64,000 nucleotides of DNA. It comes from Thermoanaerobaculia bacterium (lineage in GTDB: Bacteria > Acidobacteriota > Thermoanaerobaculia > UBA5066). Location of the stretch: assembly GCA_963816185.1 (NCBI GenBank), contig CAWFJJ010000025.1, positions 384,001 through 448,000 of the forward strand. Direction: 5' to 3'. Each line of letters starts with the position of its first letter. The first letter of the stretch is position 1. Made by a program: the position numbers and the translations under genes. The notes under the pieces were generated by a model. It searched no databases. It was not told the origin of the DNA and saw only the letters and a program-made list of their open reading frames with translations. Below, piece by piece: positions 1 through 64,000 of the stretch.

Positions 1-1374
1 CGCATCCAGATCAACTCCGTCGAGCTGTCGCCGCACGACCCGGCGACCGCGTACGTGGCGGCCACGATGTACAAGCACGACGACACGCGCCCGTATCTCT
101 ACAGGACGCGTGACTACGGCAGGACGTGGACGAAGATCGTGAGGGGCATCCCGGACGGCGCGTTCACGCGTGTGGTGCGCGAGGACCCCGTGCGCCGCGG
201 CCTTCTCTATGCCGGCACGGAGACCGGCCTCTATCTCTCGTTCGACGACGGCGCCTCGTGGCAGCCCTGTCAGCGGAATCTGCCGGTCGTGCCCGTCACG
301 GACCTCACGATCAAGGGAGGGGACCTCGTCGTCGCGACGCAGGGACGCGCGTTCTGGATCCTCGACGACCTCGCGCCGCTCGAGACGTGGAACGCCGACG
401 TCGAGAGGAAGGACCTCTACCTATTCCGCCCGAGCCCTGCCGTGCGATTCGGGTCCGGCGGCGGCTTCGGGAGCGCGGAAGCCGGGCCCCCTCGCGGCGT
501 CGGGCAGAACCCGCCCGTGGGCGCCCTCATTTCGTACTGGTTGAAGGACGCGCCCTCGAAGAAAGCGACCGCGAAAGATGCGGTCGTGATCGAGATCCTC
601 GACGGCGAGAAGGTGCTCCGCCGTTTCACGAGCGAGAAGCCCGCCGAGGAGAACGGCTCGGCCGAGGTCCGGAACGAAGACGCCGAAAAGCCTCTCGAGC
701 CGAAAGCCGGCCTCAACCGTTTCGCGTGGGATCTGCGCATGTGGAAGGCGTCGCTCGTTCCGAAGGCGATTCTCTGGGGCAGCAAGGACGGCCCGCGCGT
801 CGCGCCCGGCACGTATCAAGTGCGGCTGAGGAAGGGCGAGACGACTCTGACCGAGCCCCTCGAAGTGCGCGCGAACCCGAACCTCACGGTCTCCCCGGTC
901 GATCTGAAGAAGCAGGCTGATTTTCTCGCGGAGGCGCGCGACCGCCTCTCGGAGACGCACGAGACCGCGCTTTTGTGCCGCGACGTCGAGCGTCAGGCGA
1001 AGGAGGTCGCGGACCGGGCGGCGAAGCTCGGGAAGAAGGAGCCTCTCGGAGAGAAGGCGAAGGCGCTTTCCGAGAAGCTCTCGGCCCTCGAGGACAAGCT
1101 CGTGAACCCGAAGGTCAAGAGCGAGCAGGACGTCCTCAACTTCCCGCCGCAGCTCGACAATCAGTTCGTCGGCATCGCGAGCGTCGTCTCCTCGGGGGAG
1201 GCCGCCCCCTCGAAAGCCGCGGTCGCGTATTTCGAGGAGCTGAAGGGCCGTCTGGCCGACCTGAAGAAGCAGCTCAAGAGCGTCTTCGACACCGACCTCG
1301 CAGACTTCAACAAGACGGTTCAGGAACAGGGCATCCCGCCGGTCGCGGCGGTGCCCATGGGGAAGAAGAAATGA
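1..1374 (+). CDS. BNR/Asp-box (VPS10/sortilin-like) glycosyl hydrolase, 5' end outside the window
   Basis: Asp-box motifs (RTRDYGRTW, SFDDGASW), DLVVATQGRAFWILDD, GLNRFAWDL and a C-terminal coiled coil; frame open from the window edge. Confidence 0.8.
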   Translation, partial: RIQINSVELSPHDPATAYVAATMYKHDDTRPYLYRTRDYGRTWTKIVRGIPDGAFTRVVREDPVRRGLLYAGTETGLYLSFDDGASWQPCQRNLPVVPVTDLTIKGGDLVVATQGRAFWILDDLAPLETWNADVERKDLYLFRPSPAVRFGSGGGFGSAEAGPPRGVGQNPPVGALISYWLKDAPSKKATAKDAVVIEILDGEKVLRRFTSEKPAEENGSAEVRNEDAEKPLEPKAGLNRFAWDLRMWKASLVPKAILWGSKDGPRVAPGTYQVRLRKGETTLTEPLEVRANPNLTVSPVDLKKQADFLAEARDRLSETHETALLCRDVERQAKEVADRAAKLGKKEPLGEKAKALSEKLSALEDKLVNPKVKSEQDVLNFPPQLDNQFVGIASVVSSGEAAPSKAAVAYFEELKGRLADLKKQLKSVFDTDLADFNKTVQEQGIPPVAAVPMGKKK

Positions 1375-1397
1375 GACGGTCCGCATCGGAGGAGAAA

Positions 1398-1868
1398 ATG
1401 CAAATCACGTCGACCGCATTCGCGAACCACGGCTCGATCCCGTCGAAATACACGTGCGACGGCCCCGACCTCTCGCCCGCGCTCGCGTGGGTGGGCGCGC
1501 CGCCGGGGACGAAATCTTTCGCCCTCATCGTCGACGACCCCGACGCTCCCGATCCGGCCGCCCCGAAGATGACGTGGGTTCACTGGGTCCTCTACGACCT
1601 CCCGGCGTCGGCGACGGGACTTCCCGAGGCCGTCGCGGCGAAGGATCTCCCGAAGGGCGCTCTGGAAGGGACGAACGACTGGAAGCGAACCGGATATGGC
1701 GGCCCCTGTCCCCCGATCGGCCGCCATCGCTACTTCTTCAAGCTTTACGCCCTCGATGCCGTCCTTCCCGCACTCGGCAAGCCGACGAAAGCGAAGCTCG
1801 ACGAGGCGATGAAGGGCCACGTTCTGGCCGAGGCGCAGCTGATGGGGACGTACCAGAAGGCGAAGTAG
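1398..1868 (+). CDS. YbhB/YbcL family PEBP (Raf kinase inhibitor-like) protein
   Basis: DDPDAP, WVHW, GYGGPCPP and HRYFFKLYALD motifs; GGAG RBS before ATG 1398. Confidence 0.9.
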   Translation: MQITSTAFANHGSIPSKYTCDGPDLSPALAWVGAPPGTKSFALIVDDPDAPDPAAPKMTWVHWVLYDLPASATGLPEAVAAKDLPKGALEGTNDWKRTGYGGPCPPIGRHRYFFKLYALDAVLPALGKPTKAKLDEAMKGHVLAEAQLMGTYQKAK

Positions 1869-1871
1869 ACG

Positions 1872-2783
1872 GTGGAAGACCTCTCGCGGCGCGATACCTT
1901 GCGCGTCCTCGGGGCCACGGCCGCGGGAGCCTTTCTCGGCGCCTCCGGCGCGGGCGCGTTCCCCGAGCCGATCATCCGAGCGATCCCGTCGTCCGGCGAG
2001 CGGATCCCCGTCGTGGGTCTCGGGACCTTTTCGACGTTCAACGTGGGCCCGGCGGCGGCGGCGCGCGCGCCCCTCGAGGAGGTCCTTGCGCGGTTCGTGG
2101 AGAGGGGCGGGCGCGTCGTGGACTCCTCCCCGATGTACGGGCGATCCGAGGAGGTCGTCGGCGCGATCGCGGCGAAGCTGGGCTTGACGGAACGACTCTT
2201 TCTCGCGACGAAGGTCTGGACGCGCGGGCGCGAGGCCGGCCTTCGCCAGATCGAGGCGTCCGAGCGGCTTCTCGGAAAGAAACGCCTCGATCTCCTCCAG
2301 GTGCACAACCTGCTCGACCTCGGGACGCACCTCGCGACCCTTCGCGCGATGAAAGACGCGGGAGTCGTGCGCTACATCGGCGTCACGCACTACACATCGA
2401 GCGCGTATCCCGAGCTCGAGCGCGTCCTTCTCCGGGAGAAGCTGGACTTCCTCCAGGTGAACTACTCGCTCGCCGAGCGCGAGGCGGAGGGGCGGATTCT
2501 GCCGCTCGCGCGGGACAAAAGCGTCGCCGTTCTCGTGAACCGCCCGTTCGCGGGAGGCGAGGCCCTGAAGCGCGTCCTCTCGCGGCCCTTGCCCGCATGG
2601 GCCTCGGAATTCGACTGCACGTCCTGGCCGCAGTTCTTCCTGAAGTGGATTCTCTCCAACCCCGCCGTCACGTGCGCGATTCCCGCGACCAGCAAGCGCG
2701 CGCACCTCGACGACGATCTCGACGCGGCGTTCGGACGCCTGCCGGACGAGAAGCTCAGGCGCCGGATGGCCGACGTGATCTGA
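1872..2783 (+). CDS. Aldo/keto reductase with a Tat-like signal peptide
   Basis: SRRDTL twin-arginine motif; GLGT, DSSPMYG, ATKVW, LDLLQVHN. Confidence 0.85.
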   Translation: MEDLSRRDTLRVLGATAAGAFLGASGAGAFPEPIIRAIPSSGERIPVVGLGTFSTFNVGPAAAARAPLEEVLARFVERGGRVVDSSPMYGRSEEVVGAIAAKLGLTERLFLATKVWTRGREAGLRQIEASERLLGKKRLDLLQVHNLLDLGTHLATLRAMKDAGVVRYIGVTHYTSSAYPELERVLLREKLDFLQVNYSLAEREAEGRILPLARDKSVAVLVNRPFAGGEALKRVLSRPLPAWASEFDCTSWPQFFLKWILSNPAVTCAIPATSKRAHLDDDLDAAFGRLPDEKLRRRMADVI

Positions 2784-3708
2784 AGCCGGCCTCCAGACAG
2801 TCTCCGCGGGCAGCTTCCTTACGCTCCTCCATCTCCTCGAGGCTTTTCGGCCAGTCGCCGCGGAGAAGGCGCGAGAGGGACCGGTCCGCGAGGAGCTTGC
2901 CGCCCGTCTGGCACGCCGGGCAGTAGTTCGTCTCGTTGTCGGCGTAAACGATGCGCTGGACCTTCGTCCCACAGGCCGGGCACGGCTCGCCGTACTTGCC
3001 GTGAACGGCCATGTCGTCGCGGAACGCCGTCACCTTCTCGGGAAACTTCCCGCCGGCGTCCCGGCGCAGCCGCTCCGTCCAGTCGCGGAGCGTCTTCTTC
3101 GTCGCGTCGTGAAGGCGGGAGACCTCCTCGTCGGACAGCCGCGACGTGAGCGCGACGGGAGAAAGCCTCGCCGCGTGGAGGATCTCGTCGGAGTACGCGT
3201 TTCCAATGCCGGAGAAGAGCGTCGGATCCGTCAGGGCGCGCTTCAGAGTGTGGTTCTCGCCCCTGAGCCGCGCGGAAAAGGCCGCGCGCGTTGCTTCGAG
3301 AGGCTCGAGACCGCCGGGATCGAGCGCGGTGAGCGCCGCCTTCCCGGCGACGACCCGCACCCACGCGCGCTTCTTCGGACTCGCCTCGGTCAGAAGGAGA
3401 GATCCTGGATCGAAGTCGAGAGAAAGCAAGCCGATTTTCTTGGGAATGGGCACCAGGGGCGGCCTCCATTTGAGCCGCCCCGAGATCATGAGATGAAGAA
3501 CGAGAAAGAGATTTTCTTCGAAAGAAAATACGAGTCGCTTTCCGAGCCGTGAGACCGCCATGAGGCGCTTGCCTTCGACGGTCCGGACCGGAGGAGCCAC
3601 CGACCGCACGACGAATGGGCTCGCGAGGCGGACCTTCCTGAGGACCTCCCCCCTGACGAGGCGGTCGAGGTACTCGAGGTAGACAGTGATGTCCGGCAGT
3701 TCCGGCAT
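2755..3708 (-). CDS. Fpg/Nei family DNA glycosylase/AP lyase
   Basis: N-terminal MPELPD, HLMISG, H2TH motif SGIGNAYSDEIL, C-terminal Zn finger CPAC...YCPACQ. Confidence 0.88.
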   Translation of the reverse strand: MPELPDITVYLEYLDRLVRGEVLRKVRLASPFVVRSVAPPVRTVEGKRLMAVSRLGKRLVFSFEENLFLVLHLMISGRLKWRPPLVPIPKKIGLLSLDFDPGSLLLTEASPKKRAWVRVVAGKAALTALDPGGLEPLEATRAAFSARLRGENHTLKRALTDPTLFSGIGNAYSDEILHAARLSPVALTSRLSDEEVSRLHDATKKTLRDWTERLRRDAGGKFPEKVTAFRDDMAVHGKYGEPCPACGTKVQRIVYADNETNYCPACQTGGKLLADRSLSRLLRGDWPKSLEEMEERKEAARGDCLEAGFRSRRPSGA

Positions 3709-3726
3709 TCGAGGGAGAATAGGCCG

Positions 3727-5331
3727 ATGATGCGGACCTGCCGCAAGGCCGATTCCTCGGCGACCCCCTCCCACGGGCCGCGCACGCTGCCTCCGGAGCT
3801 GCTGTGCGCGGGGGCGAGGCGCCTCGGGATCATGGCGCTCCTCTCGGCGTTCGCGAGCGTGGGAATGGGCGTCGGCTCGCGGCTTCTCGGGGCGCGGCTC
3901 GGGCTGCCTCCACCTTCGGGAATCGTGCTCTTCGCGGAGATCGCGGCGGTCGCGGCCTCCCTCGGGATGTTCGCTCTCACGCGGCGCACGGAGCAAGACG
4001 CGGCCGAGCTGCTCGACCGCGGCCTCGTCTACGAGGTCGGGATGGGGTTTCTCATCGCCGTGACGTACCACTGCTGGCCGGCGCCGCCCGGCCAGATCCC
4101 GAAGGGATGGTCGCCCGTGGCCGTGTGGCTGATCGCGTTCGCGCTGCTCGTGCCGGCGACGCACGGCAAGAACGTCCTCGCCACCGTCGCCACCGCGCTC
4201 ATGGACCCGCTCGGCCTGACGGTGTCCTTCGCGCTCGGGAGCCCGTCCCCGCCCGCGGTCGTCGTGACGAGCATGTTCCTGCCGACCGCCATCGCGGCCG
4301 CCGCCGCGATCGTGGGCTCGCGCGTCGTGAGCGAGCTGTCCGAGCAGGCCGGCCGTGCGGAGGAGCTCGGGAGCTACCGTCTCGTCGAGCTGCTCGGCCA
4401 TGGCGGCATGGGAGAGGTGTGGCGCGCGGAGCACCGCATGCTGGCGCGCGACGCGGCGATCAAGCTCGTGCGCGGCGGTACCGACGCATCGGGGCGCGAG
4501 ATGATGGCGCGGTTCGAGCGCGAGGCGAAGGCCACGGCCGCGCTTCGGTCGCCGCACACCGTCCAGCTCTACGATTTCGGACGCTCCGACGACGGCGCGT
4601 TCTACTACGTGATGGAGCTCCTCGAAGGCTTCACGCTCGAGGAGATCGTCCGCCGCTTCGGACCTCTTCCGGCGGGGCGCGTCGTCCACCTCCTCCGGCA
4701 GGTCTGCCATTCGCTCGCCGAGGCGCACGCCGCAGGCCTCGTCCACCGCGACATCAAGCCCGGCAACATCTTCGTCGCCCGCTACGGCGGCGATCCCGAT
4801 TTCGTGAAGGTGCTCGACTTCGGCCTCGTGAAGACGCTCGCGGCTTCTGCCGCGGACCTCACGCAGGCCGGCCTCCTCGCGGGCACGCCCGCCTTCATGC
4901 CGCCGGAGATGGCGCTCGGGCGAGCCGTGGACGGCCGCACGGACCTCTACGCGCTCGGCGCCGTCGGATACACGCTTCTCACGGGCGTCCCGGTCTTCGA
5001 ACGGAAGACCGCCCTGGAGACGATCCACGATCACGCCTCGACGCCTCCGATTCCGCCCTCGAGGCGCGTCGCGACGCCGGTGCCAGCGGACCTCGAGCGC
5101 GTCATCCTCGACTGTCTCGCGAAGGAGCCGGACGAACGGCCCGAGAGCGCGCGGGCTCTCGACGCGCTGCTCGCCGCCATCGTCCTGCCGGAGCCCTGGA
5201 CGCGGGAGATGGCCGAACGGTGGTGGACCCGGAACGGGGCCGTGGCGATTCCCGTCAAGATTCCGGCACCGAGCTCGGAGAGCGACGCGGAAGGGACGCG
5301 CATCACGCCGCCGGCGGCCGCGGCCGGCTGA
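3727..5331 (+). CDS. Ser/Thr protein kinase with N-terminal multi-TM domain
   Basis: GHGGMGEV, AIK, HRDIKPGN, DFG, GTPAFMPPE; hydrophobic N-terminal helices; start uncertain. Confidence 0.88.
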   Translation: MMRTCRKADSSATPSHGPRTLPPELLCAGARRLGIMALLSAFASVGMGVGSRLLGARLGLPPPSGIVLFAEIAAVAASLGMFALTRRTEQDAAELLDRGLVYEVGMGFLIAVTYHCWPAPPGQIPKGWSPVAVWLIAFALLVPATHGKNVLATVATALMDPLGLTVSFALGSPSPPAVVVTSMFLPTAIAAAAAIVGSRVVSELSEQAGRAEELGSYRLVELLGHGGMGEVWRAEHRMLARDAAIKLVRGGTDASGREMMARFEREAKATAALRSPHTVQLYDFGRSDDGAFYYVMELLEGFTLEEIVRRFGPLPAGRVVHLLRQVCHSLAEAHAAGLVHRDIKPGNIFVARYGGDPDFVKVLDFGLVKTLAASAADLTQAGLLAGTPAFMPPEMALGRAVDGRTDLYALGAVGYTLLTGVPVFERKTALETIHDHASTPPIPPSRRVATPVPADLERVILDCLAKEPDERPESARALDALLAAIVLPEPWTREMAERWWTRNGAVAIPVKIPAPSSESDAEGTRITPPAAAAG

Positions 5332-5350
5332 GGCGCCGCAGAATCGGCTC

Positions 5351-6109
5351 ATGTGCGGCCGGTACTGGATCACGTCGCCCGCCGACGTCCTGATCTCTCG
5401 CTTTCGTGTTCCGGGGGAGGCGATTCCGCTTCGGCCGCGGTGGAATGCGGCGCCCGGACAGGACCTGCCGGTCATCCACGTCGGGGACAGGGGAGAGCGC
5501 CGTCTCGAGCCGATGCGTTGGGGACTCGTGCCCGGGTGGGCCTCGGATCCCGCGGACGCGGGCCGGCCGATCAACGCACGCGCCGAGACCGCCGCGGCGA
5601 AACCGAGCTTTCGCGAATCGTTCCGGCGGCGGCGCGCCCTCGTGCCCGCAGACGGCTTCTACGAGTGGAAGCGCTACGGCCACGTGGCGGTGCCGTCCGG
5701 ATTCCGGGTGAAGTCGAGAGAGCCGTTCGCGATCGCGGCCCTGTGGGACGAATGGCGCCCGCGGCAAGGGCCGCCGCTGCGGACGTTCGTGCTCCTCACG
5801 ACGGACGCGAACCCCGAAGTCGCGCGCGTGCACGACCGCATGCCAGTCATCCTCGAGCCGGGCGGGGAGGAGCTGTGGCTCGACCCCCGCGTCGAGGACC
5901 CGGCGTCGCTCGCGAAGGTGCTTCACCCATTTCCGGCGGGTGCCCTCGAGTCGTTCGACGTGTCGCCGCGGGTCAACTCGCCGGAGGTCGACGACCCGTC
6001 GGTCTTCGATCTCGCCGCGCCGCCCGCCGCGGAGCCGCCGAAGCGCGCGCAACCCGCACGGAAAATCCAGCGAACACTCTGGGAAAATGGAGACGACGAT
6101 GCCGCGTAG
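5351..6109 (+). CDS. SOS response-associated peptidase (SRAP/YedK/HMCES family)
   Basis: MCGRY N-terminus, WGLVP, INARAET, GFYEW, HDRMPVIL. Confidence 0.92.
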   Translation: MCGRYWITSPADVLISRFRVPGEAIPLRPRWNAAPGQDLPVIHVGDRGERRLEPMRWGLVPGWASDPADAGRPINARAETAAAKPSFRESFRRRRALVPADGFYEWKRYGHVAVPSGFRVKSREPFAIAALWDEWRPRQGPPLRTFVLLTTDANPEVARVHDRMPVILEPGGEELWLDPRVEDPASLAKVLHPFPAGALESFDVSPRVNSPEVDDPSVFDLAAPPAAEPPKRAQPARKIQRTLWENGDDDAA

Positions 6110-7460
6110 CCGCGTTGCCCGGGCGCTTCTCTGCTCGGCGCTCCTCGGGGGAGCCTCGGGTTGCGCCGGGTCACGCCCTCTTGCTTCGTCCGCGGCCCCG
6201 CCGCGGCTCGGCCGGGCCAAGATGAGCATCGTCGAGAACAGCTACGCGTGGGGCAACCGAGCCTTCAGCCGCCGTGACTGGCAAAGCGCGTCGGAAGCTT
6301 TTTCGCGCGTCTACTCGGCCAACCCGAAAGACGACATTGCGGTCTATCTCGCGGCGGCGGCCGGGGTGCGCGCCGGAAGGCCCGAGGCGGCTTTCGAGTG
6401 GCTTCAGCGCCTCTGGGAGATGGGAAGCTGCCTGACGCCGAGCCCGAAGTCCTTCGCCGCGATTCAGAGCAACGTGCGCTTCAAGGACGCGGACGCCATT
6501 CTTCGCGCCCAGGCCGCGAAAGAGCATCGCGCGGCCGTGGCGTTCACGGTGCCGGAAAAGGACCTCGTGCCGGAGAGCATTGCGTACGACCCCGTCGAGA
6601 AAGTCTTCTACATCTCGAGTCTCTGGAAACGAAAGATCGTCCGGGCGAAGCCCGGCGAGCCCGGAGCACCCGCCGCCGTCAGCGACTTCGTGGAGGAGGG
6701 CGCGGACTCTCTCGACGCCGTACTTGGAATCAAGGTGGACGCCAGGCGCCGCCGCCTGTGGGCCGTGAGCGGGGCCGAGCCGGAAATGAAGGGCTTCAGA
6801 ACCGAAACCTACGGGCGCTCGGCCCTCTACGAGTACGACCTCGTCTCGAAGAAGCTCGTGAGGAGGTTCGCCCTCCCGGGGCCGCCGACCCACCTCTTCA
6901 GCGACCTCGTCCTCGACGCGGCCGGCAGCGTCTACGTGACCGACGCCGAGTCGGCCGAGGTTCACGTTCTGAAGGCCGGCGAGGGAGAGCTGAGGACGCT
7001 CGTCCCGAAGGGCCCGTTCGTGGCGCCGAACGGCATCGCGCTGAGTGCGGACGGGAAACATCTCTACGTGGCCGACGTCGCGCAGGGCCTCTTCCACGTC
7101 GACCCGGCGACAGGCGAGGTCCAGTCGCTCGACCAGGCGCCGGGCATCTTCCCGGCGGGCCTCGACGGGCTCGTCACCCACGAGGGATCGATCATCGGGA
7201 TCATGAACGTCGTGAGTGCCGGGCGCGTCGTGCGCTGGCGGGTCGCGGCGGACGGCATGGCGCTCGAAGACGGAGAAGTGCTCGAGTGCGGGCACCCCAC
7301 GTTCCATCAGCCCACGAGGGGCGTCGTGGCGGACGGCGCGTTCTATTTCATTGCGAACAGCCAGTCCGACCAGATCGGGGATGGAGAGCTCGCTGTCGAA
7401 AAGCTCGAGGACGTCGTGATCCTCAAGCTGCCGCTCTCACGCCATAATCCCCGCCCATGA
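6099..7460 (+). CDS. Lipoprotein with TPR-like region and SMP-30/gluconolactonase-like beta-propeller
   Basis: Lipobox-like ASGC; PESIAYD, PNGIALSADGKHLYVAD, GLDGL. Confidence 0.7.
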   Translation: MPRSRVARALLCSALLGGASGCAGSRPLASSAAPPRLGRAKMSIVENSYAWGNRAFSRRDWQSASEAFSRVYSANPKDDIAVYLAAAAGVRAGRPEAAFEWLQRLWEMGSCLTPSPKSFAAIQSNVRFKDADAILRAQAAKEHRAAVAFTVPEKDLVPESIAYDPVEKVFYISSLWKRKIVRAKPGEPGAPAAVSDFVEEGADSLDAVLGIKVDARRRRLWAVSGAEPEMKGFRTETYGRSALYEYDLVSKKLVRRFALPGPPTHLFSDLVLDAAGSVYVTDAESAEVHVLKAGEGELRTLVPKGPFVAPNGIALSADGKHLYVADVAQGLFHVDPATGEVQSLDQAPGIFPAGLDGLVTHEGSIIGIMNVVSAGRVVRWRVAADGMALEDGEVLECGHPTFHQPTRGVVADGAFYFIANSQSDQIGDGELAVEKLEDVVILKLPLSRHNPRP

Positions 7461-7612
7461 AAAAGCTCATGTGGGTGATTCTCATTCTGGCTCTTGGCCT
7501 CGTCGCCGTCGTGGGAATCGCCGTCGCGGCTCTCGCCCTTCGCCGTCCTGCGTAGCGGCCGCCGTCGGCCGAGCGCATCGAACTCACCTCCGAGCACCTC
7601 GAGCGCGGCCGT
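7457..7612 (+). pseudogene. 5' fragment of a membrane-anchored protein (cytochrome c-like N-terminus) cut by the cassette array
   Basis: ATGA-coupled to the upstream stop; reads MKKLMWVILILALGLVAVVGIAVAALALRRPA*RPPSAERIELTSEHLERGR, with an in-frame TAG, then ends at a GTTGGGC core. Confidence 0.4.
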
Positions 7613-7646
7613 TGTTGGGCGGCCGGTAGTTACAGAGGCGCATCGC

Positions 7647-8120
7647 CTACAGCGCTTCTGCCAAGCGCTTCACGCCCTCAATGGTGCGCAATGCCCTGCG
7701 TGCCATGAGACGCCGTAGAAAGAGAGCGTTCAACACTCGCATCTTCCACCCAATTGGTTCGTAGTAAGCTTCAAGAACCACATCCGTCTCGAAATCCCCA
7801 TTCGGTACCAGGATACTGTCCACGACAAAGCCCCGCAACATCTTGCTGATTCCCCAGGTGTCTTCAGGAAAAGCCGTGGCGAATCGTTCGCCCGGGACGT
7901 AGTCGACGACCTCTTCAACACAACTGCCCTTCCTACCCTTCAGGACCGTGCATCGGTACTTCACGCCAGTCGCCCTCGTGCTCCGCCCTGATAGGAGATC
8001 AACCTCCCCGACCTCCGCATGGTACTTGGGAATCAGGGATATGTCGTCAACGATCGCCCATAGCCGGTCGCGCGAGGCCCTGATCCTCAACGATGTTCTC
8101 CACTGAAAGCGCCCTCTCAT
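7647..8120 (-). CDS. SRPBCC/polyketide cyclase family protein (cassette gene)
   Basis: IRASRDRLWAIVDDISLIPKY pattern typical of the SRPBCC N-terminus; 157 aa. Confidence 0.7.
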   Translation of the reverse strand: MRGRFQWRTSLRIRASRDRLWAIVDDISLIPKYHAEVGEVDLLSGRSTRATGVKYRCTVLKGRKGSCVEEVVDYVPGERFATAFPEDTWGISKMLRGFVVDSILVPNGDFETDVVLEAYYEPIGWKMRVLNALFLRRLMARRALRTIEGVKRLAEAL

Positions 8121-8185
8121 CTCAGAGTTCCGTCCGCTTCATGAGTGCCTTGTCCGCAGTTTGCAGCCGTCACTAACGATCCTGC

Positions 8186-8572
8186 TCATTGGCCCTGAGG
8201 CGGCTGCCATAGCTCGACCTTGTTTCCCTCTAGATCAATGACCCAGGCAAACTTCCCATACTCGGATTCGTCAATCTTCTCGAGCACTTTGCAGCCTTCT
8301 TCCTTCAAGACCTTGACCAAGGCGTGGAGGTCTTCCACTCGGTAGTTGACCATGAAGGGAGCAGGGCTCGGAGCAAAGTGATCACTTTCTTCCGGATCGA
8401 TGAGCCAGGCAGTTGTACCCGCAACTGGTTTGCCCTCGGCGTCGGTCCAAGTGAAGGCAGCGCCGCCCCAGCCTTGGACATCGATTCCCAAGTGCCGCTT
8501 GTACCAGGCCTGCAGTGATGGAGCGTCTTTGGCCTTAAAGAAGATGCCGCCGATGCCAGTGACTCGTGTCAT
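8186..8572 (-). CDS. VOC/glyoxalase family protein (cassette gene)
   Basis: RVTGIGGIFFKAKD, MVNYRVEDL, YGKFAWVIDLEGNKVELWQP. Confidence 0.9.
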   Translation of the reverse strand: MTRVTGIGGIFFKAKDAPSLQAWYKRHLGIDVQGWGGAAFTWTDAEGKPVAGTTAWLIDPEESDHFAPSPAPFMVNYRVEDLHALVKVLKEEGCKVLEKIDESEYGKFAWVIDLEGNKVELWQPPQGQ

Positions 8573-8618
8573 GTGACCTCCGGTGCGCGGTGGTGGTAAA
8601 AAGAATGTGCCTTCTGCG

Positions 8619-8697
8619 GTTTAACGATTCAAGCTCAGCGGCGAGGAAAAAGGAGCGCAGCGTCTGACGACGAGCCCATTGAAGCGCGTTGTTAGGT
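8619..8697 (-). other. attC recombination site (79 bp)
   Basis: Minus strand ACCTAAC-AACGC-GCTTCAATGG...CCGCTGAGC-TTGAATC-GTTAAAC, giving R''/L''/L'/R' with an extra base in L''. Confidence 0.8.
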
Positions 8698-8726
8698 GGC
8701 GACCGGGGTAAATGTTGGGCCTGAGC

Positions 8727-9071
8727 TCACTGGTGCCTGACGATATCGACTGAGATCTCCACCGCCCGCGTCGTTCCTCTATTCTCAAGCCAATGCGTGG
8801 TGTTCTTATCCTCGGGCCAGCCCACTCCCGGCCCATACTCCTTAGCCACTTCTTTCCGATGGTCAGTGATCGTTCCTTGCAGTATGTAGACCATGCCCGG
8901 CCTGTCTTTATGTTCGTGAATCGGGCCGAAGACGCCTCCAGGTTCGATGGTCACCATGCGCATTCGAAGTTGGCGCCCTGCCATGCCCTCGATTTCGGGG
9001 CCAAGGTCAAGCGCTGCTAGTAGCTTCACCGTAACACCTTTCGTCTCAGGTGCCACCTGCTCGTTTCGAAT
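8727..9071 (-). CDS. Cupin domain protein (cassette gene)
   Basis: TIEPGG..HEHKDRPG..YILQGTI..HWLEN; AAAGGAG SD lies 6 nt before an in-frame ATT at 9071 (alternative GTG at 9056). Confidence 0.8.
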   Translation of the reverse strand: MRNEQVAPETKGVTVKLLAALDLGPEIEGMAGRQLRMRMVTIEPGGVFGPIHEHKDRPGMVYILQGTITDHRKEVAKEYGPGVGWPEDKNTTHWLENRGTTRAVEISVDIVRHQ

Positions 9072-9230
9072 CGTCGTCTCCTTTCTGTACGTTCTGGTCG
9101 CCTAACGATATCGTTTCAATGAAGACGAGAAAAGGGCTGTCCTCGCCGACGTGGTCACCGAAGAATCGGGCCACACAGTTTAACGGGGTCAACCTCCGAG
9201 GAGGTGCCCCAAGCAAGGGAGGACAGCCCG

Positions 9231-10334
9231 ATGAAATCTTATGTGGGACTGGACGTTCACAGCAAGTCGAGCGTTTTCATGATTCAGAACGAGCGGGGAG
9301 AGGAGCTGGGACGAGGCGAGGTGCCGACCTCTGTGGAAGGGTTTTCCTCGTTGCGGCTACGTTTCAAGCTTCGCGCCTCGACGCTGGTGGCTCTCGAATC
9401 GGGGACGATGGCGTTTTTTGCGGCGCGAAAGCTCAGTGAGCTGGGGCTTTCACCTGTCGTGGTGGATGCGCGAGAGGTCAGGATCAAAGCCCATCGGCCC
9501 CGGCAGAAAAGCGACACGAGAGACGCCGTTGAACTGTGCGAAGGCCTGCGGCGTGGAATCTACCGGTCGATCGTGCATGTGCCGCCGGAGAAGATCGAGC
9601 ACCTTAGAAATACCCTCTCGAGGCGCCGCCATTTCGTGCGTCTCGGGACGGCGCAGATCAACGCGGCGAAAAAGATGCTCCGGAGCGCGGGGCTCTCCGA
9701 GCTCAGCCGCCAGCATCTCGGGACCCTTCGCGCGTGGCAGCGCCTTCTTGGGGCCCTGGTTCCACATCCGCAGGTAAGGAGCTACGTCGAGCTTCACCAC
9801 CGCGCCTGGCAGACTGCCCTCGAGCAGAAGAACGCGTGCGAGAAGAGCCTCGAAAGCCAGCACGCCGCCTTCGGCGAAGACCTCGAGAGACTCAAAACCG
9901 TTCCAGGAGTCGGGGAGATCGTGGCGCTGACGGCAATCGCTGTCTTCTCAGACGCCACGCGCTTTCCGACCGCCAAGCATGCGGCGAGCTACGCGGGGCT
10001 CGTCCCGCAAACCTACCAGTCGGGCGAAACGAACCGCCAGGGCCACATCACCAGGACGGGTTCGCCGGAGCTGCGGGCCATGCTCGTGCAGGCGGCTCAC
10101 ACGGCCAGGCGGCAAAGCAGCCCACTGAATCCGTTTCTGAGAACTCTCACGTTGCGCCTGGGGACACGCCGGGCTGTCACCGCCGTGGCGCATCGTCTTT
10201 GCCGGGTTCTTTACGCGATGCTTCGAGACAAGACGAGCTTTGATCGATCGATGCTGAAAGCCCACGAGCCGCGCACGGCGGTAAAGGATGCCCGGATCTA
10301 TCGACTGAAACCTCAAGCGGCAAAGAGCCGCTGA
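9231..10334 (+). CDS. IS110 family transposase/recombinase
   Basis: VGLDVH, VALESG, KSDTRDA (DEDD); TVPGVG, AASYAGLVP..YQSGE; AVAHRL. Confidence 0.95.
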   Translation: MKSYVGLDVHSKSSVFMIQNERGEELGRGEVPTSVEGFSSLRLRFKLRASTLVALESGTMAFFAARKLSELGLSPVVVDAREVRIKAHRPRQKSDTRDAVELCEGLRRGIYRSIVHVPPEKIEHLRNTLSRRRHFVRLGTAQINAAKKMLRSAGLSELSRQHLGTLRAWQRLLGALVPHPQVRSYVELHHRAWQTALEQKNACEKSLESQHAAFGEDLERLKTVPGVGEIVALTAIAVFSDATRFPTAKHAASYAGLVPQTYQSGETNRQGHITRTGSPELRAMLVQAAHTARRQSSPLNPFLRTLTLRLGTRRAVTAVAHRLCRVLYAMLRDKTSFDRSMLKAHEPRTAVKDARIYRLKPQAAKSR

Positions 10335-10377
10335 AGACGAAGAAAGGAAAAGCACGCCGCAAATCTTGCCGAGAATC

Positions 10378-10530
10378 GGGTGGATGACCCTGCTGCTGAG
10401 CATTGGGCCTCAGAGCCCGGGATATCGTTTGGGGCGCCATCCGCTGAAGTGATACGTGGGGCTCTGACCCCGAATGGACGAGTGGCCGGCTGTTTCGTGC
10501 GGCGCAAGCAAGACATTATTCAGCGAGGGG
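10378..10530 (+). ncRNA. Putative bridge/seek RNA of the IS1111 element
   Basis: Stem CAGAGCCC 10411-10418 / GGGCTCTG 10459-10466 encloses GATATCGTTT (identical to the left flank 9107-9116), a TGG-GGCG-CCA hairpin and CCGCTGAA (antisense to the right flank); boundaries approximate. Confidence 0.7.
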
Positions 10531-10564
10531 CTTGACAGGAATCTTCATGGGCAAGCTCAGCGGC

Positions 10565-11113
<549 letters not shown>

Positions 11114-11154
11114 TACGTAACAGTACCGCCGATGGGGTTTCGATGCTCGTTGCA

Positions 11155-11172
11155 GCCTAACTGGTATTAGAC
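11155..11172 (-). other. attI-like site heading the cassette array
   Basis: Minus strand GTCTAATACCAGTTAGGC resembles the attI1 simple site CCCTAAAACAAAGTTRRRY; no matching attC left arm upstream. Confidence 0.5.
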
Positions 11173-11242
11173 GGCAAGTGGGTCGGGGAGGAAATCGACA
11201 TCGCTATCCCAATTCTGGCGCGAATGGGTAGAGATAGCCAGA

Positions 11243-11758
11243 TTGCGGTGGGCAGGGATATTCGACCCTTACAGGCGAGCTTGCTGGTTCGCGCTTCCCG
11301 CCTCGGGGCTCGCCGCAGCGTTTCTCGCCTCGGTCCGCGGCCGGCGGCACATGCAGATCCTGGCGGGACTCTTCGGCCTCCTGCTCTGCCTGCACCTGAG
11401 AAAGCGGTCTGCCGAGACGTACGAGGACATTCTCAGGGTCCAGCTCGGCACGGCAGAGGACATCGAGTTCCTGAAGTCGCTCCGGCAGGACCGGTTCGAT
11501 CGGATGGTCTTCGTGCCGCTGACGGAGGACCCCCTGAACGAATGGTTCCAGGGGCCCTTATTCGAGTACTACACGGATCGTCCGGTCGCGATCCTCGATC
11601 CTGAAAAGACGCCGCCGAAGAGCGGCGAGAAGCTGCTCGTGCTCAAGTGCGAAGAGCGACACCTCGCGCTCCACGAGCTCGAGAGGCGCTTCGGATTGCG
11701 GCTCACGCACGAAACCTGCGGGCCGCCGTTCTGCGCCTATGACGTCGGGGAGCGCTGA
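11243..11758 (+). CDS. Hypothetical protein, possibly the 3' fragment of a membrane protein
   Basis: Host-like codon usage, two hydrophobic stretches, no clear start; abuts the array. Confidence 0.4.
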   Translation: MRWAGIFDPYRRACWFALPASGLAAAFLASVRGRRHMQILAGLFGLLLCLHLRKRSAETYEDILRVQLGTAEDIEFLKSLRQDRFDRMVFVPLTEDPLNEWFQGPLFEYYTDRPVAILDPEKTPPKSGEKLLVLKCEERHLALHELERRFGLRLTHETCGPPFCAYDVGER

Positions 11759-11761
11759 CCT

Positions 11762-12793
11762 TTAGTCCCCGTCCTGGAACCTGCGGATCCGGGGAGCCGC
11801 GAGCGGCGCCGCGGGGACCGTGCCGCGGCGTTCGAGAAGGTGCCTCACGATCGCGACGGCGTGGAGCCGGCCGTTCTCGATGAAGAGGGAGCCGATCCTC
11901 TCACCCGCGGCCACGACGCCGGCGACGTAGAGGTCCGGCACGTTCGTCTCCATCGTCTCCGGGTCGTGGACGACCTGAAGGTCGTCCGTGACGGTGATGC
12001 CGCACGTCTCGAGGAGCGCGAAATCGGGCCGATAGCCCGTGAGCGCGAAGACGAAGTCGTTCGGAACCGTGAAGATCTTCCCCGCCGTCTCGAGGACGAC
12101 GCAGTGCTCCTCGATCCGGCTGACCGTCGTGTCGAAATGCGCGCGGATCGAGCCTTCCTTGACGCGGTTCTCGATGTCTGGCTTCAGCCAGTACTTCACG
12201 CTCGCCCCGAAAGCGCTCTTGCGGACGGCCATCGTGACGCGGACGCCGTTCCGGTGGAGGTCGAGCGCCGCTTCGACGGCGGAGTTCTTTCCTCCCACGA
12301 CGAGGACGTCCGTGCACGCGTGCGCGAACGGCTCGGTGTAGTAATGCGACACCTTCGGTAGGTCCTCGCCGGGAACGCCGAGGAGGTTCGGGTTCGCGTA
12401 GAAGCCGGTCGCCAGAGCGACGGCGCGGGCCATGTGGACGCCCTTCGCCGTCTCGACGCGGAAGAGAGCGCCTTCGCGGTTCACCGAGAGCACGCGCTCG
12501 TGAAGACGGATCGCGAGCCCCTCGCGGTCGGCCACCTTCCGGTAGTAGACGAGGCCCTCGCGCCGCGTGGGCTTCCCGGATGCGGTGACGAACGGATGGC
12601 CGCCGATCTCGAGCAGCTCGGGAGTCGAGAAGAAGACCGTGTACGTGGGCCAGTGGACGAGCGTGTCGAGGAGCGCGCCTTTTTCGATCACGACGTGCGA
12701 GAGGCCCTGGCGCGCCGCCTCGAGCGCACATGCGAGGCCGACCGGGCCTGCACCGACGACGAGGAGGTCGAGGGGGGCGTCCGCAGTTTCCAT
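11762..12793 (-). CDS. YpdA family putative bacillithiol disulfide reductase
   Basis: GAGPVG, FFSTPELLEIG, KPTRREGLVYY, GGKNSAVEAAL, VKYWLKPDIENR, FIENGRLHA. Confidence 0.88.
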   Translation of the reverse strand: METADAPLDLLVVGAGPVGLACALEAARQGLSHVVIEKGALLDTLVHWPTYTVFFSTPELLEIGGHPFVTASGKPTRREGLVYYRKVADREGLAIRLHERVLSVNREGALFRVETAKGVHMARAVALATGFYANPNLLGVPGEDLPKVSHYYTEPFAHACTDVLVVGGKNSAVEAALDLHRNGVRVTMAVRKSAFGASVKYWLKPDIENRVKEGSIRAHFDTTVSRIEEHCVVLETAGKIFTVPNDFVFALTGYRPDFALLETCGITVTDDLQVVHDPETMETNVPDLYVAGVVAAGERIGSLFIENGRLHAVAIVRHLLERRGTVPAAPLAAPRIRRFQDGD

Positions 12794-12833
12794 GACGAGA
12801 GGATAACGGGAGGCGGGCGTACACTTTGCCTTC

Positions 12834-13442
12834 ATGAAGGCCCTGTACCGCTTCGCCGCCCTCGCCGCCTCTCTGCCGCTTCTCGGGTGCGCTTCCGCGT
12901 CCGCCACGAGCTCCGCGGCGTCCGGCGCCGTCCCGGCGCCGAAGAAGGCGATCGTCCTCGTCGAGGCGAAGGGACCGGAGCCGGAGGTCGAGCGTTTCGT
13001 TCCGCGCTTTCTCTCCGCCGCGAGCGACCGTGGCCTCGGCGCGATCGTGGATGCGCGGCTCTCGGGCGCGCGTCTCGCCGACGTGGCCGTGACCGGCGAG
13101 GCGAGCACGGAGTTTCGGAAGGCCTGGCCCGGTGACGTCTATCTCGGCATCGCGCTCGCCCCGTGCGCCATCCGACGGCACGAAGGCCGCGTCTACAACC
13201 GCCGGGCGGACCCGGGGACGGGTCTGGACGTGCGCGTGGAGGATGTCGTCGTCTCGTACGAGGCGGACTGCTCCGTGAGCGTCTCGATCGTGACGGCGCC
13301 GGGCGCGCCCGGGAAAGCGATCGACGTCATCGGCCGCAACGGCACCTCCGAGGTGTCGACCGCCGACACGGAGGCGGAGGCCCAGGCCGCCGAGGACGCC
13401 GCTGAACGCGCGGTGAAAAAGCTCGTCCCGGCGCTGCGCTGA
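12834..13442 (+). CDS. Hypothetical lipoprotein
   Basis: Signal peptide with an LLGC lipobox. Confidence 0.65.
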   Translation: MKALYRFAALAASLPLLGCASASATSSAASGAVPAPKKAIVLVEAKGPEPEVERFVPRFLSAASDRGLGAIVDARLSGARLADVAVTGEASTEFRKAWPGDVYLGIALAPCAIRRHEGRVYNRRADPGTGLDVRVEDVVVSYEADCSVSVSIVTAPGAPGKAIDVIGRNGTSEVSTADTEAEAQAAEDAAERAVKKLVPALR

Positions 13443-13465
13443 GCCGGCCGCGGACGCGCGACACG

Positions 13466-13870
13466 ATGGGCGAGCGCCGCTCCCACGGGGTCTTCCTCCT
13501 CGAGGCGCTCGTCTCCCTTGCGATCCTCGGAATCGTCCTGACGCTCGGCGCAAGCTTCCTGGCGCGCCGCCGCGCGCTCGAGCGTGATCGCCTCGACCGC
13601 GAGCGCGCCGTGCGCGCGCTCGCGAGCGAATGGATCTACCTGCGCACGTCGTTCCGAAACGACGTGTTTCCGAAGGACCGCCGGCCGTTCGTGGGTCCGG
13701 GCGATTTCGTGGATGCGCTCGACGAGAGAAACCCGCTCCTCAGGGTGAAGTCGACCGAGGTCGACGGGCTCTGCTTCGTCCACCTCGAGATCGGATACGG
13801 CGAGAGGATGGCGAAGCAGATCGTGCAGGAGGGTTACGTCTTCCGCGGCGCCGTGGGACCGCCGCCGTGA
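13466..13870 (+). CDS. Prepilin-type (minor pseudopilin) protein
   Basis: G/VFLLEALVSLAILG class III signal. Confidence 0.7.
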   Translation: MGERRSHGVFLLEALVSLAILGIVLTLGASFLARRRALERDRLDRERAVRALASEWIYLRTSFRNDVFPKDRRPFVGPGDFVDALDERNPLLRVKSTEVDGLCFVHLEIGYGERMAKQIVQEGYVFRGAVGPPP

Positions 13871-14382
13871 AAAAGCGGGACTCGTCTCTCGGCTTGTCTC
13901 TTGGTTTCTCCCTCGTCGAGCTGTGCGTCGTCCTTTTCATCGGCGTGGTTTTGCTGTTCTCGCTGCTGCCCGTTTCGCTGGGCCTCCTGAGGCAGCAGGC
14001 CGGCCTCGACGCGAGGAGGCTGTCCGTCGAGATGTTCCCGCTCCTCTGGGAGCGTCTTTCCGCCGATTTCGCGCGTGCGTCGGCGGCCGTCGTCTCACCG
14101 CCGTTTCCCTCGCCCGCCTTTCGGCTGGATCTCGTGCCGCTCCGCGGGGAGGACCCTCGGATCTCGTGGGCCGTCCACGGGAGCAAAGTCGAGAGGACGA
14201 GCACGAGAGAGAAGGCGGAAGGGGAGACCGTGAGCGCGACCTCGGCCTGGACGCTCCCGGGCACGCTGTCCCTCGATCCGGACGAGCTCGCGAACGGGCG
14301 TCTGCTTTTGCGGTGGAGCGAGGGGAAAAAGACCGAGCTGATCGCGCTGGCCTGCGGCCGCCCCACGGAGAAGGCGCCATGA
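13867..14382 (+). CDS. Prepilin-type (GspJ/PilW-like) protein
   Basis: G/FSLVELCVVLFIG; GTGA translational coupling. Confidence 0.7.
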   Translation: MKKRDSSLGLSLGFSLVELCVVLFIGVVLLFSLLPVSLGLLRQQAGLDARRLSVEMFPLLWERLSADFARASAAVVSPPFPSPAFRLDLVPLRGEDPRISWAVHGSKVERTSTREKAEGETVSATSAWTLPGTLSLDPDELANGRLLLRWSEGKKTELIALACGRPTEKAP

Positions 14383-14783
14383 GGTCCGGGAGGCGCCGCG
14401 AACGGGGGAGCTCGCTCCTTCTCGTGATGGGGATCCTCGTCGTCTTCGGCCTCGTCCTCGGAGTTCTGGCCACGATTCTCCTGACCGATCTTCGCGCGAG
14501 CCGCCGCCGCGCGAACGACCGCTACGCGGTCGAGCTCGCGCGTTCGGGCGTGGACTGGGCGCGCGCGTGGCTCATGGAGAAAGGACAGGTTCCGCCGGGG
14601 CGCCTGAAGCTCGAGGGCGGCGAGATCGAGGTGCGCGCCGAGGAGCTGCCGTCGGGCGGCCGGCGGATCGTGTCCGTCGGGCGCGTCCTGGAAAGCTCGG
14701 CCGTGCTCGCAGCGCGGGTCGAGATCGCGGTGATGGAGGCCCCCGCCCCGCCGTCTCCTGTGGATCTCAGCGCGACTCCGTGA
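14379..14783 (+). CDS. PilX/GspK-like minor pilin
   Basis: RERG/SSLLLVM lacking E5; ARSGVDWA; ATGA coupling. Confidence 0.65.
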   Translation: MRSGRRRERGSSLLLVMGILVVFGLVLGVLATILLTDLRASRRRANDRYAVELARSGVDWARAWLMEKGQVPPGRLKLEGGEIEVRAEELPSGGRRIVSVGRVLESSAVLAARVEIAVMEAPAPPSPVDLSATP

Positions 14784-15951
14784 GCGTCACGTTCACGGTG
14801 ATCGTGCGGTCGTTCCTGACGATCCTGACGGGAACGGTATCGCCGATCTTTTGCGACTCGAGCGTGGTGACGAGGTCGTCGTAGCTCGCGACCTTCTTGC
14901 CGGCCACGCCCACGATGATGTCGCCGAGGACGAGCGACCCGTCTTCGTCGCGCCCGGTGCCGCGCAGCCCGGCTTTCGCGGCTCCGCTCCCTTCCTGCAC
15001 GCCGAGGACGAGGACGCCCGAGACGCCGAGCTGCTGTGTGATGGCTTCGTTTGCGGGAAAGATGCCGAGGCGCGGGCGCACGATCCTGCCGTGCGCGATG
15101 AGCTCGGGAACGACCTCGTTCACCGTGTCGACGGGCACGGCGAAGCCGATCCCGGCGCTCGCGCCGGAGGGGCTCGCGATCTGCGTGTTCACCCCGATGA
15201 GGCGCCCGGCGCTGTCGAGCAACGGGCCTCCGGAATTGCCGGGGTTGATCGCGGCGTCCGTCTGGATGACGTTTTGGATCTTGCGGCTCGTCAGCGACTC
15301 GATCGTGCGTCCGAGCGCGCTCACGACGCCGGTCGTGAGGGTCTCGTCGAGGCCGAACGGGTTTCCGATCGCGAACACTTTCTGACCTACCTGCAGCCCC
15401 CGGCTTGTGCCGACGAGAATCGGCGGCAGCTTCTCGGGCGGGGCCGAGATCCTGAGGACGGCGAGGTCCCGGTCCGGCTCGGTGCCGACGACGGTGGCCT
15501 TCCAGTTCGACTGGTCCGAGAGCGTGACGACGAACGAGTCCCCGCCCAGGAGGATGACGTGAGCATTCGTGACGACGTGTCCCTGCCGGTCCCACACGAA
15601 GCCCGAGCCCGCGCCCTGCGGCACCTCGGTCATCTCGAAGAAGTTGATCGCGCGCTTGGCGAGCGTCGTGATGTAGACGACCGAGGGGCTTGAGGCCTTG
15701 AAGAGCGCGATCGTGGCCTTCTCATCCTCGGCGAGATCGCCGCGCGCAACGACGGGCCGCGGGTCGGCCGAGCCGCCCGAGAACTTCTGCGGGGCGGGGC
15801 CGATCCCGTCACGCCGCCCGAGGCCTCCGCGCAGGAGAAAGAACGCTCCCCAGCCGGCGAGAAGGACGACGAGGAGCGGCCCGAAAAAGCTTCGTCGCCG
15901 CACCGAAGGAGGCGGCGGGGGATACCCGATCGGCGGCGGGACGCTCGACAC
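14767..15951 (-). CDS. HtrA/DegP-like trypsin serine protease with PDZ domain
   Basis: GSGFVW, VTNAHV, DLAVL, QTDAAINPGNSGGPL. Confidence 0.93.
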   Translation of the reverse strand: MSSVPPPIGYPPPPPSVRRRSFFGPLLVVLLAGWGAFFLLRGGLGRRDGIGPAPQKFSGGSADPRPVVARGDLAEDEKATIALFKASSPSVVYITTLAKRAINFFEMTEVPQGAGSGFVWDRQGHVVTNAHVILLGGDSFVVTLSDQSNWKATVVGTEPDRDLAVLRISAPPEKLPPILVGTSRGLQVGQKVFAIGNPFGLDETLTTGVVSALGRTIESLTSRKIQNVIQTDAAINPGNSGGPLLDSAGRLIGVNTQIASPSGASAGIGFAVPVDTVNEVVPELIAHGRIVRPRLGIFPANEAITQQLGVSGVLVLGVQEGSGAAKAGLRGTGRDEDGSLVLGDIIVGVAGKKVASYDDLVTTLESQKIGDTVPVRIVRNDRTITVNVTLTESR

Positions 15952-15970
15952 CGAGAAACGCTCCTACCTG

Positions 15971-16537
15971 TCAGGGCACGGCGCGGATGGACTCGATGAC
16001 GACCTGCGTCTTCGGGATGTCCTGGGGCCCCGTGGGCACGGCCTTGATCTTGTCCACCACGTCCATGCCGGACGTGACCTTGCCGAACACGCAGTAGCCG
16101 ATGCCCTCCGGCGAGGAGTCCTGGTAGTCCAGACTTCCGTTGTTCTTCACGTTGATGTAGAACTGAGACGTCGCGCTGTTCGGGTCGGACGTCCGCGCCA
16201 TCGCGATCGTCCCGAGATCGTTCTTGAGGCGGTTCGCCGCCTCGTTCTTGATCGCGGCGCGCGTCGGCTTCTTGTTCATGGCCGTGTCGAAGCCGCCGCC
16301 CTGGACCATGAAATTGTTGATCACGCGGTGGAAGATCGTGCCGTCGTAGAACTTGTCGTTCACGTACTGCAGGAAGTTCTTGACGGTCTCCGGCGCCTTG
16401 TCCGGATAGAGCTCGATCGTGACGCTCCCGAGGGAGGTCTTCATGACGACGGTCGGGTGCTTCACGGGGCTTGCTCCCTTCAGGGTGGCAGTTAAGAGAA
16501 ACGCTCCGGCGAGGACGAAAGCAAGGTCTCTTCTCAT
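15971..16537 (-). CDS. ppiA: Periplasmic cyclophilin-type peptidyl-prolyl isomerase
   Basis: APETVKNF, FHRVINNFMVQGGG, AMART, SATSQFYIN. Confidence 0.9.
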   Translation of the reverse strand: MRRDLAFVLAGAFLLTATLKGASPVKHPTVVMKTSLGSVTIELYPDKAPETVKNFLQYVNDKFYDGTIFHRVINNFMVQGGGFDTAMNKKPTRAAIKNEAANRLKNDLGTIAMARTSDPNSATSQFYINVKNNGSLDYQDSSPEGIGYCVFGKVTSGMDVVDKIKAVPTGPQDIPKTQVVIESIRAVP

Positions 16538-16616
16538 GCGCGAGAAGGTATCACGCTCGGGGGAGCCGTCGGGCGGCGAGGAAGAGGAGGGTCGCCGCGA
16601 CCGCCTGAGCCGCCCG

Positions 16617-18143
16617 TCAGTACAGGAAGCCGGGCGCCGTGCGGACGGTGCCGCGCGCGGCGCGGATCTCGACCGGATGAAATGAGCCGGCGCGCTTCGC
16701 GTTGCTCACGAACGAGACGAGATAGCGCGTCCTGAGATCGCGCTCGAGCTTTGCGAAGACGTCGTTCAGGGCGCCGGCGTTCGGAACGACGTAGGTGCGT
16801 CCGCCGGTCGCTTCCGTGAAGCGCTCGAGCACCTCGCGGTTCGGGAGCTGCTGAACGTGGGTGACGCTCATTTCCTCGACGACCTTTCCGTCCGCGTCCT
16901 TGTGGCGCTTGAAGTGCTGGACCTCCTCAATCCACGGGAGAGCCAGGGCGAAGATCGGGACTCCGGCCTGGCGTGCGAAGTCGAGGGCGTGCACTTCCGT
17001 GACGTCGTCTTCGAACGCGTTCCCGTCCGTAACGAGGAGCAGCGCGCGCGCGCCTTCTCCTCCGCGTAGCTGATAGAGGGCATCGACGATGGCCTCGTGG
17101 AGGACGGTGCCGGGGACCGGGTCCTCCCCGAGGGCGAGGACGGCATCCTCGAGGGCCTGGCGCGACCTCGTCCAGTCGAGGACATGTCCGACGGTGACCC
17201 CGAACCGCTGGAGAAACGCGGTGTCGCGGGGGCCCAGCGCCTTGAGAAACCGGTCCGCGACGATGTCGCGAAGCTCCCGCGTGTAGAGGAGGCTCTGGGA
17301 CGTGTCGATCGCGATGCCGACCGCGAGGCTCCCGTCGCGCACGAGCCGCGCTTCGCGGATCTCGCATTTCCCCCGGCTGTCGCGCACCGTGAAGTCCGAG
17401 GCCGCGAGGTCTTCCACGGGCTTGCCGTGCTTCGTGACCGCGACCATCTGCTCGACGACGTGAGTATCGAGCGAGGCCTGCAGCCCGCGTCCGTTCAGGA
17501 GGATCGAACGCTCGGCGGCGCGCCCGAGCGCCGTCTTCACGCGCGCGGTGAGCACGACAGGGGAGTCGGGGAGGTGAACGGGCGCGTTTCGGACGTCGCC
17601 GGCGCCTTCCAGCGGGACGTTCCGTCCATCCACATCGAGCGTGACCGAGGCCAGCGTGTCCGCCGCCGGCGCGACGGCGCGGACGAGCGCGGTCACGGAG
17701 CCCGAGACCCGCTGCCCGTCGAGCGGCGCGAGGAACTGCAGGGTGAGCCGGCGGCCCCCCGCGTTGAGGGGCGTCTCGACGCGGTAGAGGGGGCGGCGAT
17801 CGTGGTCGAGCGCGAGGGCGACAACGGTCTTCTCGTGCGGCACGGGGCCGACGTCCAGAAAGAACTCGAACGGGCGCGAGGTCGTGCGCGACCAGTCCTC
17901 GACCTGCCATTTCACGAACGCGACATCGCGGTCGCGCGTCTCCGCCTGAAGGCGCACCCGGCCGGTGACCATTCCCTCCGGCGCGCGCACCTCGAAAAGC
18001 GTCTCGCCGGGCGCGGCGCCTTCCGTGAGACTCGCAGGCACGACGAGGGCAAGGACGACCAGGGCCTGCGCGGGCCGTCCGCCCGCCCCATGCCTAGCCC
18101 GCGCCGCCAGGCCCCACCATCTTGGAGGGATCGATCCACGCAT
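16617..18143 (-). CDS. VWA domain protein with Ig-like N-terminus (acidobacterial VWFA-related)
   Basis: [30 protein letters not shown]; start uncertain (overlaps fumC). Confidence 0.75.
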
Positions 18144-19491
18144 CGAACTCTTCGGACGTCAAGAAGCCGAGCTTGAGGGCGGCCTCCTTGAGCGTCAGGC
18201 CTTCCCGGTGGGCCGTCTTCGCGATCGCGGCCGCCTTGTCGTACCCGATGTGGGGATTCAGCGCCGTGACGAGCATGAGCGACTTCTTCACGAGGTCGTC
18301 GATGCGCGCGCGGTCGGCCTCGAGCCCTTCGGCGCAATGGATACGGAAGCTGCGGCAGCCGTCCGCGAGCAGCCGCGTCGACTCGAGGACGTTGTGGATC
18401 ATCACGGGCTTGAAGACGTGCAGGTCGAAGTTGCCCTGGCTCGCGGCGAACGCGACGGCGGCGTCGTTGCCGTAAACCTGGACGACGACCATCGTGAGGG
18501 CCTCGGCCTGCGTCGGGTTCACTTTGCCCGGCATGATGGAGCTCCCCGGCTCGTTCTCGGGAATGCGGAGCTCGCCGATGCCGCAGCGCGGGCCGGAGGC
18601 GAGCCAGCGCACGTCGTTCGCGATCTTCATCAGCGAGCCGGCGAGCGTCCGAAGCGCGCCGGAGGCGAACGCGAGGGCGTCGTGCGCCGCGAGCGCCTCG
18701 AACTTGTTCGGCGCCGAGACGAAAGGAAGGCCCGTCATCTCCGCGACGCGCCTCGCGACCCGGACGGCGTACTCGGGATGCGTGTTGAGTCCCGTGCCGA
18801 CGGCCGTCCCGCCGATCGCGAGCTCGAGGAGGTGAGGCAACGCTTGCCTGACGTGCGCGATCCCGTGGTCGAGCTGCGACACCCAGCCGGAGATCTCCTG
18901 GCCGAGCGTCAGCGGGACGGCGTCCTGCAGGTGCGTGCGGCCGATCTTCACGACGTCCTTGAACTCCCGCGCCTTGCCGTCGAGCACGTCGCGCAGCTTC
19001 TTCACCTCGGGGAGCAGCCGCTCCTCGATCTCCGAGACGGCCGCGATGTGCATCGCCGTCGGGAACGTGTCGTTCGAGGACTGCGACTTGTTCACGTCGT
19101 CGTTCGGGTGGACGGGAACCTTCGAGCCCATGGCGCCGCCCGCCATCTCGATCGCGCGGTTGCCGATGACCTCGTTCACGTTCATGTTCGTCTGCGTGCC
19201 GCTGCCGGTCTGGAAGATGACGAGCGGGAAGTGCGCGTCGAGCTTGCCGTCGATGACTTCCTGCGCGGCGGCCGCAATGAGCCTCGCGCGATCCTGAGGC
19301 AGCAGGCCGAGCTCCTGGTTCACCTCGGCGGCGGCCTTCTTCAGAATTCCGAAGGCCCAGATCATCGGGCGCGTGAACCGGATCTCCCCGATCTCGAAGT
19401 TCTGGAGCGAGCGCTGCGTCTGCGCGCCCCAGTAGCGGTCGGCCTCGACCGCGATCTCTCCCATCGTGTCCTTCTCGATCCGTGTCGCCAT
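18094..19491 (-). CDS. fumC: Class II fumarate hydratase
   Basis: [32 protein letters not shown]. Confidence 0.97.
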
Positions 19492-19595
19492 GGCGTCCCT
19501 CGCGTCCGGGAACGGGCGACTGATTCTAGTTCTTGCCCGCGCCTTTCGAGCTCTCCGCGTGACCGCGCTCACAGGAGACGCGCTCGGCCGGTAAA

Positions 19596-20579
19596 ATGGC
19601 GGCCATGAAAGCCATCCGCGTCCACGCTCCCGGCGGTCCCGAGGCGCTCCACCTCGAGGAGGTCGCAGACCCGTCTCCGAAGGCCGGCGAGGCGCTCGTC
19701 CGCGCCGAGGCGATCGGCGTCAACTTCATCGAAGTCTATTTCCGTCTCGGTCTCTACAAGCCACCCGGATACCCCTTCACGCCGGGCGGCGAGGTCGCGG
19801 GCGTCGTGGAAAGCGTGGGGCCCGGCGTTACTTCTCTGAAGCCGGGCGACCGCGTGGCGACCGTGAACGCGGCTGGTGCGTATGCGGGGAAAGCGCTCGT
19901 CCCCGAAGGCCGCCTCGTCGCCGTTCCGGACGGCGTCACGGCGCGGCAGGCCGCCGCGGTGATGCTCCAGGGCATGACGGCCCACTACCTCGCGACATCC
20001 ACGTATCCCTTGAGGAAGGGCGACACGTGCCTCGTCCACGCGGCTGCGGGCGGAGTCGGCTTGCTCCTGTGCCGCATCGCGAAGAACCGCGGCGCGCGCG
20101 TGATCGGGACGGTCTCGACGGAGGAGAAGGCGGCGAGGGCGCGCGAGGCCGGGGCGGACGACGTCATCCTCTACACGCGGAGCGATTTCGTCGTCGAGAC
20201 GAAGCGCCTGACCGGAGGAAAGGGCGTTCAGGCCGTCTACGACTCGGTCGGGAAGACGACGTTCGAAAAGGGTCTCGACGTCCTCGCGCTGCGCGGCACG
20301 ATGGCGCTCTTCGGGCAGTCGAGCGGCCCCGCCGGACCGATCGACCCCCAGGTCCTCAACCAGAAGGGCTCGATCTTCCTGACGCGGCCTTCGCTCTTCC
20401 ATTACATCGCTTCGCGCGAGGAGCTCCTGTCGCGTGCAGGCGACGTCCTCTCCTGGGTGAAGGACGGCTCGCTGCCGGTTCACATCGACCGCACGTTCCC
20501 GCTCGCCGAGGCCGCTGCGGCCCACCGCGCGCTCGAGGCGCGCGAAACTTCCGGAAAGGTGCTGCTCCTGCCGGGCTGA
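19596..20579 (+). CDS. qor: NADPH:quinone oxidoreductase (zeta-crystallin family)
   Basis: [32 protein letters not shown]. Confidence 0.9.
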
Positions 20580-21425
20580 TCAGTCGGGATCGCGGCGCTC
20601 GACGGTCTGGCTGACCAGGCCCTCCGCCTCGGCGGCGTCGGGGTTCGTTCGCAGGAGGGCCGCCACGCCGGCCTCGCCCCGCGCGGCGATCGCGAGCTCG
20701 AGCCACTCCTCGTTCACGCGCCAGCCGATGGCCCGGTTTCCCCCTTGCGCCTGTGCGCGCCGGAGGGCGGCGTCGACGAGGCCGAGATGGTCGCGGAACG
20801 AGGCGAGATGCGGACGCGCGCGCGAGAGCGGCTCGATCGAGAAGCCGACGGACAGGGAGACGGGGCGTCCGCCGGCGCCGGCGGGCACGCGCACGTTTTC
20901 GGCGACGGACGCCCGGAGGCGCATGGCCAAAGAGCGCGCTTCGCCCGCAAACCTTATGCGCGCGACGATGAGGAACGCGATCTCGGTCCAGCGCGCGATG
21001 ACGGTGCCGCCTCGCACGACCGCCTGAAGGGCGCGCGCCGTGTCGCGAAGGAGCGCGTCTCCCAACTCGCGTCCGCGCGCGTCGATCTCGTCGAAGTCGT
21101 CGACTTCGGCCAGCATCAGGGCGACGTGCTCCGGCGGCGGATCGCCTCCCCGCGACGGCCTCCGGGCCGGCGCGAGGAGGGTCCCGATCGCGGCGTCGAC
21201 GAAGCGCCGGTTGTGAACGCCGGTCAGGGCGTCCGTGAGCGACGTCTCGGCGAGGAGCTTCTGCGCGTCTTTCAGCTCCTCGTCCCGGCGCTTCAGCTCG
21301 TCCTCGAGGGCGTGCACGGAGGCGGCCGACCGGTGCGCGAGGAAAGCCCGAACGGCCCATCCGATCCCGAAGCCCGCGAGAAGGGCGATTCCGCCGAGCC
21401 AGGCCGACCCGGCGGAGAGGATCAC
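20580..21425 (-). CDS. Membrane-anchored degenerate GGDEF domain protein
   Basis: TM plus coiled coil; DALTGVHNRR, GDALL, SLSVG; active site reads RW-TEIAF. Confidence 0.75.
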   Translation of the reverse strand: MILSAGSAWLGGIALLAGFGIGWAVRAFLAHRSAASVHALEDELKRRDEELKDAQKLLAETSLTDALTGVHNRRFVDAAIGTLLAPARRPSRGGDPPPEHVALMLAEVDDFDEIDARGRELGDALLRDTARALQAVVRGGTVIARWTEIAFLIVARIRFAGEARSLAMRLRASVAENVRVPAGAGGRPVSLSVGFSIEPLSRARPHLASFRDHLGLVDAALRRAQAQGGNRAIGWRVNEEWLELAIAARGEAGVAALLRTNPDAAEAEGLVSQTVERRDPD

Positions 21426-22405
21426 TTGAAGCCGCGCACCGCGTGCGGGCGGTAAGGAGCCTCGAGCGCGCGGATCTCCTCGTCCGCAAGCGTCAGGTCC
21501 AGCGCCGAGAGGGCCGTCTCCAGGTGCGCGAGCTTCGTCGCCCCGATGATCGGCGCCGTCAGGGCAGGACGCGAAAGGAGCCAGGCGAGCGCGACGGCCG
21601 CGGGCTCGACCCCTCGCGACGCCGCGACGTTCTTGACCGTCTCGAGGACGGCGTCGTCCGACGGATGGTCGTAGAGGTTCCGCGCATAGTCGTCCGAGGC
21701 GGCGCGCGGCGTTGCCTCGGTGTCGGCGGCGCTCTTTCGCGTGCCCGCCAGGAGGCCGCGCGCGAGGGGCGACCACGGAATGACCGCAATCCCTTCACCC
21801 GCGCACAGAGGGAGCATCTCGCGCTCCTCTTCGCGGTAGACGAGGTTGTAGTGATTCTGCATCGAGGCGAAACGGGCCCATCCCCTCGCGTCCGAGAGAG
21901 CGAGCGCCTTCGCGAAGCGGTACGCCGGGCCCGAGCTCGCGCCGATGAAACGCACCTTCCCCTGCTTCACGAGGAGGTCGAGGGCCGCGAGCGTCTCGTC
22001 GAGAGGCACGGCGTGGTCGAAACGGTGAATCTGGTAAAGGTCGATCGTCTCGACGCCGAGGCGCCTCAGGCTCGCCTCGCAGGCCTGCACGACGTGCTTG
22101 CGCGAGAGCCCTCCCATGTTCGGGCCCGGCGACATCGGGAAGTTGACCTTCGTTGCGAGGACGATCTCTTCCAATCGCCCGTACTCGCGCAGGGCGCGGC
22201 CGGTGACCTCCTCGCTGACGCCGAGCGAGTACATGTCGGCGGTGTCGAAGAAGTTGATGCCCGCCTCGAGCGCGCGTCGGAAAAACGGCTGTGCGGCGGC
22301 CTCGTCGAGGACCCACGGCCGCCAGGAGGGCGTCCCGTAGCTCATGCACCCGAGGCACAGGCGAGACACGGTGACTCCCGTGCGGCCGAGCGTCGTGTAC
22401 TTCAT
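21422..22405 (-). CDS. Aldo/keto reductase
   Basis: LCLGCMSYG, FFDTADMY, ATKV, IDLYQIHR, MQNHYNL, PWSPLARG. Confidence 0.92.
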   Translation of the reverse strand: MKYTTLGRTGVTVSRLCLGCMSYGTPSWRPWVLDEAAAQPFFRRALEAGINFFDTADMYSLGVSEEVTGRALREYGRLEEIVLATKVNFPMSPGPNMGGLSRKHVVQACEASLRRLGVETIDLYQIHRFDHAVPLDETLAALDLLVKQGKVRFIGASSGPAYRFAKALALSDARGWARFASMQNHYNLVYREEEREMLPLCAGEGIAVIPWSPLARGLLAGTRKSAADTEATPRAASDDYARNLYDHPSDDAVLETVKNVAASRGVEPAAVALAWLLSRPALTAPIIGATKLAHLETALSALDLTLADEEIRALEAPYRPHAVRGFK

Positions 22406-22499
22406 GCCGATAGTCAACAGTGAAGGGCCCGAATCGTTAGCGTGCTGGCGGTCTGCGGCCAGCGTGGTCTCGACCGTCATCTGCGTGGTGTTCAGACAC

Positions 22500-23130
22500 G
22501 GTGAGGGTGACGGTGATGTCGAGGGTCTTATCGGCGGCGGGTGGGATGCGGATCCGAAGCCTGATGTCGATTGTTATCCTCCCGGCTCGCGCTCTTGCTG
22601 GGTGAAGTCACAAGCCGTCGGATCGTGGCGTCGTGGCGGAGCTTCGCGCGAAGGTCGCCGGCGTGCCCGATCGAGGCATCCGCGTGCCCTTGCGAGATCC
22701 TCACGACACCGCCTTCGGAATCGGAGGCTGTTGACGACGGCAGCCAGCCGCCGGTCAGACGTCGTCAACGACAGAGCCTCGCCGATCGGCATTCGAAGCG
22801 CAGCGTGAGGACCGGTCGGAGCTCGGCTGGGGTCGCCGCTCGTATCGGCACGCGCGGTCGGGGCCAGAGCTGCCCTGGAGCGGCGGAACTCGAGAAGGAG
22901 TAGGAGGAACCGGCTCAGGCGAAGCGAATGGCGGACCCCGCGTTTGTAAGGCGGGTGGAACGTAACCCCTGGAAGATCGTGGCGGAATCCGGAGAACCAT
23001 CTGAATCCTGCAGCGGGGATCCCGGTCTCTCCTTGCGTCGCGAGCTCCCAGCGGTCTTGCGCGGAAGCGATGCGACCGGACGCCAGCAGGAAGAGAGCCA
23101 TCCCGATCCGCTCGCGCAGGAACGCCGCCC
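22500..23130 (-). pseudogene. Multiply frameshifted remnant of a secreted/outer-membrane protein
   Basis: Signal-like MALFLLASGRIASAQ, then protein-like segments alternating between frames (VNSLR / EGGVVRISQGHADASIG / DFTQQE). Confidence 0.3.
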
Positions 23131-23960
23131 TAGAAAGAGGCACTTGCCGTGAAACCCAGGCTGCCGGCCGAGACGACGGGCGCAATGCGAAAGCTGTATG
23201 CGGCAGGTGGCGCCTCCTGCTGCGTCTCCTCGCGCCGGTGGCGTTTCACGACTGTGCGCCCGATGAGGGTGCCGACGAGCCCTCCCGCGATGACGTCCGA
23301 GGCCCAGTGCCCGCGGTCGTGCACGCGGGCATACCCGACGCAGCTCGCGAGCGTGTAGGAGACGACCGGCACGAGCCATCCGTCGGCTCGCGCCGACAGC
23401 ACGGACGCGACCGCGAACGCCTCGGTCGATTCTCCCGATGGAAACGAGGAGTTCCCGGAGAAGGGCTTGAATTCATCCGCATCGGCTCCGCCGCTTGGGC
23501 GGACGCGTCCGACGGCGTACTTCAGGAGCGGCGTCGTGATGCCGGCCGCGAGAATCTCGGCCTCCACCGCGTCGCGGCCCGTTTCGAGAAGGCGCTCGTT
23601 GTGCGAGACGAGGCCGCCCCCGAGCGCGACGGCCGATACGCCGATCGCCGCCCAGGTCCCGAAAGGCTTCACGACGCGGGCGAAGTCCTCGGTCTGCTTC
23701 GAGCGGTGGCTCTGAACCCACGCGTCGATGCGGTCGTCGCGCGTGCCGACGAAGACGACGCCGCCGGAAATCGAGGCCACCTCGGCCCAGTCCCCGACGT
23801 CGAAGCGGGACGGAGCCATCGCAATGGCCGCGCCATCGTTCAGATACCGCTTCAGCTCGGCGACAAGAGGGGAATCCGTGGTCTGGGCGAGCCCCGGTCC
23901 AGCCGCCAGGAGTACGACCACCTCGAGAGGTACGAGCCCGAGCCGACGCGCGAGTTTCAC
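23130..23960 (-). CDS. PAP2 family phosphatase
   Basis: KYAVGRVRP, SFPSGE, ARVHDRGHWASDV. Confidence 0.85.
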   Translation of the reverse strand: MKLARRLGLVPLEVVVLLAAGPGLAQTTDSPLVAELKRYLNDGAAIAMAPSRFDVGDWAEVASISGGVVFVGTRDDRIDAWVQSHRSKQTEDFARVVKPFGTWAAIGVSAVALGGGLVSHNERLLETGRDAVEAEILAAGITTPLLKYAVGRVRPSGGADADEFKPFSGNSSFPSGESTEAFAVASVLSARADGWLVPVVSYTLASCVGYARVHDRGHWASDVIAGGLVGTLIGRTVVKRHRREETQQEAPPAAYSFRIAPVVSAGSLGFTASASF

Positions 23961-24052
23961 TTCGAGCGTCGTCGTTCCGCGACAAAGCCGGCTGCGGCCG
24001 GAACGACCAAGAAGAGCTGCATCAAAGCGACATCTCTCTCTGGAGCGCGCGT

Positions 24053-24104
24053 CGATGCAAGAGCAGTACCTCGAACGAATGTCTCAGGATTCGGACGGAC
24101 GCGA
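24053..24104 (-). promoter_or_regulatory. Copy 1 of a 52-bp repeat containing a sigma54-type promoter
   Basis: Minus strand AGGTACTGCTCTTGCA (GG-N10-GC) at 24056-24071; 45/52 identical to 26079-26130. Confidence 0.6.
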
Positions 24105-24155
24105 GGATGGACGAGCGATTAGGCTACGCTTCGCCGGCTTCTGGAGGGAGTCGCC

Positions 24156-24677
24156 ATGGGAAAGGGATTCGTCCTGGGTTTTGTCGTTGCCATCATCACG
24201 TTGATTGCCGCCGGCTATTTCTTCGTGACGAGCGGCGCCCTGCCCGCCGGACAGGACTCGAAACCAGGCAGGCTGGAGACGTGGGCTGCGAAGAGATCGC
24301 TTCAGGCGACGATGCGCCGAGAGGCTCAGGGCCTGACGAGCCCCCTCCAGCCCACGGACGAAAATCTCACTGCGGGCATCGCGCTCTACCGCGCCCACTG
24401 TCAGGTGTGCCATGGAGGAGCCGATGGTGAGGTGTCGTTGATCGCGAGAGGCTTGACTCCGAATCCGCCGCAGCTCGCGAAGGATGGAGTCGAGGATGAT
24501 CCCGTGGGAGTGACTTACTGGAAGGTCGCCCACGGGATTCGCTTTACCGGAATGCCGGCCTTCGGCAAGACCCTGTCTGGCCGCGAGATGTGGCAGATCG
24601 CGCTTCTTGCGAAGTACATGAACTCACTGCCATCTGGAGCTCGCAGCGCGTGGCTGGCAGGGAAGTCGGCGCCCTGA
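24156..24677 (+). CDS. Membrane-anchored c-type cytochrome
   Basis: CQVCH heme motif; HGIRFTGMPAF. Confidence 0.88.
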   Translation: MGKGFVLGFVVAIITLIAAGYFFVTSGALPAGQDSKPGRLETWAAKRSLQATMRREAQGLTSPLQPTDENLTAGIALYRAHCQVCHGGADGEVSLIARGLTPNPPQLAKDGVEDDPVGVTYWKVAHGIRFTGMPAFGKTLSGREMWQIALLAKYMNSLPSGARSAWLAGKSAP

Positions 24678-24709
24678 CGACGTCCGCCTGTCAAGGCTCC
24701 CGCCCCTCT

Positions 24710-25270
24710 TCACATCGGACGCCAGGTCGTCTCCACTCGCACCGGCATTTCATTCTTGACGGGGACCGTCAGGAGCGAGGGCGGGGGAATCTTGAAATCG
24801 GAAAGCGTCGCCGGGATCGTTCCCGAGATCTTCGTGTAGATTCCCTCTTTCACCTGCTGGAAGGGAACCTGCGTGTACCGGACGGTCTGACCCGCGAACT
24901 CGATCTCGAGATCGCAGTGGACCGTGGGTGATCCGAAGGCGGATTCGGGCAATCGGATGCGCACGCTGACGATGGGAAACTGTGCGCCGTGCGTGGCTTG
25001 AAGCATGTGAAGATCGCGGTTGCTGTCCCCCGAATCGAACGACTTCACGGGCGCCGCGATCAGGACATCGCATTGTCTGGCTTGGCACACCACCTTTCCC
25101 CGGGCCGCGTGGCTGGTGCCCTCGGTCTCATGCAGCGGATGAGATACGTGATACGTGAGAGTGGACTTTTCGAGCACCCATTGACCGTCCGCCAGGGCAA
25201 ATCCGGGAAGCGCCAGAAGCAGACAGACGATTCGGATCGCGCCGTTCTTGGTGCACCCATGTTCTTTCAT
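24710..25270 (-). CDS. YceI family protein
   Basis: Signal peptide; HPLHETEG, SFDSGDSNRDLHM, SDFKIPPP. Confidence 0.75.
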   Translation of the reverse strand: MKEHGCTKNGAIRIVCLLLALPGFALADGQWVLEKSTLTYHVSHPLHETEGTSHAARGKVVCQARQCDVLIAAPVKSFDSGDSNRDLHMLQATHGAQFPIVSVRIRLPESAFGSPTVHCDLEIEFAGQTVRYTQVPFQQVKEGIYTKISGTIPATLSDFKIPPPSLLTVPVKNEMPVRVETTWRPM

Positions 25271-25280
25271 GAACAGCGCC

Positions 25281-26054
25281 TCAGAATTTGAGCGCTACGG
25301 ATCCGATCGCGGCGGCATAGGCCGCGATCGTCACGTCGGCCACGGCCGAGTGCGCCGAGGCAATCCCGTGAACCTTTTCTCCGCGGTCGAGCTGAGCGCG
25401 CGCCATCGCGCCCAGGATGGGCGTCAGGATCATTCCGGCGCCATGGACCCACGCGAGGGCCTTGTGCAGACGGATGGGGCCGCGGACCGAAGTCCCAGGA
25501 ATATTCGGTGCTCGGATCGCAAAGGAAGCGCTCGTGATGTACAAGCCAGCCGTCAGCAGGCCCAGGGCGCCATGAAGGTTGCGCGCCGACGTGCTGCCGT
25601 GCCTCGTCGCTCCGTTCGACGTGATGACCGTCGCGAGCATGGGGATGAGTGTTATCAAGCCGAGGCGTTGATGGATCTTGAGCATGTGCGATCGCTTGTC
25701 GAGCCTCGCCTGAGCCTCGGCGTTCGCCCGCGTCAGATCCGGAGGAAACCCCAAATCCTGCAGCGACGGCTTGGCCGCCTTTTCCTGAGGCGGGGCCGCC
25801 TTCTCGTCCACTTCTTGCGCAGCCTCCGCCGACGGCCGGCCGAGACCCGCCGTGTCGGTGACATTGACCGTCGCGGAAAGTGCCTCCACGGAGTCGAGGC
25901 AAGCGGTCTCGAAGCTCCCCCTGAAACTGCCGGGGGACACCAGGTCGGCGACCGGATCCAGCGTCGAGTCTGCCGCCCTCGCGGTCTCGGCAAATGACGC
26001 TGGAGCGAAGATGAGCATCACGGAAACGACGGCAGGACCGAAAGGACTCGCCAT
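25281..26054 (-). CDS. Hypothetical membrane protein with His-bearing helices
   Basis: Signal-like N-terminus, then hydrophobic segments with His (KIHQ, NLHG, RLHK, WVHG, SAHS). Confidence 0.6.
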   Translation of the reverse strand: MASPFGPAVVSVMLIFAPASFAETARAADSTLDPVADLVSPGSFRGSFETACLDSVEALSATVNVTDTAGLGRPSAEAAQEVDEKAAPPQEKAAKPSLQDLGFPPDLTRANAEAQARLDKRSHMLKIHQRLGLITLIPMLATVITSNGATRHGSTSARNLHGALGLLTAGLYITSASFAIRAPNIPGTSVRGPIRLHKALAWVHGAGMILTPILGAMARAQLDRGEKVHGIASAHSAVADVTIAAYAAAIGSVALKF

Positions 26055-26078
26055 CACTCACCTCGTTCGCGGGCGGGC

Positions 26079-26130
26079 CGATGCAAGAGCAGTGCCTTGA
26101 GAGGGAGTCTCAGGATTCGGACGGACGCGA
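26079..26130 (-). promoter_or_regulatory. Copy 2 of the 52-bp repeat containing a sigma54-type promoter
   Basis: Minus strand AGGCACTGCTCTTGCA at 26082-26097 fits TGGCAC-N5-TTGC; lies just upstream of CDS 26054. Confidence 0.65.
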
Positions 26131-26279
26131 TCCCGAGTGCCGAGAACATGCCGTTGCGCACATCGGTCTCGACGGCTGCCGACGAGAGGCGCCGACTCAT
26201 TCCGAGCCCTGAAGACCATCCGGCTCCTCGCAGCGGTAGGATGCGTCCCACAAAGACCGGATTTCATCAGGAGGTTCCC

Positions 26280-26987
26280 ATGTCGAGCGTCCCCCCACAG
26301 GGTCCCGGACCCATGCCACCCCCGCCTCCGCCCCAGCCCCCGTACGCGGCTCCGCCCTCCGGAGGACTGCCGTGGGAGACGCAAGCCATCGGACCGGAGC
26401 CGTTCTTCGAGACAGCGAAGCTCTTCATCATGGCGCCGGTTGAGGCCTGGCGTCGGACGAGGGAGACCGGCGATTACATGCGCCCGCTTCTTTTCGGCGT
26501 CGTCGTGGGGTGGGTCGGTCTCGTCTTCCGCGCGGTCTGGGGAACGATTTTCGGCGCCGGTCTCATGAGGATGATCCCGGCGCAGTACGCGGGGTTCACG
26601 CGATTCGGGGGAGGGTCGCTCGTCGTGCAGATCATCCTCGGGCCGCTCTTCGTGGCGCTCGGCCTCTTCATCGGCGCCGCGATCCTCCACGTCTCGTTCA
26701 TGATCGTCGGAGCCTTGAAGGGCTCGAGGTCGCAGTTCGAGGGGACGTTCCGGCTTTGCGCGTACGCGAGCGTGGCGAACGTCGCGAACGTGGTCCCGAT
26801 CGTGGGCGGACTCGCCGCGGGAATTTGGGCGATCTACCTCATGGTCGTCGGCGCGCAACAGCTCCACAAGACCACGCAGGGCAAAGCGCTCGCGGGCATC
26901 CTTTTGCCCGTGCTGGTCTGCTGCGTGTGTGCGGCAATCGGGATGGCCTTCGCGGGTGCCGCGCTCTTCTCGGCTTTCCGCCACTAG
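26280..26987 (+). CDS. YIP1 family membrane protein
   Basis: Pro-rich N-terminus, LPWE, FEGTFR..AY, ~5 TM; AGGAGG RBS. Confidence 0.75.
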   Translation: MSSVPPQGPGPMPPPPPPQPPYAAPPSGGLPWETQAIGPEPFFETAKLFIMAPVEAWRRTRETGDYMRPLLFGVVVGWVGLVFRAVWGTIFGAGLMRMIPAQYAGFTRFGGGSLVVQIILGPLFVALGLFIGAAILHVSFMIVGALKGSRSQFEGTFRLCAYASVANVANVVPIVGGLAAGIWAIYLMVVGAQQLHKTTQGKALAGILLPVLVCCVCAAIGMAFAGAALFSAFRH

Positions 26988-26994
26988 ATTTCGC

Positions 26995-27372
26995 GTGACG
27001 CCGGGCCGGCAGCTTGCGTTTCTCTGGGGCGGCACGGCGCTCGCCTGCGCCGCGGCCGCCCCGTGGGTGCCCGCGCTCGCACGAGGATTGCCGCCGTGCC
27101 CGTTCCGGTCACTTGTCGGGATTCCGTGCCTCACGTGCGGCAGTACGCGAACGCTCCTGGCCCTCGCCCGTTTCGACGTGGGCGGCGCATTCTCCTGGAA
27201 CCCGCTCGCCGCGGCAGCGGGGATTCTCCTCGTCCTGGGCGGTCTCGTCGCCCTCGGCGCGGCTCTTTCGGGCCGGGGCGTGGAGGCTCCACGTCCGACG
27301 CCTGCTCTGCGCGCCGCCCTCGCCCTCGCGCTCGCCGCGAACTGGATCTTCCTCGTCGCGGCGGGCCGCTAG
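26995..27372 (+). CDS. DUF2752 domain protein
   Basis: CPFRSLVGIPCLTCGSTR...AFSWNPL. Confidence 0.82.
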   Translation: MTPGRQLAFLWGGTALACAAAAPWVPALARGLPPCPFRSLVGIPCLTCGSTRTLLALARFDVGGAFSWNPLAAAAGILLVLGGLVALGAALSGRGVEAPRPTPALRAALALALAANWIFLVAAGR

Positions 27373-28283
27373 CCGCGGGAGCTCGTGGGACGGATCCCGG
27401 ACTGCGGAATGGGCGTCGCCGTCGGTAGCGGCGCCGCGAGAGCGCGTGAGAGCGCGTTCTGCCACGAGGGCAGCTCGATCCCGAGGTTCGCGAGCTTCTC
27501 GTTCGAGAGCGCCGCGAACTTCGGCCGGAAGACCTTGCTCGCGAGGCCGTCGGCCGAGACCGGCACGACGCTGGAGGGGCTTCCGATCTGGCGGGTCAGC
27601 TCCATCGCCAGCTCGTGCCACGTCGTGAACCCCGCGTTCACGCAGTGGTAAACGCCGGACGCCGCTTTTCCCTCGAGGAGACGCCGGGTCGCGGCCGCGA
27701 CGTCAACCATGTAGGCGGGGGAGACCGTGCGGTCGTAGAAGGCGCTCACGGTGCGCCCCGCGCGGATGTCCGCGCACATCCGGTCGATCGTGCTTCGGCC
27801 TTCGGGGTTTCCGAAGAGGCTCTCGACGCGCAGGACGAAGTATCGCGGCGCTCCCGCCGCGTACCACTCGCCGAGGAGCTTCGTGGCGCCGTAGACGCTG
27901 CCGGGGTTGGGCCGGTCCGTCTCGCGATAGGGCGACGTCGTCGCTCCGTCGAAGACGAAGTCGGACGAGAAGTGCACAAGCGTCGCGTCGGCGGTGCGGC
28001 AAGCCTCGGCGAGCGTGCGCACCGCGAAGGCGTTCACGGCGAGCGCGGTCTTTGGATCCCCCTCGGACTCCTCGACGCCGAAGGCCGACGTGTTCACGAT
28101 CGCCTGCGGACGAAGCTTGACGAGGCGCTCGAGGACCTGCTCGCGCTGCGTCAGGTCCAGGGCGGCGCGGGTCAGGGCCGCGACCTCGTGACCTCCCCGG
28201 CGAAGCTCGCGCACGACGGTCAGGCCGAGCTGGCCCCCGGCCCCGGTGACGAAAATGCGAAGCGGCACGCCTGAGCGTGACAT
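27369..28283 (-). CDS. rfbD: dTDP-4-dehydrorhamnose reductase
   Basis: GAGGQLG, HFSSDFVFDG, YGATKLLGE. Confidence 0.88.
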   Translation of the reverse strand: MSRSGVPLRIFVTGAGGQLGLTVVRELRRGGHEVAALTRAALDLTQREQVLERLVKLRPQAIVNTSAFGVEESEGDPKTALAVNAFAVRTLAEACRTADATLVHFSSDFVFDGATTSPYRETDRPNPGSVYGATKLLGEWYAAGAPRYFVLRVESLFGNPEGRSTIDRMCADIRAGRTVSAFYDRTVSPAYMVDVAAATRRLLEGKAASGVYHCVNAGFTTWHELAMELTRQIGSPSSVVPVSADGLASKVFRPKFAALSNEKLANLGIELPSWQNALSRALAAPLPTATPIPQSGIRPTSSRG

Positions 28284-28321
28284 GGGCCGCGGGCCGGAGC
28301 AAGGGGCCTTATGCTTGCCGC

Positions 28322-29290
28322 GTGAATCCGGATGTGACCGCCGCCGTCGGGCGCCTTCACAGCGACGGCTTGCTCGGGGATTTCACGGCGAATCTCTTCG
28401 GGCGCGTTGCGCGGCGTGAGCTCGTCTCCGTACGGCTCGAGATCCGCGCCGCGCTCTACCTCGGCGTCCTCCTCCTGACCGGGGGGATCGGCCTTTTCGT
28501 GAAGGAGAATCACGAGCGGATCGGTCCGGCGGCGATCGCCGTCGCGATCGGCCTCGGGGCGGCTGTGTGCCTCGTCTGGGCCGTGAGGCGTTCGGCGCCT
28601 TTCGCCTGGGGGGAGGCGACCTCGGCACACGCGGGATTCGACTATGTTCTTCTTCTCGGCGCGCTCCTCGTCGCGACGGATCTCGCCTACCTCGAAACCC
28701 AGTTCGCCCTGCTCGGTCGGGACTGGCCCTGGCACCTTCTCGTCGTCGCGGTCTTCTACGGGCTCCTCGCGTACCGCTTCGATTCGAAGATGCTCCTTTC
28801 GCTCGCCCTCGCGTCCTTCGCCGCATGGAGGGGAATTGCCGTGAACATCGAGAGGACTTCTCTCGGGTCGGGCGACCCCGCGCGCCTTCGAGTCGAGGCG
28901 CTCGCCATAGGCGCGCTCTTCGCGGTTCTGGGCCTCCTGTCGGTGCGTGCGGGAAGGAAGGCGCACTTCGAAGACGTGTACGTCAACGCAGGGCTTCTCC
29001 TCGCGCTCGGCGGCCTCCTCTCCGGAGTCTTCGGCATTCGAGAGAACGGCTGGGGAGGATGGCTGCTCTTGCTTCTCCTCGTCTCTTCCGCCGTCGCGTT
29101 CGCCGCGTTTCGCACGAGGCGCACGCTGCCGTTCGCCCTCGCGATCGTGGCGGCCTGGCTGGGCCTCCAGAGGTTGGTTTTCGAAAGCGCCGGGGCCGCG
29201 CCGGCCGGAGCTCTCCTGGTCTCGGCGATGACGGCGGCCGGAGCCCTCGGAGGCGTGATCGCCGCACATCGGAAGATGAAGATTCCATGA
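28322..29290 (+). CDS. DUF2157-like membrane protein
   Basis: ELVSVRLEIRAALYLGVLL, YLETQF, LAYRFDS; many TM segments. Confidence 0.7.
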   Translation: MNPDVTAAVGRLHSDGLLGDFTANLFGRVARRELVSVRLEIRAALYLGVLLLTGGIGLFVKENHERIGPAAIAVAIGLGAAVCLVWAVRRSAPFAWGEATSAHAGFDYVLLLGALLVATDLAYLETQFALLGRDWPWHLLVVAVFYGLLAYRFDSKMLLSLALASFAAWRGIAVNIERTSLGSGDPARLRVEALAIGALFAVLGLLSVRAGRKAHFEDVYVNAGLLLALGGLLSGVFGIRENGWGGWLLLLLLVSSAVAFAAFRTRRTLPFALAIVAAWLGLQRLVFESAGAAPAGALLVSAMTAAGALGGVIAAHRKMKIP

Positions 29291-30465
29291 AACGGGCCTG
29301 GATCGAGGCGGAGCGCGTCGAGGAGGTCCGCGCCGCCGCCCGCGGCTGGAAGAGAGGCGGCGCGATCGGCGCGGGCACTTTCGACGAAATCCTTCGAAGG
29401 TATCCCGAGCCGAGAGCCTTGCCCGCGCTGCTTTGGCGCGTCCTCGTGTTCGTTTTCGTATCGCTCGCCGTCCTGCTGCTCCTGGGAGCGTTCGCGCTTG
29501 GCGCTCGCGGGGGCGTGAACACCTACACGACTCTCCTCTTCTTTTTCGGGGTCGCCTGTCTCGTCGCGACGGAAGCGCAGGAGAACGCACCGCGCCTTGC
29601 CCTTCGCGGGGGAGCCGGCGCGACCTGCTTCTGGGGAATCGTCTTTTTCCTGGGCGGCCTCTTCCTGCTCCTCGAGGAGACGCTGAAGGTGCGCGAGGAA
29701 AGCGGCGTGACGATCCTCGTTCTGGCCTCTCTCGCCCTCTGGGCGCTCGCCGCGTGGCGCTGGGGCAGCCCCGTATGGGCAGGCTTCGCGGGGATGTCGC
29801 TCTTTCTCCTCCTGACGCGCGCCCCCTTCGGCCGCCTGCTCTGGATCGCCGGCGGCGTCGCGCTGGCGCTCGCCTTCGAGCGTCTTCTCGATCGACCCTC
29901 GTGGTCACCTTCCCGCCGAAGGTGCGCGGCCGTTCTCGTCGTCGTGGGCCTCATGGGCGTGTACGGTGCGGTGAACCTGTACTCGCTCGACCATCGGTTC
30001 GTCGAAAGCCTCGGAAGAGCCGGGCGCGACGCTCCCGGTCCGCGCTTCAGCGAAAGGATCGGGTCGATGGCCCTGACCGCGCTCTTCCCTCTCGCGGTCG
30101 TCGGCTGGGCCATCCGTGCACGCCGGGCTTTCGCGCTCGACGTCGGGCTCGTTCTCTTGGCCCTTTCCCTTGTCACGCTTCGCTTCTATGTCCATCTCGC
30201 GGCCCCGTGGCTCCTCCTGACGCTCGCAGGAGCCGCGCTCTTGCTCGTCGCTCTGGGCGCCAACCGGTGGCTCGCGAGGGGTGGCGGGAGAGAGCGAAAC
30301 GGTTTCACGGGGGAACCTCTCTTCGGGGACGAACGACGGCTTCGCGCGCTCGAGCTGGTGCCCGTCGTCGCCGCTCACGCGCCCGACTCCCGGCCGCCGG
30401 TCGAGCCCGGGTACCAGGGCGGCGGAGGAAGCTTCGGAGGCGGTGGCGCCGGCGGGTCGTACTGA
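29287..30465 (+). CDS. Multi-pass membrane protein with Gly-rich C-terminus
   Basis: ATGA coupling; many hydrophobic segments; GGGGSFGGGGAGGSY tail. Confidence 0.7.
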   Translation: MKRAWIEAERVEEVRAAARGWKRGGAIGAGTFDEILRRYPEPRALPALLWRVLVFVFVSLAVLLLLGAFALGARGGVNTYTTLLFFFGVACLVATEAQENAPRLALRGGAGATCFWGIVFFLGGLFLLLEETLKVREESGVTILVLASLALWALAAWRWGSPVWAGFAGMSLFLLLTRAPFGRLLWIAGGVALALAFERLLDRPSWSPSRRRCAAVLVVVGLMGVYGAVNLYSLDHRFVESLGRAGRDAPGPRFSERIGSMALTALFPLAVVGWAIRARRAFALDVGLVLLALSLVTLRFYVHLAAPWLLLTLAGAALLLVALGANRWLARGGGRERNGFTGEPLFGDERRLRALELVPVVAAHAPDSRPPVEPGYQGGGGSFGGGGAGGSY

Positions 30466-30529
30466 TTCATCTGCTTCGTTTCGTCGAGACGAGTCTCACT
30501 CGAAGATCGACGAGTCAAGGGAGGACGCC

Positions 30530-30790
30530 GTGAACCAGCCCGTCGTCGCCATGCTCAGTCCAACCGAAATGGCGCTCATCCGTCTCCTGCGTGAAAGCTC
30601 GCCGTCGGCGATTCGCGGACGGGTGAAGACGGTCGTCGAGGCGCTTCTCGAAGCGGCGAGAGAGCCGTACTGCCCCGAAAAACCTTGCCCCCACGCGCCG
30701 GGAGAGTGCGACCGCTGCGTGCAGACGCTGCGCGTGCTGGACGGGCTCGAGGCCATGGAGCTTCAGATCCGGGGCCTTCCCGGCGCCTGA
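30530..30790 (+). CDS. Small Cys4 protein
   Basis: GGAGG RBS plus GTG; CPEKPC...CDRC. Confidence 0.5.
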   Translation: MNQPVVAMLSPTEMALIRLLRESSPSAIRGRVKTVVEALLEAAREPYCPEKPCPHAPGECDRCVQTLRVLDGLEAMELQIRGLPGA

Positions 30791-30859
30791 GGCTGCGGTT
30801 CGGGCGCTCTCGGGCGCCGCGGGTTGAGGTACCCTCTCTCATTCGAGCACGGAGGACGC

Positions 30860-32992
30860 ATGCGCTTCTCGTCGCTCCTCGTGGTTCTCGCCATGGCATC
30901 GACCGCCCGCCCCGCCCCCGCCGAGCCCTCCGTCGCCGCCCCCGCGCCGCCGGTCGCCAAGCGTGTCGAGAAAGTCGTCACGCTGCACGGCGAGGCGCGA
31001 TCCGACCCGTACTTCTGGCTGCGCGACAAGCCGAATCCGGACGTCGCCGCCTATCTCGAAGCCGAGAACGCATACACGGCCGCCGTGATGAAGCCGACGG
31101 AGCCCCTGCAGGGCGCTCTGTATTCGGAGATGCTCGCTCACATCAAGGAGACGGACCTCTCCGTCCCGTACCGCGAAGGCGCCTGGCTGTACTACTTCCG
31201 CACCGAGAAAGGGAAGCAGTACCGCATCTACTGCCGGAAAAAGTTCCCGGACGGACCCGAGCAGGTCACGCTCGACCTGAACGAGCTCGCGAAGGGCCAG
31301 AAGTTCATGGCGCTCGGGCGATATGCCGTGAGCGACGACGGAAACCTCCTCGCCTACTCGACGGACATCACGGGGTTCCGCCAGTACACGCTCTTCGTCA
31401 AGGACCTGCGCGCGAACGCCCTCCGGCCCGAGCGCATCGAGAAGACGACCGACGCCGTGTGGGCGGCGGACAACATGACGCTCTTCTACGGAGTTGAGGA
31501 TGCCGCGAAGCGCCCGTATCGCATCTACCGCCACCGCCTTCTCGAACCGCAGAGCGCCGACGTCCTCGTCTACGACGAGAAGGACGAGCGCTTCAGCGCG
31601 TCCGTCGGCAGGACGCGGAGCCGCGCGTGGCTCGTCTTGTCCGCGCACAGCCACACGACCTCCGAGTCCCGCGTTCTGAAGGCCGACACGCCTGTCGGCG
31701 AATGGACGATGGTCGCTCCGCGGGAGCCGGAGCACGAGTACGAGGTCGACCACCGCGGCGACCTCTTCTACATCCGGACGAACTCGGGCGGCCGGAACTT
31801 CCGCCTCGTCACCGCGCCCGTCGCGGCTCCCGGCCGCGCGAACTGGAAGGAGATCGTTCCGCATCGGGCCGACGTGATGCTCGAGGACGTCGACCTCTTC
31901 GCGAACCATCTCGTCCTCCACGAGAGAGCGAACTCTCTTCCGCGCTTCACCGTCACGAATCTCACGACGAACGCTTCGCACGTCATCGCGTTCCCCGAGC
32001 CGGTCTACTCGGCGTTCGGTGAGGCGAACCGAGTCTTCGACACGAACGTCTTCCGGTACGCGTATCAGTCCTTCGTGACGCCGAATTCCGTTTTCGATTA
32101 CGACATGGACGCGAGGACCTCGAAGCTCCTCAAGGAGCAGGAGGTCCCGGGCTACGACCGGACGCTCTACAAGTCGGAGCGACTTTGGGCGACGGCAGCC
32201 GACGGCACGAAGATCCCGATCTCTCTCGTGTGGCGCGCGAAGACGGCCGACGGGAAGACCCGCACGCTGAAGGACGGGCCGTTTCCAACTTGGCTGAACG
32301 GTTACGGCTCGTACGGGATCCCGATCCCCGTCACGTTCTCCTCGAACCGTCTCTCGCTCCTGGACCGGGGAGCGGTCGTCGCGATCGCGCACATCCGCGG
32401 CGGAGGCGAGATGGGAAAGAAGTGGCACGACGACGGCAAGATGCTGAAGAAGAAGAACACGTTCACGGACTTCATCTCGGCCGCCGAGTCTCTCGTCGCG
32501 GAGAAGATCACGGCGAAGGACCGCCTCGTCATCGAGGGCGGGAGCGCGGGCGGCCTCCTCATGGGCGCGGTCACGAACATGCGCCCCGACCTCTTCCACG
32601 CCGTCGTGGCGAGGGTGCCGTTCGTGGACGTCCTCAACACGATGAGCGACCCGACGCTGCCGCTCACGGTGGGTGAGTTCGAGGAATGGGGGAACCCTGC
32701 GAAGAAAGAGGAGTACGAGTACATCAAGGACTACAGCCCTTACGAGAACCTCAGGAAGGGCGCTTATCCGGCCATGCTCGTCATGACGTCGTTCAACGAC
32801 AGCCAGGTCTTCTACCACGAGCCCGCGAAGTACGTGGCGCGACTGAGGACGCTGAAGACCGACGCGAACCCGCTGCTGTTGAAGACGAACATGGCGGCGG
32901 GACACGGAGGTGCCTCGGGTCGTTACGACAACCTCCACGAGGTCGCGTTCGAGTGGGCTTTCGTCCTCGCGCAGATGGGAATCACGAAATAG
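30860..32992 (+). CDS. ptrB: Oligopeptidase B (S9A)
   Basis: DPYFWLR, GYGSYG, HIRGGGEMG, GGSAGG, DSQV, AGHGG. Confidence 0.92.
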   Translation: MRFSSLLVVLAMASTARPAPAEPSVAAPAPPVAKRVEKVVTLHGEARSDPYFWLRDKPNPDVAAYLEAENAYTAAVMKPTEPLQGALYSEMLAHIKETDLSVPYREGAWLYYFRTEKGKQYRIYCRKKFPDGPEQVTLDLNELAKGQKFMALGRYAVSDDGNLLAYSTDITGFRQYTLFVKDLRANALRPERIEKTTDAVWAADNMTLFYGVEDAAKRPYRIYRHRLLEPQSADVLVYDEKDERFSASVGRTRSRAWLVLSAHSHTTSESRVLKADTPVGEWTMVAPREPEHEYEVDHRGDLFYIRTNSGGRNFRLVTAPVAAPGRANWKEIVPHRADVMLEDVDLFANHLVLHERANSLPRFTVTNLTTNASHVIAFPEPVYSAFGEANRVFDTNVFRYAYQSFVTPNSVFDYDMDARTSKLLKEQEVPGYDRTLYKSERLWATAADGTKIPISLVWRAKTADGKTRTLKDGPFPTWLNGYGSYGIPIPVTFSSNRLSLLDRGAVVAIAHIRGGGEMGKKWHDDGKMLKKKNTFTDFISAAESLVAEKITAKDRLVIEGGSAGGLLMGAVTNMRPDLFHAVVARVPFVDVLNTMSDPTLPLTVGEFEEWGNPAKKEEYEYIKDYSPYENLRKGAYPAMLVMTSFNDSQVFYHEPAKYVARLRTLKTDANPLLLKTNMAAGHGGASGRYDNLHEVAFEWAFVLAQMGITK

Positions 32993-33007
32993 AAGGCATC
33001 GAGGGAC

Positions 33008-34300
33008 GTGCAGCCTCGAGCAGGGGAAGGGAGGCCGGCGCATCTTCGCCGGGCGGTGGCGCTCGCCGCCGTGTTCCTCGCCGGCTGCGGAGCGCCGCCT
33101 CCGGCGCCTGTCCGCGTACCAGAGGCGCCGCTTGCAAGGCGGCCGCGGGCACCGGCGAAAGGCGCCGCATGTCGCGAGCTGCGAGGCGTGTGGGTCGCGA
33201 CGGTCGGGAATCTCGACTGGCCTTCGGCGCCGGGCCTTTCCGCGTCCCGGCAGAAGCAGGAGCTCGTCACCCTTCTCGACGTCCTGGCGGCGCTGAACGC
33301 GAACGCGGTGATCTTCCAGGTCCGGGCTGCCGCCGACGCGCTCTATCCGTCCGCGCTCGAGCCGTGGTCCGAGGTGCTGAGCGGCACGCAGGGCGTCCCG
33401 CCCGAGCCTCTCTGGGATCCGCTCGCTTTCGCGATCGAGAGTGCGCATGCGCGCGGGCTGGAGCTTCACGCGTGGTTCAACCCGTATCGCGCGCGCTCCG
33501 CGACTTCGATCTCGCCCGCGGCGGCGGATCACATCTCGCGACGGCGGCCCGACCTCGTGAAGGCTTACGGGAAGCAGCTCTGGATGGACCCGGGCGAGGA
33601 GGACGTCGCGGCTCGCTCGCTCGCGGTGATCCTCGACGTCGTCAGGCGTTACGACGTGGACGGCATCCACCTCGACGACTACTTCTACCCGTATCCCGAG
33701 AAGGACGCGGCCGGAAACGTCGTGGAGTTCCCGGATGAGCCGAGCTTCACGAGGTATGTCGCCTCGGGCGGCGCCCTCGGGCGTGAGGACTGGCGCCGCT
33801 GGAACGTGAACAGGTTCGTGAAGCGCCTCCACGACGAGGTGAAGGCCGTGAAGCAGAACGTGCGCGTGGGCATCAGCCCCTTTGGCATCTGGCGGCCGGG
33901 GCGCCCGGCCCAGGTGAAGGGTTTCGACGCGTACGAGGAGATCTCGGCCGACGCGCGGACGTGGCTCCAGCGCGGCTGGGTGGACTACCTCGCCCCGCAG
34001 CTCTACTGGCCCATCGACCAGAGGGAGCAGAGCTTTCCCGCGCTCCTCGCGTGGTGGGCCGGGCAGAACACGGCGGGAAGGTTCCTCTGGCCGGGCCTGG
34101 CGGCGAGCCGCGTAGGCGAGAACGGGAAGGGCTGGCCGGCGGGGGAGATCGCCGAGCAGATCCGCCGCGCCCGGGCGCAGCCCGGCGTCACGGGGCATAT
34201 TCTCTTTTCCGCTCGCGCGCTCCTCGAGAACCGGGCGGGAATCGCGACGGAGCTGAAAAAGGACGTCTGGGCCGAGCCCGCGGAGCTGCCCGAGAGATGA
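33008..34300 (+). CDS. GHL10 / YddW(DigH)-like glycoside hydrolase lipoprotein
   Basis: LAGC lipobox; ELRGVWVATV.NLDWP, LELHAWFNPYR, DGIHLDDYFYP, PQLYW. Confidence 0.88.
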   Translation: MQPRAGEGRPAHLRRAVALAAVFLAGCGAPPPAPVRVPEAPLARRPRAPAKGAACRELRGVWVATVGNLDWPSAPGLSASRQKQELVTLLDVLAALNANAVIFQVRAAADALYPSALEPWSEVLSGTQGVPPEPLWDPLAFAIESAHARGLELHAWFNPYRARSATSISPAAADHISRRRPDLVKAYGKQLWMDPGEEDVAARSLAVILDVVRRYDVDGIHLDDYFYPYPEKDAAGNVVEFPDEPSFTRYVASGGALGREDWRRWNVNRFVKRLHDEVKAVKQNVRVGISPFGIWRPGRPAQVKGFDAYEEISADARTWLQRGWVDYLAPQLYWPIDQREQSFPALLAWWAGQNTAGRFLWPGLAASRVGENGKGWPAGEIAEQIRRARAQPGVTGHILFSARALLENRAGIATELKKDVWAEPAELPER

Positions 34301-34301
34301 G

Positions 34302-35573
34302 CTATTTCGGCGCGGCTTCCGTCAGGACGCGCGCGCCGGCTTCCGTCACGAGGACGTCGTCCTCGATGCGGATGCCGAGCCCGCGGTACTCTTTCGGAAC
34401 GCCCTTCTCGTCGGCGCGCACGTAAAGGCCGGGCTCCACCGTGAGCACCATTCCGGGCTCGAGCTTCCGCGCGGCGCCCGCCTCGTCGCGATAGCGGCCC
34501 CGGTCGTGGACGTCGAGGCCGAGCCAGTGCGACGTGTGGTGCAGCGCAAAGCGCTGGGCGGCGTTCTTCTTCTTCAATGCCGGGCGCCGGCCACGCAGGA
34601 TCCCGGCGTCGAGAAGAGCGTCGAGGAGGACCTCGCGGGCCGCCTCGTGCGGCGCGTCCCAGGCCGCGCCGGGTCTGACGGCCGCGATCGCGGCGCGCTG
34701 GGCCGCCAGGACCGCGTCGTAGAGCCGGCGCTGCGGCCGCGTGAAACGACCCGAAGCCGGAAACGTGCGCGTCACGTCGGACGCGTATCCCTCCAGCTCG
34801 CAGCCAGCGTCCACGAGGACGAGGTCGCCCGCACCGATGCGCCGCCGGTTCTCCGTGTAATGGAGAATCGTCGCGTTCTCTCCCGAGGCGACGATCGTGG
34901 GATAGGCGGGCCCGCTGGCGCCCATCGCCCGGAAGCGCGAGTCGATCGCAGCTTCGAGCTGGTATTCGAAGAGACCGGGCTTCGCGCGGCGACGCGCTTC
35001 GCGGTGCGCGGCCGCTGCGATGGCCGCGGAGCGGTCCATGAGCGCAATCTCTTCCGGCGCCTTCACGAGGCGCATCGCGTGGAGAAGATCCGTCGGATCC
35101 ATCACGGTCGCCGGCCCGCGCTTCGGGTTCCGGGCCTCGCGGCGGAATCGTGCGAGAAGGGACGCGATGATCCGGTCGCCGTCGGCATGGGCGCCGAAGG
35201 CGTAGTGGAGAACACGCGCGCGCCGGATGAGATCGGGGAGTCGTCTCGAAAGCTCCGCGCACGGGTACGCGCGATCCGCGCCGTGATCGCGCACGGCGCC
35301 CTCGGGACCACTGCGGCGGCCTTCCCACGTCTCCCTCGCTCGGTCCTTCGGCCTGAGGAACAGCGTGAACGTCTTGCGGTCCGCGTCGAGGACCGCCGCG
35401 GCTTCGGGCTCGGGGAATCCCGTCAGATAAAAGAGGTCCGGATCCGGGCGATAGCGATAGTGGACATCGTGGCCGTACGCGGCCTCGGGCGTCGCGAAGA
35501 GGACCGCGACCCCCTCCTTCATCCCGTCGAAAAAGCGAGTCCGACGCCGCGCGAAGACCGAAGAACGGCTCAT
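34302..35573 (-). CDS. pepP: Xaa-Pro aminopeptidase
   Basis: YLTGFPEP, ILHY, DAG, YASDVTRT, HWLGLDVHD, TVEPG, GIRIEDD. Confidence 0.92.
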   Translation of the reverse strand: MSRSSVFARRRTRFFDGMKEGVAVLFATPEAAYGHDVHYRYRPDPDLFYLTGFPEPEAAAVLDADRKTFTLFLRPKDRARETWEGRRSGPEGAVRDHGADRAYPCAELSRRLPDLIRRARVLHYAFGAHADGDRIIASLLARFRREARNPKRGPATVMDPTDLLHAMRLVKAPEEIALMDRSAAIAAAAHREARRRAKPGLFEYQLEAAIDSRFRAMGASGPAYPTIVASGENATILHYTENRRRIGAGDLVLVDAGCELEGYASDVTRTFPASGRFTRPQRRLYDAVLAAQRAAIAAVRPGAAWDAPHEAAREVLLDALLDAGILRGRRPALKKKNAAQRFALHHTSHWLGLDVHDRGRYRDEAGAARKLEPGMVLTVEPGLYVRADEKGVPKEYRGLGIRIEDDVLVTEAGARVLTEAAPK

Positions 35574-35626
35574 GGCGGGAGTCTAACCGTGAGGAGCCCA
35601 GCGGCGGTTCATGCGACGATGGCGGC

Positions 35627-36556
35627 ATGAAGACCGGTCCTGCCGCGGACGCCGAGGGAAGCCTCCGCATCGTCCGCCGCCTCCAGACGATCTATCCCGA
35701 AGAGTCCGCGACGCGCCTGAAGCGCGCGGTGCTCGAGGGCCAGGTCACGGTCGACGGGGCGGTCGTGAACGACCCCGGAGCGATCGTCTCGCGGGATGTG
35801 GCGCTCCGGTGGGATCGCAATCTCCGAAAGGAGCGGCGCGTCGCGACGTCGCTCACGGTTCTTTACGAGGATGACGACGCGATCGCGGTCTTCAAGCCGT
35901 CCGGCCTCCTCACTCACCCGACCGAGGCGAAGGAGCTCGACACGCTGCTCGGCCGCGTCTCTCAGTACGTGCAGAGGCGCCACGGGGGAAAGGAGCGAAC
36001 GTTCGTGTCCGTCGTGCACCGGCTCGACAAGGAGACGTCCGGCATTCTCGTGTTCGCCCGGAGCCGGCGCGGTCTCATCGGGCTCCAGGCGCAGCTCCGC
36101 GCGCACACGATGGACCGGCGCTACCGCGCCCTCGTCGAAGGAGACCTCACGGGTGACGCGGGAACGTTCGATCGCGACCTCGTCGAGGATCGCGGAGACC
36201 GCCGCCGCGGCGTCGCGAAGCCGGGCGAGGCGGGTATTCGTGCCGTGACGGAATGGACCGTGCTGGAGCGATTCGGCCTCGCAACTCTCGTCGAGGCGCG
36301 CCTCAAGACGGGGCGCACGCACCAGATCCGCGTTCACTTCGCGAGCGCGGGTCATCCGCTCGTGGGAGACCCGGTCTATCGCGATCCGAAAAAGCCGCCA
36401 TTTCCCGTGTCCTTCCCGCGCCAGGCGCTCCACGCGGGGCACCTCGGCTGGACGACGGCGGAAGGGAAGAAGGTCTCGCTCGACGCGGACCCTCCGGCGG
36501 ACTTTCTCAAGCTGCTGGAGGAGTTGAGGAAGAGAAAGAAAAAGAAGAGTAATTAG
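35627..36556 (+). CDS. RluA/RluD family pseudouridine synthase
   Basis: S4-like N-terminus, KPSGL, HRLDKETSG, TGRTHQIRVH, QALHA. Confidence 0.92.
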   Translation: MKTGPAADAEGSLRIVRRLQTIYPEESATRLKRAVLEGQVTVDGAVVNDPGAIVSRDVALRWDRNLRKERRVATSLTVLYEDDDAIAVFKPSGLLTHPTEAKELDTLLGRVSQYVQRRHGGKERTFVSVVHRLDKETSGILVFARSRRGLIGLQAQLRAHTMDRRYRALVEGDLTGDAGTFDRDLVEDRGDRRRGVAKPGEAGIRAVTEWTVLERFGLATLVEARLKTGRTHQIRVHFASAGHPLVGDPVYRDPKKPPFPVSFPRQALHAGHLGWTTAEGKKVSLDADPPADFLKLLEELRKRKKKKSN

Positions 36557-36760
36557 TTTCTGCTATCGATGGCCGCATTCGCGGCCATCGGAAGAAGAAC
36601 GTATTGCCGGGCGCCAGACTGTCAAGGACGCGCTGCGCGCGCCGCGAAGCGGTCGAAGATCCTTGACAGCGTGCGCCCGGCCCCAGATTCATTCCCCGGC
36701 GGCGGCGAAATGCCGCCGCCGATAGCAGAAAACTCTCTCTTCTCTTTTCTTTATTCTTTC
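36535..36760. repeat. ~225-bp imperfect palindrome (REPIN/MITE-like) between convergent genes
   Basis: TTTCTGCTATCG 36557-36568 / CGATAGCAGAAA 36720-36731; CTGTCAAGGA 36619-36628 / TCCTTGACAG 36660-36669; internal hairpins with compensatory changes. Confidence 0.7.
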
Positions 36761-37404
36761 TACTCGAGCACGACGATCACGACGCGGCGGTTCTGGGAGC
36801 GGCCCTTCGCGGTCTTGTTGGTCGCGACGGGCTCCGTGTCTCCGTACGAGATCGTGGAGATGCGGCCGAGAGGGAGCTTGTGCTGGCGTGCGAGGTACCG
36901 GCGGACCGCCTCGGCGCGCTGCTGGCCGAGCTGGTCGTTGTAGTCCGTGCCGCCCGTATCGTCTGTGTGCCCCTGGATCTCGAGGTAGACGCCTTTGTCC
37001 AGACCCTTGATCTTGGTTGCGAACTCGTCCAGCGCCGACTTGGCGTCCTTCGTGAGATCGAACGAGTTGATCTTGAAGTGCACGCGGTCTTCCGAGAAGG
37101 ATTGCTGGAAGACGATCTTGCCTTTCGCGAGGACGCCCGCCTCCTGCGCGCGCTGCAGCGCCTCCTTGGCGGACTGGCTGATCTGCTCGATCTGCTTGCC
37201 CTGGTCGGCGACAGTGCCCTCGGTCGTCTTCTGCTTCTCCTGTATGTCCTCGAACTGCGTCTCGACCGACTCGATCTTCTTGTCGGTCTTCGCCTGTGAC
37301 TCGGCGATCTTCTTGTCGACGTCCGACGTCGTCGCGCAGCCGGCGAGAGCGAGCCCGACGGCCGCGAGGAGAAGGGGAACGGGAACCGGATTGCGTTTCG
37401 TCAT
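36760..37404 (-). CDS. OmpA family lipoprotein
   Basis: LAGC lipobox; IQGHTD, YNDQLGQQRA, ISYG, NRRV. Confidence 0.9.
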   Translation of the reverse strand: MTKRNPVPVPLLLAAVGLALAGCATTSDVDKKIAESQAKTDKKIESVETQFEDIQEKQKTTEGTVADQGKQIEQISQSAKEALQRAQEAGVLAKGKIVFQQSFSEDRVHFKINSFDLTKDAKSALDEFATKIKGLDKGVYLEIQGHTDDTGGTDYNDQLGQQRAEAVRRYLARQHKLPLGRISTISYGDTEPVATNKTAKGRSQNRRVVIVVLE

Positions 37405-37427
37405 GAAAATCCTCCTGTGCATGGTGA

Positions 37428-38390
37428 TTAGCCCTTGGCGGGCGGAGATGGTCCCCGGTATCCCGCGCGGACGCGGATCGCCCGGAGCGGACCGGAGAGC
37501 CGGAGTGAAATGCGGTGAAAACGGGACGGCCCCGTGCTCCCGGCCGAGAACCCGACGAGGTATTGGGCGCGGAGATCCTTTTGGATGAGCCGGACGGCGT
37601 CGGGGAGACGCGACGGATCGTCCACGATGGAAAGGCGGCCCCCCGTGATACGCGCGATGTGCCCCAGGATCTCGAGATTCAGGAGCCCCTCGGCGGTTTG
37701 CCCCGGCGGCGGAGAAACGGGGCTGCCCGGCGCACGCAGGCCGATCGGGTACACGGGCACGTCGACTCCTTCGAGAAGCGCGGCAAGCTCGTCGCGGGTC
37801 AGAGCAGACGCGTTGTCGATGCCGTCCGTGAGAAGGATGATCGCGCGGGAGCCGTTCTTCCCGAGAAGCGACTTGTCGGGCATCTTCGCGAGCGCGTCGA
37901 AGAACGCGGTCTTCCCGAAGGGCTTCACTTCGTCCACGGCGGCGACGAGGCGCGTCGTGTCCTCCGTGAACGGAACGGTCTCTCGGACGGCGCCCTCGGA
38001 AAAGACGAAGAGCGAGAAGTCGTCGCCGCGGACCTTCTGGTTGACGAGGGCGCGCACGGCGGCGCGGGCGCCCGCGAATTTTCCCGCGAGCCCCATCGAG
38101 CCCGAGCCGTCCAGGAGAATCGTGAACGAGACCGGCGCGTCGTCGTTGTGCGCGAAGAGGTCGGTCTTCACAGGCACGCCGTCCACGAGGAGCGTGACGT
38201 CCCGCGCGCGCAAATCCCGTACGGGCAGACCCCGGAGGTTCGTCACGGTGAACGGCACGAGGACGTATCCGACTTCGACCGAAGTCGTCGCCTTGACGGG
38301 TGCTCCGGGACGAGACTCGGTTCCCTCGGCCCTCGTCAGGGCCGCGGCGAAGAGCACGGGGGCGAGGGCAAGCCGTTGCAGGCGTGTCAT
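37428..38390 (-). CDS. VWA domain protein (acidobacterial VWFA-related)
   Basis: DGSGSM, TAFFDA, LLTDGIDN, TGGR, LRAQYLVGF. Confidence 0.82.
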   Translation of the reverse strand: MTRLQRLALAPVLFAAALTRAEGTESRPGAPVKATTSVEVGYVLVPFTVTNLRGLPVRDLRARDVTLLVDGVPVKTDLFAHNDDAPVSFTILLDGSGSMGLAGKFAGARAAVRALVNQKVRGDDFSLFVFSEGAVRETVPFTEDTTRLVAAVDEVKPFGKTAFFDALAKMPDKSLLGKNGSRAIILLTDGIDNASALTRDELAALLEGVDVPVYPIGLRAPGSPVSPPPGQTAEGLLNLEILGHIARITGGRLSIVDDPSRLPDAVRLIQKDLRAQYLVGFSAGSTGPSRFHRISLRLSGPLRAIRVRAGYRGPSPPAKG

Positions 38391-38486
38391 TTCGTCGTGA
38401 GGCACGAACTCAACCAGGGAGTGTCGGCCTCTTTCGGCGAAATCACAGCAAACGTGCCGCCAGTCACAGTCTAAAATCTACAAGAC

Positions 38487-38502
38487 TGTGATCTACATCA
38501 CA
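38487..38502. promoter_or_regulatory. CRP/FNR-family binding site
   Basis: TGTGA-TCTACA-TCACA in an AT-rich intergenic region upstream of the VWA-ompA pair. Confidence 0.6.
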
Positions 38503-38510
38503 GAAAGGCG

Positions 38511-38924
38511 TCAGATCAACTCGGCCTGCGCGAAAAAGAACGTGATCTCACGCGCAGCGTCTGCGGCATTCGCGGAGCCATGGGCCGCATTGCGCTCGAT
38601 GGACTTGCCGAATTCCTTTCGAATCGTGCCGGCGTCGGCCTTCGCAGGATCCGTCGCGCCCATGACGGAGCGCCAGTGCGCGACGCCGTTCTCGCGCTCG
38701 AGGACGGCGACGTAAACCGGACCGGAGATCATGTACGCGACGAGGGAGGCGAAGAAACCCTTGCCGCGGTGCTCGCCGTAGAAGGACTCGGCTTCCGTCT
38801 TCGAGATGCGATGCCGCTTGAACGCGACGACGCGAAAACCCTCGGCCTCGATGCGCGTGAGGATCTTCCCCGCGTTTTTCGACTCGACGGCATCCGGCTT
38901 GATGATGGCGAACGTCTTTTCCAT
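38511..38924 (-). CDS. ndk: Nucleoside diphosphate kinase
   Basis: TFAIIKPD, FYGEH, GATDP, GTIR, NAAHGS. Confidence 0.96.
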   Translation of the reverse strand: MEKTFAIIKPDAVESKNAGKILTRIEAEGFRVVAFKRHRISKTEAESFYGEHRGKGFFASLVAYMISGPVYVAVLERENGVAHWRSVMGATDPAKADAGTIRKEFGKSIERNAAHGSANAADAAREITFFFAQAELI

Positions 38925-39016
38925 GCGGCCGCGGAGTATACGCGGCCCGCGGCGCGTTGCCGCCGCACGCACCCGAGGCAGATCGGGGTGTAACCAGAGC
39001 GACGCCAGGGTCGCGC

Positions 39017-39892
39017 TTACGGGCAGGTCGAGACAGGCTGGTGAAGAATCGCGGATGCGGGTGCGATGTAGACCGCGCGATCGGCCGCGGGTACGTTAGA
39101 GAGAGCGGCAAGCCAAGCAGAGTCGAACTGACTCGGATGGCGTTCCATGTCGGCCTCGACGGCGTTCCAGGCCGGGCCTTCGGTCGCCGCGAGCGGCTCG
39201 TTCGCATCGAAACGAATCGCATTCGACGCCGCAGAACGAAAATGAAGCGCGAGCGGTTGCGTGTCGACCTCGAGCCGCGTCTCGAGAAGATAAACAGCCG
39301 GTGGCGCGCTCAGCAGCTCTACCGCTTCGAGGACGACGGCCGCGACGGCGCGATGGTCCGGATGGCAGGTCGTCCCGTGGCGGGGGTCGAAGGTGAGGAC
39401 GAGTTCGGGCGCCTCCGCCTGGATGAACCCCGCGATCATTCCGACGAGCCCCGAGGATCCGCCCGCATCGATGTCCCACGGCGGCCTTACCGTTCCGCCG
39501 CCGTCCGGCAAAGAAAGGAGGATCGCGTTCGCGCCGAAATACTGCGACGCGGCGCCGGCCTCCGCGCTTCGGACGGAAGCGAGGTCGGGGAGGCAGCCGT
39601 CCGGGCGGAGGCACGGGCCAGCCTCCCCGCGCGTTGCGATCAGGAGGGAGCAGCGCGCGCGCCCGTCGCCGCACCAGCGCGCGAGGAGAGGAGCCACGAG
39701 AGCCTCGTCGTCGGGATGGGCCGCGATCCACATCATCGATGCGGGAGCCGGAAGCCGCCAGGGACCCCTCACCGGAGAGACGGGCTGCGGCGCCGAGACA
39801 GGAAGCGGGACGTGACCTTGTGCGAGGACGGGGAGCGCGAGCGATGCGATCGCGGCCACCACCAGGGCGGAGACCCGGCGCGAAGCGCTCAT
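39017..39892 (-). CDS. PIG-L family deacetylase with signal peptide
   Basis: AHPDDE, TRGE, HPDH, HPSQF; N-terminal signal peptide. Confidence 0.82.
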   Translation of the reverse strand: MSASRRVSALVVAAIASLALPVLAQGHVPLPVSAPQPVSPVRGPWRLPAPASMMWIAAHPDDEALVAPLLARWCGDGRARCSLLIATRGEAGPCLRPDGCLPDLASVRSAEAGAASQYFGANAILLSLPDGGGTVRPPWDIDAGGSSGLVGMIAGFIQAEAPELVLTFDPRHGTTCHPDHRAVAAVVLEAVELLSAPPAVYLLETRLEVDTQPLALHFRSAASNAIRFDANEPLAATEGPAWNAVEADMERHPSQFDSAWLAALSNVPAADRAVYIAPASAILHQPVSTCP

Positions 39893-39952
39893 CTTCCTTT
39901 CGGAGTGCCGTCCGGATCCCTCAACCCACGAGGGAGTTCGGGACGCTCGTCC

Positions 39953-40828
39953 CTAGCGTTCGAGCACCTTCTTCAGCATCTCGCCCATGAGCGCCGGCGA
40001 GTCCACGACGTGGACGCCGGCGGCCTGGAGCGCCTTCACCTTCTCGGGGGCCGTGCCTTTTCCGCCTGAGATGATCGCGCCCGCATGGCCCATGCGGCGG
40101 CCCGGAGGCGCCGTGCGCCCCGCGATGAACGAAACGACGGGTTTCTTGAGGTTGCCGGCGATCCAGCAGGCGGCCTCCTCCTCGGCGCTGCCGCCGATCT
40201 CCCCGATGAGGATGACGGACTCGGTTTCCGGGTCGTCTCGGAAGAGCGTGAGCGCGTCGATGAAGTTCGTGCCGTTGATCGGGTCGCCCCCGATTCCGAT
40301 GCACGTGGACTGGCCCATGCCGAGACTGGTGGTCTGGCCGACGGCCTCGTAGGTCAGCGTTCCAGAGCGGGAGACGACGCCGACCGAGCCCGCGCGGTGG
40401 ATGCGGGCCGGCATGATGCCGATCTTGACCTTTGCCGAGGGCCGGATGACGCCAGGACAGTTCGGCCCGACGAGGCGGCTCGTGCCCTTGGCGAGAAAGG
40501 CCTTCGCGCGGATCATGTCGTTCACCGGGACGCCCTCGGTGATCGCGACGATGAGGGGTATGCCGGCGTCCGAGGCCTCCATGATCGCGTCGGCCGCGGC
40601 CGGCGGGGGCACGAAGACCATGGACGCGTTCGCGCCCGTGGCCTTCACCGCGGCGAGCACCGAGTCGAAGACGGGAATGCCCTCGACCGTCGTCCCGCCC
40701 TTTCCGGGGGTGACGCCCGCGACGATCTGCGTGCCGTAGTCGCGGCTCGCGAGCGCGTGGAACTTGCCTTCACGGCCCGTGAGGCCCTGTACGAGGAGGC
40801 GCGTGTCTTTCGAGATCCAGCTTGCCAT
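39953..40828 (-). CDS. sucD: Succinyl-CoA synthetase alpha subunit
   Basis: [29 protein letters not shown]. Confidence 0.97.
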
Positions 40829-40829
40829 C

Positions 40830-41996
40830 TCAGGCGACCTTTCCGAGCGACGCGATGACCTTCTCGGCCCCGTCCTTCATGTCGTTGGCGGCGATGACCT
40901 TGAGGCCCGACCTCCCGAGAATCGCCTTGCCCTCCTCGACGTTCGTACCTTCGAGGCGTACGACCACCGGAATCTTGATTCCGATCTCCTGGATGGCGTT
41001 CACGACGCCCGTGGCGATGATGTCGCAGCGCATGATCCCGCCGAAGATGTTGATGAGGACGGCTTTCACGTTCGCGTCGGACAGGATGATCCGCATCGCG
41101 TTCTTGACCTGCTCCTCGTTCGCGCCGCCGCCCACGTCGAGGAAGTTCGCAGGACGGCCGCCCGCGTACTGGATGATGTCCATCGTGGCCATCGCGAGGC
41201 CGGCGCCGTTCACCATGCAGCCCACGTTCCCGTCGAGCTTGATGTAGTTGAGGCCGTACTTCGACGCCTCGACCTCGAGCTTGTCCTCCTCGTCGAGATC
41301 GCGGTACTCCTTGATGTTCGCGTGCCGGAAGAGGGCGTTGTCGTCGAAGTTCATCTTCGCGTCGAGCGCGATGACGTCGCCTTTTCCCGTGACGAGAAGC
41401 GGGTTGATCTCGGCGAGCGAGGCGTCCGTCGCGACGTACGCCTTCGCGAGCGCGATGAAGAAGCCCACGGACCTCTTGTGCGTCTCGCCCGTGAGTGAGA
41501 GAGCGTCCGCGAGCTTGCGCGCCTGATACGGCTGGAGGCCCCAGGCCGGGTCGAACGGCTCCTTGACGATCGCGGCCGGATCCTTCGCGGCGACGACCTC
41601 GATCTCCATACCGCCTTGTTTACTCACCATCATGACGGGCTGGCCGATCGCCCGATCGAGCGTGATGCCGAGATAGAGCTCACGGGCGATGTCGAGCGCC
41701 TCCTCGACGAGGACCTTCTTGACCCTCTGGCCCTGCGGTCCCGTCTGGTGCGTGACAAGCTGCATGCCGAGGATCTTCTTGGCGAGCTCGACGGCTTCGT
41801 CGGGGCTCTTCGCCAGTTTGACGCCGCCGCCTTTGCCGCGACCGCCGGCGTGGATCTGCGCCTTCACGACCGCGCGCCCGCCGAATTCTTTCGCGATGCG
41901 GCCCGCCTCCTCGGGCGAGTCCGTGACCTGGCCGCGCGGCGTGGCGACGCCGAACGCGCGGAGGATCTCCTTGGCCTGGTATTCGTGTATTTTCAT
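40830..41996 (-). CDS. sucC: Succinyl-CoA synthetase beta subunit
   Basis: [39 protein letters not shown]. Confidence 0.97.
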
Positions 41997-42035
41997 GGGA
42001 CCAAGAAGGGTATCAGAAGGAAAACAGCACGCTCC

Positions 42036-43427
42036 ATGATGAAACTGCCTCATATCCTCGTCTTCGCACTCGCCGTCCGCGGCCCGCTCGGGGCGCAGGC
42101 GCGCGTGCCGACGCCGTCTCACGTCGCCGAGATCGCACGTCTTCCCGCGGACGCCGCCGCGTTGCTCGTCAAGGAGATCGTCGCAGAGCTGAAGGCGGAT
42201 GATCTCGCGGCGCTCGAGTCCCGTTTCGACGAGCCGATGAAGGCGGCGCTGCCGGGCGAGAAGCTGCGTGGGTTCTGGACGGGCGTGGGCGCGACGGGCG
42301 GGCGCTTGAAGTCGTGCGGGGAGCCGCGCATCAGCTCGGCCGCGGAATACACGCTTGTCTTGACGACCTGCACGTTCGAGAGGCAGCGGGCGGACCTGAA
42401 GCTCACGTTTCACCCGGACGGGCGGCTGGCGGGTATGTACTTGGAGGCCGGCGGCGCGTCGCGTCCGGACTGGACGGCGCCGACCTACGTGACGTCGAGC
42501 TCGTTCCGAGAGCACGAAGTGCAGGTCGTCTCGGGTTCCGTGTCGCTTCCCGGAACGCTGTCCATGCCCGCGGGCGACGGCCCGTTCCCGGGCGTCGTCC
42601 TCGTGCACGGCTCGGGCCCCCAGGATCGCGACGAGACGATCGGCGGATTCCGCCCGTTCCAGGATCTCGCGCAGGGCCTCGCCTCGCGCGGCATCGCCGT
42701 GCTGCGTTACGACAAGCGCACGAAGGTTTACCAGAAGGAGCTCGCGGGGATGCGCGACATGACGATTCGCCAGGAGGTGATCGACGACGCGCTCGCGGCG
42801 GTCAAGCTCCTGCGAACCGTGCGAGGCGTCGACCCCAGGCTCATCTTCCTCGCCGGCCACAGTCTCGGGGCGATGCTCGCGCCGAGTATCGGCGTCCTCG
42901 ATGGCTCTTTGGCGGGGGTCGTGCTTCTCGCGGCTCCTTCACGGCCCATGCCGGACGTGATGCGCGACCAGGCGCGATTTCTCGCCGAGCCGGACGCGCC
43001 CGAAGTCCAGCGGCGGGTGGCGCCGGAGATTCTGAAAGATGCGAACGCGCTCGCCGATGTCTATGCGGGCAAGCCGGGCCCGGTTTCCGGCACGATTCTG
43101 GGCGCCTCGGTGTCGTACTGGCTCGGCCTGAAGTCCTATCTTCCGCTCGAGGCCGCACGTTCCCTCGGCAAGCCTCTTCTCATCCTTCAGGGCGAACGCG
43201 ACTATCAGGTCCCGATGGCCGACTTCTACGGGTGGAAGAAAGAACTCGGCGGCCGCCCGGGCGTCGTGCTCAAGTCGTATCCGGCCCTGAATCATCTCTT
43301 TGCACCGGGTAAGGGGCGGAGCGCGCCGGCGGAGTACGAAAAGCCCGGCCACGTCGCGGCCGAGGTCATCGGAGACATCGCAGCCTTCGTGAAGAAGACC
43401 CCGCCCTCGGCTGTGAAAGCGCCCTGA
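42036..43427 (+). CDS. Exported alpha/beta hydrolase with DUF3887-like N-terminal domain
   Basis: [32 protein letters not shown]. Confidence 0.85.
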
Positions 43428-43452
43428 CGCGCGGGAAGCGCGGAGCCTCTTC

Positions 43453-44734
43453 TCAGTGGCGCGCGGCGATCGCACCGACGAAGAACTTCGGATAGCGCGC
43501 CGCGACGGCATCCACGTCCGGGACGAACGTGACCTCGCGAAAGCCGGCTGCCAGGAAGCTCGCACGCCAGGACGAGGGCGAGAGGAACCCGTGATTCGGC
43601 CGGAGAACCGGGTGGAGCTTCACGTCCGTGAAGGTCGTGAGGAAATTGAAGACGAAATCGACGTAGGAGGGCGGCGGATGCGCACCAGGCTTCACGCATT
43701 CCGAGACGACGACGACCCCACCGGGTTTCAGCGCGGCTCTCGCCTGACCGAGGACGAACGCGAGATCGGGCGCGACGTGGAAGCAATTCACGGAGTAAAC
43801 CGCGTCGAAGGAGGCGGGCGCGACACCCTGAGCCTCCCACGGCATCGTCATGTCGAGCTTCGCGGCCTCCACGTGCGTTCCTTCGGCTGCCGCGGCGCGC
43901 GCCGCACGTTCGCCCCGGCGCGCGAACGTGGGGACGAGCTCCGTGAAGAGCCAGCGCGCGACGCGCGTGCCGAGGCGGCGGAGCGCTTCTTCGGCCGCGC
44001 TCCCGCAGCCGCCGCCGATCTCGAGGATCTCGGCGCCCTTCTTCGGGCAGGACGCGTGCAAGCGTCTCGGCGCCGAGCGTGTTGTTGATCGTGTAGAGGA
44101 TGTTCGCGTTCGAGAAATACCGGATCCAGAGCGGGAGTCGAACGGGCGAAAAGAGGATCTCCTCGCCCGTCTTCTTCCCGCGGAAGAACTCCGCCGCCTC
44201 GGCCGCGAGGAGCGTCACGATGTCGGCGCCGACGGCGGCATCGGGCTCGGTGGCGGCGAGCTCGGCCGCGAGGGATTCGACCGTTCCCGGTTGCGTCCCG
44301 CTCAGGGATACGGTGGTTCTCGGAAGATTTTTTTTCTCCCGTGCGGTTCCTGCTGCCGGTGGGGCGGGGGCCGTGGTGGATTTTCTTAGAAGGTGAATGG
44401 GGGCTGCGGCAGCGGGAACGGCCGTCGCGATTCCCGATGAGTCATCGTCACCCACCCTTCTAAGAAAAAATCCGCTCGCACCGAGCTTCTCGATCATGTA
44501 GCGGAGTGCGGGGCGGGTGCGCTCGGGGTATTGAGCAAGAATCTCTTCTTCTTCCTGCGTCTCCCCGGGCGCGGGCCGCGCGCCGATGTCGCCGAGGATC
44601 TTCCAGCAGGCCGCGTCGACGAGCTCGTCGTAGATCTCCGTCGCGACGAGGAATCGCTGCGAGAAGAGCGCTCGGACGGCATCGTCGGAGATGGCGCCGA
44701 CGACGGCTGGGAAATCTCGGGCGACGGTGCGCAT
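43453..44734 (-). pseudogene. Class I SAM-dependent methyltransferase, frameshifted at ~44045
   Basis: The N-terminal frame (..WIRYFSNANILY..VLPE) shifts into a frame with ILEIGGGCGS, FTEL, FDAVYSVNCFH, LKPGG. Confidence 0.75.
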
Positions 44735-44781
44735 CGGCTCGAGAATGATACGGGGAGCCGCTTTTCATAGAATGCGCGCCC

Positions 44782-45432
44782 ATGCTCGTCAGGATTGCCC
44801 GGCACGGCGAGAGCGAGGGCAATTTCGCCGGCTCGCTGCAGGGCTCCCGCTTCGACACGCCTCTTTCGGAGCGGGGAAGCCGCCAGGCCGAATATCTCGC
44901 CGTCCGCCTCGCGGGTGAGGCGATCGACGCGGTGTGGGCCAGCCCGATGATCCGGGCTCGTGAAACCGCCGCCGTCGTCGCGACCGCGCTCGGCCTCGGC
45001 GTGTCGCTGGACGCCGACCTCGTCGAGTTCGACTGGGGCGTCTGGTCGGGCCGGCCCTACAACGGGGCGATCGAGAAGGAGGTTTCGGGCGTGAGAGCGC
45101 GCTGGCGGGCGGGCGAGACGAAGCTTTCGCCTGCAGGAGGCGAGTCGCCCGCGCACGCCGCTGTCCGCGCCGACCGCTTTCTCGCGCGGCTTTCGGCCTC
45201 GGGGGCGCGCGCCCCGCTGGTCGTCGCGCACGGGCGCTTCAACCGCATCCTCATGGCGCGGCTTCTCGGACGAGAGCTCGGGCGGATGGACGAGATCCGC
45301 CAGCGGAACGGTTCGCTGTCCGTCTTCGAATGGGACGGGTCTCGACCGGCGACGCCGCTTCTCCTCGACGACGTCTCGCATCTGCCGCCGGAATTCCAGA
45401 CCGTCTCGGTTCTCTCCGACAGCGTCAAGTAA
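44782..45432 (+). CDS. Histidine phosphatase (phosphoglycerate mutase family)
   Basis: RHGE, SPMIRARETA, GGES, VAHG. Confidence 0.9.
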   Translation: MLVRIARHGESEGNFAGSLQGSRFDTPLSERGSRQAEYLAVRLAGEAIDAVWASPMIRARETAAVVATALGLGVSLDADLVEFDWGVWSGRPYNGAIEKEVSGVRARWRAGETKLSPAGGESPAHAAVRADRFLARLSASGARAPLVVAHGRFNRILMARLLGRELGRMDEIRQRNGSLSVFEWDGSRPATPLLLDDVSHLPPEFQTVSVLSDSVK

Positions 45433-46171
45433 CGGGCGTCGCGCCGCGCTCCTCCGAGACACCTGCGCTCCGGATCGCCTTGGCCGCGATTCGTGCGATG
45501 AAGATCGTGGCGACGACGGCCGCGACCGCGAGGCTGATCTTGATCGTCTTCTGGAGCGCCGTCGCGCTTCCCGTCACATCCCCGAGGGCGGAGCCGAAGT
45601 AGACGTAGGCGAGCGTGCCCGGCAGCATCGCGATCCAGCTCGCGAAAAAGTACGACGCGAGCTTCACCGGCGTCAGGCCGAAGAGGTAATTGACGATCGT
45701 GAAGGGAAAGACGGGCGAGAGCCGGACGAGCGCGACGATTTTCGCCCCTTCCTTCTCGATCGCCCGGTTCAGGCTCCCGAACGTCTTGTTCGCCGCGGCG
45801 ATTTTCTGCACACGCCGCCGGAATGCGCCGCGGGCGAGAAGGAACGCGAGGGTGGCTGCCGTGATCGAGGCAAGGGAAACGAGAATCGTTCCCGTCACGA
45901 CGCCGTAAACGGCGCCGGCGGCGAGCGTCATGATCGCGGCGGGGCCCCCGGGGATGAGCGACGCGCCGATGTAAACGAGGCCGAAGATGAGGAAGCCGAG
46001 CGTCCCCTGCCCCCTCACGTACGTCTTGAATTCCTCGATCCACGCCGCGATCGGCAGGAGCCGGAAGAGAACGAACAGGCCGGCGACGACGGCGGCGGCG
46101 AGGGCCACCTTCGCGAGAGGAAAAGGCTTCTTCGCGGAAGGAGCGGGTGGGCCGGCGGATGCTTCGGCCAT
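45425..46171 (-). CDS. TVP38/TMEM64 (VTT domain) membrane protein
   Basis: LAAGAVYG, AFLLAR, LVRLSPVFPF..NYLFGLT, MLPGT. Confidence 0.9.
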   Translation of the reverse strand: MAEASAGPPAPSAKKPFPLAKVALAAAVVAGLFVLFRLLPIAAWIEEFKTYVRGQGTLGFLIFGLVYIGASLIPGGPAAIMTLAAGAVYGVVTGTILVSLASITAATLAFLLARGAFRRRVQKIAAANKTFGSLNRAIEKEGAKIVALVRLSPVFPFTIVNYLFGLTPVKLASYFFASWIAMLPGTLAYVYFGSALGDVTGSATALQKTIKISLAVAAVVATIFIARIAAKAIRSAGVSEERGATPVT

Positions 46172-46173
46172 GG

Positions 46174-47649
46174 CTATCTCCTGAGAAACGCGGCGAGCTT
46201 CGTGAGGATCCTCTTGCGGCCCGGCGTCAGCGATGTCTTCAGGTAGGCGCGCGCGAGGGCGCCGTTGATCTCCGAAAGGGACGGGTACGCGTGGATCACC
46301 GAGCCGAGTGCCGAGATGCCGAGCCCGTTCTTCTTCGCGAGGACGATCTCGCCGAGCAGGTCGCCGGCGTGCGGGTGGACGATGGTGGCGCCCAGGATCT
46401 TCCCTTTCAGATCGACGAGCACCTTCGCGAAGTTGTCGTCCTGCGTCCCGTCGCAGACGGCCCGATCGTTGTGGAGGAACTCCGCGTGGAAGATACGATA
46501 GGGTACGTTCTTTCTCTTTGCGTCGTCCTCGCCGAGGCCGACGTGGGCGATCTCCGGGTCGGTGTACGTGATCCAGGGCGTGTTGTCGAAGTCGCACTTC
46601 GCGAGAGCCACGGGGGACAGGGTGTTGCGCAGAACGATGCCCGCCTGATAGCCCGCCCAGTGCGTGAAGAGGTAGTTGCCGGCCACGTCTCCGATGGCCC
46701 AGATCGAGGGCACGCTCGTGCGGCACTTCGCGTCGGTGGCGATGGCTTTCTGATCGTGTGTCACGCCGACACCCTCGAGGTTCAACCCTTCGATGTTCGG
46801 GCGCCGGCCCGTCGCCACGAGGATCTCGTCCACCGCGACGTCGAACTCGGCGCCGCCCGCAATCTTCACCGTGACGACCTTCTTCCCGTCCCTTTTCGTG
46901 ACTTTCGTGGCGCGCGCGCCGTCGTGGATCGTGACGCCTTCTTCCTTCAGCCGCTTCGCCAGGACGGCGGCGACGTCCGCGTCTTCCTTCGGACAGATGT
47001 GCGGTGTCGAGGAAACGATCGTCACCTTCGAGCCCAGGCGCGAGAAGGCCTGGCCGAGCTCGGTGCCGATGGGCCCGCCGCCCATCAAAAGCAGGCTGCC
47101 CGGCAGCTTCGTGACGGAGAAGACACTTTCGTTCGTGAGGTAGCCGGCGTCTTCGAGCCCCGGGATCGGATGGATCATGGCGCGCGAGCCGGTCGCGATG
47201 ACGACGTGCTTCCCCCACACGGTCGTGCCGCCGACCTCGACCTCGTGGGCGGACTTCAGGTGGCCCGCGCCGAGCATCACGTCGACGCCGAGGCCGGTGA
47301 AACGCTCCACGGAGTCGGCCGGAGAGATCTCGGCCTGTGCGTGGCGAACGTAATCCAGAACGGCTTTGATGTCCTGCGGTCCGGGGTCGGAGACGCCGTG
47401 AATCGCGAAACGTCCCGCCTCTCGGACGGCGTGGGCGGCCTTCGCGGCGCGGAGCAGCGCCTTCGAGGGAACGCAACCGTACTGCAGGCAGTCGCCGCCC
47501 ATCGCCCGAACCGGTGTCGAGCCCTCCGGCGTGAAGGGAAGAACGTGCTTCTCCGCGAGCGCGACGCGGGCGCCCAGCCCCGATCCGCCGGCGGCGACGA
47601 CGAGGCCGCCGGAGCCCGCGCCGATCACGACGAGGTTGTAGCGTTCCAT
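46174..47649 (-). CDS. Dihydrolipoyl dehydrogenase/mercuric reductase-like pyridine nucleotide-disulfide oxidoreductase
   Basis: GAGSGG, GGDCLQYGCVPSK, GGGPIGTE, FTH, HAYPS. Confidence 0.88.
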   Translation of the reverse strand: MERYNLVVIGAGSGGLVVAAGGSGLGARVALAEKHVLPFTPEGSTPVRAMGGDCLQYGCVPSKALLRAAKAAHAVREAGRFAIHGVSDPGPQDIKAVLDYVRHAQAEISPADSVERFTGLGVDVMLGAGHLKSAHEVEVGGTTVWGKHVVIATGSRAMIHPIPGLEDAGYLTNESVFSVTKLPGSLLLMGGGPIGTELGQAFSRLGSKVTIVSSTPHICPKEDADVAAVLAKRLKEEGVTIHDGARATKVTKRDGKKVVTVKIAGGAEFDVAVDEILVATGRRPNIEGLNLEGVGVTHDQKAIATDAKCRTSVPSIWAIGDVAGNYLFTHWAGYQAGIVLRNTLSPVALAKCDFDNTPWITYTDPEIAHVGLGEDDAKRKNVPYRIFHAEFLHNDRAVCDGTQDDNFAKVLVDLKGKILGATIVHPHAGDLLGEIVLAKKNGLGISALGSVIHAYPSLSEINGALARAYLKTSLTPGRKRILTKLAAFLRR

Positions 47650-47769
47650 CTGGACTCCTTGCGGGGAATACGGGCGGGGCGGCGCTTCCGATCAGAGATG
47701 AATGTCGCAGCCCCACTCGTTTCTTCCGAAGACGGCAATTTCGCGCTTTTCGAGTCGTAAACTGTTCGC

Positions 47770-47844
47770 GGGAGGTTAGCTCAGCGGGAGAGCGTCTGCT
47801 TTACACGCAGCAGGTCGCGGGTTCGATCCCCGCACCTCCCACCA
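47770..47844 (+). tRNA. tRNA-Val(TAC)
   Basis: Cloverleaf: GGGAGGT/ACCTCCC acceptor, loop TTTACAC, GTTCGA T-loop, CCA. Confidence 0.95.
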
Positions 47845-47978
47845 CTTCTTGTTGACATAAACTCTTCGGAACCCGTTAGTTATAGGGAAATGAGGCGGCT
47901 ATGCGTTAAAACGTAGTCAGGTTTCGTCTACCGCCTGCCGGGTGCGGAGCGGGTGCGGGAAGAAGGGGGACGTCCACC

Positions 47979-48470
47979 GTGAAGTTCAAGATCACACGCC
48001 GCTCGCTCGCAGCGCTCAAACCGAAGGACGGATCGGAGCACGGGACGAGGCTCGCGGATAGCGACCTGCGGGGCTTTTTCATCAGCGTGTACAGGACGGG
48101 CCGCATCGTCTATGGCGTTCGCTACCGTGTGAACGGCATGCGCCGCTCAGTTCTGCTCGGCGAATTCCCGGCTGTCACGCCCGAGGATGCACGCAAGGCC
48201 GCGCTCGTGGTCATCGGCGGCGCGGCGAAGGGCGAAGACGAAGCCGAGAAAAGAACGGCATCCCGCGCCGCCGCACGGGGGAAGGCTGATCGCATCACGT
48301 TCGCGAGTTGGCGCGACACGTACCTGAAGGACGCCGCCCGGCGCATGAAGTCCACTCGCGACGTGGAACGCTACCTCACGATGGCCGGGGAAGAGTGGGA
48401 CCGGCGCCCGCTCGCCGAAATCACGACCCGCGACGTTCGGACATCGACGGCGAAGGCAGGTCCGCCGTGA
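47979..48470 (+). pseudogene. Truncated tyrosine integrase (arm-DNA-binding plus partial core-binding domain)
   Basis: LADSDLRGF..RYRVNG.RR..LGEFP..TPEDARKAA, ITFAS, PLAEITTRDV, then stop; no catalytic domain. Confidence 0.8.
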
Positions 48471-48714
48471 TCCGATATCCGCCGCTCTCCTCGAACCAGA
48501 CGCATTCGGTCGGTGACAAGGCGAGGCATCCCTTGAAACGCCCTTTCCAGCGGTCCCTCAGAAATCCCTGCGCCCACCTAATGGCCTTGCCCCGGCTCAG
48601 GTCCTCGGGCACATCGGTCTCGTCGTAGCAGCCCGCAAAATATCTGACGGTGAGCGTCCGGACGAAGGGCTTGTCGTCGGTGGCATGACCCGTCTGTCTC
48701 GCCATACTCGTCAT
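48421..48714 (-). CDS. Hypothetical protein
   Basis: ATGA-coupled to the upstream recombinase stop; 97 aa. Confidence 0.4.
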   Translation of the reverse strand: MTSMARQTGHATDDKPFVRTLTVRYFAGCYDETDVPEDLSRGKAIRWAQGFLRDRWKGRFKGCLALSPTECVWFEESGGYRITADLPSPSMSERRGS

Positions 48715-49256
48715 CCCTTCCTCGGCTCCGCCAGTTTTTCGCGTCCGAGAATTTTGAGCACGGTCTGCGCGTTCCACGGACGCCCCGAGCGCGTCGGGAT
48801 ACGGTCATGGTTCAGCGCCGCCGCCACGGCTCGCAGCGAGGCGCCCTGAGCCTTCATCGCGGCTATCCTCTCCACGACAGGCGCCTCCTCGGGAACGGAC
48901 TCCAGACGACCGTCAGCGCCCGTCCGGGACCCATAGGGGGCTGGTCCGGCGTGAAGGCCTTTCGCCTTTCGCGCCGCGTGGAAGAACTTCATACGCTGCG
49001 AGCCCCTGACGCGCTCAAGCTCCGCGAGCATGCGGTCCAACGCAGCGCGGATCGGATCGTCCTTCGCCTCCCCGATGGCGATGACGCGGCCACCGGCCTG
49101 CTTCACGCGGACCCGCAAGTAGCCTGCTAGGTCGGTATCGCGTGCCAGCCGGTCAGAATGCGCGACGATGAGCACCGAGGCGCGTTTCGATTTGATGCTG
49201 TTCAGCGCTTCCGCTAGTCCCGGACGCCGACGTCTCCTCTTACGCTTCGCGGGCAT
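48711..49256 (-). pseudogene. Serine recombinase lacking the N-terminal catalytic motif
   Basis: RPGL, DRLARD, AELER, APYG, SLRAVAAALN...W..QTV; no Y-x-R-V-S. Confidence 0.75.
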
Positions 49257-49710
49257 CGGGGTCTCCGGGCAGTATTACCTCGGGCCGGGGCGGCGTGGAC
49301 ACGGTCGCCCGCATCTCGGCCAGATGGGCGTCTCGCCGCGCACGTGCTGTCTCAGCGGCCCGGCGCAGAACCTCGGTAACGTCGAATTTGAACGGGGTGT
49401 TCACGTCGACCTGCTGCTTCGGCCTGCCATGCAGCGCCTCAAAGAGGAACTTCTCGGCGGCGAGCCGGACGAACGGGTTCCGCTCACGCAGCAGGCGCGT
49501 CCACCGCTCGACAGCGGGGGGCAGCTTGGACTCGGCGTCCCCCTTCGCCAGCGCCTCCAGCATCGCGCGCCCGCCGACGGCCTCCGTCACGATGGTGCGC
49601 TTGTTCCTCACCCCTTCGGGTCGGCCGGGACCGCCGGGGTTGCCCTCCGCGAACTTGACCGGGCCGCCGACCGCTCCGTGTCGCTTCTCCGTTTTGCTCC
49701 CGTTATCCAC
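49240..49710 (-). CDS. Small terminase-like (DUF5681-type) protein
   Basis: KFAEGNPGGPGRPEGVRNK and HGRPKQQV motifs. Confidence 0.6.
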   Translation of the reverse strand: MDNGSKTEKRHGAVGGPVKFAEGNPGGPGRPEGVRNKRTIVTEAVGGRAMLEALAKGDAESKLPPAVERWTRLLRERNPFVRLAAEKFLFEALHGRPKQQVDVNTPFKFDVTEVLRRAAETARARRDAHLAEMRATVSTPPRPEVILPGDPDAREA

Positions 49711-49960
49711 GCCGCCCTCCTCGTGCTCTTGAGGTCCCTTCGACCCCCGCGACGCCGGGCGGCGCGAACTCGGGCGTGCGGCTCTCTCTGTCCCTGATCC
49801 ACGCCTCCACGTCTTCGCGGCGGTAGACGACGTTCGTCGCGCTGATGTAGATGGGCCCGCGCCCGCCGACGCCGCGACCGCGCCGGTCCCATGCGCCGAC
49901 GGTGGCCGTCTTGACTCTGACGAGCGCGGCGAACTCTCGTCGCGAGATGAAGCCGTTCAC
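49703..49960 (-). CDS. AlpA/excisionase-like HTH protein
   Basis: FISRREFAALVRVKTATVGAW...GPIY...VVYRREDVEAW. Confidence 0.75.
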   Translation of the reverse strand: MNGFISRREFAALVRVKTATVGAWDRRGRGVGGRGPIYISATNVVYRREDVEAWIRDRESRTPEFAPPGVAGVEGTSRARGGRRG

Positions 49961-49991
49961 GACGGCCTCCCGACGGGATGCGAACGGCGCG

Positions 49992-51413
49992 TCATGCGTC
50001 GCTCTCCAGCGCGGCTACCTCGGAATTGAAGGCGTCCTCGTCGGCCGGAACCGGGTCGAGACGAAGTTCCCGGTTTCGCTCCGCACCTGCGGAAGTCTGG
50101 AGACGGTCCCCCGAGGAGGATGAGGTTCCGGGTTCCGCCTTCTTATAGAAGGCGGGAACCTCGGGAACCTCGTCATCTCCGGGTGAGGTTCCGGCGTTAA
50201 GGGGAACCTCGTGGGAACCTCCGGGAACCTCAACCTCCTGACGCTGCCTCGGAGTGGTGCTGACATGCCATCCGAAGGTCTTTCCGTCCCCCTTCGGCTG
50301 GCCGTATATGCGGCCCGAGTCCTTGAGTAAACGGTGTGCAGCGAGCCGGTCGGCCCTCCGCATCTGTGTCGCGCTGCCGATCTCATCGTGGGTCACGCCG
50401 GGGTTCAGGAGGACCACGCGGTAGACCCTCTCCGCGTCTTCGCGAAGCTTGGCTGCGGGAGTCGGCCGGTCGGTCGTCGAGGCGGCCTCCAACTCGAAGA
50501 CGGCGTGCTCGCTGTCGAAGGTGAGCGCCATCGGCGGCAGGTCCATACCGTGGCGGACCTTGTCGAACGCGAGGCTCCGGTCGGTCGGAGCGGCACCCCT
50601 GCGCCGCTCCAGCCGAAGCGCGAGGTCCACGTCGTCGAGCATCGCGCCCGTACCGCGGACCCGATGCCGTCCGTCCCGGTACTCGGACGGCTTCGAGAGG
50701 TGGTGTATGAGGCAGAAGGCCATCCCGTACCGCACCGCGAGGTCCCGAAGCGGCTTCGTCACGCCAGCCATGAAGGCCGTCGAGGAGTTCTCGTCGCCGG
50801 GAAAGAAGCGCCTCAGCGGGTCGGCTACGACGAGCCGGACGTCGAGGCGGGCGCACCGCTCGATGAACTCCTCGAACTCGGCGGACGCGAACGCGGGCAC
50901 GAGCATCTTCACGGGCGGCACGTAGAGGTTGGGCTTCTCGATGCCGAGCGCCGCCGCCGCGACGTGCAGCCGCTCAAGGGAGAGGCGACGACTTCCCTCG
51001 CCGATGAACAAGGCCACGGGGACAGCGCGTGGGACGCTCCAGCCGAGGATGCCGCGCCCTGCCGAGAGGCACAGGCTGACCTGCCCCACGAGCGTGGTTT
51101 TCCCGGAGCCGCTCTCGCCCGCCACGAGGGCCACGCCTGCCTCAGGCAAGAGGCCGTCGATGAGGTAGGACTCCTGAGGCGCGGGTTCCTTGAGTGCGTC
51201 GTCCAGAAGCACGGGGGTTCTTTGGGCCTCGTTCGCCGCTTCACGCTCCGCGTCGGCTTCGGCGTCGAGGCGCTCGAAGTCCTCGGGTGTGTACGCGGAC
51301 TCCAGCAGCGCCTCTGCTGCCCTGAGTCGGTCAGCGGTGTCGGACGCGCTCTTGCGGTAGAGGTATTCCGCCGCGTCCCGCTTCAACTTCGCGCGCCGGT
51401 CGTCGTCGCTCAC
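49992..51413 (-). CDS. RepA-like AAA (SF4-type) replicative helicase
   Basis: YLIDGLLP, GESGSGKT, LVVADPL, DEN, IHHLSK, RGTG, KVR; C-terminal wHTH-like region. Confidence 0.82.
   Translation of the reverse strand: MSDDDRRAKLKRDAAEYLYRKSASDTADRLRAAEALLESAYTPEDFERLDAEADAEREAANEAQRTPVLLDDALKEPAPQESYLIDGLLPEAGVALVAGESGSGKTTLVGQVSLCLSAGRGILGWSVPRAVPVALFIGEGSRRLSLERLHVAAAALGIEKPNLYVPPVKMLVPAFASAEFEEFIERCARLDVRLVVADPLRRFFPGDENSSTAFMAGVTKPLRDLAVRYGMAFCLIHHLSKPSEYRDGRHRVRGTGAMLDDVDLALRLERRRGAAPTDRSLAFDKVRHGMDLPPMALTFDSEHAVFELEAASTTDRPTPAAKLREDAERVYRVVLLNPGVTHDEIGSATQMRRADRLAAHRLLKDSGRIYGQPKGDGKTFGWHVSTTPRQRQEVEVPGGSHEVPLNAGTSPGDDEVPEVPAFYKKAEPGTSSSSGDRLQTSAGAERNRELRLDPVPADEDAFNSEVAALESDA
50124..50230. 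repeat. GGAACC iteron-like cluster around an AT-centred palindrome (putative origin)
   Basis: 8 GGAACC/GGTTCC hexamers in ~107 bp; GGTTCC-GCCTTCT-TAT-AGAAGGC-GGGAACC. Confidence 0.6.
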
Positions 51414-51634
51414 GAGTTGTTCCCTGCGAGGGGCATGGCCGACTCCACCGGGCGCGGCGCGAAGCGACGCCGGAGCGCCTCGAGATCCACGAGGAGGAGC
51501 TTTCCGTCGCGGACGGCGGGCACTTCGCCGCGCCTCACCGCGAGCCGAACGGTGCCGACGGATCGGCCCACGTCCGCACCGCCGAACTCAAGTCTGACGA
51601 ACTTCGCTTCGACGTGTGGCGATGTACTTCTCAT
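51410..51634 (-). CDS. Small HTH/excisionase-like DNA-binding protein
   Basis: VGRSVGTVRLAVRRGEVPAVRDGKLLLVD. Confidence 0.6.
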   Translation of the reverse strand: MRSTSPHVEAKFVRLEFGGADVGRSVGTVRLAVRRGEVPAVRDGKLLLVDLEALRRRFAPRPVESAMPLAGNNS

Positions 51635-51684
51635 CGCCGCAAAGGTGTGGCGATGAGCCGAGGATTAATAGGTCACTTCTGCCC

Positions 51685-52065
51685 CTATTTGCCGCGCTTC
51701 TTCGGCCTACCTCGCGGGCGACCCTGCCCCTGCTTCGCGCGTTCTCTGTTGAGCTTCCGGCGGATCGAGTCGGCGTCCTCGAGGCCCGTACCGGGTCCAG
51801 CGATGATCCGGCCGTCGGAGCGAACGACGCCGACCTTGCCGTCTGCGAGCGCCTGCGCGAGATCGCGGGATCCCTGATACCACGGAGCGTTCAGTTCCTC
51901 GGCGCACTGCTCTGGCGTAAAGCCGAGCGCCTTCATCGTCGCCATCACGGTATTCAGGTCTCCCTTGAACGCGTGGGCCTTCAGGTGGTCGAAGTAGTCA
52001 GAGCCGCCGAGAAGGTCTCTCCTCTCCCTGCTCCTCTGCCCGACCGGCTTGCGCTTCCTCGGCAC
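51685..52065 (-). CDS. Hypothetical protein with AT-hook-like C-terminus
   Basis: GAGG RBS plus GTG; ends GRPRGRPKKRGK. Confidence 0.5.
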   Translation of the reverse strand: MPRKRKPVGQRSRERRDLLGGSDYFDHLKAHAFKGDLNTVMATMKALGFTPEQCAEELNAPWYQGSRDLAQALADGKVGVVRSDGRIIAGPGTGLEDADSIRRKLNRERAKQGQGRPRGRPKKRGK

Positions 52066-52070
52066 CGAGT

Positions 52071-52161
52071 CCTCGCCCCCTCGCTCTATGAAGGAAACCG
52101 CCGGGCGGCGTGGGGGCGAGGAACCCGACCCGTGAGTAGCTACCTCACGGTGCCGCCCGGC
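52071..52161 (-). promoter_or_regulatory. Structured 5' leader with two interleaved 10-bp helices and a hairpin
   Basis: 52071-52080/52112-52121 and 52100-52109/52152-52161 are perfect IRs; CCGTGAG-TAGCTAC-CTCACGG at 52130-52150. Confidence 0.55.
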
Positions 52162-52295
52162 ACCTCGGAAGTTAACTCAACACTACGGCACCGTGGGCGA
52201 ACGATGCAGACGGCTCATGGCGGAACGACTGCGGAGGTTCGAATCTGTTGAAAGGTGGCCCCGCTTGCGGCCACTTCAAAAGGACCGAGGACTAC

Positions 52296-53027
52296 ATGGA
52301 CCTACGCCGCCGCCCTTTCGCGTGGCTCGTCCCGTCTCTTGTGGCGCTCGCTGCCGCCCCCGCCCTCTCGGCGGTCCTCGCGTCAGTCTTGGCCCTGTCG
52401 GGCCTCGCAGCTGGTTGCTCGAAGTCGTCCTCGCCTACGGAGCCGCAGTCACTCGCATCGCTGAGCGGGTACGTCCGGCTCTGTGGTTTTGACACCCTGT
52501 CCACGCTCTTGGTGACGGACTCGAAGGGGATGCAGGGTGCGACGTCTCTCGGCCCGAACGGCAGCTACTCGTTTCCCGCCGTGTTCGCAGCGGGTCCGTA
52601 CACCATGACGATCACCAGATCCGCGATGTCGCAGAAGACGCTCAACGTGGGTGGGACGGATGCGCTCAAGACGGGGGCAAACACTTACTACTGGACCTCG
52701 GTTGAGTGCCCTACGTTAACCATTTACATCGACACGGCGACATGCGGACCGTTCAACGGGCCCGTCCCCGGCACGGTCACGCTGTCGTCAACGGGCTGGC
52801 AGTCCAGCACAATCTCGCTCGTTCCCGGCGCACCCGTGACTACGAACCTCCCAGACACGGGCGACTATCACATCCTGTTCATCGCTACGGACATGAACGG
52901 TGGGCATTTGTGGTGGGTCAGAACCCAAACGGTCGCGTCGGTCTCGAACGTCTCGCTACCGCTCGACTGCACCATCGGTCCCGGCTACGTCCGAGGTGGC
53001 GGGCTCCCGCCCATGTTCGTCAGGTGA
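52296..53027 (+). CDS. Cargo lipoprotein with beta-sandwich-like domains
   Basis: AAGC lipobox followed by SKSSSPTEP; Thr/Gly-rich, paired Cys. Confidence 0.6.
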   Translation: MDLRRRPFAWLVPSLVALAAAPALSAVLASVLALSGLAAGCSKSSSPTEPQSLASLSGYVRLCGFDTLSTLLVTDSKGMQGATSLGPNGSYSFPAVFAAGPYTMTITRSAMSQKTLNVGGTDALKTGANTYYWTSVECPTLTIYIDTATCGPFNGPVPGTVTLSSTGWQSSTISLVPGAPVTTNLPDTGDYHILFIATDMNGGHLWWVRTQTVASVSNVSLPLDCTIGPGYVRGGGLPPMFVR

Positions 53028-53043
53028 ACGACCGTCTCGGTGG

Positions 53044-53072
53044 GAGTTCACGGAGTTCACCGACGAGTTCAC
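53044..53072 (+). repeat. 3x GAGTTCAC direct repeats (integrase arm-site-like)
   Basis: 53044-53051, 53053-53060 and 53065-53072, ~100 bp from the att core. Confidence 0.55.
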
Positions 53073-53173
53073 GGGGACCGTCTGGAGCCGTCCGCAGTCA
53101 TCCGTAGTCGTAGGGGGTGTATCGGAAGTCGTTGATGCGCCGTTGTCCGCGGTTGTCGTGGGATCATCGTCGG

Positions 53174-53219
53174 GCTTTACACGCAGCAGGTCATCGGTTC
53201 GATCCCGATACCTCCCACC
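53174..53219 (+). repeat. Displaced 3' half of tRNA-Val (att site)
   Basis: GCTTTACACGCAGCAGGTC-ATCGG-TTCGATC-CCGAT-ACCTCCCACC. Confidence 0.9.
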
Positions 53220-53269
53220 GCCGAACTCATTCACGCCAGGGAATGGACCCTGGACGAAAGGAGGACGAC

Positions 53270-53854
53270 ATGGGTGATCCTATTGACATTTCGGACTTCG
53301 GGCAGCTTTCGGCGGCACCGGACGCGAGCGCCCCGCTGCTGGTTGTGTTTGGCGGCATCGACGTGCATGGCGTTCAGAGCGGCGTCTACATGTGGAACTA
53401 CATGAGCAAGATCAAGGACCGGTTTCACATCTTCGTCGCGCGCAGCAACGCCGTGAACGGCTCCCTGGCCTATCAGGCGCTGACGAGCACCCTCAAGGCG
53501 CAGAGCCTCACCGCGTCCGACCAGACCCTGTATCTCTTCTCGGGCGGCTACAGGCCTGGGATGAAGCTGCTGCCCGGCAGCGGTCCCGGCGTGTTCTCGA
53601 AGATCTACCTGGTCGACATCTGGATGGGCGTGACCAAGAAATCCGGCTCCGTGGTCCCGGACTTCTACAAGGCCCTGGTGGATGGGAACGCGGGTAAGGT
53701 CACCTACGTCTTCACGACGTTCGGGGCCAACAACGATAAGGCGAGGGATTACATCGCGAAAAAGTTGGGGCCGAGTAAGGCGGTCTTGGTCAAGGGCGGG
53801 GGCATGGACGTCCACATGTCGACGAATACTGTGGCCGTCAAGATGCTCCCATAG
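53270..53854 (+). CDS. Hypothetical protein, possibly alpha/beta-hydrolase-like fold
   Basis: AAGGAGG RBS; PLLVVFGG, LYLFSGGY, IYLVD and a C-terminal His. Confidence 0.55.
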   Translation: MGDPIDISDFGQLSAAPDASAPLLVVFGGIDVHGVQSGVYMWNYMSKIKDRFHIFVARSNAVNGSLAYQALTSTLKAQSLTASDQTLYLFSGGYRPGMKLLPGSGPGVFSKIYLVDIWMGVTKKSGSVVPDFYKALVDGNAGKVTYVFTTFGANNDKARDYIAKKLGPSKAVLVKGGGMDVHMSTNTVAVKMLP

Positions 53855-53927
53855 GAGCGCTCGCCCAGCCGGTGGCGTCGAGCGCTCGCAGGATGAAGTT
53901 CTGAGAGTGACCGCACGCCCGCGCTGC

Positions 53928-53964
53928 CAGCAGGTCGCCGGTTCGATCCCGGCACCTCCCACCA
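53928..53964 (+). repeat. Second displaced 3' fragment of tRNA-Val (probably the original host end)
   Basis: CAGCAGGTC-GCCGG-TTCGATC-CCGGC-ACCTCCCACCA. Confidence 0.88.
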
Positions 53965-54055
53965 CCTCTTCGAAGGCGAGCCCGCGGTTGCGGCGGAACC
54001 CCGTCTCTGTATACTCCGGCCTCCCGCCCAGACGCGACCGTCGTGGGACGGAATC

Positions 54056-54132
54056 GGGGTCGTAGCTCAGTTGGTTAGAGCGCAGGCCTGTCACGCCTGA
54101 GGTCGCGGGTTCGAGCCCCGTCGGCCCCGCCA
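54056..54132 (+). tRNA. tRNA-Asp(GTC)
   Basis: GGGGTCG/CGGCCCC acceptor, CAGGC-CTGTCAC-GCCTG anticodon arm, GTTCGA, CCA. Confidence 0.96.
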
Positions 54133-54207
54133 CTCTCCCAGGTGACACGGTTCGAGTTTGCTAGACTGACGCCGTTCCGGGAGCCGCCCATCGCAAACGT
54201 TTCGAAC

Positions 54208-56061
54208 ATGGCGCCGGAGTTCGAGCACTACACGGTTTCCCGCGTTCTCGGCGAAGGCGGGATGGGTCTCGTCTACCTCGCGCACGACCGGCGGACCGGC
54301 CTTCCCGTGGCCATCAAGGTCATGTCCAAGCGGGAGTTCGACCCCGAGCTGCAGGCGCGGTTCCTGAAGGAGAACCGAATCCTGTCGGCGCTGAACCACC
54401 GCAACATCGTGCGGTGCTACGACATCACGGAGTCCCTCGAGGGCATGCTCTCCATCGTGATGGAGTACGTCGACGGCGTCGACTTCCGCGCGTTCGAGGG
54501 GCGGCCGTACCCCGAGCTGCTGCCCCTTATGATCCAGGCCCTGATGGGTCTCGCCTACCTCCGGGGCCAGAACATCGTTCACCGCGACCTCTCGTCGAAC
54601 AACATATTCGTGACGCTCGAGAACCAGACGCGCGTCACGAAGATCCTCGACTTCGGGGTCGCGAAGATCCTCCAGCAGCAGGCCGTGGACGGCGACGTCA
54701 GGACGCGGACCGGGCAGTTTCTCGGAAAGTTCGCGTTTGCCTCGCCCGAGCATTTTTTCCCGTCGAGCATCGACTGGCGGAGCGACGTGTACTCGCTCGG
54801 GGTGATCTTTCACCGGCTGTTGACGAAAAAGCCGCCGATCACCGTGGCCCGCAAGGCGAACTATTACGAGTGGCTGGTCGCGCACCAGCGGGAGAACGTC
54901 TTCGAGGTCTCGGCGCCCCCAGGCGTCCCGGCTTTGCCCGAGGCTCTGCGGGACATCGTGCGGCGAATGCTGGCGAGGAGCCCGGACGACCGCCCCCAGA
55001 GCTACGAAGAGATCCTCGGCGTGCTCGACCGGATTCAGCGCGGGCTTTCGGCCGGGCTCGAGCCCGATCCGCTCCTCCTCCGGACGCTTCCTCCGCCGGT
55101 CGAAGGGAGGATCGGCTCGTCGGGGGGCCGGTCGGGGCCGACCCCCTCGTCGCCATCCGTGTCGCCTCCCATCGCCCGCTCCGCCCCAGCGATCGTGAAA
55201 GCGGCGAACCCGATATCCACCGAAGCATCCCAGCAGAAGAGGTGGCCCGACCTCGACGTGCCGGAGTCGCCCACCGAGATCTTCGAATCCATGCCTTCTC
55301 GTCATTCGCCCGGGGTTTCCGCCACCCCCCAGCCGCCGGCCGACACCCTGACGCCCGAGACTTTCCCTCCCGCGAGTCCGGCGATGACGGAGCAGCTTCC
55401 GCCACCGGCCTCATCGGATGCCACGAAGACGGCGCCGACCGTGGTGTCCGAGAGATCGGAGAGGTTCTCCGAGATCTCCATGTGGTCGGGAGGCGCTGCG
55501 AAGGAGTCGGAGCCCGAACCGGTCAGCTCCTCGTCCGACGTCGTGGAGGACAAGACGGAAAGGCTCGACGACGTCATCGCGAAACTGAGGCAGAAGTCGT
55601 CGCAGGAGCCTCTTCCCCCGCTGAGGCAACCGTCGACGCCGGAGCCTCTCTCTTCGGGCCTTCCGCTCTCTTCGGAACCACCGCCCCAGCCCGTGCGCCG
55701 GCCCGAACCTTCGCCGCAGCGCGCGAGCGAGACCGCTCCCACGGCGCCGCCGAAGCCCGGCAAGCGACTGGTCGTTTACGGTGAGCAGCCGCCGGCCGTC
55801 CCGATCCCTCCCCGCGCGGTGCCGCGTGCCGTGGCGCCCGCGCCGCCTGTTCCTGCCCCGAAGGCGACCGATCGGCGGATCCGCGGGATCGGCATTGGAT
55901 TGATCGTCGCTGCCATCGTCGTCCTCTTTGTCGCCATCCTGTGGGTTCTGATCTCCCTCCTGCGCGGCTCGGCAGGCGAACCGCGCAGGAGCAGCCACGC
56001 CGGTCCCACCGGGGTCGTCGCCGCGGCGGCCCTCCGATCCGTTCATCCCGAGCCCGAATGA
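54208..56061 (+). CDS. Ser/Thr kinase with long Pro-rich linker and C-terminal TM
   Basis: GEGGMG, VAIK, HRDLSSNN, DFG, FASPE, DVYSLG. Confidence 0.9.
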   Translation: MAPEFEHYTVSRVLGEGGMGLVYLAHDRRTGLPVAIKVMSKREFDPELQARFLKENRILSALNHRNIVRCYDITESLEGMLSIVMEYVDGVDFRAFEGRPYPELLPLMIQALMGLAYLRGQNIVHRDLSSNNIFVTLENQTRVTKILDFGVAKILQQQAVDGDVRTRTGQFLGKFAFASPEHFFPSSIDWRSDVYSLGVIFHRLLTKKPPITVARKANYYEWLVAHQRENVFEVSAPPGVPALPEALRDIVRRMLARSPDDRPQSYEEILGVLDRIQRGLSAGLEPDPLLLRTLPPPVEGRIGSSGGRSGPTPSSPSVSPPIARSAPAIVKAANPISTEASQQKRWPDLDVPESPTEIFESMPSRHSPGVSATPQPPADTLTPETFPPASPAMTEQLPPPASSDATKTAPTVVSERSERFSEISMWSGGAAKESEPEPVSSSSDVVEDKTERLDDVIAKLRQKSSQEPLPPLRQPSTPEPLSSGLPLSSEPPPQPVRRPEPSPQRASETAPTAPPKPGKRLVVYGEQPPAVPIPPRAVPRAVAPAPPVPAPKATDRRIRGIGIGLIVAAIVVLFVAILWVLISLLRGSAGEPRRSSHAGPTGVVAAAALRSVHPEPE

Positions 56062-56071
56062 AGGAGCGGTC

Positions 56072-56710
56072 ATGACCGAAAACCGACCTGGACCTCCCGG
56101 CGATGTAGACGTCACGGCTGCGAGCCCGGCTCCCGGAGGAACGAAATCGCTGAAAGACATGCTGTCCAACGCGCGCGCGCAGTCCCGCGGGCAGGGGGTC
56201 GTTCAGGGTTCCACGATCTTCTTCAAGAACCTCGCCGAGTCGATCGGGCACTCGAACCGGAATCTGAAGATCGGGCTGGCCTTCCTGACGGCCGCGTTCG
56301 TCGTCGTCGCGGCGGCGCTCGGCACGCTCGTCTTCCAGGCTTTCCGGAGCCAGGTCGCCACGAAGACGACTCTCGAAAAGCAGATTCAATCGATGGACGC
56401 GGCGACGCGGAAGCAGATTCAGCCGGTCCTCGACGCGATGACGGGCCTGGACAAGAAGCTCTCCGACCAGCAGGAGGCGCAGAGGCGCGAGCTGGAAGGG
56501 GTCCGTCAGCTGCTCCAGGCCGACATCGACGCGGCGAAGCAGGACGCCGCAGCGGCGCGCCGCGAGACGGCGGAGCTCCGCACCTCCCTGAAGGCGGTCG
56601 AGAAGTGGGCCGAGGATTTCGGAAAGACCTACGTTCAGGACCGCAACAACCTCGACACGCGCTTGAGACGCCTCGAGGGCGCGCCCGCCCCGGCCCCCGC
56701 GACGAAGTGA
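56072..56710 (+). CDS. Single-TM coiled-coil protein
   Basis: AAGGAG RBS; one TM followed by a long heptad-rich helix. Confidence 0.65.
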   Translation: MTENRPGPPGDVDVTAASPAPGGTKSLKDMLSNARAQSRGQGVVQGSTIFFKNLAESIGHSNRNLKIGLAFLTAAFVVVAAALGTLVFQAFRSQVATKTTLEKQIQSMDAATRKQIQPVLDAMTGLDKKLSDQQEAQRRELEGVRQLLQADIDAAKQDAAAARRETAELRTSLKAVEKWAEDFGKTYVQDRNNLDTRLRRLEGAPAPAPATK

Positions 56711-56722
56711 GGAGCCGCGCTC

Positions 56723-57880
56723 TTGAGCTTGCGCTTCGGATTCGGCCTCGAAGAGATCGAGCTCGGCGAGATCGTGGGCCGGGGCGGCTCCGGTGAGGTC
56801 TTCGCGGCGCGCCATCGCGAGACCGGGGCCCGCCTGGCCGCGAAGATCTACCCGTTCGACCGGATGGATCCCGAGTTCCGCCCCCGTGAGCGGTTCCAAC
56901 GCGAATGCCGGATCCTCTCGAGGATGGAGCACCCGGCGTTTCCGGCTCTCTACGGCTGCGGCGAAGAAGAGGACGGGAGCACCGGCTGGGCGTTCATGGA
57001 GTGGATCGAGGGCGAGCCCCTGTCGGCCTACCGCTCCGCGCCCCTTCACGAGGTCATCCGGCTCGCCTACGGCATCGCCTCGGCCCTCGATGCCTTACAC
57101 GTCCAGGGAATCCTCCACCGCGACATCGCCTTCGACAACGTTCTCGTCGAGACGCGTCGCTTCGGCCACAACCCGCGGCTGATCGACCTCGGCGTCGCGA
57201 AAGACATTTCGTCGAACGAGGACCTGACCATGGCGGGAGCCTTTCTCGGCCGCGTCCCTTTCGCCTCACCCGAGCTCCTGACGGCGGAAGGAGCGGCCGG
57301 GCTCGTCGATCCGCGGAGCGATGTCTTTTCTTTCGGCGTTCTCCTCTACGAGTGGCTTTCCGGAAAGCCGCCGTTCCCGGGCGAGACGCCGGAACGCGTG
57401 ATGAAGGCGCAGAAGAAGAGAGCGGCGCCGAAGCTGGAGCTCAGGGAGAGCGCGGGCGAGGCGGACCCCGGCTTGGCGGCGTTCGTGGAAAGCCTCCTGG
57501 AGACCGAGATGGAGAAAAGGCCGTCTTCCGACGCCGTCGTTCGGCGGCTGGGCGAGCTCAGGACTCTTCATCCTCGGCCGGTCCTCGAGCTTCCGCAATC
57601 GCCGGCCTCCGTCTATCGCGCGGACTCCATCGGATATGCCCTCCTGCCGAGGCGCTTCGGTGCAGCGCCGACTCTTCGGAGGCTGCGCGCGGTCTCTTTT
57701 CCGGAACCTCCGCCTCAGCCGGCCCCGGTCGAGTCCGCGCCGCGCGAGGAGCCTTCCCGCGAGGGCGTTCTCGCCGGAGTCGGCTCGCGACCCGGAATCG
57801 GCGGCCTCGTCCTCGCCCTCGGAATCCTGGCTTTCGCCGCGGCGTGCGCTCTCGCGGCGTACCTCGTTTTCTGGCGCTGA
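56723..57880 (+). CDS. Ser/Thr kinase with C-terminal TM
   Basis: GRGGSG, AAK, HRDIAFDN, DLG, FASPE, DVFSFG. Confidence 0.85.
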   Translation: MSLRFGFGLEEIELGEIVGRGGSGEVFAARHRETGARLAAKIYPFDRMDPEFRPRERFQRECRILSRMEHPAFPALYGCGEEEDGSTGWAFMEWIEGEPLSAYRSAPLHEVIRLAYGIASALDALHVQGILHRDIAFDNVLVETRRFGHNPRLIDLGVAKDISSNEDLTMAGAFLGRVPFASPELLTAEGAAGLVDPRSDVFSFGVLLYEWLSGKPPFPGETPERVMKAQKKRAAPKLELRESAGEADPGLAAFVESLLETEMEKRPSSDAVVRRLGELRTLHPRPVLELPQSPASVYRADSIGYALLPRRFGAAPTLRRLRAVSFPEPPPQPAPVESAPREEPSREGVLAGVGSRPGIGGLVLALGILAFAAACALAAYLVFWR

Positions 57881-57888
57881 CGGTTCTT

Positions 57889-59364
57889 TCAGGCCCCGGC
57901 TTTTTTCAAGGCGCTGGCCGCTTCTGACGCTGTTTCGCTGGGCGTCGGGACGGGCTGGGGAGCGGGCTCAGCCGGCGTTTTTCCCGGGGAAGCGGGCGGA
58001 GCGATGGTAGGTGTTGCCGTGTCCGTCGCGGTCGGCGTCGGCGTGATGGTCGCGGTCGGTGTGTCGGTCGGCGTCGGCGGAAACTCGAGCGGCTTGAGCC
58101 CGCTGAGGGCCTCCGGAGTACGGAACGACGGCTCGATCGGCTGGCGTGCGGGCTGCGGAGAAGGACGAGGCGTCGCCTTCGTCTGCGCGCTTCGCTCGGG
58201 AGCCTCCGTCCCCGTCGGCGAAGGTGAAGGAGCCGCGGGAAGCGGCGTCGCGGTCAGAGCCGGCGCTGCGGAGCTCGGAGCGGCCATTGCCGGCGCCGCC
58301 GGCGTGGGAGGAACGGCGGCGGGCAGGCTCGGCGTCGCTGAAGGCCGCCGCAGAAAGATGCCGACCGCGACGACGACGGCGAGCAGCGCGAGCGTCGCGA
58401 GGCTGAAGGCGACGGCGCGCCGGCTCGCGCGCGGCCGGGGCGCGGGCTCGGCGGGAGGCTCCGAGGCCGCACCCGCAACGAGCATTTCATCGTCGGTGCG
58501 GGGTGACGGGGGCGGCCCGGCTCCGACCGGCTGCTCGGCCTTGCCGAGCCCGAGCCGGGCCGGCGTCCCGCGCGAAAGAAGCGCGACGGAAATGTTGTCC
58601 TTCGAGCCTGCCTCGAACGCGAGGCGATGAATCTCGACGGCGGCTTCCTGGAGTGTGCCGGTCGTCTCGAGAGCCGTGAGAAAGCGCTCGGCCTCGAGGA
58701 CGTCGGTGACGCCGTCGGTCGTGAGGATGACGACGTCGCCGGGGCCGAGCTTCACGTCGCTTCGCACGTCGGGGACGACCTTCTTCTCCTGGCCGAGGCT
58801 CCGGGTGAGGGCGTGCGCGAATGGATTGCTGGCGTCGTCCTCGGGGGCGACCGAGTCGGAGCCGAGGGCTCGCCGCTGCTCGGCGAGAGCCGTGTGGTCC
58901 ACCGAGAGCTGCCGGACGCTCAGGCCCCTGACCAGGAAAATCCTGCTGTCGCCGACGTTGGCCACGAAGAGGCGGTCGTCCGCGATCACCATCGCGAACG
59001 CGAGCGTCGCGCCCATCCCCTTCCGCTCGGCCGAGGCCTTCCCGCTCTGGTAGATCTCCCGGTTGACCTCGGCGATCCACTCGCGGATTTCCGCCTCGAT
59101 CGCCGCGGGCGGCAGAGAGGAAACGTCGGGCCGCGCCGCGAACGCCTGGACCTTCCCCTTGAGGATCTCCACGGTGAGACGCGAGGCGACCTCTCCGGCA
59201 TTGTGTCCGCCCATGCCGTCGCTGAGGACGGCAAATGCCCTGAGAGCGGACGACGGTGGGAGGACCGCGAGAATCGCGGCATCCTCGTTCGACTCCCGGC
59301 GCCCCTTCTCGGAAAGACCGCCGGCGAGGTATCGGGGCGGGAGAGAGCCCGCTTCGGCGTCCAC
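57889..59364 (-). CDS. PP2C-family Ser/Thr phosphatase with TM and Pro/Thr-rich tail
   Basis: RESNED, SDGMGGH, NVGDSR, LTRSLG, TTDG, DNIS. Confidence 0.92.
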   Translation of the reverse strand: MDAEAGSLPPRYLAGGLSEKGRRESNEDAAILAVLPPSSALRAFAVLSDGMGGHNAGEVASRLTVEILKGKVQAFAARPDVSSLPPAAIEAEIREWIAEVNREIYQSGKASAERKGMGATLAFAMVIADDRLFVANVGDSRIFLVRGLSVRQLSVDHTALAEQRRALGSDSVAPEDDASNPFAHALTRSLGQEKKVVPDVRSDVKLGPGDVVILTTDGVTDVLEAERFLTALETTGTLQEAAVEIHRLAFEAGSKDNISVALLSRGTPARLGLGKAEQPVGAGPPPSPRTDDEMLVAGAASEPPAEPAPRPRASRRAVAFSLATLALLAVVVAVGIFLRRPSATPSLPAAVPPTPAAPAMAAPSSAAPALTATPLPAAPSPSPTGTEAPERSAQTKATPRPSPQPARQPIEPSFRTPEALSGLKPLEFPPTPTDTPTATITPTPTATDTATPTIAPPASPGKTPAEPAPQPVPTPSETASEAASALKKAGA

Positions 59365-59373
59365 CCTTGTTCC

Positions 59374-60207
59374 TCAGTCCTCGCGATAGGTCATGACGAC
59401 TTCGCCGATCTCGATGCGGTCGTTGTCGACGAGGCGCCGCGAGGCGTTTTCCTCGATCTCCTCGCCGTTGACGCTCGTCGGGTTCGTCCGAGCGTAATTG
59501 ATGAGGGAATAGCTCCGCTTGTCGTAGACGAGCTTCGCGTGCTTTCCGGAAACGGAGGCCGGGAGAAGCTGGATGTGGCGGTACGGCGGGCCGGGGTCGC
59601 GGCCGATCGTCGTCTCGACGCGCTCGCCGGGGACAGTCCGGAAAATCCGGAGCTCGGTTTGTCGGTCGCCTTCGTCGATGAGAAACCGTCCCGGCAGGAC
59701 GTCCAGGACGCCAGCCGGAGGCTGCCCGGCATGGACGACGCCGCCGTTCGTCCATCCGGCAGGCGCAGGCCCTTCGGGAATCGGCAGTGGCGCTGCGGAA
59801 CGCGAGGGGACGTTGATGACGACGGGCTTCTTCAAGAGCACGGTGAGCACAACGACGAGCGTCGCGACGAGCACGAGGACTCCGATGCCGAGCAGGATCA
59901 GAACGTTCGACGGCAGGCCGCCGGGCGCTTCGGAAGCGGCGCGCTCCGCCGGGGTGCGGACGGGGACGGGCGTGGACGAGGGCAATGCCGGCGGCTGCGT
60001 GACGGCGACCTCCGGCGTGAGCGACGGCGCCGCCGGCGCCTGCGTGACGGTGGGGGCGGGTGTGGTCGTTTCGCCCGCAGCCGGCAGCGGCGGCAGTGGC
60101 GGAAGCGTGGGGATCGGCGTCTGGGCGCGGGCCCCGGTCGCACTCAGGATGGCGGCGACGGCCGCCGCGAAGAGAGCACTCTTGGCGAGGTTGCGCCCGT
60201 TTTGCAT
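59374..60207 (-). CDS. Membrane-anchored FHA domain protein
   Basis: Signal peptide, Pro-rich region, TM, then IGR..VSGKHA..TNPTSVNG..DRIEIG. Confidence 0.85.
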   Translation of the reverse strand: MQNGRNLAKSALFAAAVAAILSATGARAQTPIPTLPPLPPLPAAGETTTPAPTVTQAPAAPSLTPEVAVTQPPALPSSTPVPVRTPAERAASEAPGGLPSNVLILLGIGVLVLVATLVVVLTVLLKKPVVINVPSRSAAPLPIPEGPAPAGWTNGGVVHAGQPPAGVLDVLPGRFLIDEGDRQTELRIFRTVPGERVETTIGRDPGPPYRHIQLLPASVSGKHAKLVYDKRSYSLINYARTNPTSVNGEEIEENASRRLVDNDRIEIGEVVMTYRED

Positions 60208-60310
60208 TCGTCTTCCCTCGACTCTTAGGTCAGCCCGTTTTCGCAGAGGATAGCCGTGCCGGAAGGTTGCCGTCGACCGGCGTGACAGACGGTAAAGCTG
60301 TCCGATCGTC

Positions 60311-61123
60311 TCATGCCGGTTTGGAGGACGGAAGCCGGAAGCTCAGGAAGTACTCCGGGTCCGGGCGCCTTTCGGGGAACAGCGACAGACCGAGCCGGAC
60401 CAGCTCCCTCGGCACGTCGGGCTCGGCGGAAAGTCGTGGGGGGAAAGGAAGGGCCGACAGGGCGACGGTCTTCTCGGCCTCCTCGAACGGCAAGTCTCCG
60501 GCGACATTGCCCTCCAAAAGCACGTGGATCTGCGCCGCGAGCCGGTAGGCGAGCGCGGAACGGTGCGAATACTCCTTAGAGCCGGCGCGGATCTCCGGCG
60601 GCAGGAAAGGCGCGCCCTCTTCGACGGCCTCGAGTCCTGCGAGACCGCTTGCGCCGTCGCCGCGTTGCGGCTCGCAGAGGTACTCGTTGACGGACAGGTG
60701 CCGCGCCTCGAGACGCGCCCCCTCGCGCAGACGTTGCAGCTCGTGGAGAGGGAGGTGAACGCCGGCGAAGCCGCACTCGAGAGCCGCGATCTGTACCTCG
60801 GCGAGAGCCGTCATCGCGCCGCGCCGCGTGCGGTGCCCGCCGCCCGCGACCGGCTCGGAAATCTGGAACGCTATGAACGACCGCCCGGCCACCTCGGTCG
60901 ACCCGTAGTCAAGGACGAGCGGAACGAGCGGATGGTCGAAGTGAGCCGTGGCGGTGTAAATCGCATCCACGGACATCGCCGCGTGAACCGACGACGCGTC
61001 GAAGCCGTCGACGCGGATCCACGCCGCGACGGCGTCCGTTTCGCGAACCGCGCGGTACCGGAGAGGGATTCCCGTCTGCTCGGGGCCCTCGAGCAGCCGG
61101 TATCCCGGAATCCACGAAGGCAT
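60311..61123 (-). CDS. Pseudokinase (degenerate Hanks kinase fold)
   Basis: IPGYRLLE, YRA, HPLVPLVLDYG, FLPPE, PERRP; no Gly-loop, HRD or DFG. Confidence 0.6.
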   Translation of the reverse strand: MPSWIPGYRLLEGPEQTGIPLRYRAVRETDAVAAWIRVDGFDASSVHAAMSVDAIYTATAHFDHPLVPLVLDYGSTEVAGRSFIAFQISEPVAGGGHRTRRGAMTALAEVQIAALECGFAGVHLPLHELQRLREGARLEARHLSVNEYLCEPQRGDGASGLAGLEAVEEGAPFLPPEIRAGSKEYSHRSALAYRLAAQIHVLLEGNVAGDLPFEEAEKTVALSALPFPPRLSAEPDVPRELVRLGLSLFPERRPDPEYFLSFRLPSSKPA

Positions 61124-61204
61124 CGTTCCCGGAATCTTAGGCCGATTTCTGTTGCTTCCCGCCGAAGGCGGCGCTACACGTTCGGACGGAGAGGCCGGCA
61201 TTCC

Positions 61205-61951
61205 ATGGACCAGGTGAAAGTCCGCGTCGGAATGAAAGTCTGGGAAGACGAGGTCGTGATGGAGATGACCCTCCCCGCGGCGCCCGTACGGCTGGAGTCG
61301 CTCTTGCCGGCATTTCAGAAGGTCGCAGACAGCTTGGTCGGCCTCGCCGTGGAACGTGTCGGCGCCCAGGGACGGGTCGTCTCGTGCAAGAAAGGGTGTG
61401 CCGCGTGCTGCCGCCCGATCGTCCCGATCTCCGAGGTCGAGGCGCGGCGCATCGGACGGCTCGTGGAAGAGCTTCCCGAGCCGCGACGCACGGAGGTCCG
61501 CGCCCGCTTCGCGCGGGCCCGCGAGCGCCTTGCCGAGGCGGGCCTTCTCTCGAAGCTCGAGAACACTCAGAGCTTCCTCGAGAGCGAGATCGTCTCGTTC
61601 GGCCTCGCCTACTTTCGTCTCGGCATCCCTTGTCCATTTCTCGAAGAGGAGGCCTGCACCATTTACGCGGACCGGCCGATCGTCTGCCGTGAGTACCTCG
61701 TCACCTCGCCGGCCGCGAACTGCGCCGACCCGAAGCCCGGAACCATCGAAAAGGTGGAGCTGCCGGGGAAGGTCTGGACGGCGCTCGCGCGGGCGGGCTC
61801 GACCGGCCCATCCGCGCGCTTCATCCCGTGGGTCCCGCTCATCCTCGCTCCGGAGTGGGCGTCGGCACATCCCGACGCGTCCGAGCCCCGCCCCGTGGAG
61901 GACGTATTCCGGGGCGTCTTCGAGGAGCTGGCGGGTCGAAAGGGCGGCTAA
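61205..61951 (+). CDS. YkgJ family cysteine cluster protein
   Basis: SCKKGCAACC...CPFLEEEACTIYADRPIVCR. Confidence 0.88.
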   Translation: MDQVKVRVGMKVWEDEVVMEMTLPAAPVRLESLLPAFQKVADSLVGLAVERVGAQGRVVSCKKGCAACCRPIVPISEVEARRIGRLVEELPEPRRTEVRARFARARERLAEAGLLSKLENTQSFLESEIVSFGLAYFRLGIPCPFLEEEACTIYADRPIVCREYLVTSPAANCADPKPGTIEKVELPGKVWTALARAGSTGPSARFIPWVPLILAPEWASAHPDASEPRPVEDVFRGVFEELAGRKGG

Positions 61952-62066
61952 GAGCGCTTCGAGCGGGGCGGACGAACCCCATGGATTACAATTCAACAGA
62001 TTCAGACGATTTGAGCGCTCCGTCGCGCCGCCGCTGGCGAGCCGGAGGTCCGGAAGGAGAAGGCAT

Positions 62067-63095
62067 CTGGCTCGGAAACGTGAAACCGGGTCGGCCCCCA
62101 AGGAGGACCGCAAGGCCCCGGCGGCGCCGAAAGCCGCCGTCCTGCAGCTTCCCGTCGAGCCGCCCGTCACACTCGCCCGACTGCGACACTACCGGAAACT
62201 CACGAAATCCGTGTCGGTGCACCTGCGCGCCCAGCTCGAGACGATTCTCGAGACACTGACTCCGCTCTTCCACGCCGAGACCGTCTTCGGCGACTACGTG
62301 CAGAAGAGCATCCTGTCGATGAAGCCGGAGGTCGAGAAGGGCCCGCCCGCCCAGCTCGGCCCCGACAGGTGGGGCCGCGGGTCGGAGCTGGCCGTCAAGC
62401 GACAGGCCGCTGCCCCGCCGACGGCGAAGGAGCTGGAGGATGCGCGGAAGTACGCGAAAGCGAACATCTCCCTGAGGGAGGCAGTGAAGGGAGCCGATCG
62501 CGCTTTCCATGACCTCGAGAGCCTCTACGACACGATTGCGAAGAAGAAGCCCTACGATCTCGGCATCGGGCTGACCCCTCCTCTCCCCATCAACACCTCG
62601 GCTCTCGAGATCTCCCCGTTTGACTATCCCTTTGTCGTGCGTTCGGAACGGCAGAACAAGCGTGTGATGGTCACGGCCCCTCTGACGTGGATCGTGACGT
62701 ACGCGGGGTTCTCTCTCGCTCGCCTTCGAGCCCTCATCCGGGACCCGAACCGCTCGCGAGACGAGCTTCAGCGCGTTCTGACGCACCATCTCCTGCTGCA
62801 CGTCGTTCTGGAGCGCAAGAGCGGGCTTGCCGGCCTCCTCAAGGCGCTGAACTTTCCCGCGAAGACCGAGACGGTGCCGGAGTTCGGCGACCTGCCCCTG
62901 ACGGTCATCACGTCGGCCGTGAAGACCGAACGCCCCCCCGACGACGTCATCCTGGAAAGCACCGACCTCTCGGGCGTGGACTCGACGGAGGAGATCGTGC
63001 GCGTGACGAACGTCGCCGAAATGGTGGACTCCCGCCGCGCGCGACTGCTCGAAATCGTCGAGGCCGAGGAGACCGGAGCAACCGGAGACGCTTGA
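62067..63095 (+). CDS. Hypothetical protein, paralogue of 63130-63906
   Basis: Aligns by eye with the next gene; start uncertain (CTG after AAGGAG). Confidence 0.65.
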   Translation: MARKRETGSAPKEDRKAPAAPKAAVLQLPVEPPVTLARLRHYRKLTKSVSVHLRAQLETILETLTPLFHAETVFGDYVQKSILSMKPEVEKGPPAQLGPDRWGRGSELAVKRQAAAPPTAKELEDARKYAKANISLREAVKGADRAFHDLESLYDTIAKKKPYDLGIGLTPPLPINTSALEISPFDYPFVVRSERQNKRVMVTAPLTWIVTYAGFSLARLRALIRDPNRSRDELQRVLTHHLLLHVVLERKSGLAGLLKALNFPAKTETVPEFGDLPLTVITSAVKTERPPDDVILESTDLSGVDSTEEIVRVTNVAEMVDSRRARLLEIVEAEETGATGDA

Positions 63096-63129
63096 GGCGC
63101 CCCGCGACCGAACGGAGGATTCAGCTCAG

Positions 63130-63906
63130 ATGGACGAAGGGTACGATCTCCAGAAACTCCGGTCGCTCCGGAAGCTGACGCGGGCGATCGCGGAATCGCT
63201 CCGCTCGGAGCTGAAGGAGCATCTGAGTACCGTGACGCTCCTGCTCCGCCCGCGCACAATCCTGGGCGATTTCGTCGAGGGCAGCGCCAAGGGCGAGGTC
63301 AAGGGCTCGGACACGGCATTTCGCGACCTCCGCAGCCGATACGAAACGGTTGCGGGGGGGCGGCCATACGGGCTCTCGAAGGAGCTGAGTCCCCCGATCG
63401 AGATTCTGAGCTCCAACGTCGAGCTGGTTCCTCTCGAGTATCCCTACGTCGCGAAGTCGGGCTCGGAAACCAAGACTGTCACCGTGACGCAGCCGCTCAA
63501 GTGGCTCATCACGTACTCGGGGCTCGCGCCGACTCGCCTGCGGGACTTGATGGCCGCGAAGATTCCCGACGCCTCACAGGTCAAGAATGTGATCCTGCAC
63601 GCGCTCGTGCTGGACACCGTGCTCACGAAGCAGCCGGGGCTTCTCGCGGTTTTCGAGGCGCTCCGATTCCCCGTCGTGACGGAGAAGCTCCCGGGGCTCG
63701 GTGATCTCCCGGTCACGTGCATTTCCTCGAGCGTCCGCACGGTGAGGCCGCCGGACGACATCCTCATCGAGAGCACGGAAATCTCGGGTCTGAACGCGTT
63801 CGAAGAGGTCGTGAACGCCCAGGACATCGAAGAGATGCAAGACCCCTTCCGCGAGAAGCTTCTCGACGTCATCAAGGCGAACGCTCCCGAAGCGCTGAAG
63901 GGCTGA
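63130..63906 (+). CDS. Conserved-looking hypothetical protein
   Basis: GGAGG RBS; LRKLTRAI, PLKWLITYSG, RPPDDILIESTEISG. Confidence 0.75.
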   Translation: MDEGYDLQKLRSLRKLTRAIAESLRSELKEHLSTVTLLLRPRTILGDFVEGSAKGEVKGSDTAFRDLRSRYETVAGGRPYGLSKELSPPIEILSSNVELVPLEYPYVAKSGSETKTVTVTQPLKWLITYSGLAPTRLRDLMAAKIPDASQVKNVILHALVLDTVLTKQPGLLAVFEALRFPVVTEKLPGLGDLPVTCISSSVRTVRPPDDILIESTEISGLNAFEEVVNAQDIEEMQDPFREKLLDVIKANAPEALKG

Positions 63907-64000
63907 CCTCGAGCGGAGAATCGCGCTCTTCGTGGAATCGCTTCTACTCTTCGAGCAGCGCGAGCTGGCTCACGCGATCGAAGGCCAGGGCGATTCCCTT

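Follow-up and report, generated by a model that had tools for sequence, protein, structure and literature searches.

The 64,000-nucleotide stretch of DNA analysed here (the window) comes from a member of the Thermoanaerobaculia (Acidobacteriota) and carries a 1.44-kb insertion sequence (IS) of the IS110/IS1111 type, which raises the question of where such an element inserts and whether its non-coding 3′ end holds the guide of an RNA-directed recombinase. A preliminary description had placed guide segments in this 3′ end and had named an integron attC site as their target. The former proposal is borne out by the transposase domains together with covariation between guide segments and insertion flanks, and the latter by the repeats at the target, the cassette-spaced arrays and the nearby intI genes in relatives; the anatomy that had been drawn for the RNA and the junctions is already largely refuted. 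We consider it highly probable, from the sequence comparisons set out below, that the locus is an IS1111-type element with a guide RNA of two modules, whose features are collected in Table 1.

Table 1. Features of the insertion sequence, its target and its putative guide RNA (positions in the window)
Feature	Position	Strand	Remark
Neighbouring unoccupied attC-like site	8606–8700	+	Same small array
Left target (LT)	9100–9111	+	attC R-box (CCTAAC) plus 5 nt, to the likely crossover
Core at left junction	9112–9113	+	CG, one copy of which is part of the IS
IS body	9114–10551	+	About 1440 bp including one core copy; bounds from occupied versus empty attC sites
Left subterminal inverted repeat	9119–9125	+	7 bp; perfect complement of 10542–10548
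DEDD transposase/bridge recombinase	9231–10334	+	367 aa; PF01548, PF02371, NF033542
P1, 5′ strand	10388–10391	+	Predicted to pair with 10431–10434 and close the target loop
Right target guide (RTG)	10392–10403	+	5′ of hairpin 1; from pairability and covariation with the attC 5-mer
Hairpin 1	10405–10418	+	Predicted; 4 bp, 5–6-nt loop; between the target guides
Left target guide (LTG)	10421–10427	+	Same letters as LT plus core (9107–9113); would pair with the bottom strand
Handshake-like LTG extension	10428–10430	+	Same letters as first 3 nt of IS body (9114–9116)
P1, 3′ strand	10431–10434	+	Partner of 10388–10391
'Right strand' of the preliminary description	10441–10448	+	Probably scaffold or 5′ part of donor loop
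Proposed right donor guide	10449–10456	+	Complementary to core plus first bases of IS left end
Hairpin 2	10458–10471	+	Predicted; GGGG/CCCC stem, variable loop of 6–12 nt
Proposed left donor guide	10473–10480	+	Same letters as end of IS body plus core
Handshake-like donor-loop bases	10481–10483	+	Same letters as first right-target bases
−35 hexamer (TTGACA)	10532–10537	+	Candidate junction promoter; same hexamer in L050 and L052
Right subterminal inverted repeat	10542–10548	+	Pairs with 9119–9125
Core position at right junction	10552–10553	+	CA here, CG in most relatives; target-derived
Right target (RT)	10554–10564	+	Within attC

By its sequence, the element belongs to the IS110 family of RNA-guided (DEDD/bridge) recombinases and is of the IS1111 type. 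Its transposase contains both the DEDD/RuvC-like N-terminal domain and the Transposase_20 C-terminal domain that mark the family (Pfam: PF01548, E 8e-14; PF02371, E 6e-24), and it scores 226 bits against the NCBIfam model NF033542 (cut-off 140). The C-terminal domain aligns to the transposases of IS621 and ISCro4, SG motif included, and the translation contains the G..P....SG motif, the serine of which is assigned as catalytic in the available text of PMC11208158. IS1111 transposases measure 330–350 aa, and this one is longer; its 7-bp subterminal inverted repeats stand at the lower limit of the 7–17 bp of that subgroup, and its non-coding DNA extends further downstream of the transposase gene (217 nt) than upstream of it (117 nt), the downstream side being where the IS1111 subgroup, too, has its longer non-coding region and its RNA. 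Insertion is site-specific and without a long target duplication, as 17 insertions lie at the same attC position with C or CG common to both junctions. The window's own genome holds six full copies at 99–100% identity, besides fragments, and genome copy comparison found every copy in the same attC-type flank.

The target bears the imperfect inverted repeats of attC (RYYYAAC...GTTRRRY), and such sites stand in arrays with a cassette-like spacing of 326–1233 nt. An intI gene scores above the TIGR02249 cut-off in three of the five relatives (G001, G002 and G003) and is broken in the other two; in G001 and G003 it adjoins arrays that hold copies of the IS. The window's own assembly has no intI above the cut-off, so its small attC array is best described as a cluster without a detected integrase. 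The letters of the left flank are kept at all copies while the DNA further left differs, and the same letters occur in empty attC sites, for which reason we rejected the possibility that this flank is part of the IS. The boundaries of the element were drawn from other (paralogous) empty sites rather than from the empty form of the window locus. The insertion point is 5 nt from the R-box, near the attC 3′ end given that the cassettes lie on the minus strand, to which the IS appears to be antisense.

The preliminary description had put a TT core on the left and a CT core on the right, with IS ends at 9117 and 10557. The five nucleotides at 10553–10557, however, differ from relative to relative, and even from copy to copy within G003, in just the way that the variable 5-mer differs between empty attC sites, and therefore belong to the target. 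In L020–L025, L050, L052 and L115, the two junctions have CG at corresponding places, and flanks rejoined with a single C followed by G or A give real empty attC sites, from which the crossover is likely to fall at C/CG (9112–9113 and 10552–10553), 4–5 nt to the left of the earlier position. At sites of the AAGCT type, only C rather than CG is common to both junctions. Two junctions deviate: the left one of L020 has five target-like bases where others have four that belong to the IS, and L038 is one T short of the others. The 16-mer that had been spelled out as the empty target is absent from six genomes: it has no match in the window's own genome, and none of the 49 empty sites in the five relatives has the 4-nt spacing that it predicts, the spacing being 5 nt in 48 and 6 nt in one.

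Two segments of the non-coding 3′ end follow the two halves of this target. On the right, the reverse complement of the RTG agrees with the attC 5-mer of the junction at all five positions in eight of the 17 insertions (eight lineages), at four in another eight and at three in one (L047 matches at only 3/5); all six copies in the window's own genome have one mismatch in the guide 5-mer. With G.U pairs allowed, 11–12 of the 12 RTG positions are pairable across the 17 insertions. Four different attC 5-mers occur, each matched by its own RTG, and a further genome outside the 17 (L113) matches 5/5. When guides were permuted among lineages, the observed score was reached in 13 of 20,000 shuffles, a figure that overstates independence because the lineages are kin.

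On the left, the LTG matches at 7/7 positions in every one of the 15 events whose left flank is known (L020 being read in register), and again in L113 and L048. L049 combines a left guide of the C type with a site of the T type, and matches 6/7. G004 has the T-to-C variant of the LTG in two C-type sites though its empty sites are of the T type (9/9), and G003 has a T-type LTG in T-type sites though 10 of its 15 empty sites are of the C type. The next three letters (10428–10430) agree with the first bases of the IS body at 3/3 in 12 events and in L052, and at 2/3 in L021, L024, L050, L113 and L115. The observation that 10421–10430 is identical to the left flank 9107–9116 had thus placed the left guide correctly, and this identity now divides into left target plus core on the one hand and the first IS bases on the other. 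We also considered a pairing of the LTG with the top strand by way of the GATATC palindrome, and rejected it, as it fails in the GATACC lineage.

More distant relatives extend the correspondence to other targets. L050 (57% amino acid identity), L052 (52%) and L115 (57%) have the same scaffold with other guide letters, each set fitted to its own flanks, and their changed LTGs still match. L050 has matches of 8 nt both on the left and on the right, and joining its flanks gives a perfect 16-bp palindrome that is not attC. L052 has a left match of 9 nt and a right match of 8/11; L115 matches 6/6 on the left, and its flanks, once rejoined, spell the attC consensus with a single CG. The RTGs of L052 and L115 match their single known site partially. 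The complementarities, their covariation with the flanks and the conservation of the scaffold in relatives of 52–57% identity with other targets are direct observations.

The right guide had previously been placed at 10441–10448, as the reverse complement of TT plus 10558–10563. The complementarity to that string exists, but the flank reads CT here, and the exact run is 7 nt. The segment that covaries is 10392–10403, and 10441–10448, with its CCGCUG, is largely kept in L052 despite an unrelated right flank. Of the two loop strands expected to covary with the flanks in homologues, the left one does so and the former right one does not. The guide order changes as well: the earlier arrangement put the bottom-strand guide 5′, as in IS621, whereas in the covarying pair the top-strand match precedes the bottom-strand match, which is the rule described for IS1111-type seekRNAs, encoded downstream of tnp (available text of PMC11187229). 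A target loop in which two guides covary with the two target strands, as they do here, is the arrangement that characterizes bridge RNAs.

It might be argued that no RNA guides the element at all, and that the guide-like segments are either a captured piece of attC or incidental matches beside a protein that reads folded attC as IntI does. attC sites are indeed structured and known to be recognized by proteins, expression of the guide RNA is deduced, and GATATC is a palindrome, so that some matches come cheaply. We nevertheless consider this extremely improbable: two segments of opposite sense, split by a conserved hairpin, each vary in step with one half of the target (four 5-mers on one side and the T/C variant on the other), the same scaffold matches a non-attC palindrome in L050, and the family is RNA-guided by experiment.

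The scaffold that would present these guides was compared in 13 sequences. A structure of four helices (P1, hairpin 1, P2 and hairpin 2) pairs 97.1% of cells, a share that falls to 61% or less once the partners are slid, and includes three compensatory pairs. P1 is paired in 100% of cells, with one compensatory pair. Hairpin 1, found also in L050, L052 and L115, shows a compensatory G-C to A-U change in four of 13 sequences, and the stem of hairpin 2 is invariant in 13/13 while its loop varies freely. RNAalifold independently recovers P1 and both hairpins, and it puts 10441–10444 in a stem with 10482–10485. P1 and P2 have only 3–4 bp each, and P2 has two competing registers. Folds of single sequences are no better than those of shuffles (z −0.40 and −1.27), so the signal for a guide RNA is the covariation with the flanks and not the fold. 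A scan of 8800–10900 against Rfam at E up to 10 matched no family and gave four matches at chance level. Our model R1 returned six matches, of which four are strong and are all known loci and two are weak (L046, E 0.013; L097, E 0.28), and it found no further RNA in loci of 30% identity (20 sources). L096 (G157) and L097, which are shortened copies without the RNA, and L117, a degenerate RNA-like remnant, were left out of the comparison. Public sequencing runs with matching sequence are soil-metagenome DNA; only small shares occur in RNA runs, from which we draw nothing about expression or habitat.

These comparisons bear on the earlier drawing as a whole, in which a single loop is closed by an 8-bp stem (10411–10418/10459–10466), with guides at 10421–10430 and 10441–10448, together with the cores, ends and 16-mer target discussed above. 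All the letters it describes are present in the window, and the stem is perfectly complementary, within an 18-nt pair of 83% complementarity; the minimum-energy fold of the single sequence uses this stem, its inner 4 bp pair in all 13 sequences, and where the junction 5-mer ends in TT, 10441–10448 complements the flank exactly over 8 nt. The outer 4 bp, however, pair in 50% of cells with no compensatory change, and where the 5′ half of hairpin 1 has a G-to-A change, the compensating change is inside that hairpin rather than in the 8-bp stem. Together with the missing target, the target-like behaviour of 10553–10557, the CCGCUG kept in L052 and the IS621-like guide order, this makes the drawing very unlikely to hold. 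Its tentative donor guides (10401–10407 and 10502–10510) and their outer stem are neither conserved nor covarying in the alignment, as read by eye.

A second loop, around hairpin 2, may instead be the donor loop, with handshake bases of its own. In three lineages, the place homologous to its proposed right strand ranks first or second among matches to the IS end (7, 7 and 8 of 10 positions), and the place homologous to its left strand matches at 6–7 of 10; the IS ends are nearly invariant, so covariation is a weak test of donor pairing. Two single-position co-changes occur: in L050 and L052, the G/A position of the left strand (10476) and the IS right end have changed together, and in L115 an A/T difference in the IS left end goes with a change in the other donor strand. 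In 10481–10483, AG versus CG tracks both the attC 5-mer and the RTG, and these bases equal the RTG-coded ones at 3/3 in L052 and at 3/3 in L115.

The imperfection of the donor matches and the near-constancy of the IS ends would suit an element in which the target loop is the sole guide, the IS ends being found through the target flanks of the donor copy, as described for ISEc11, and 10436–10490 serving as a scaffold for protein binding. In the available text of PMC11187229, an 82-nt seekRNA is enough for transposition, and reprogramming needed the donor flanks to be changed too. We consider this unlikely here: in three lineages the positions flanking hairpin 2 are among the two best matches to the IS ends, the co-changes at 10476 and at the left end point the same way, and the bases after 10480 (AG, CG, CU or GC) follow the right target in step with the RTG, which disfavours a pure scaffold.

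With two loops, the element would work as follows. The region downstream of the transposase gene would give rise to an RNA of about 100 nt (about 10388–10490), the first module of which would be the target loop, closed by P1 and made up of RTG, hairpin 1, LTG and the handshake-like extension, and the second the donor loop, with the same layout of right guide, hairpin 2, left guide and handshake-like bases. Excision as a circle would join the ends at CG and bring the −35 hexamer to 17 nt from a −10-like hexamer at 9115–9120, and this putative junction promoter, of a kind reported for the family, would drive both the transposase gene and the RNA; a promoter scan gave no promoter-like site for the guide RNA itself. 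The complex of recombinase and RNA would then pair its two loops with attC and with the circle junction, and strands would be exchanged at C/CG. Production of the RNA, its stems, the donor loop, the role of the handshake-like bases and the promoter are the parts that we infer.

The window IS is a distant relative within the already published attC-targeting, RNA-guided IS1111 elements. Siddiquee et al. described in 2024 (available text of PMC11187229) seekRNAs of ISKpn4, ISPst6 and ISPa25, either purified or predicted, that they matched to the attC target; the novelty first attached to the locus was consequently overstated, and it establishes no new principle. These elements and the window IS have in common a DEDD transposase, a long downstream non-coding region, a target at an attC end and the same guide order, as well as an insertion point beside a CG that lies within a few bases of the R-box (Table 1 of PMC13604230, as far as accessible). 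For the IS1111-attC subgroup (ISPa21, ISPst6 and their relatives), the accessible text of PMC3001079 reports insertion antisense to the cassettes, as is apparently the case for the window IS. Relative to the half-site (R-box, 4–5 nt, CG), however, the window IS points the other way from the IS1111-attC elements as given in the accessible part of PMC13604230, and would therefore sit at the other end of attC; the combined position and orientation of that group (near the attC 5′ end, antisense) was not found here. Plasmid-borne IS110-family genes reach at best about 32–33% identity to the window transposase (ISKpn4 itself was not identified among the matches), which argues against close kinship with the IS1111-attC group. 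The host differs as well, being an acidobacterial chromosomal integron, and Acidobacteriota are named in none of the papers listed by a search for earlier descriptions of such elements. The ISKpn4-type RNAs were compared with the window RNA by their descriptions in text rather than by their folds; a similar fold may already be on record in Supplementary Figs 6–7 of PMC11187229 and in Extended Data Fig. 10 of PMC11208160.

The bridge RNA of IS621, as described in the available texts of Durrant et al. 2024 (PMC11208160) and Hiraizumi et al. 2024 (PMC11208158), is likewise built of two loops, each with one guide per DNA strand, meeting at a short core; its handshake guides (PMC11208158) match partner DNA after exchange, and the circle junction forms a promoter, as it putatively does here. 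On the same partial sources, the two systems differ in that the IS621 RNA lies 5′ of the gene and the window RNA 3′ of it, that the core is CT in IS621 and CG (or C only) in the window IS, and that the guide order within each loop appears reversed, giving a mirror-image layout. Compared with IS621, the window RNA would also have a long RTG (12–13 nt, with G.U pairs), inner hairpins of only 4 bp, and handshake-like bases on the bottom-strand guides. ISEc11 and ISPa11, in what is available on their seekRNAs, resemble the window IS in their subterminal inverted repeats and downstream RNA, which has a short form of 82–96 nt and a long form of 150–170 nt; their targets are different. ISEc11 and ISXne4 are reported there to have been retargeted naturally by exchange of guide letters, and the same is seen among relatives of the window IS, where, unlike in ISEc11/ISPa11, retargeting concerns single attC 5-mer variants and, in the comparison with L115, two CG positions of one attC.

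A wider reading, which we entertain only tentatively and lean somewhat against, is that these elements form a separate acidobacterial clade of bridge recombinases that co-diversifies with micro-variants of the attC sites of its hosts, the RTG, the LTG and the donor handshake changing with the 5-mer, and L115 having shifted to a second CG, midway along the same attC. If true, the elements would partition integron arrays among themselves by RNA code, and would provide a natural specificity table (tolerance of G.U pairs, one-base core overlap, handshakes of 2–3 nt) for a mirror-image bridge system with a CG core. IS110/IS1111 recombinases are under development as programmable tools for DNA insertion, and natural guides that can be compared with a large number of actual insertion sites help in working out their rules; this lineage offers at least 17 insertions into four variants of the target, together with a likely CG core, a long RTG and co-changing handshake-like bases. 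It also extends the range of attC-targeting, RNA-guided IS elements to soil Acidobacteriota with chromosomal integrons.

The insertion sequence in the window carries a single gene, the product of which scores 226 bits against NCBIfam NF033542 ('IS110 family RNA-guided transposase'; cut-off 140) and has a C-terminal domain that can be aligned, SG motif included, to the IS621 and ISCro4 transposases of solved structure. The 5.09-Mb, 30-contig assembly to which the window belongs (as C25:384001-448000) holds six full copies of the element (99-100% identity), along with one 450-bp piece and smaller fragments; the close relatives compared are Thermoanaerobaculia or Acidobacteriota MAGs. Against a plasmid collection, the transposase reaches an identity of about 33% at most with plasmid-borne IS110-family genes. 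Every string quoted in the preliminary description is present at its coordinates, and its reading of the element as RNA-guided agrees with the transposase family and with candidate guides that follow the flanks. An 11-bp perfect inverted repeat has one arm in the left end (9134-9144) and the other (9219-9229) where the transposase gene has its ribosome-binding site and start, and could serve translational control; in the homologous loci L050 and L052 its arms, judged by eye, also look complementary with different letters. At C24:732657-732831 of the same genome (loci L004 and L008), a derivative of about 175 bp keeps both ends without the gene and the RNA, and its right flank differs from the usual attC half.

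Coordinates of the element, its putative guide RNA and the surrounding array (window positions)
Feature	Position	Remarks
ORF of cassette-like array	8186-8572	minus strand
attC-like site, unoccupied	~8606-8700	
Cupin gene	8727-9056	minus strand; occupied attC comes next
Insertion sequence	~9112 to 10553	single gene
Subterminal inverted repeats	9119-9125 and 10542-10548	7 bp
Transposase gene	9231-10334	367 aa; Pfam DEDD_Tnp_IS110 and Transposase_20
P1	10388-10391 with 10431-10434	
Right guide	10392-10403	5' of small hairpin; reverse complement corresponds to the right junction, starting at the second core base
Hairpin 1	10405-10408 with 10415-10418	
Left guide	10421-10427	same letters as left target plus CG
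P2	10436-10439 with 10483-10486	
Hairpin 2	10458-10461 with 10468-10471	
RibD_C gene	10565-11113	minus strand; stop 1 nt (10564) from attC remnant

All copies are inserted in one type of repeat, an imperfect palindrome of about 60 bp with an RYYYAAC box at its start and GTTRRRY at its end. This target is an integron attC, as the preliminary description had named it: the unoccupied repeat occurs 11 times in the same genome (by one strict pattern) and 49 times in five relatives, in arrays spaced at 326-1233 nt, and an integron integrase (TIGR02249) scores above 460 bits in three of these relatives (G001, G002 and G003), the other two having broken copies. In G001 and G003 the integrase gene adjoins the IS-bearing arrays, while a search of the window's own assembly returned no integrase above the cut-off. 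The 3' end of the integrase gene faces the IS-carrying array at G001:C2:421662-428297 and G003:C5:4423-12605 (loci L103 and L104), an arrangement that looks like the 'inverted intI' layout. The window site belongs to a small array (8186-11113) with a second attC-like site, and the cassette-like genes around it lie on the minus strand. The longest open frame is on the strand opposite the IS in 15 of 18 inter-attC intervals, a weak test in GC-rich DNA, and this orientation agrees with the Pfam-supported genes.

Comparison with empty sites moves the boundaries of the element. The preliminary description had put the ends at 9117 and 10557, with TT and CT as cores. Depending on the copy, however, 10553-10557 reads AAGCT, GAGTT, GCGCT or GCGTT, the same 5-mers that occur in empty sites, and it differs even among the copies of a single genome (G003); these five bases are therefore target. 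In the five relatives, the variable stretch between GATAYC and CAGCGG is 5 nt long in 48 of 49 empty sites and 6 nt in the remaining one. Rejoining the left and right flanks around a single C[G/A] reproduces real empty site sequences; in the same way, the rejoined flanks of L050 form a perfect 16-bp palindrome and those of a further homologue, L115, the attC consensus. Empty sites at other loci thus place the crossover at 9112-9113 (left) and 10552-10553 (right). CG stands at every left junction; the right one is CG or, in AAGCT-type sites, CA, and in these sites the two junctions have only C in common. The 16-mer empty target previously spelled from both loop strands has no match in the same genome or among the 49 sites in relatives. 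Three homologous loci have odd junctions: L020 (left junction at 1386) carries the target 5-mer at either side, which produces a direct repeat of 8 nt, the left end of L038 is one T shorter, and L049 is the third.

The flanks are tracked by two segments of the non-coding 3' region. Among 17 distinct insertions from eight lineages, the right guide matches the junction 5-mer at 5/5 positions in eight, 4/5 in eight (six of them copies from the window's own genome) and 3/5 in one, and 11-12 of its 12 positions pair if G.U is permitted. When guides were shuffled among lineages, the observed score was reached in 13 of 20000 trials, a figure that flatters the result because kin lineages are not independent; L113, from a further genome, also matches at 5/5. 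The segment proposed earlier as right guide (10441-10448) does have a 7-nt complement in the right flank of this copy, but the covarying guide is 10392-10403. The proposed left guide fared better: 10421-10430 is identical to 9107-9116, and in each of the 15 insertions from this set whose left flank is known, as well as in L113 and L048, the guide has the letters of the left target followed by CG. At a T/C position of the left target, G004 has C in its guide and in both occupied sites but T in its empty sites (9/9), while G003 has T in guide and occupied sites and C in 10 of its 15 empty sites. L049, with a C-type left guide at a T-type site, is a counter-example.

Three divergent lineages retain the scaffold with other guide letters (L050, L052 and L115, with 57%, 52% and 57% protein identity, respectively); a truncated locus in genome G157 was left out of the comparison. 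In L050, 8 nt of the right flank are complementary to the segment 5' of hairpin 1, and 8 nt of the left flank recur in the segment 3' of it; in L052 the left guide shares 9 nt with its flank, and the right guide agrees with the right flank at 8 of 11 positions. L115 (G464:C559), from a sister lineage that uses a different, central CG of the same attC family, matches at 6/6 in the left guide and at five contiguous bases, followed by a one-base slip, in the right.

Single-sequence folds are not unusual relative to shuffles (z -0.40 and z -1.27), so the case for function must come from comparing copies. The four short helices are paired in 97.1% of cells in a 13-sequence alignment (A1), compared to at most 61% with slid partners, and three pairs changed on both sides. 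RNAalifold independently recovers P1 and both hairpins but pairs P2 in another register (10436-10438/10488-10490 and 10441-10444/10482-10485), so that P2 is tentative. The strands of the 8-bp stem described earlier (10411-10418/10459-10466) are complementary, yet its outer 4 bp pair in 50% of cells with no compensated pair; the inner 4 bp are halves of hairpins 1 and 2, and a GGGC/GCCC to GAGC/GCTC change is compensated inside hairpin 1. This stem is part of an 18-nt, 83% complementary pair (10401-10418/10459-10476) that competes with both hairpins and might represent an inactive alternative fold of this copy.

The donor guides suggested previously (10401-10407 and 10502-10510) need correction. 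Matches to the IS ends were found in the strands flanking hairpin 2. In three lineages these match the core plus left end at 7, 7 and 8 of 10 positions and the right end plus core at 6, 6 and 7 of 10, ranking first or second across the whole non-coding region at homologous places, and a G/A difference of the right end co-changes with 10476 in L050 and L052. On these imperfect matches, the strands would form the donor loop. The three bases 3' of the left guide have the same letters as the first bases of the IS, and the two or three that follow 10480 the same as the first of the right target; the latter shift from AG to CG along with the right guide and the attC 5-mer, and they also follow the bases that the right guide encodes in L052 (CU) and L050 (GC). 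Both may represent handshake guides, as described for IS621 (PMC11208158), in mirror image. In a circle joined at CG, TTGACA (10532-10537) would lie 17 nt from a -10-like hexamer (9115-9120), a predicted junction promoter of the kind reported for this IS family (PMC11187229).

The order of the guides is the reverse of that in IS621, which the model of the preliminary description had, and corresponds to that reported for IS1111-type seekRNAs (PMC11187229). RNA-guided targeting of one attC end has already been shown for ISKpn4, ISPst6 and ISPa25 (PMC11187229), the insertion point of which, according to a review table (PMC13604230), adjoins a CG located 6 nt from the R-box; here, this distance is 5 nt and the IS has the opposite orientation relative to that half-site. 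Given the minus-strand cassettes, the element is antisense, like an IS1111-attC subgroup made up of ISPa21, ISPst6 and relatives (PMC3001079), but it occupies the other end of attC. Because RNA-guided insertion sequences that target attC are already known, this element is a new, distant member of that group, and its lineage provides an unusually readable natural series of guides and targets.
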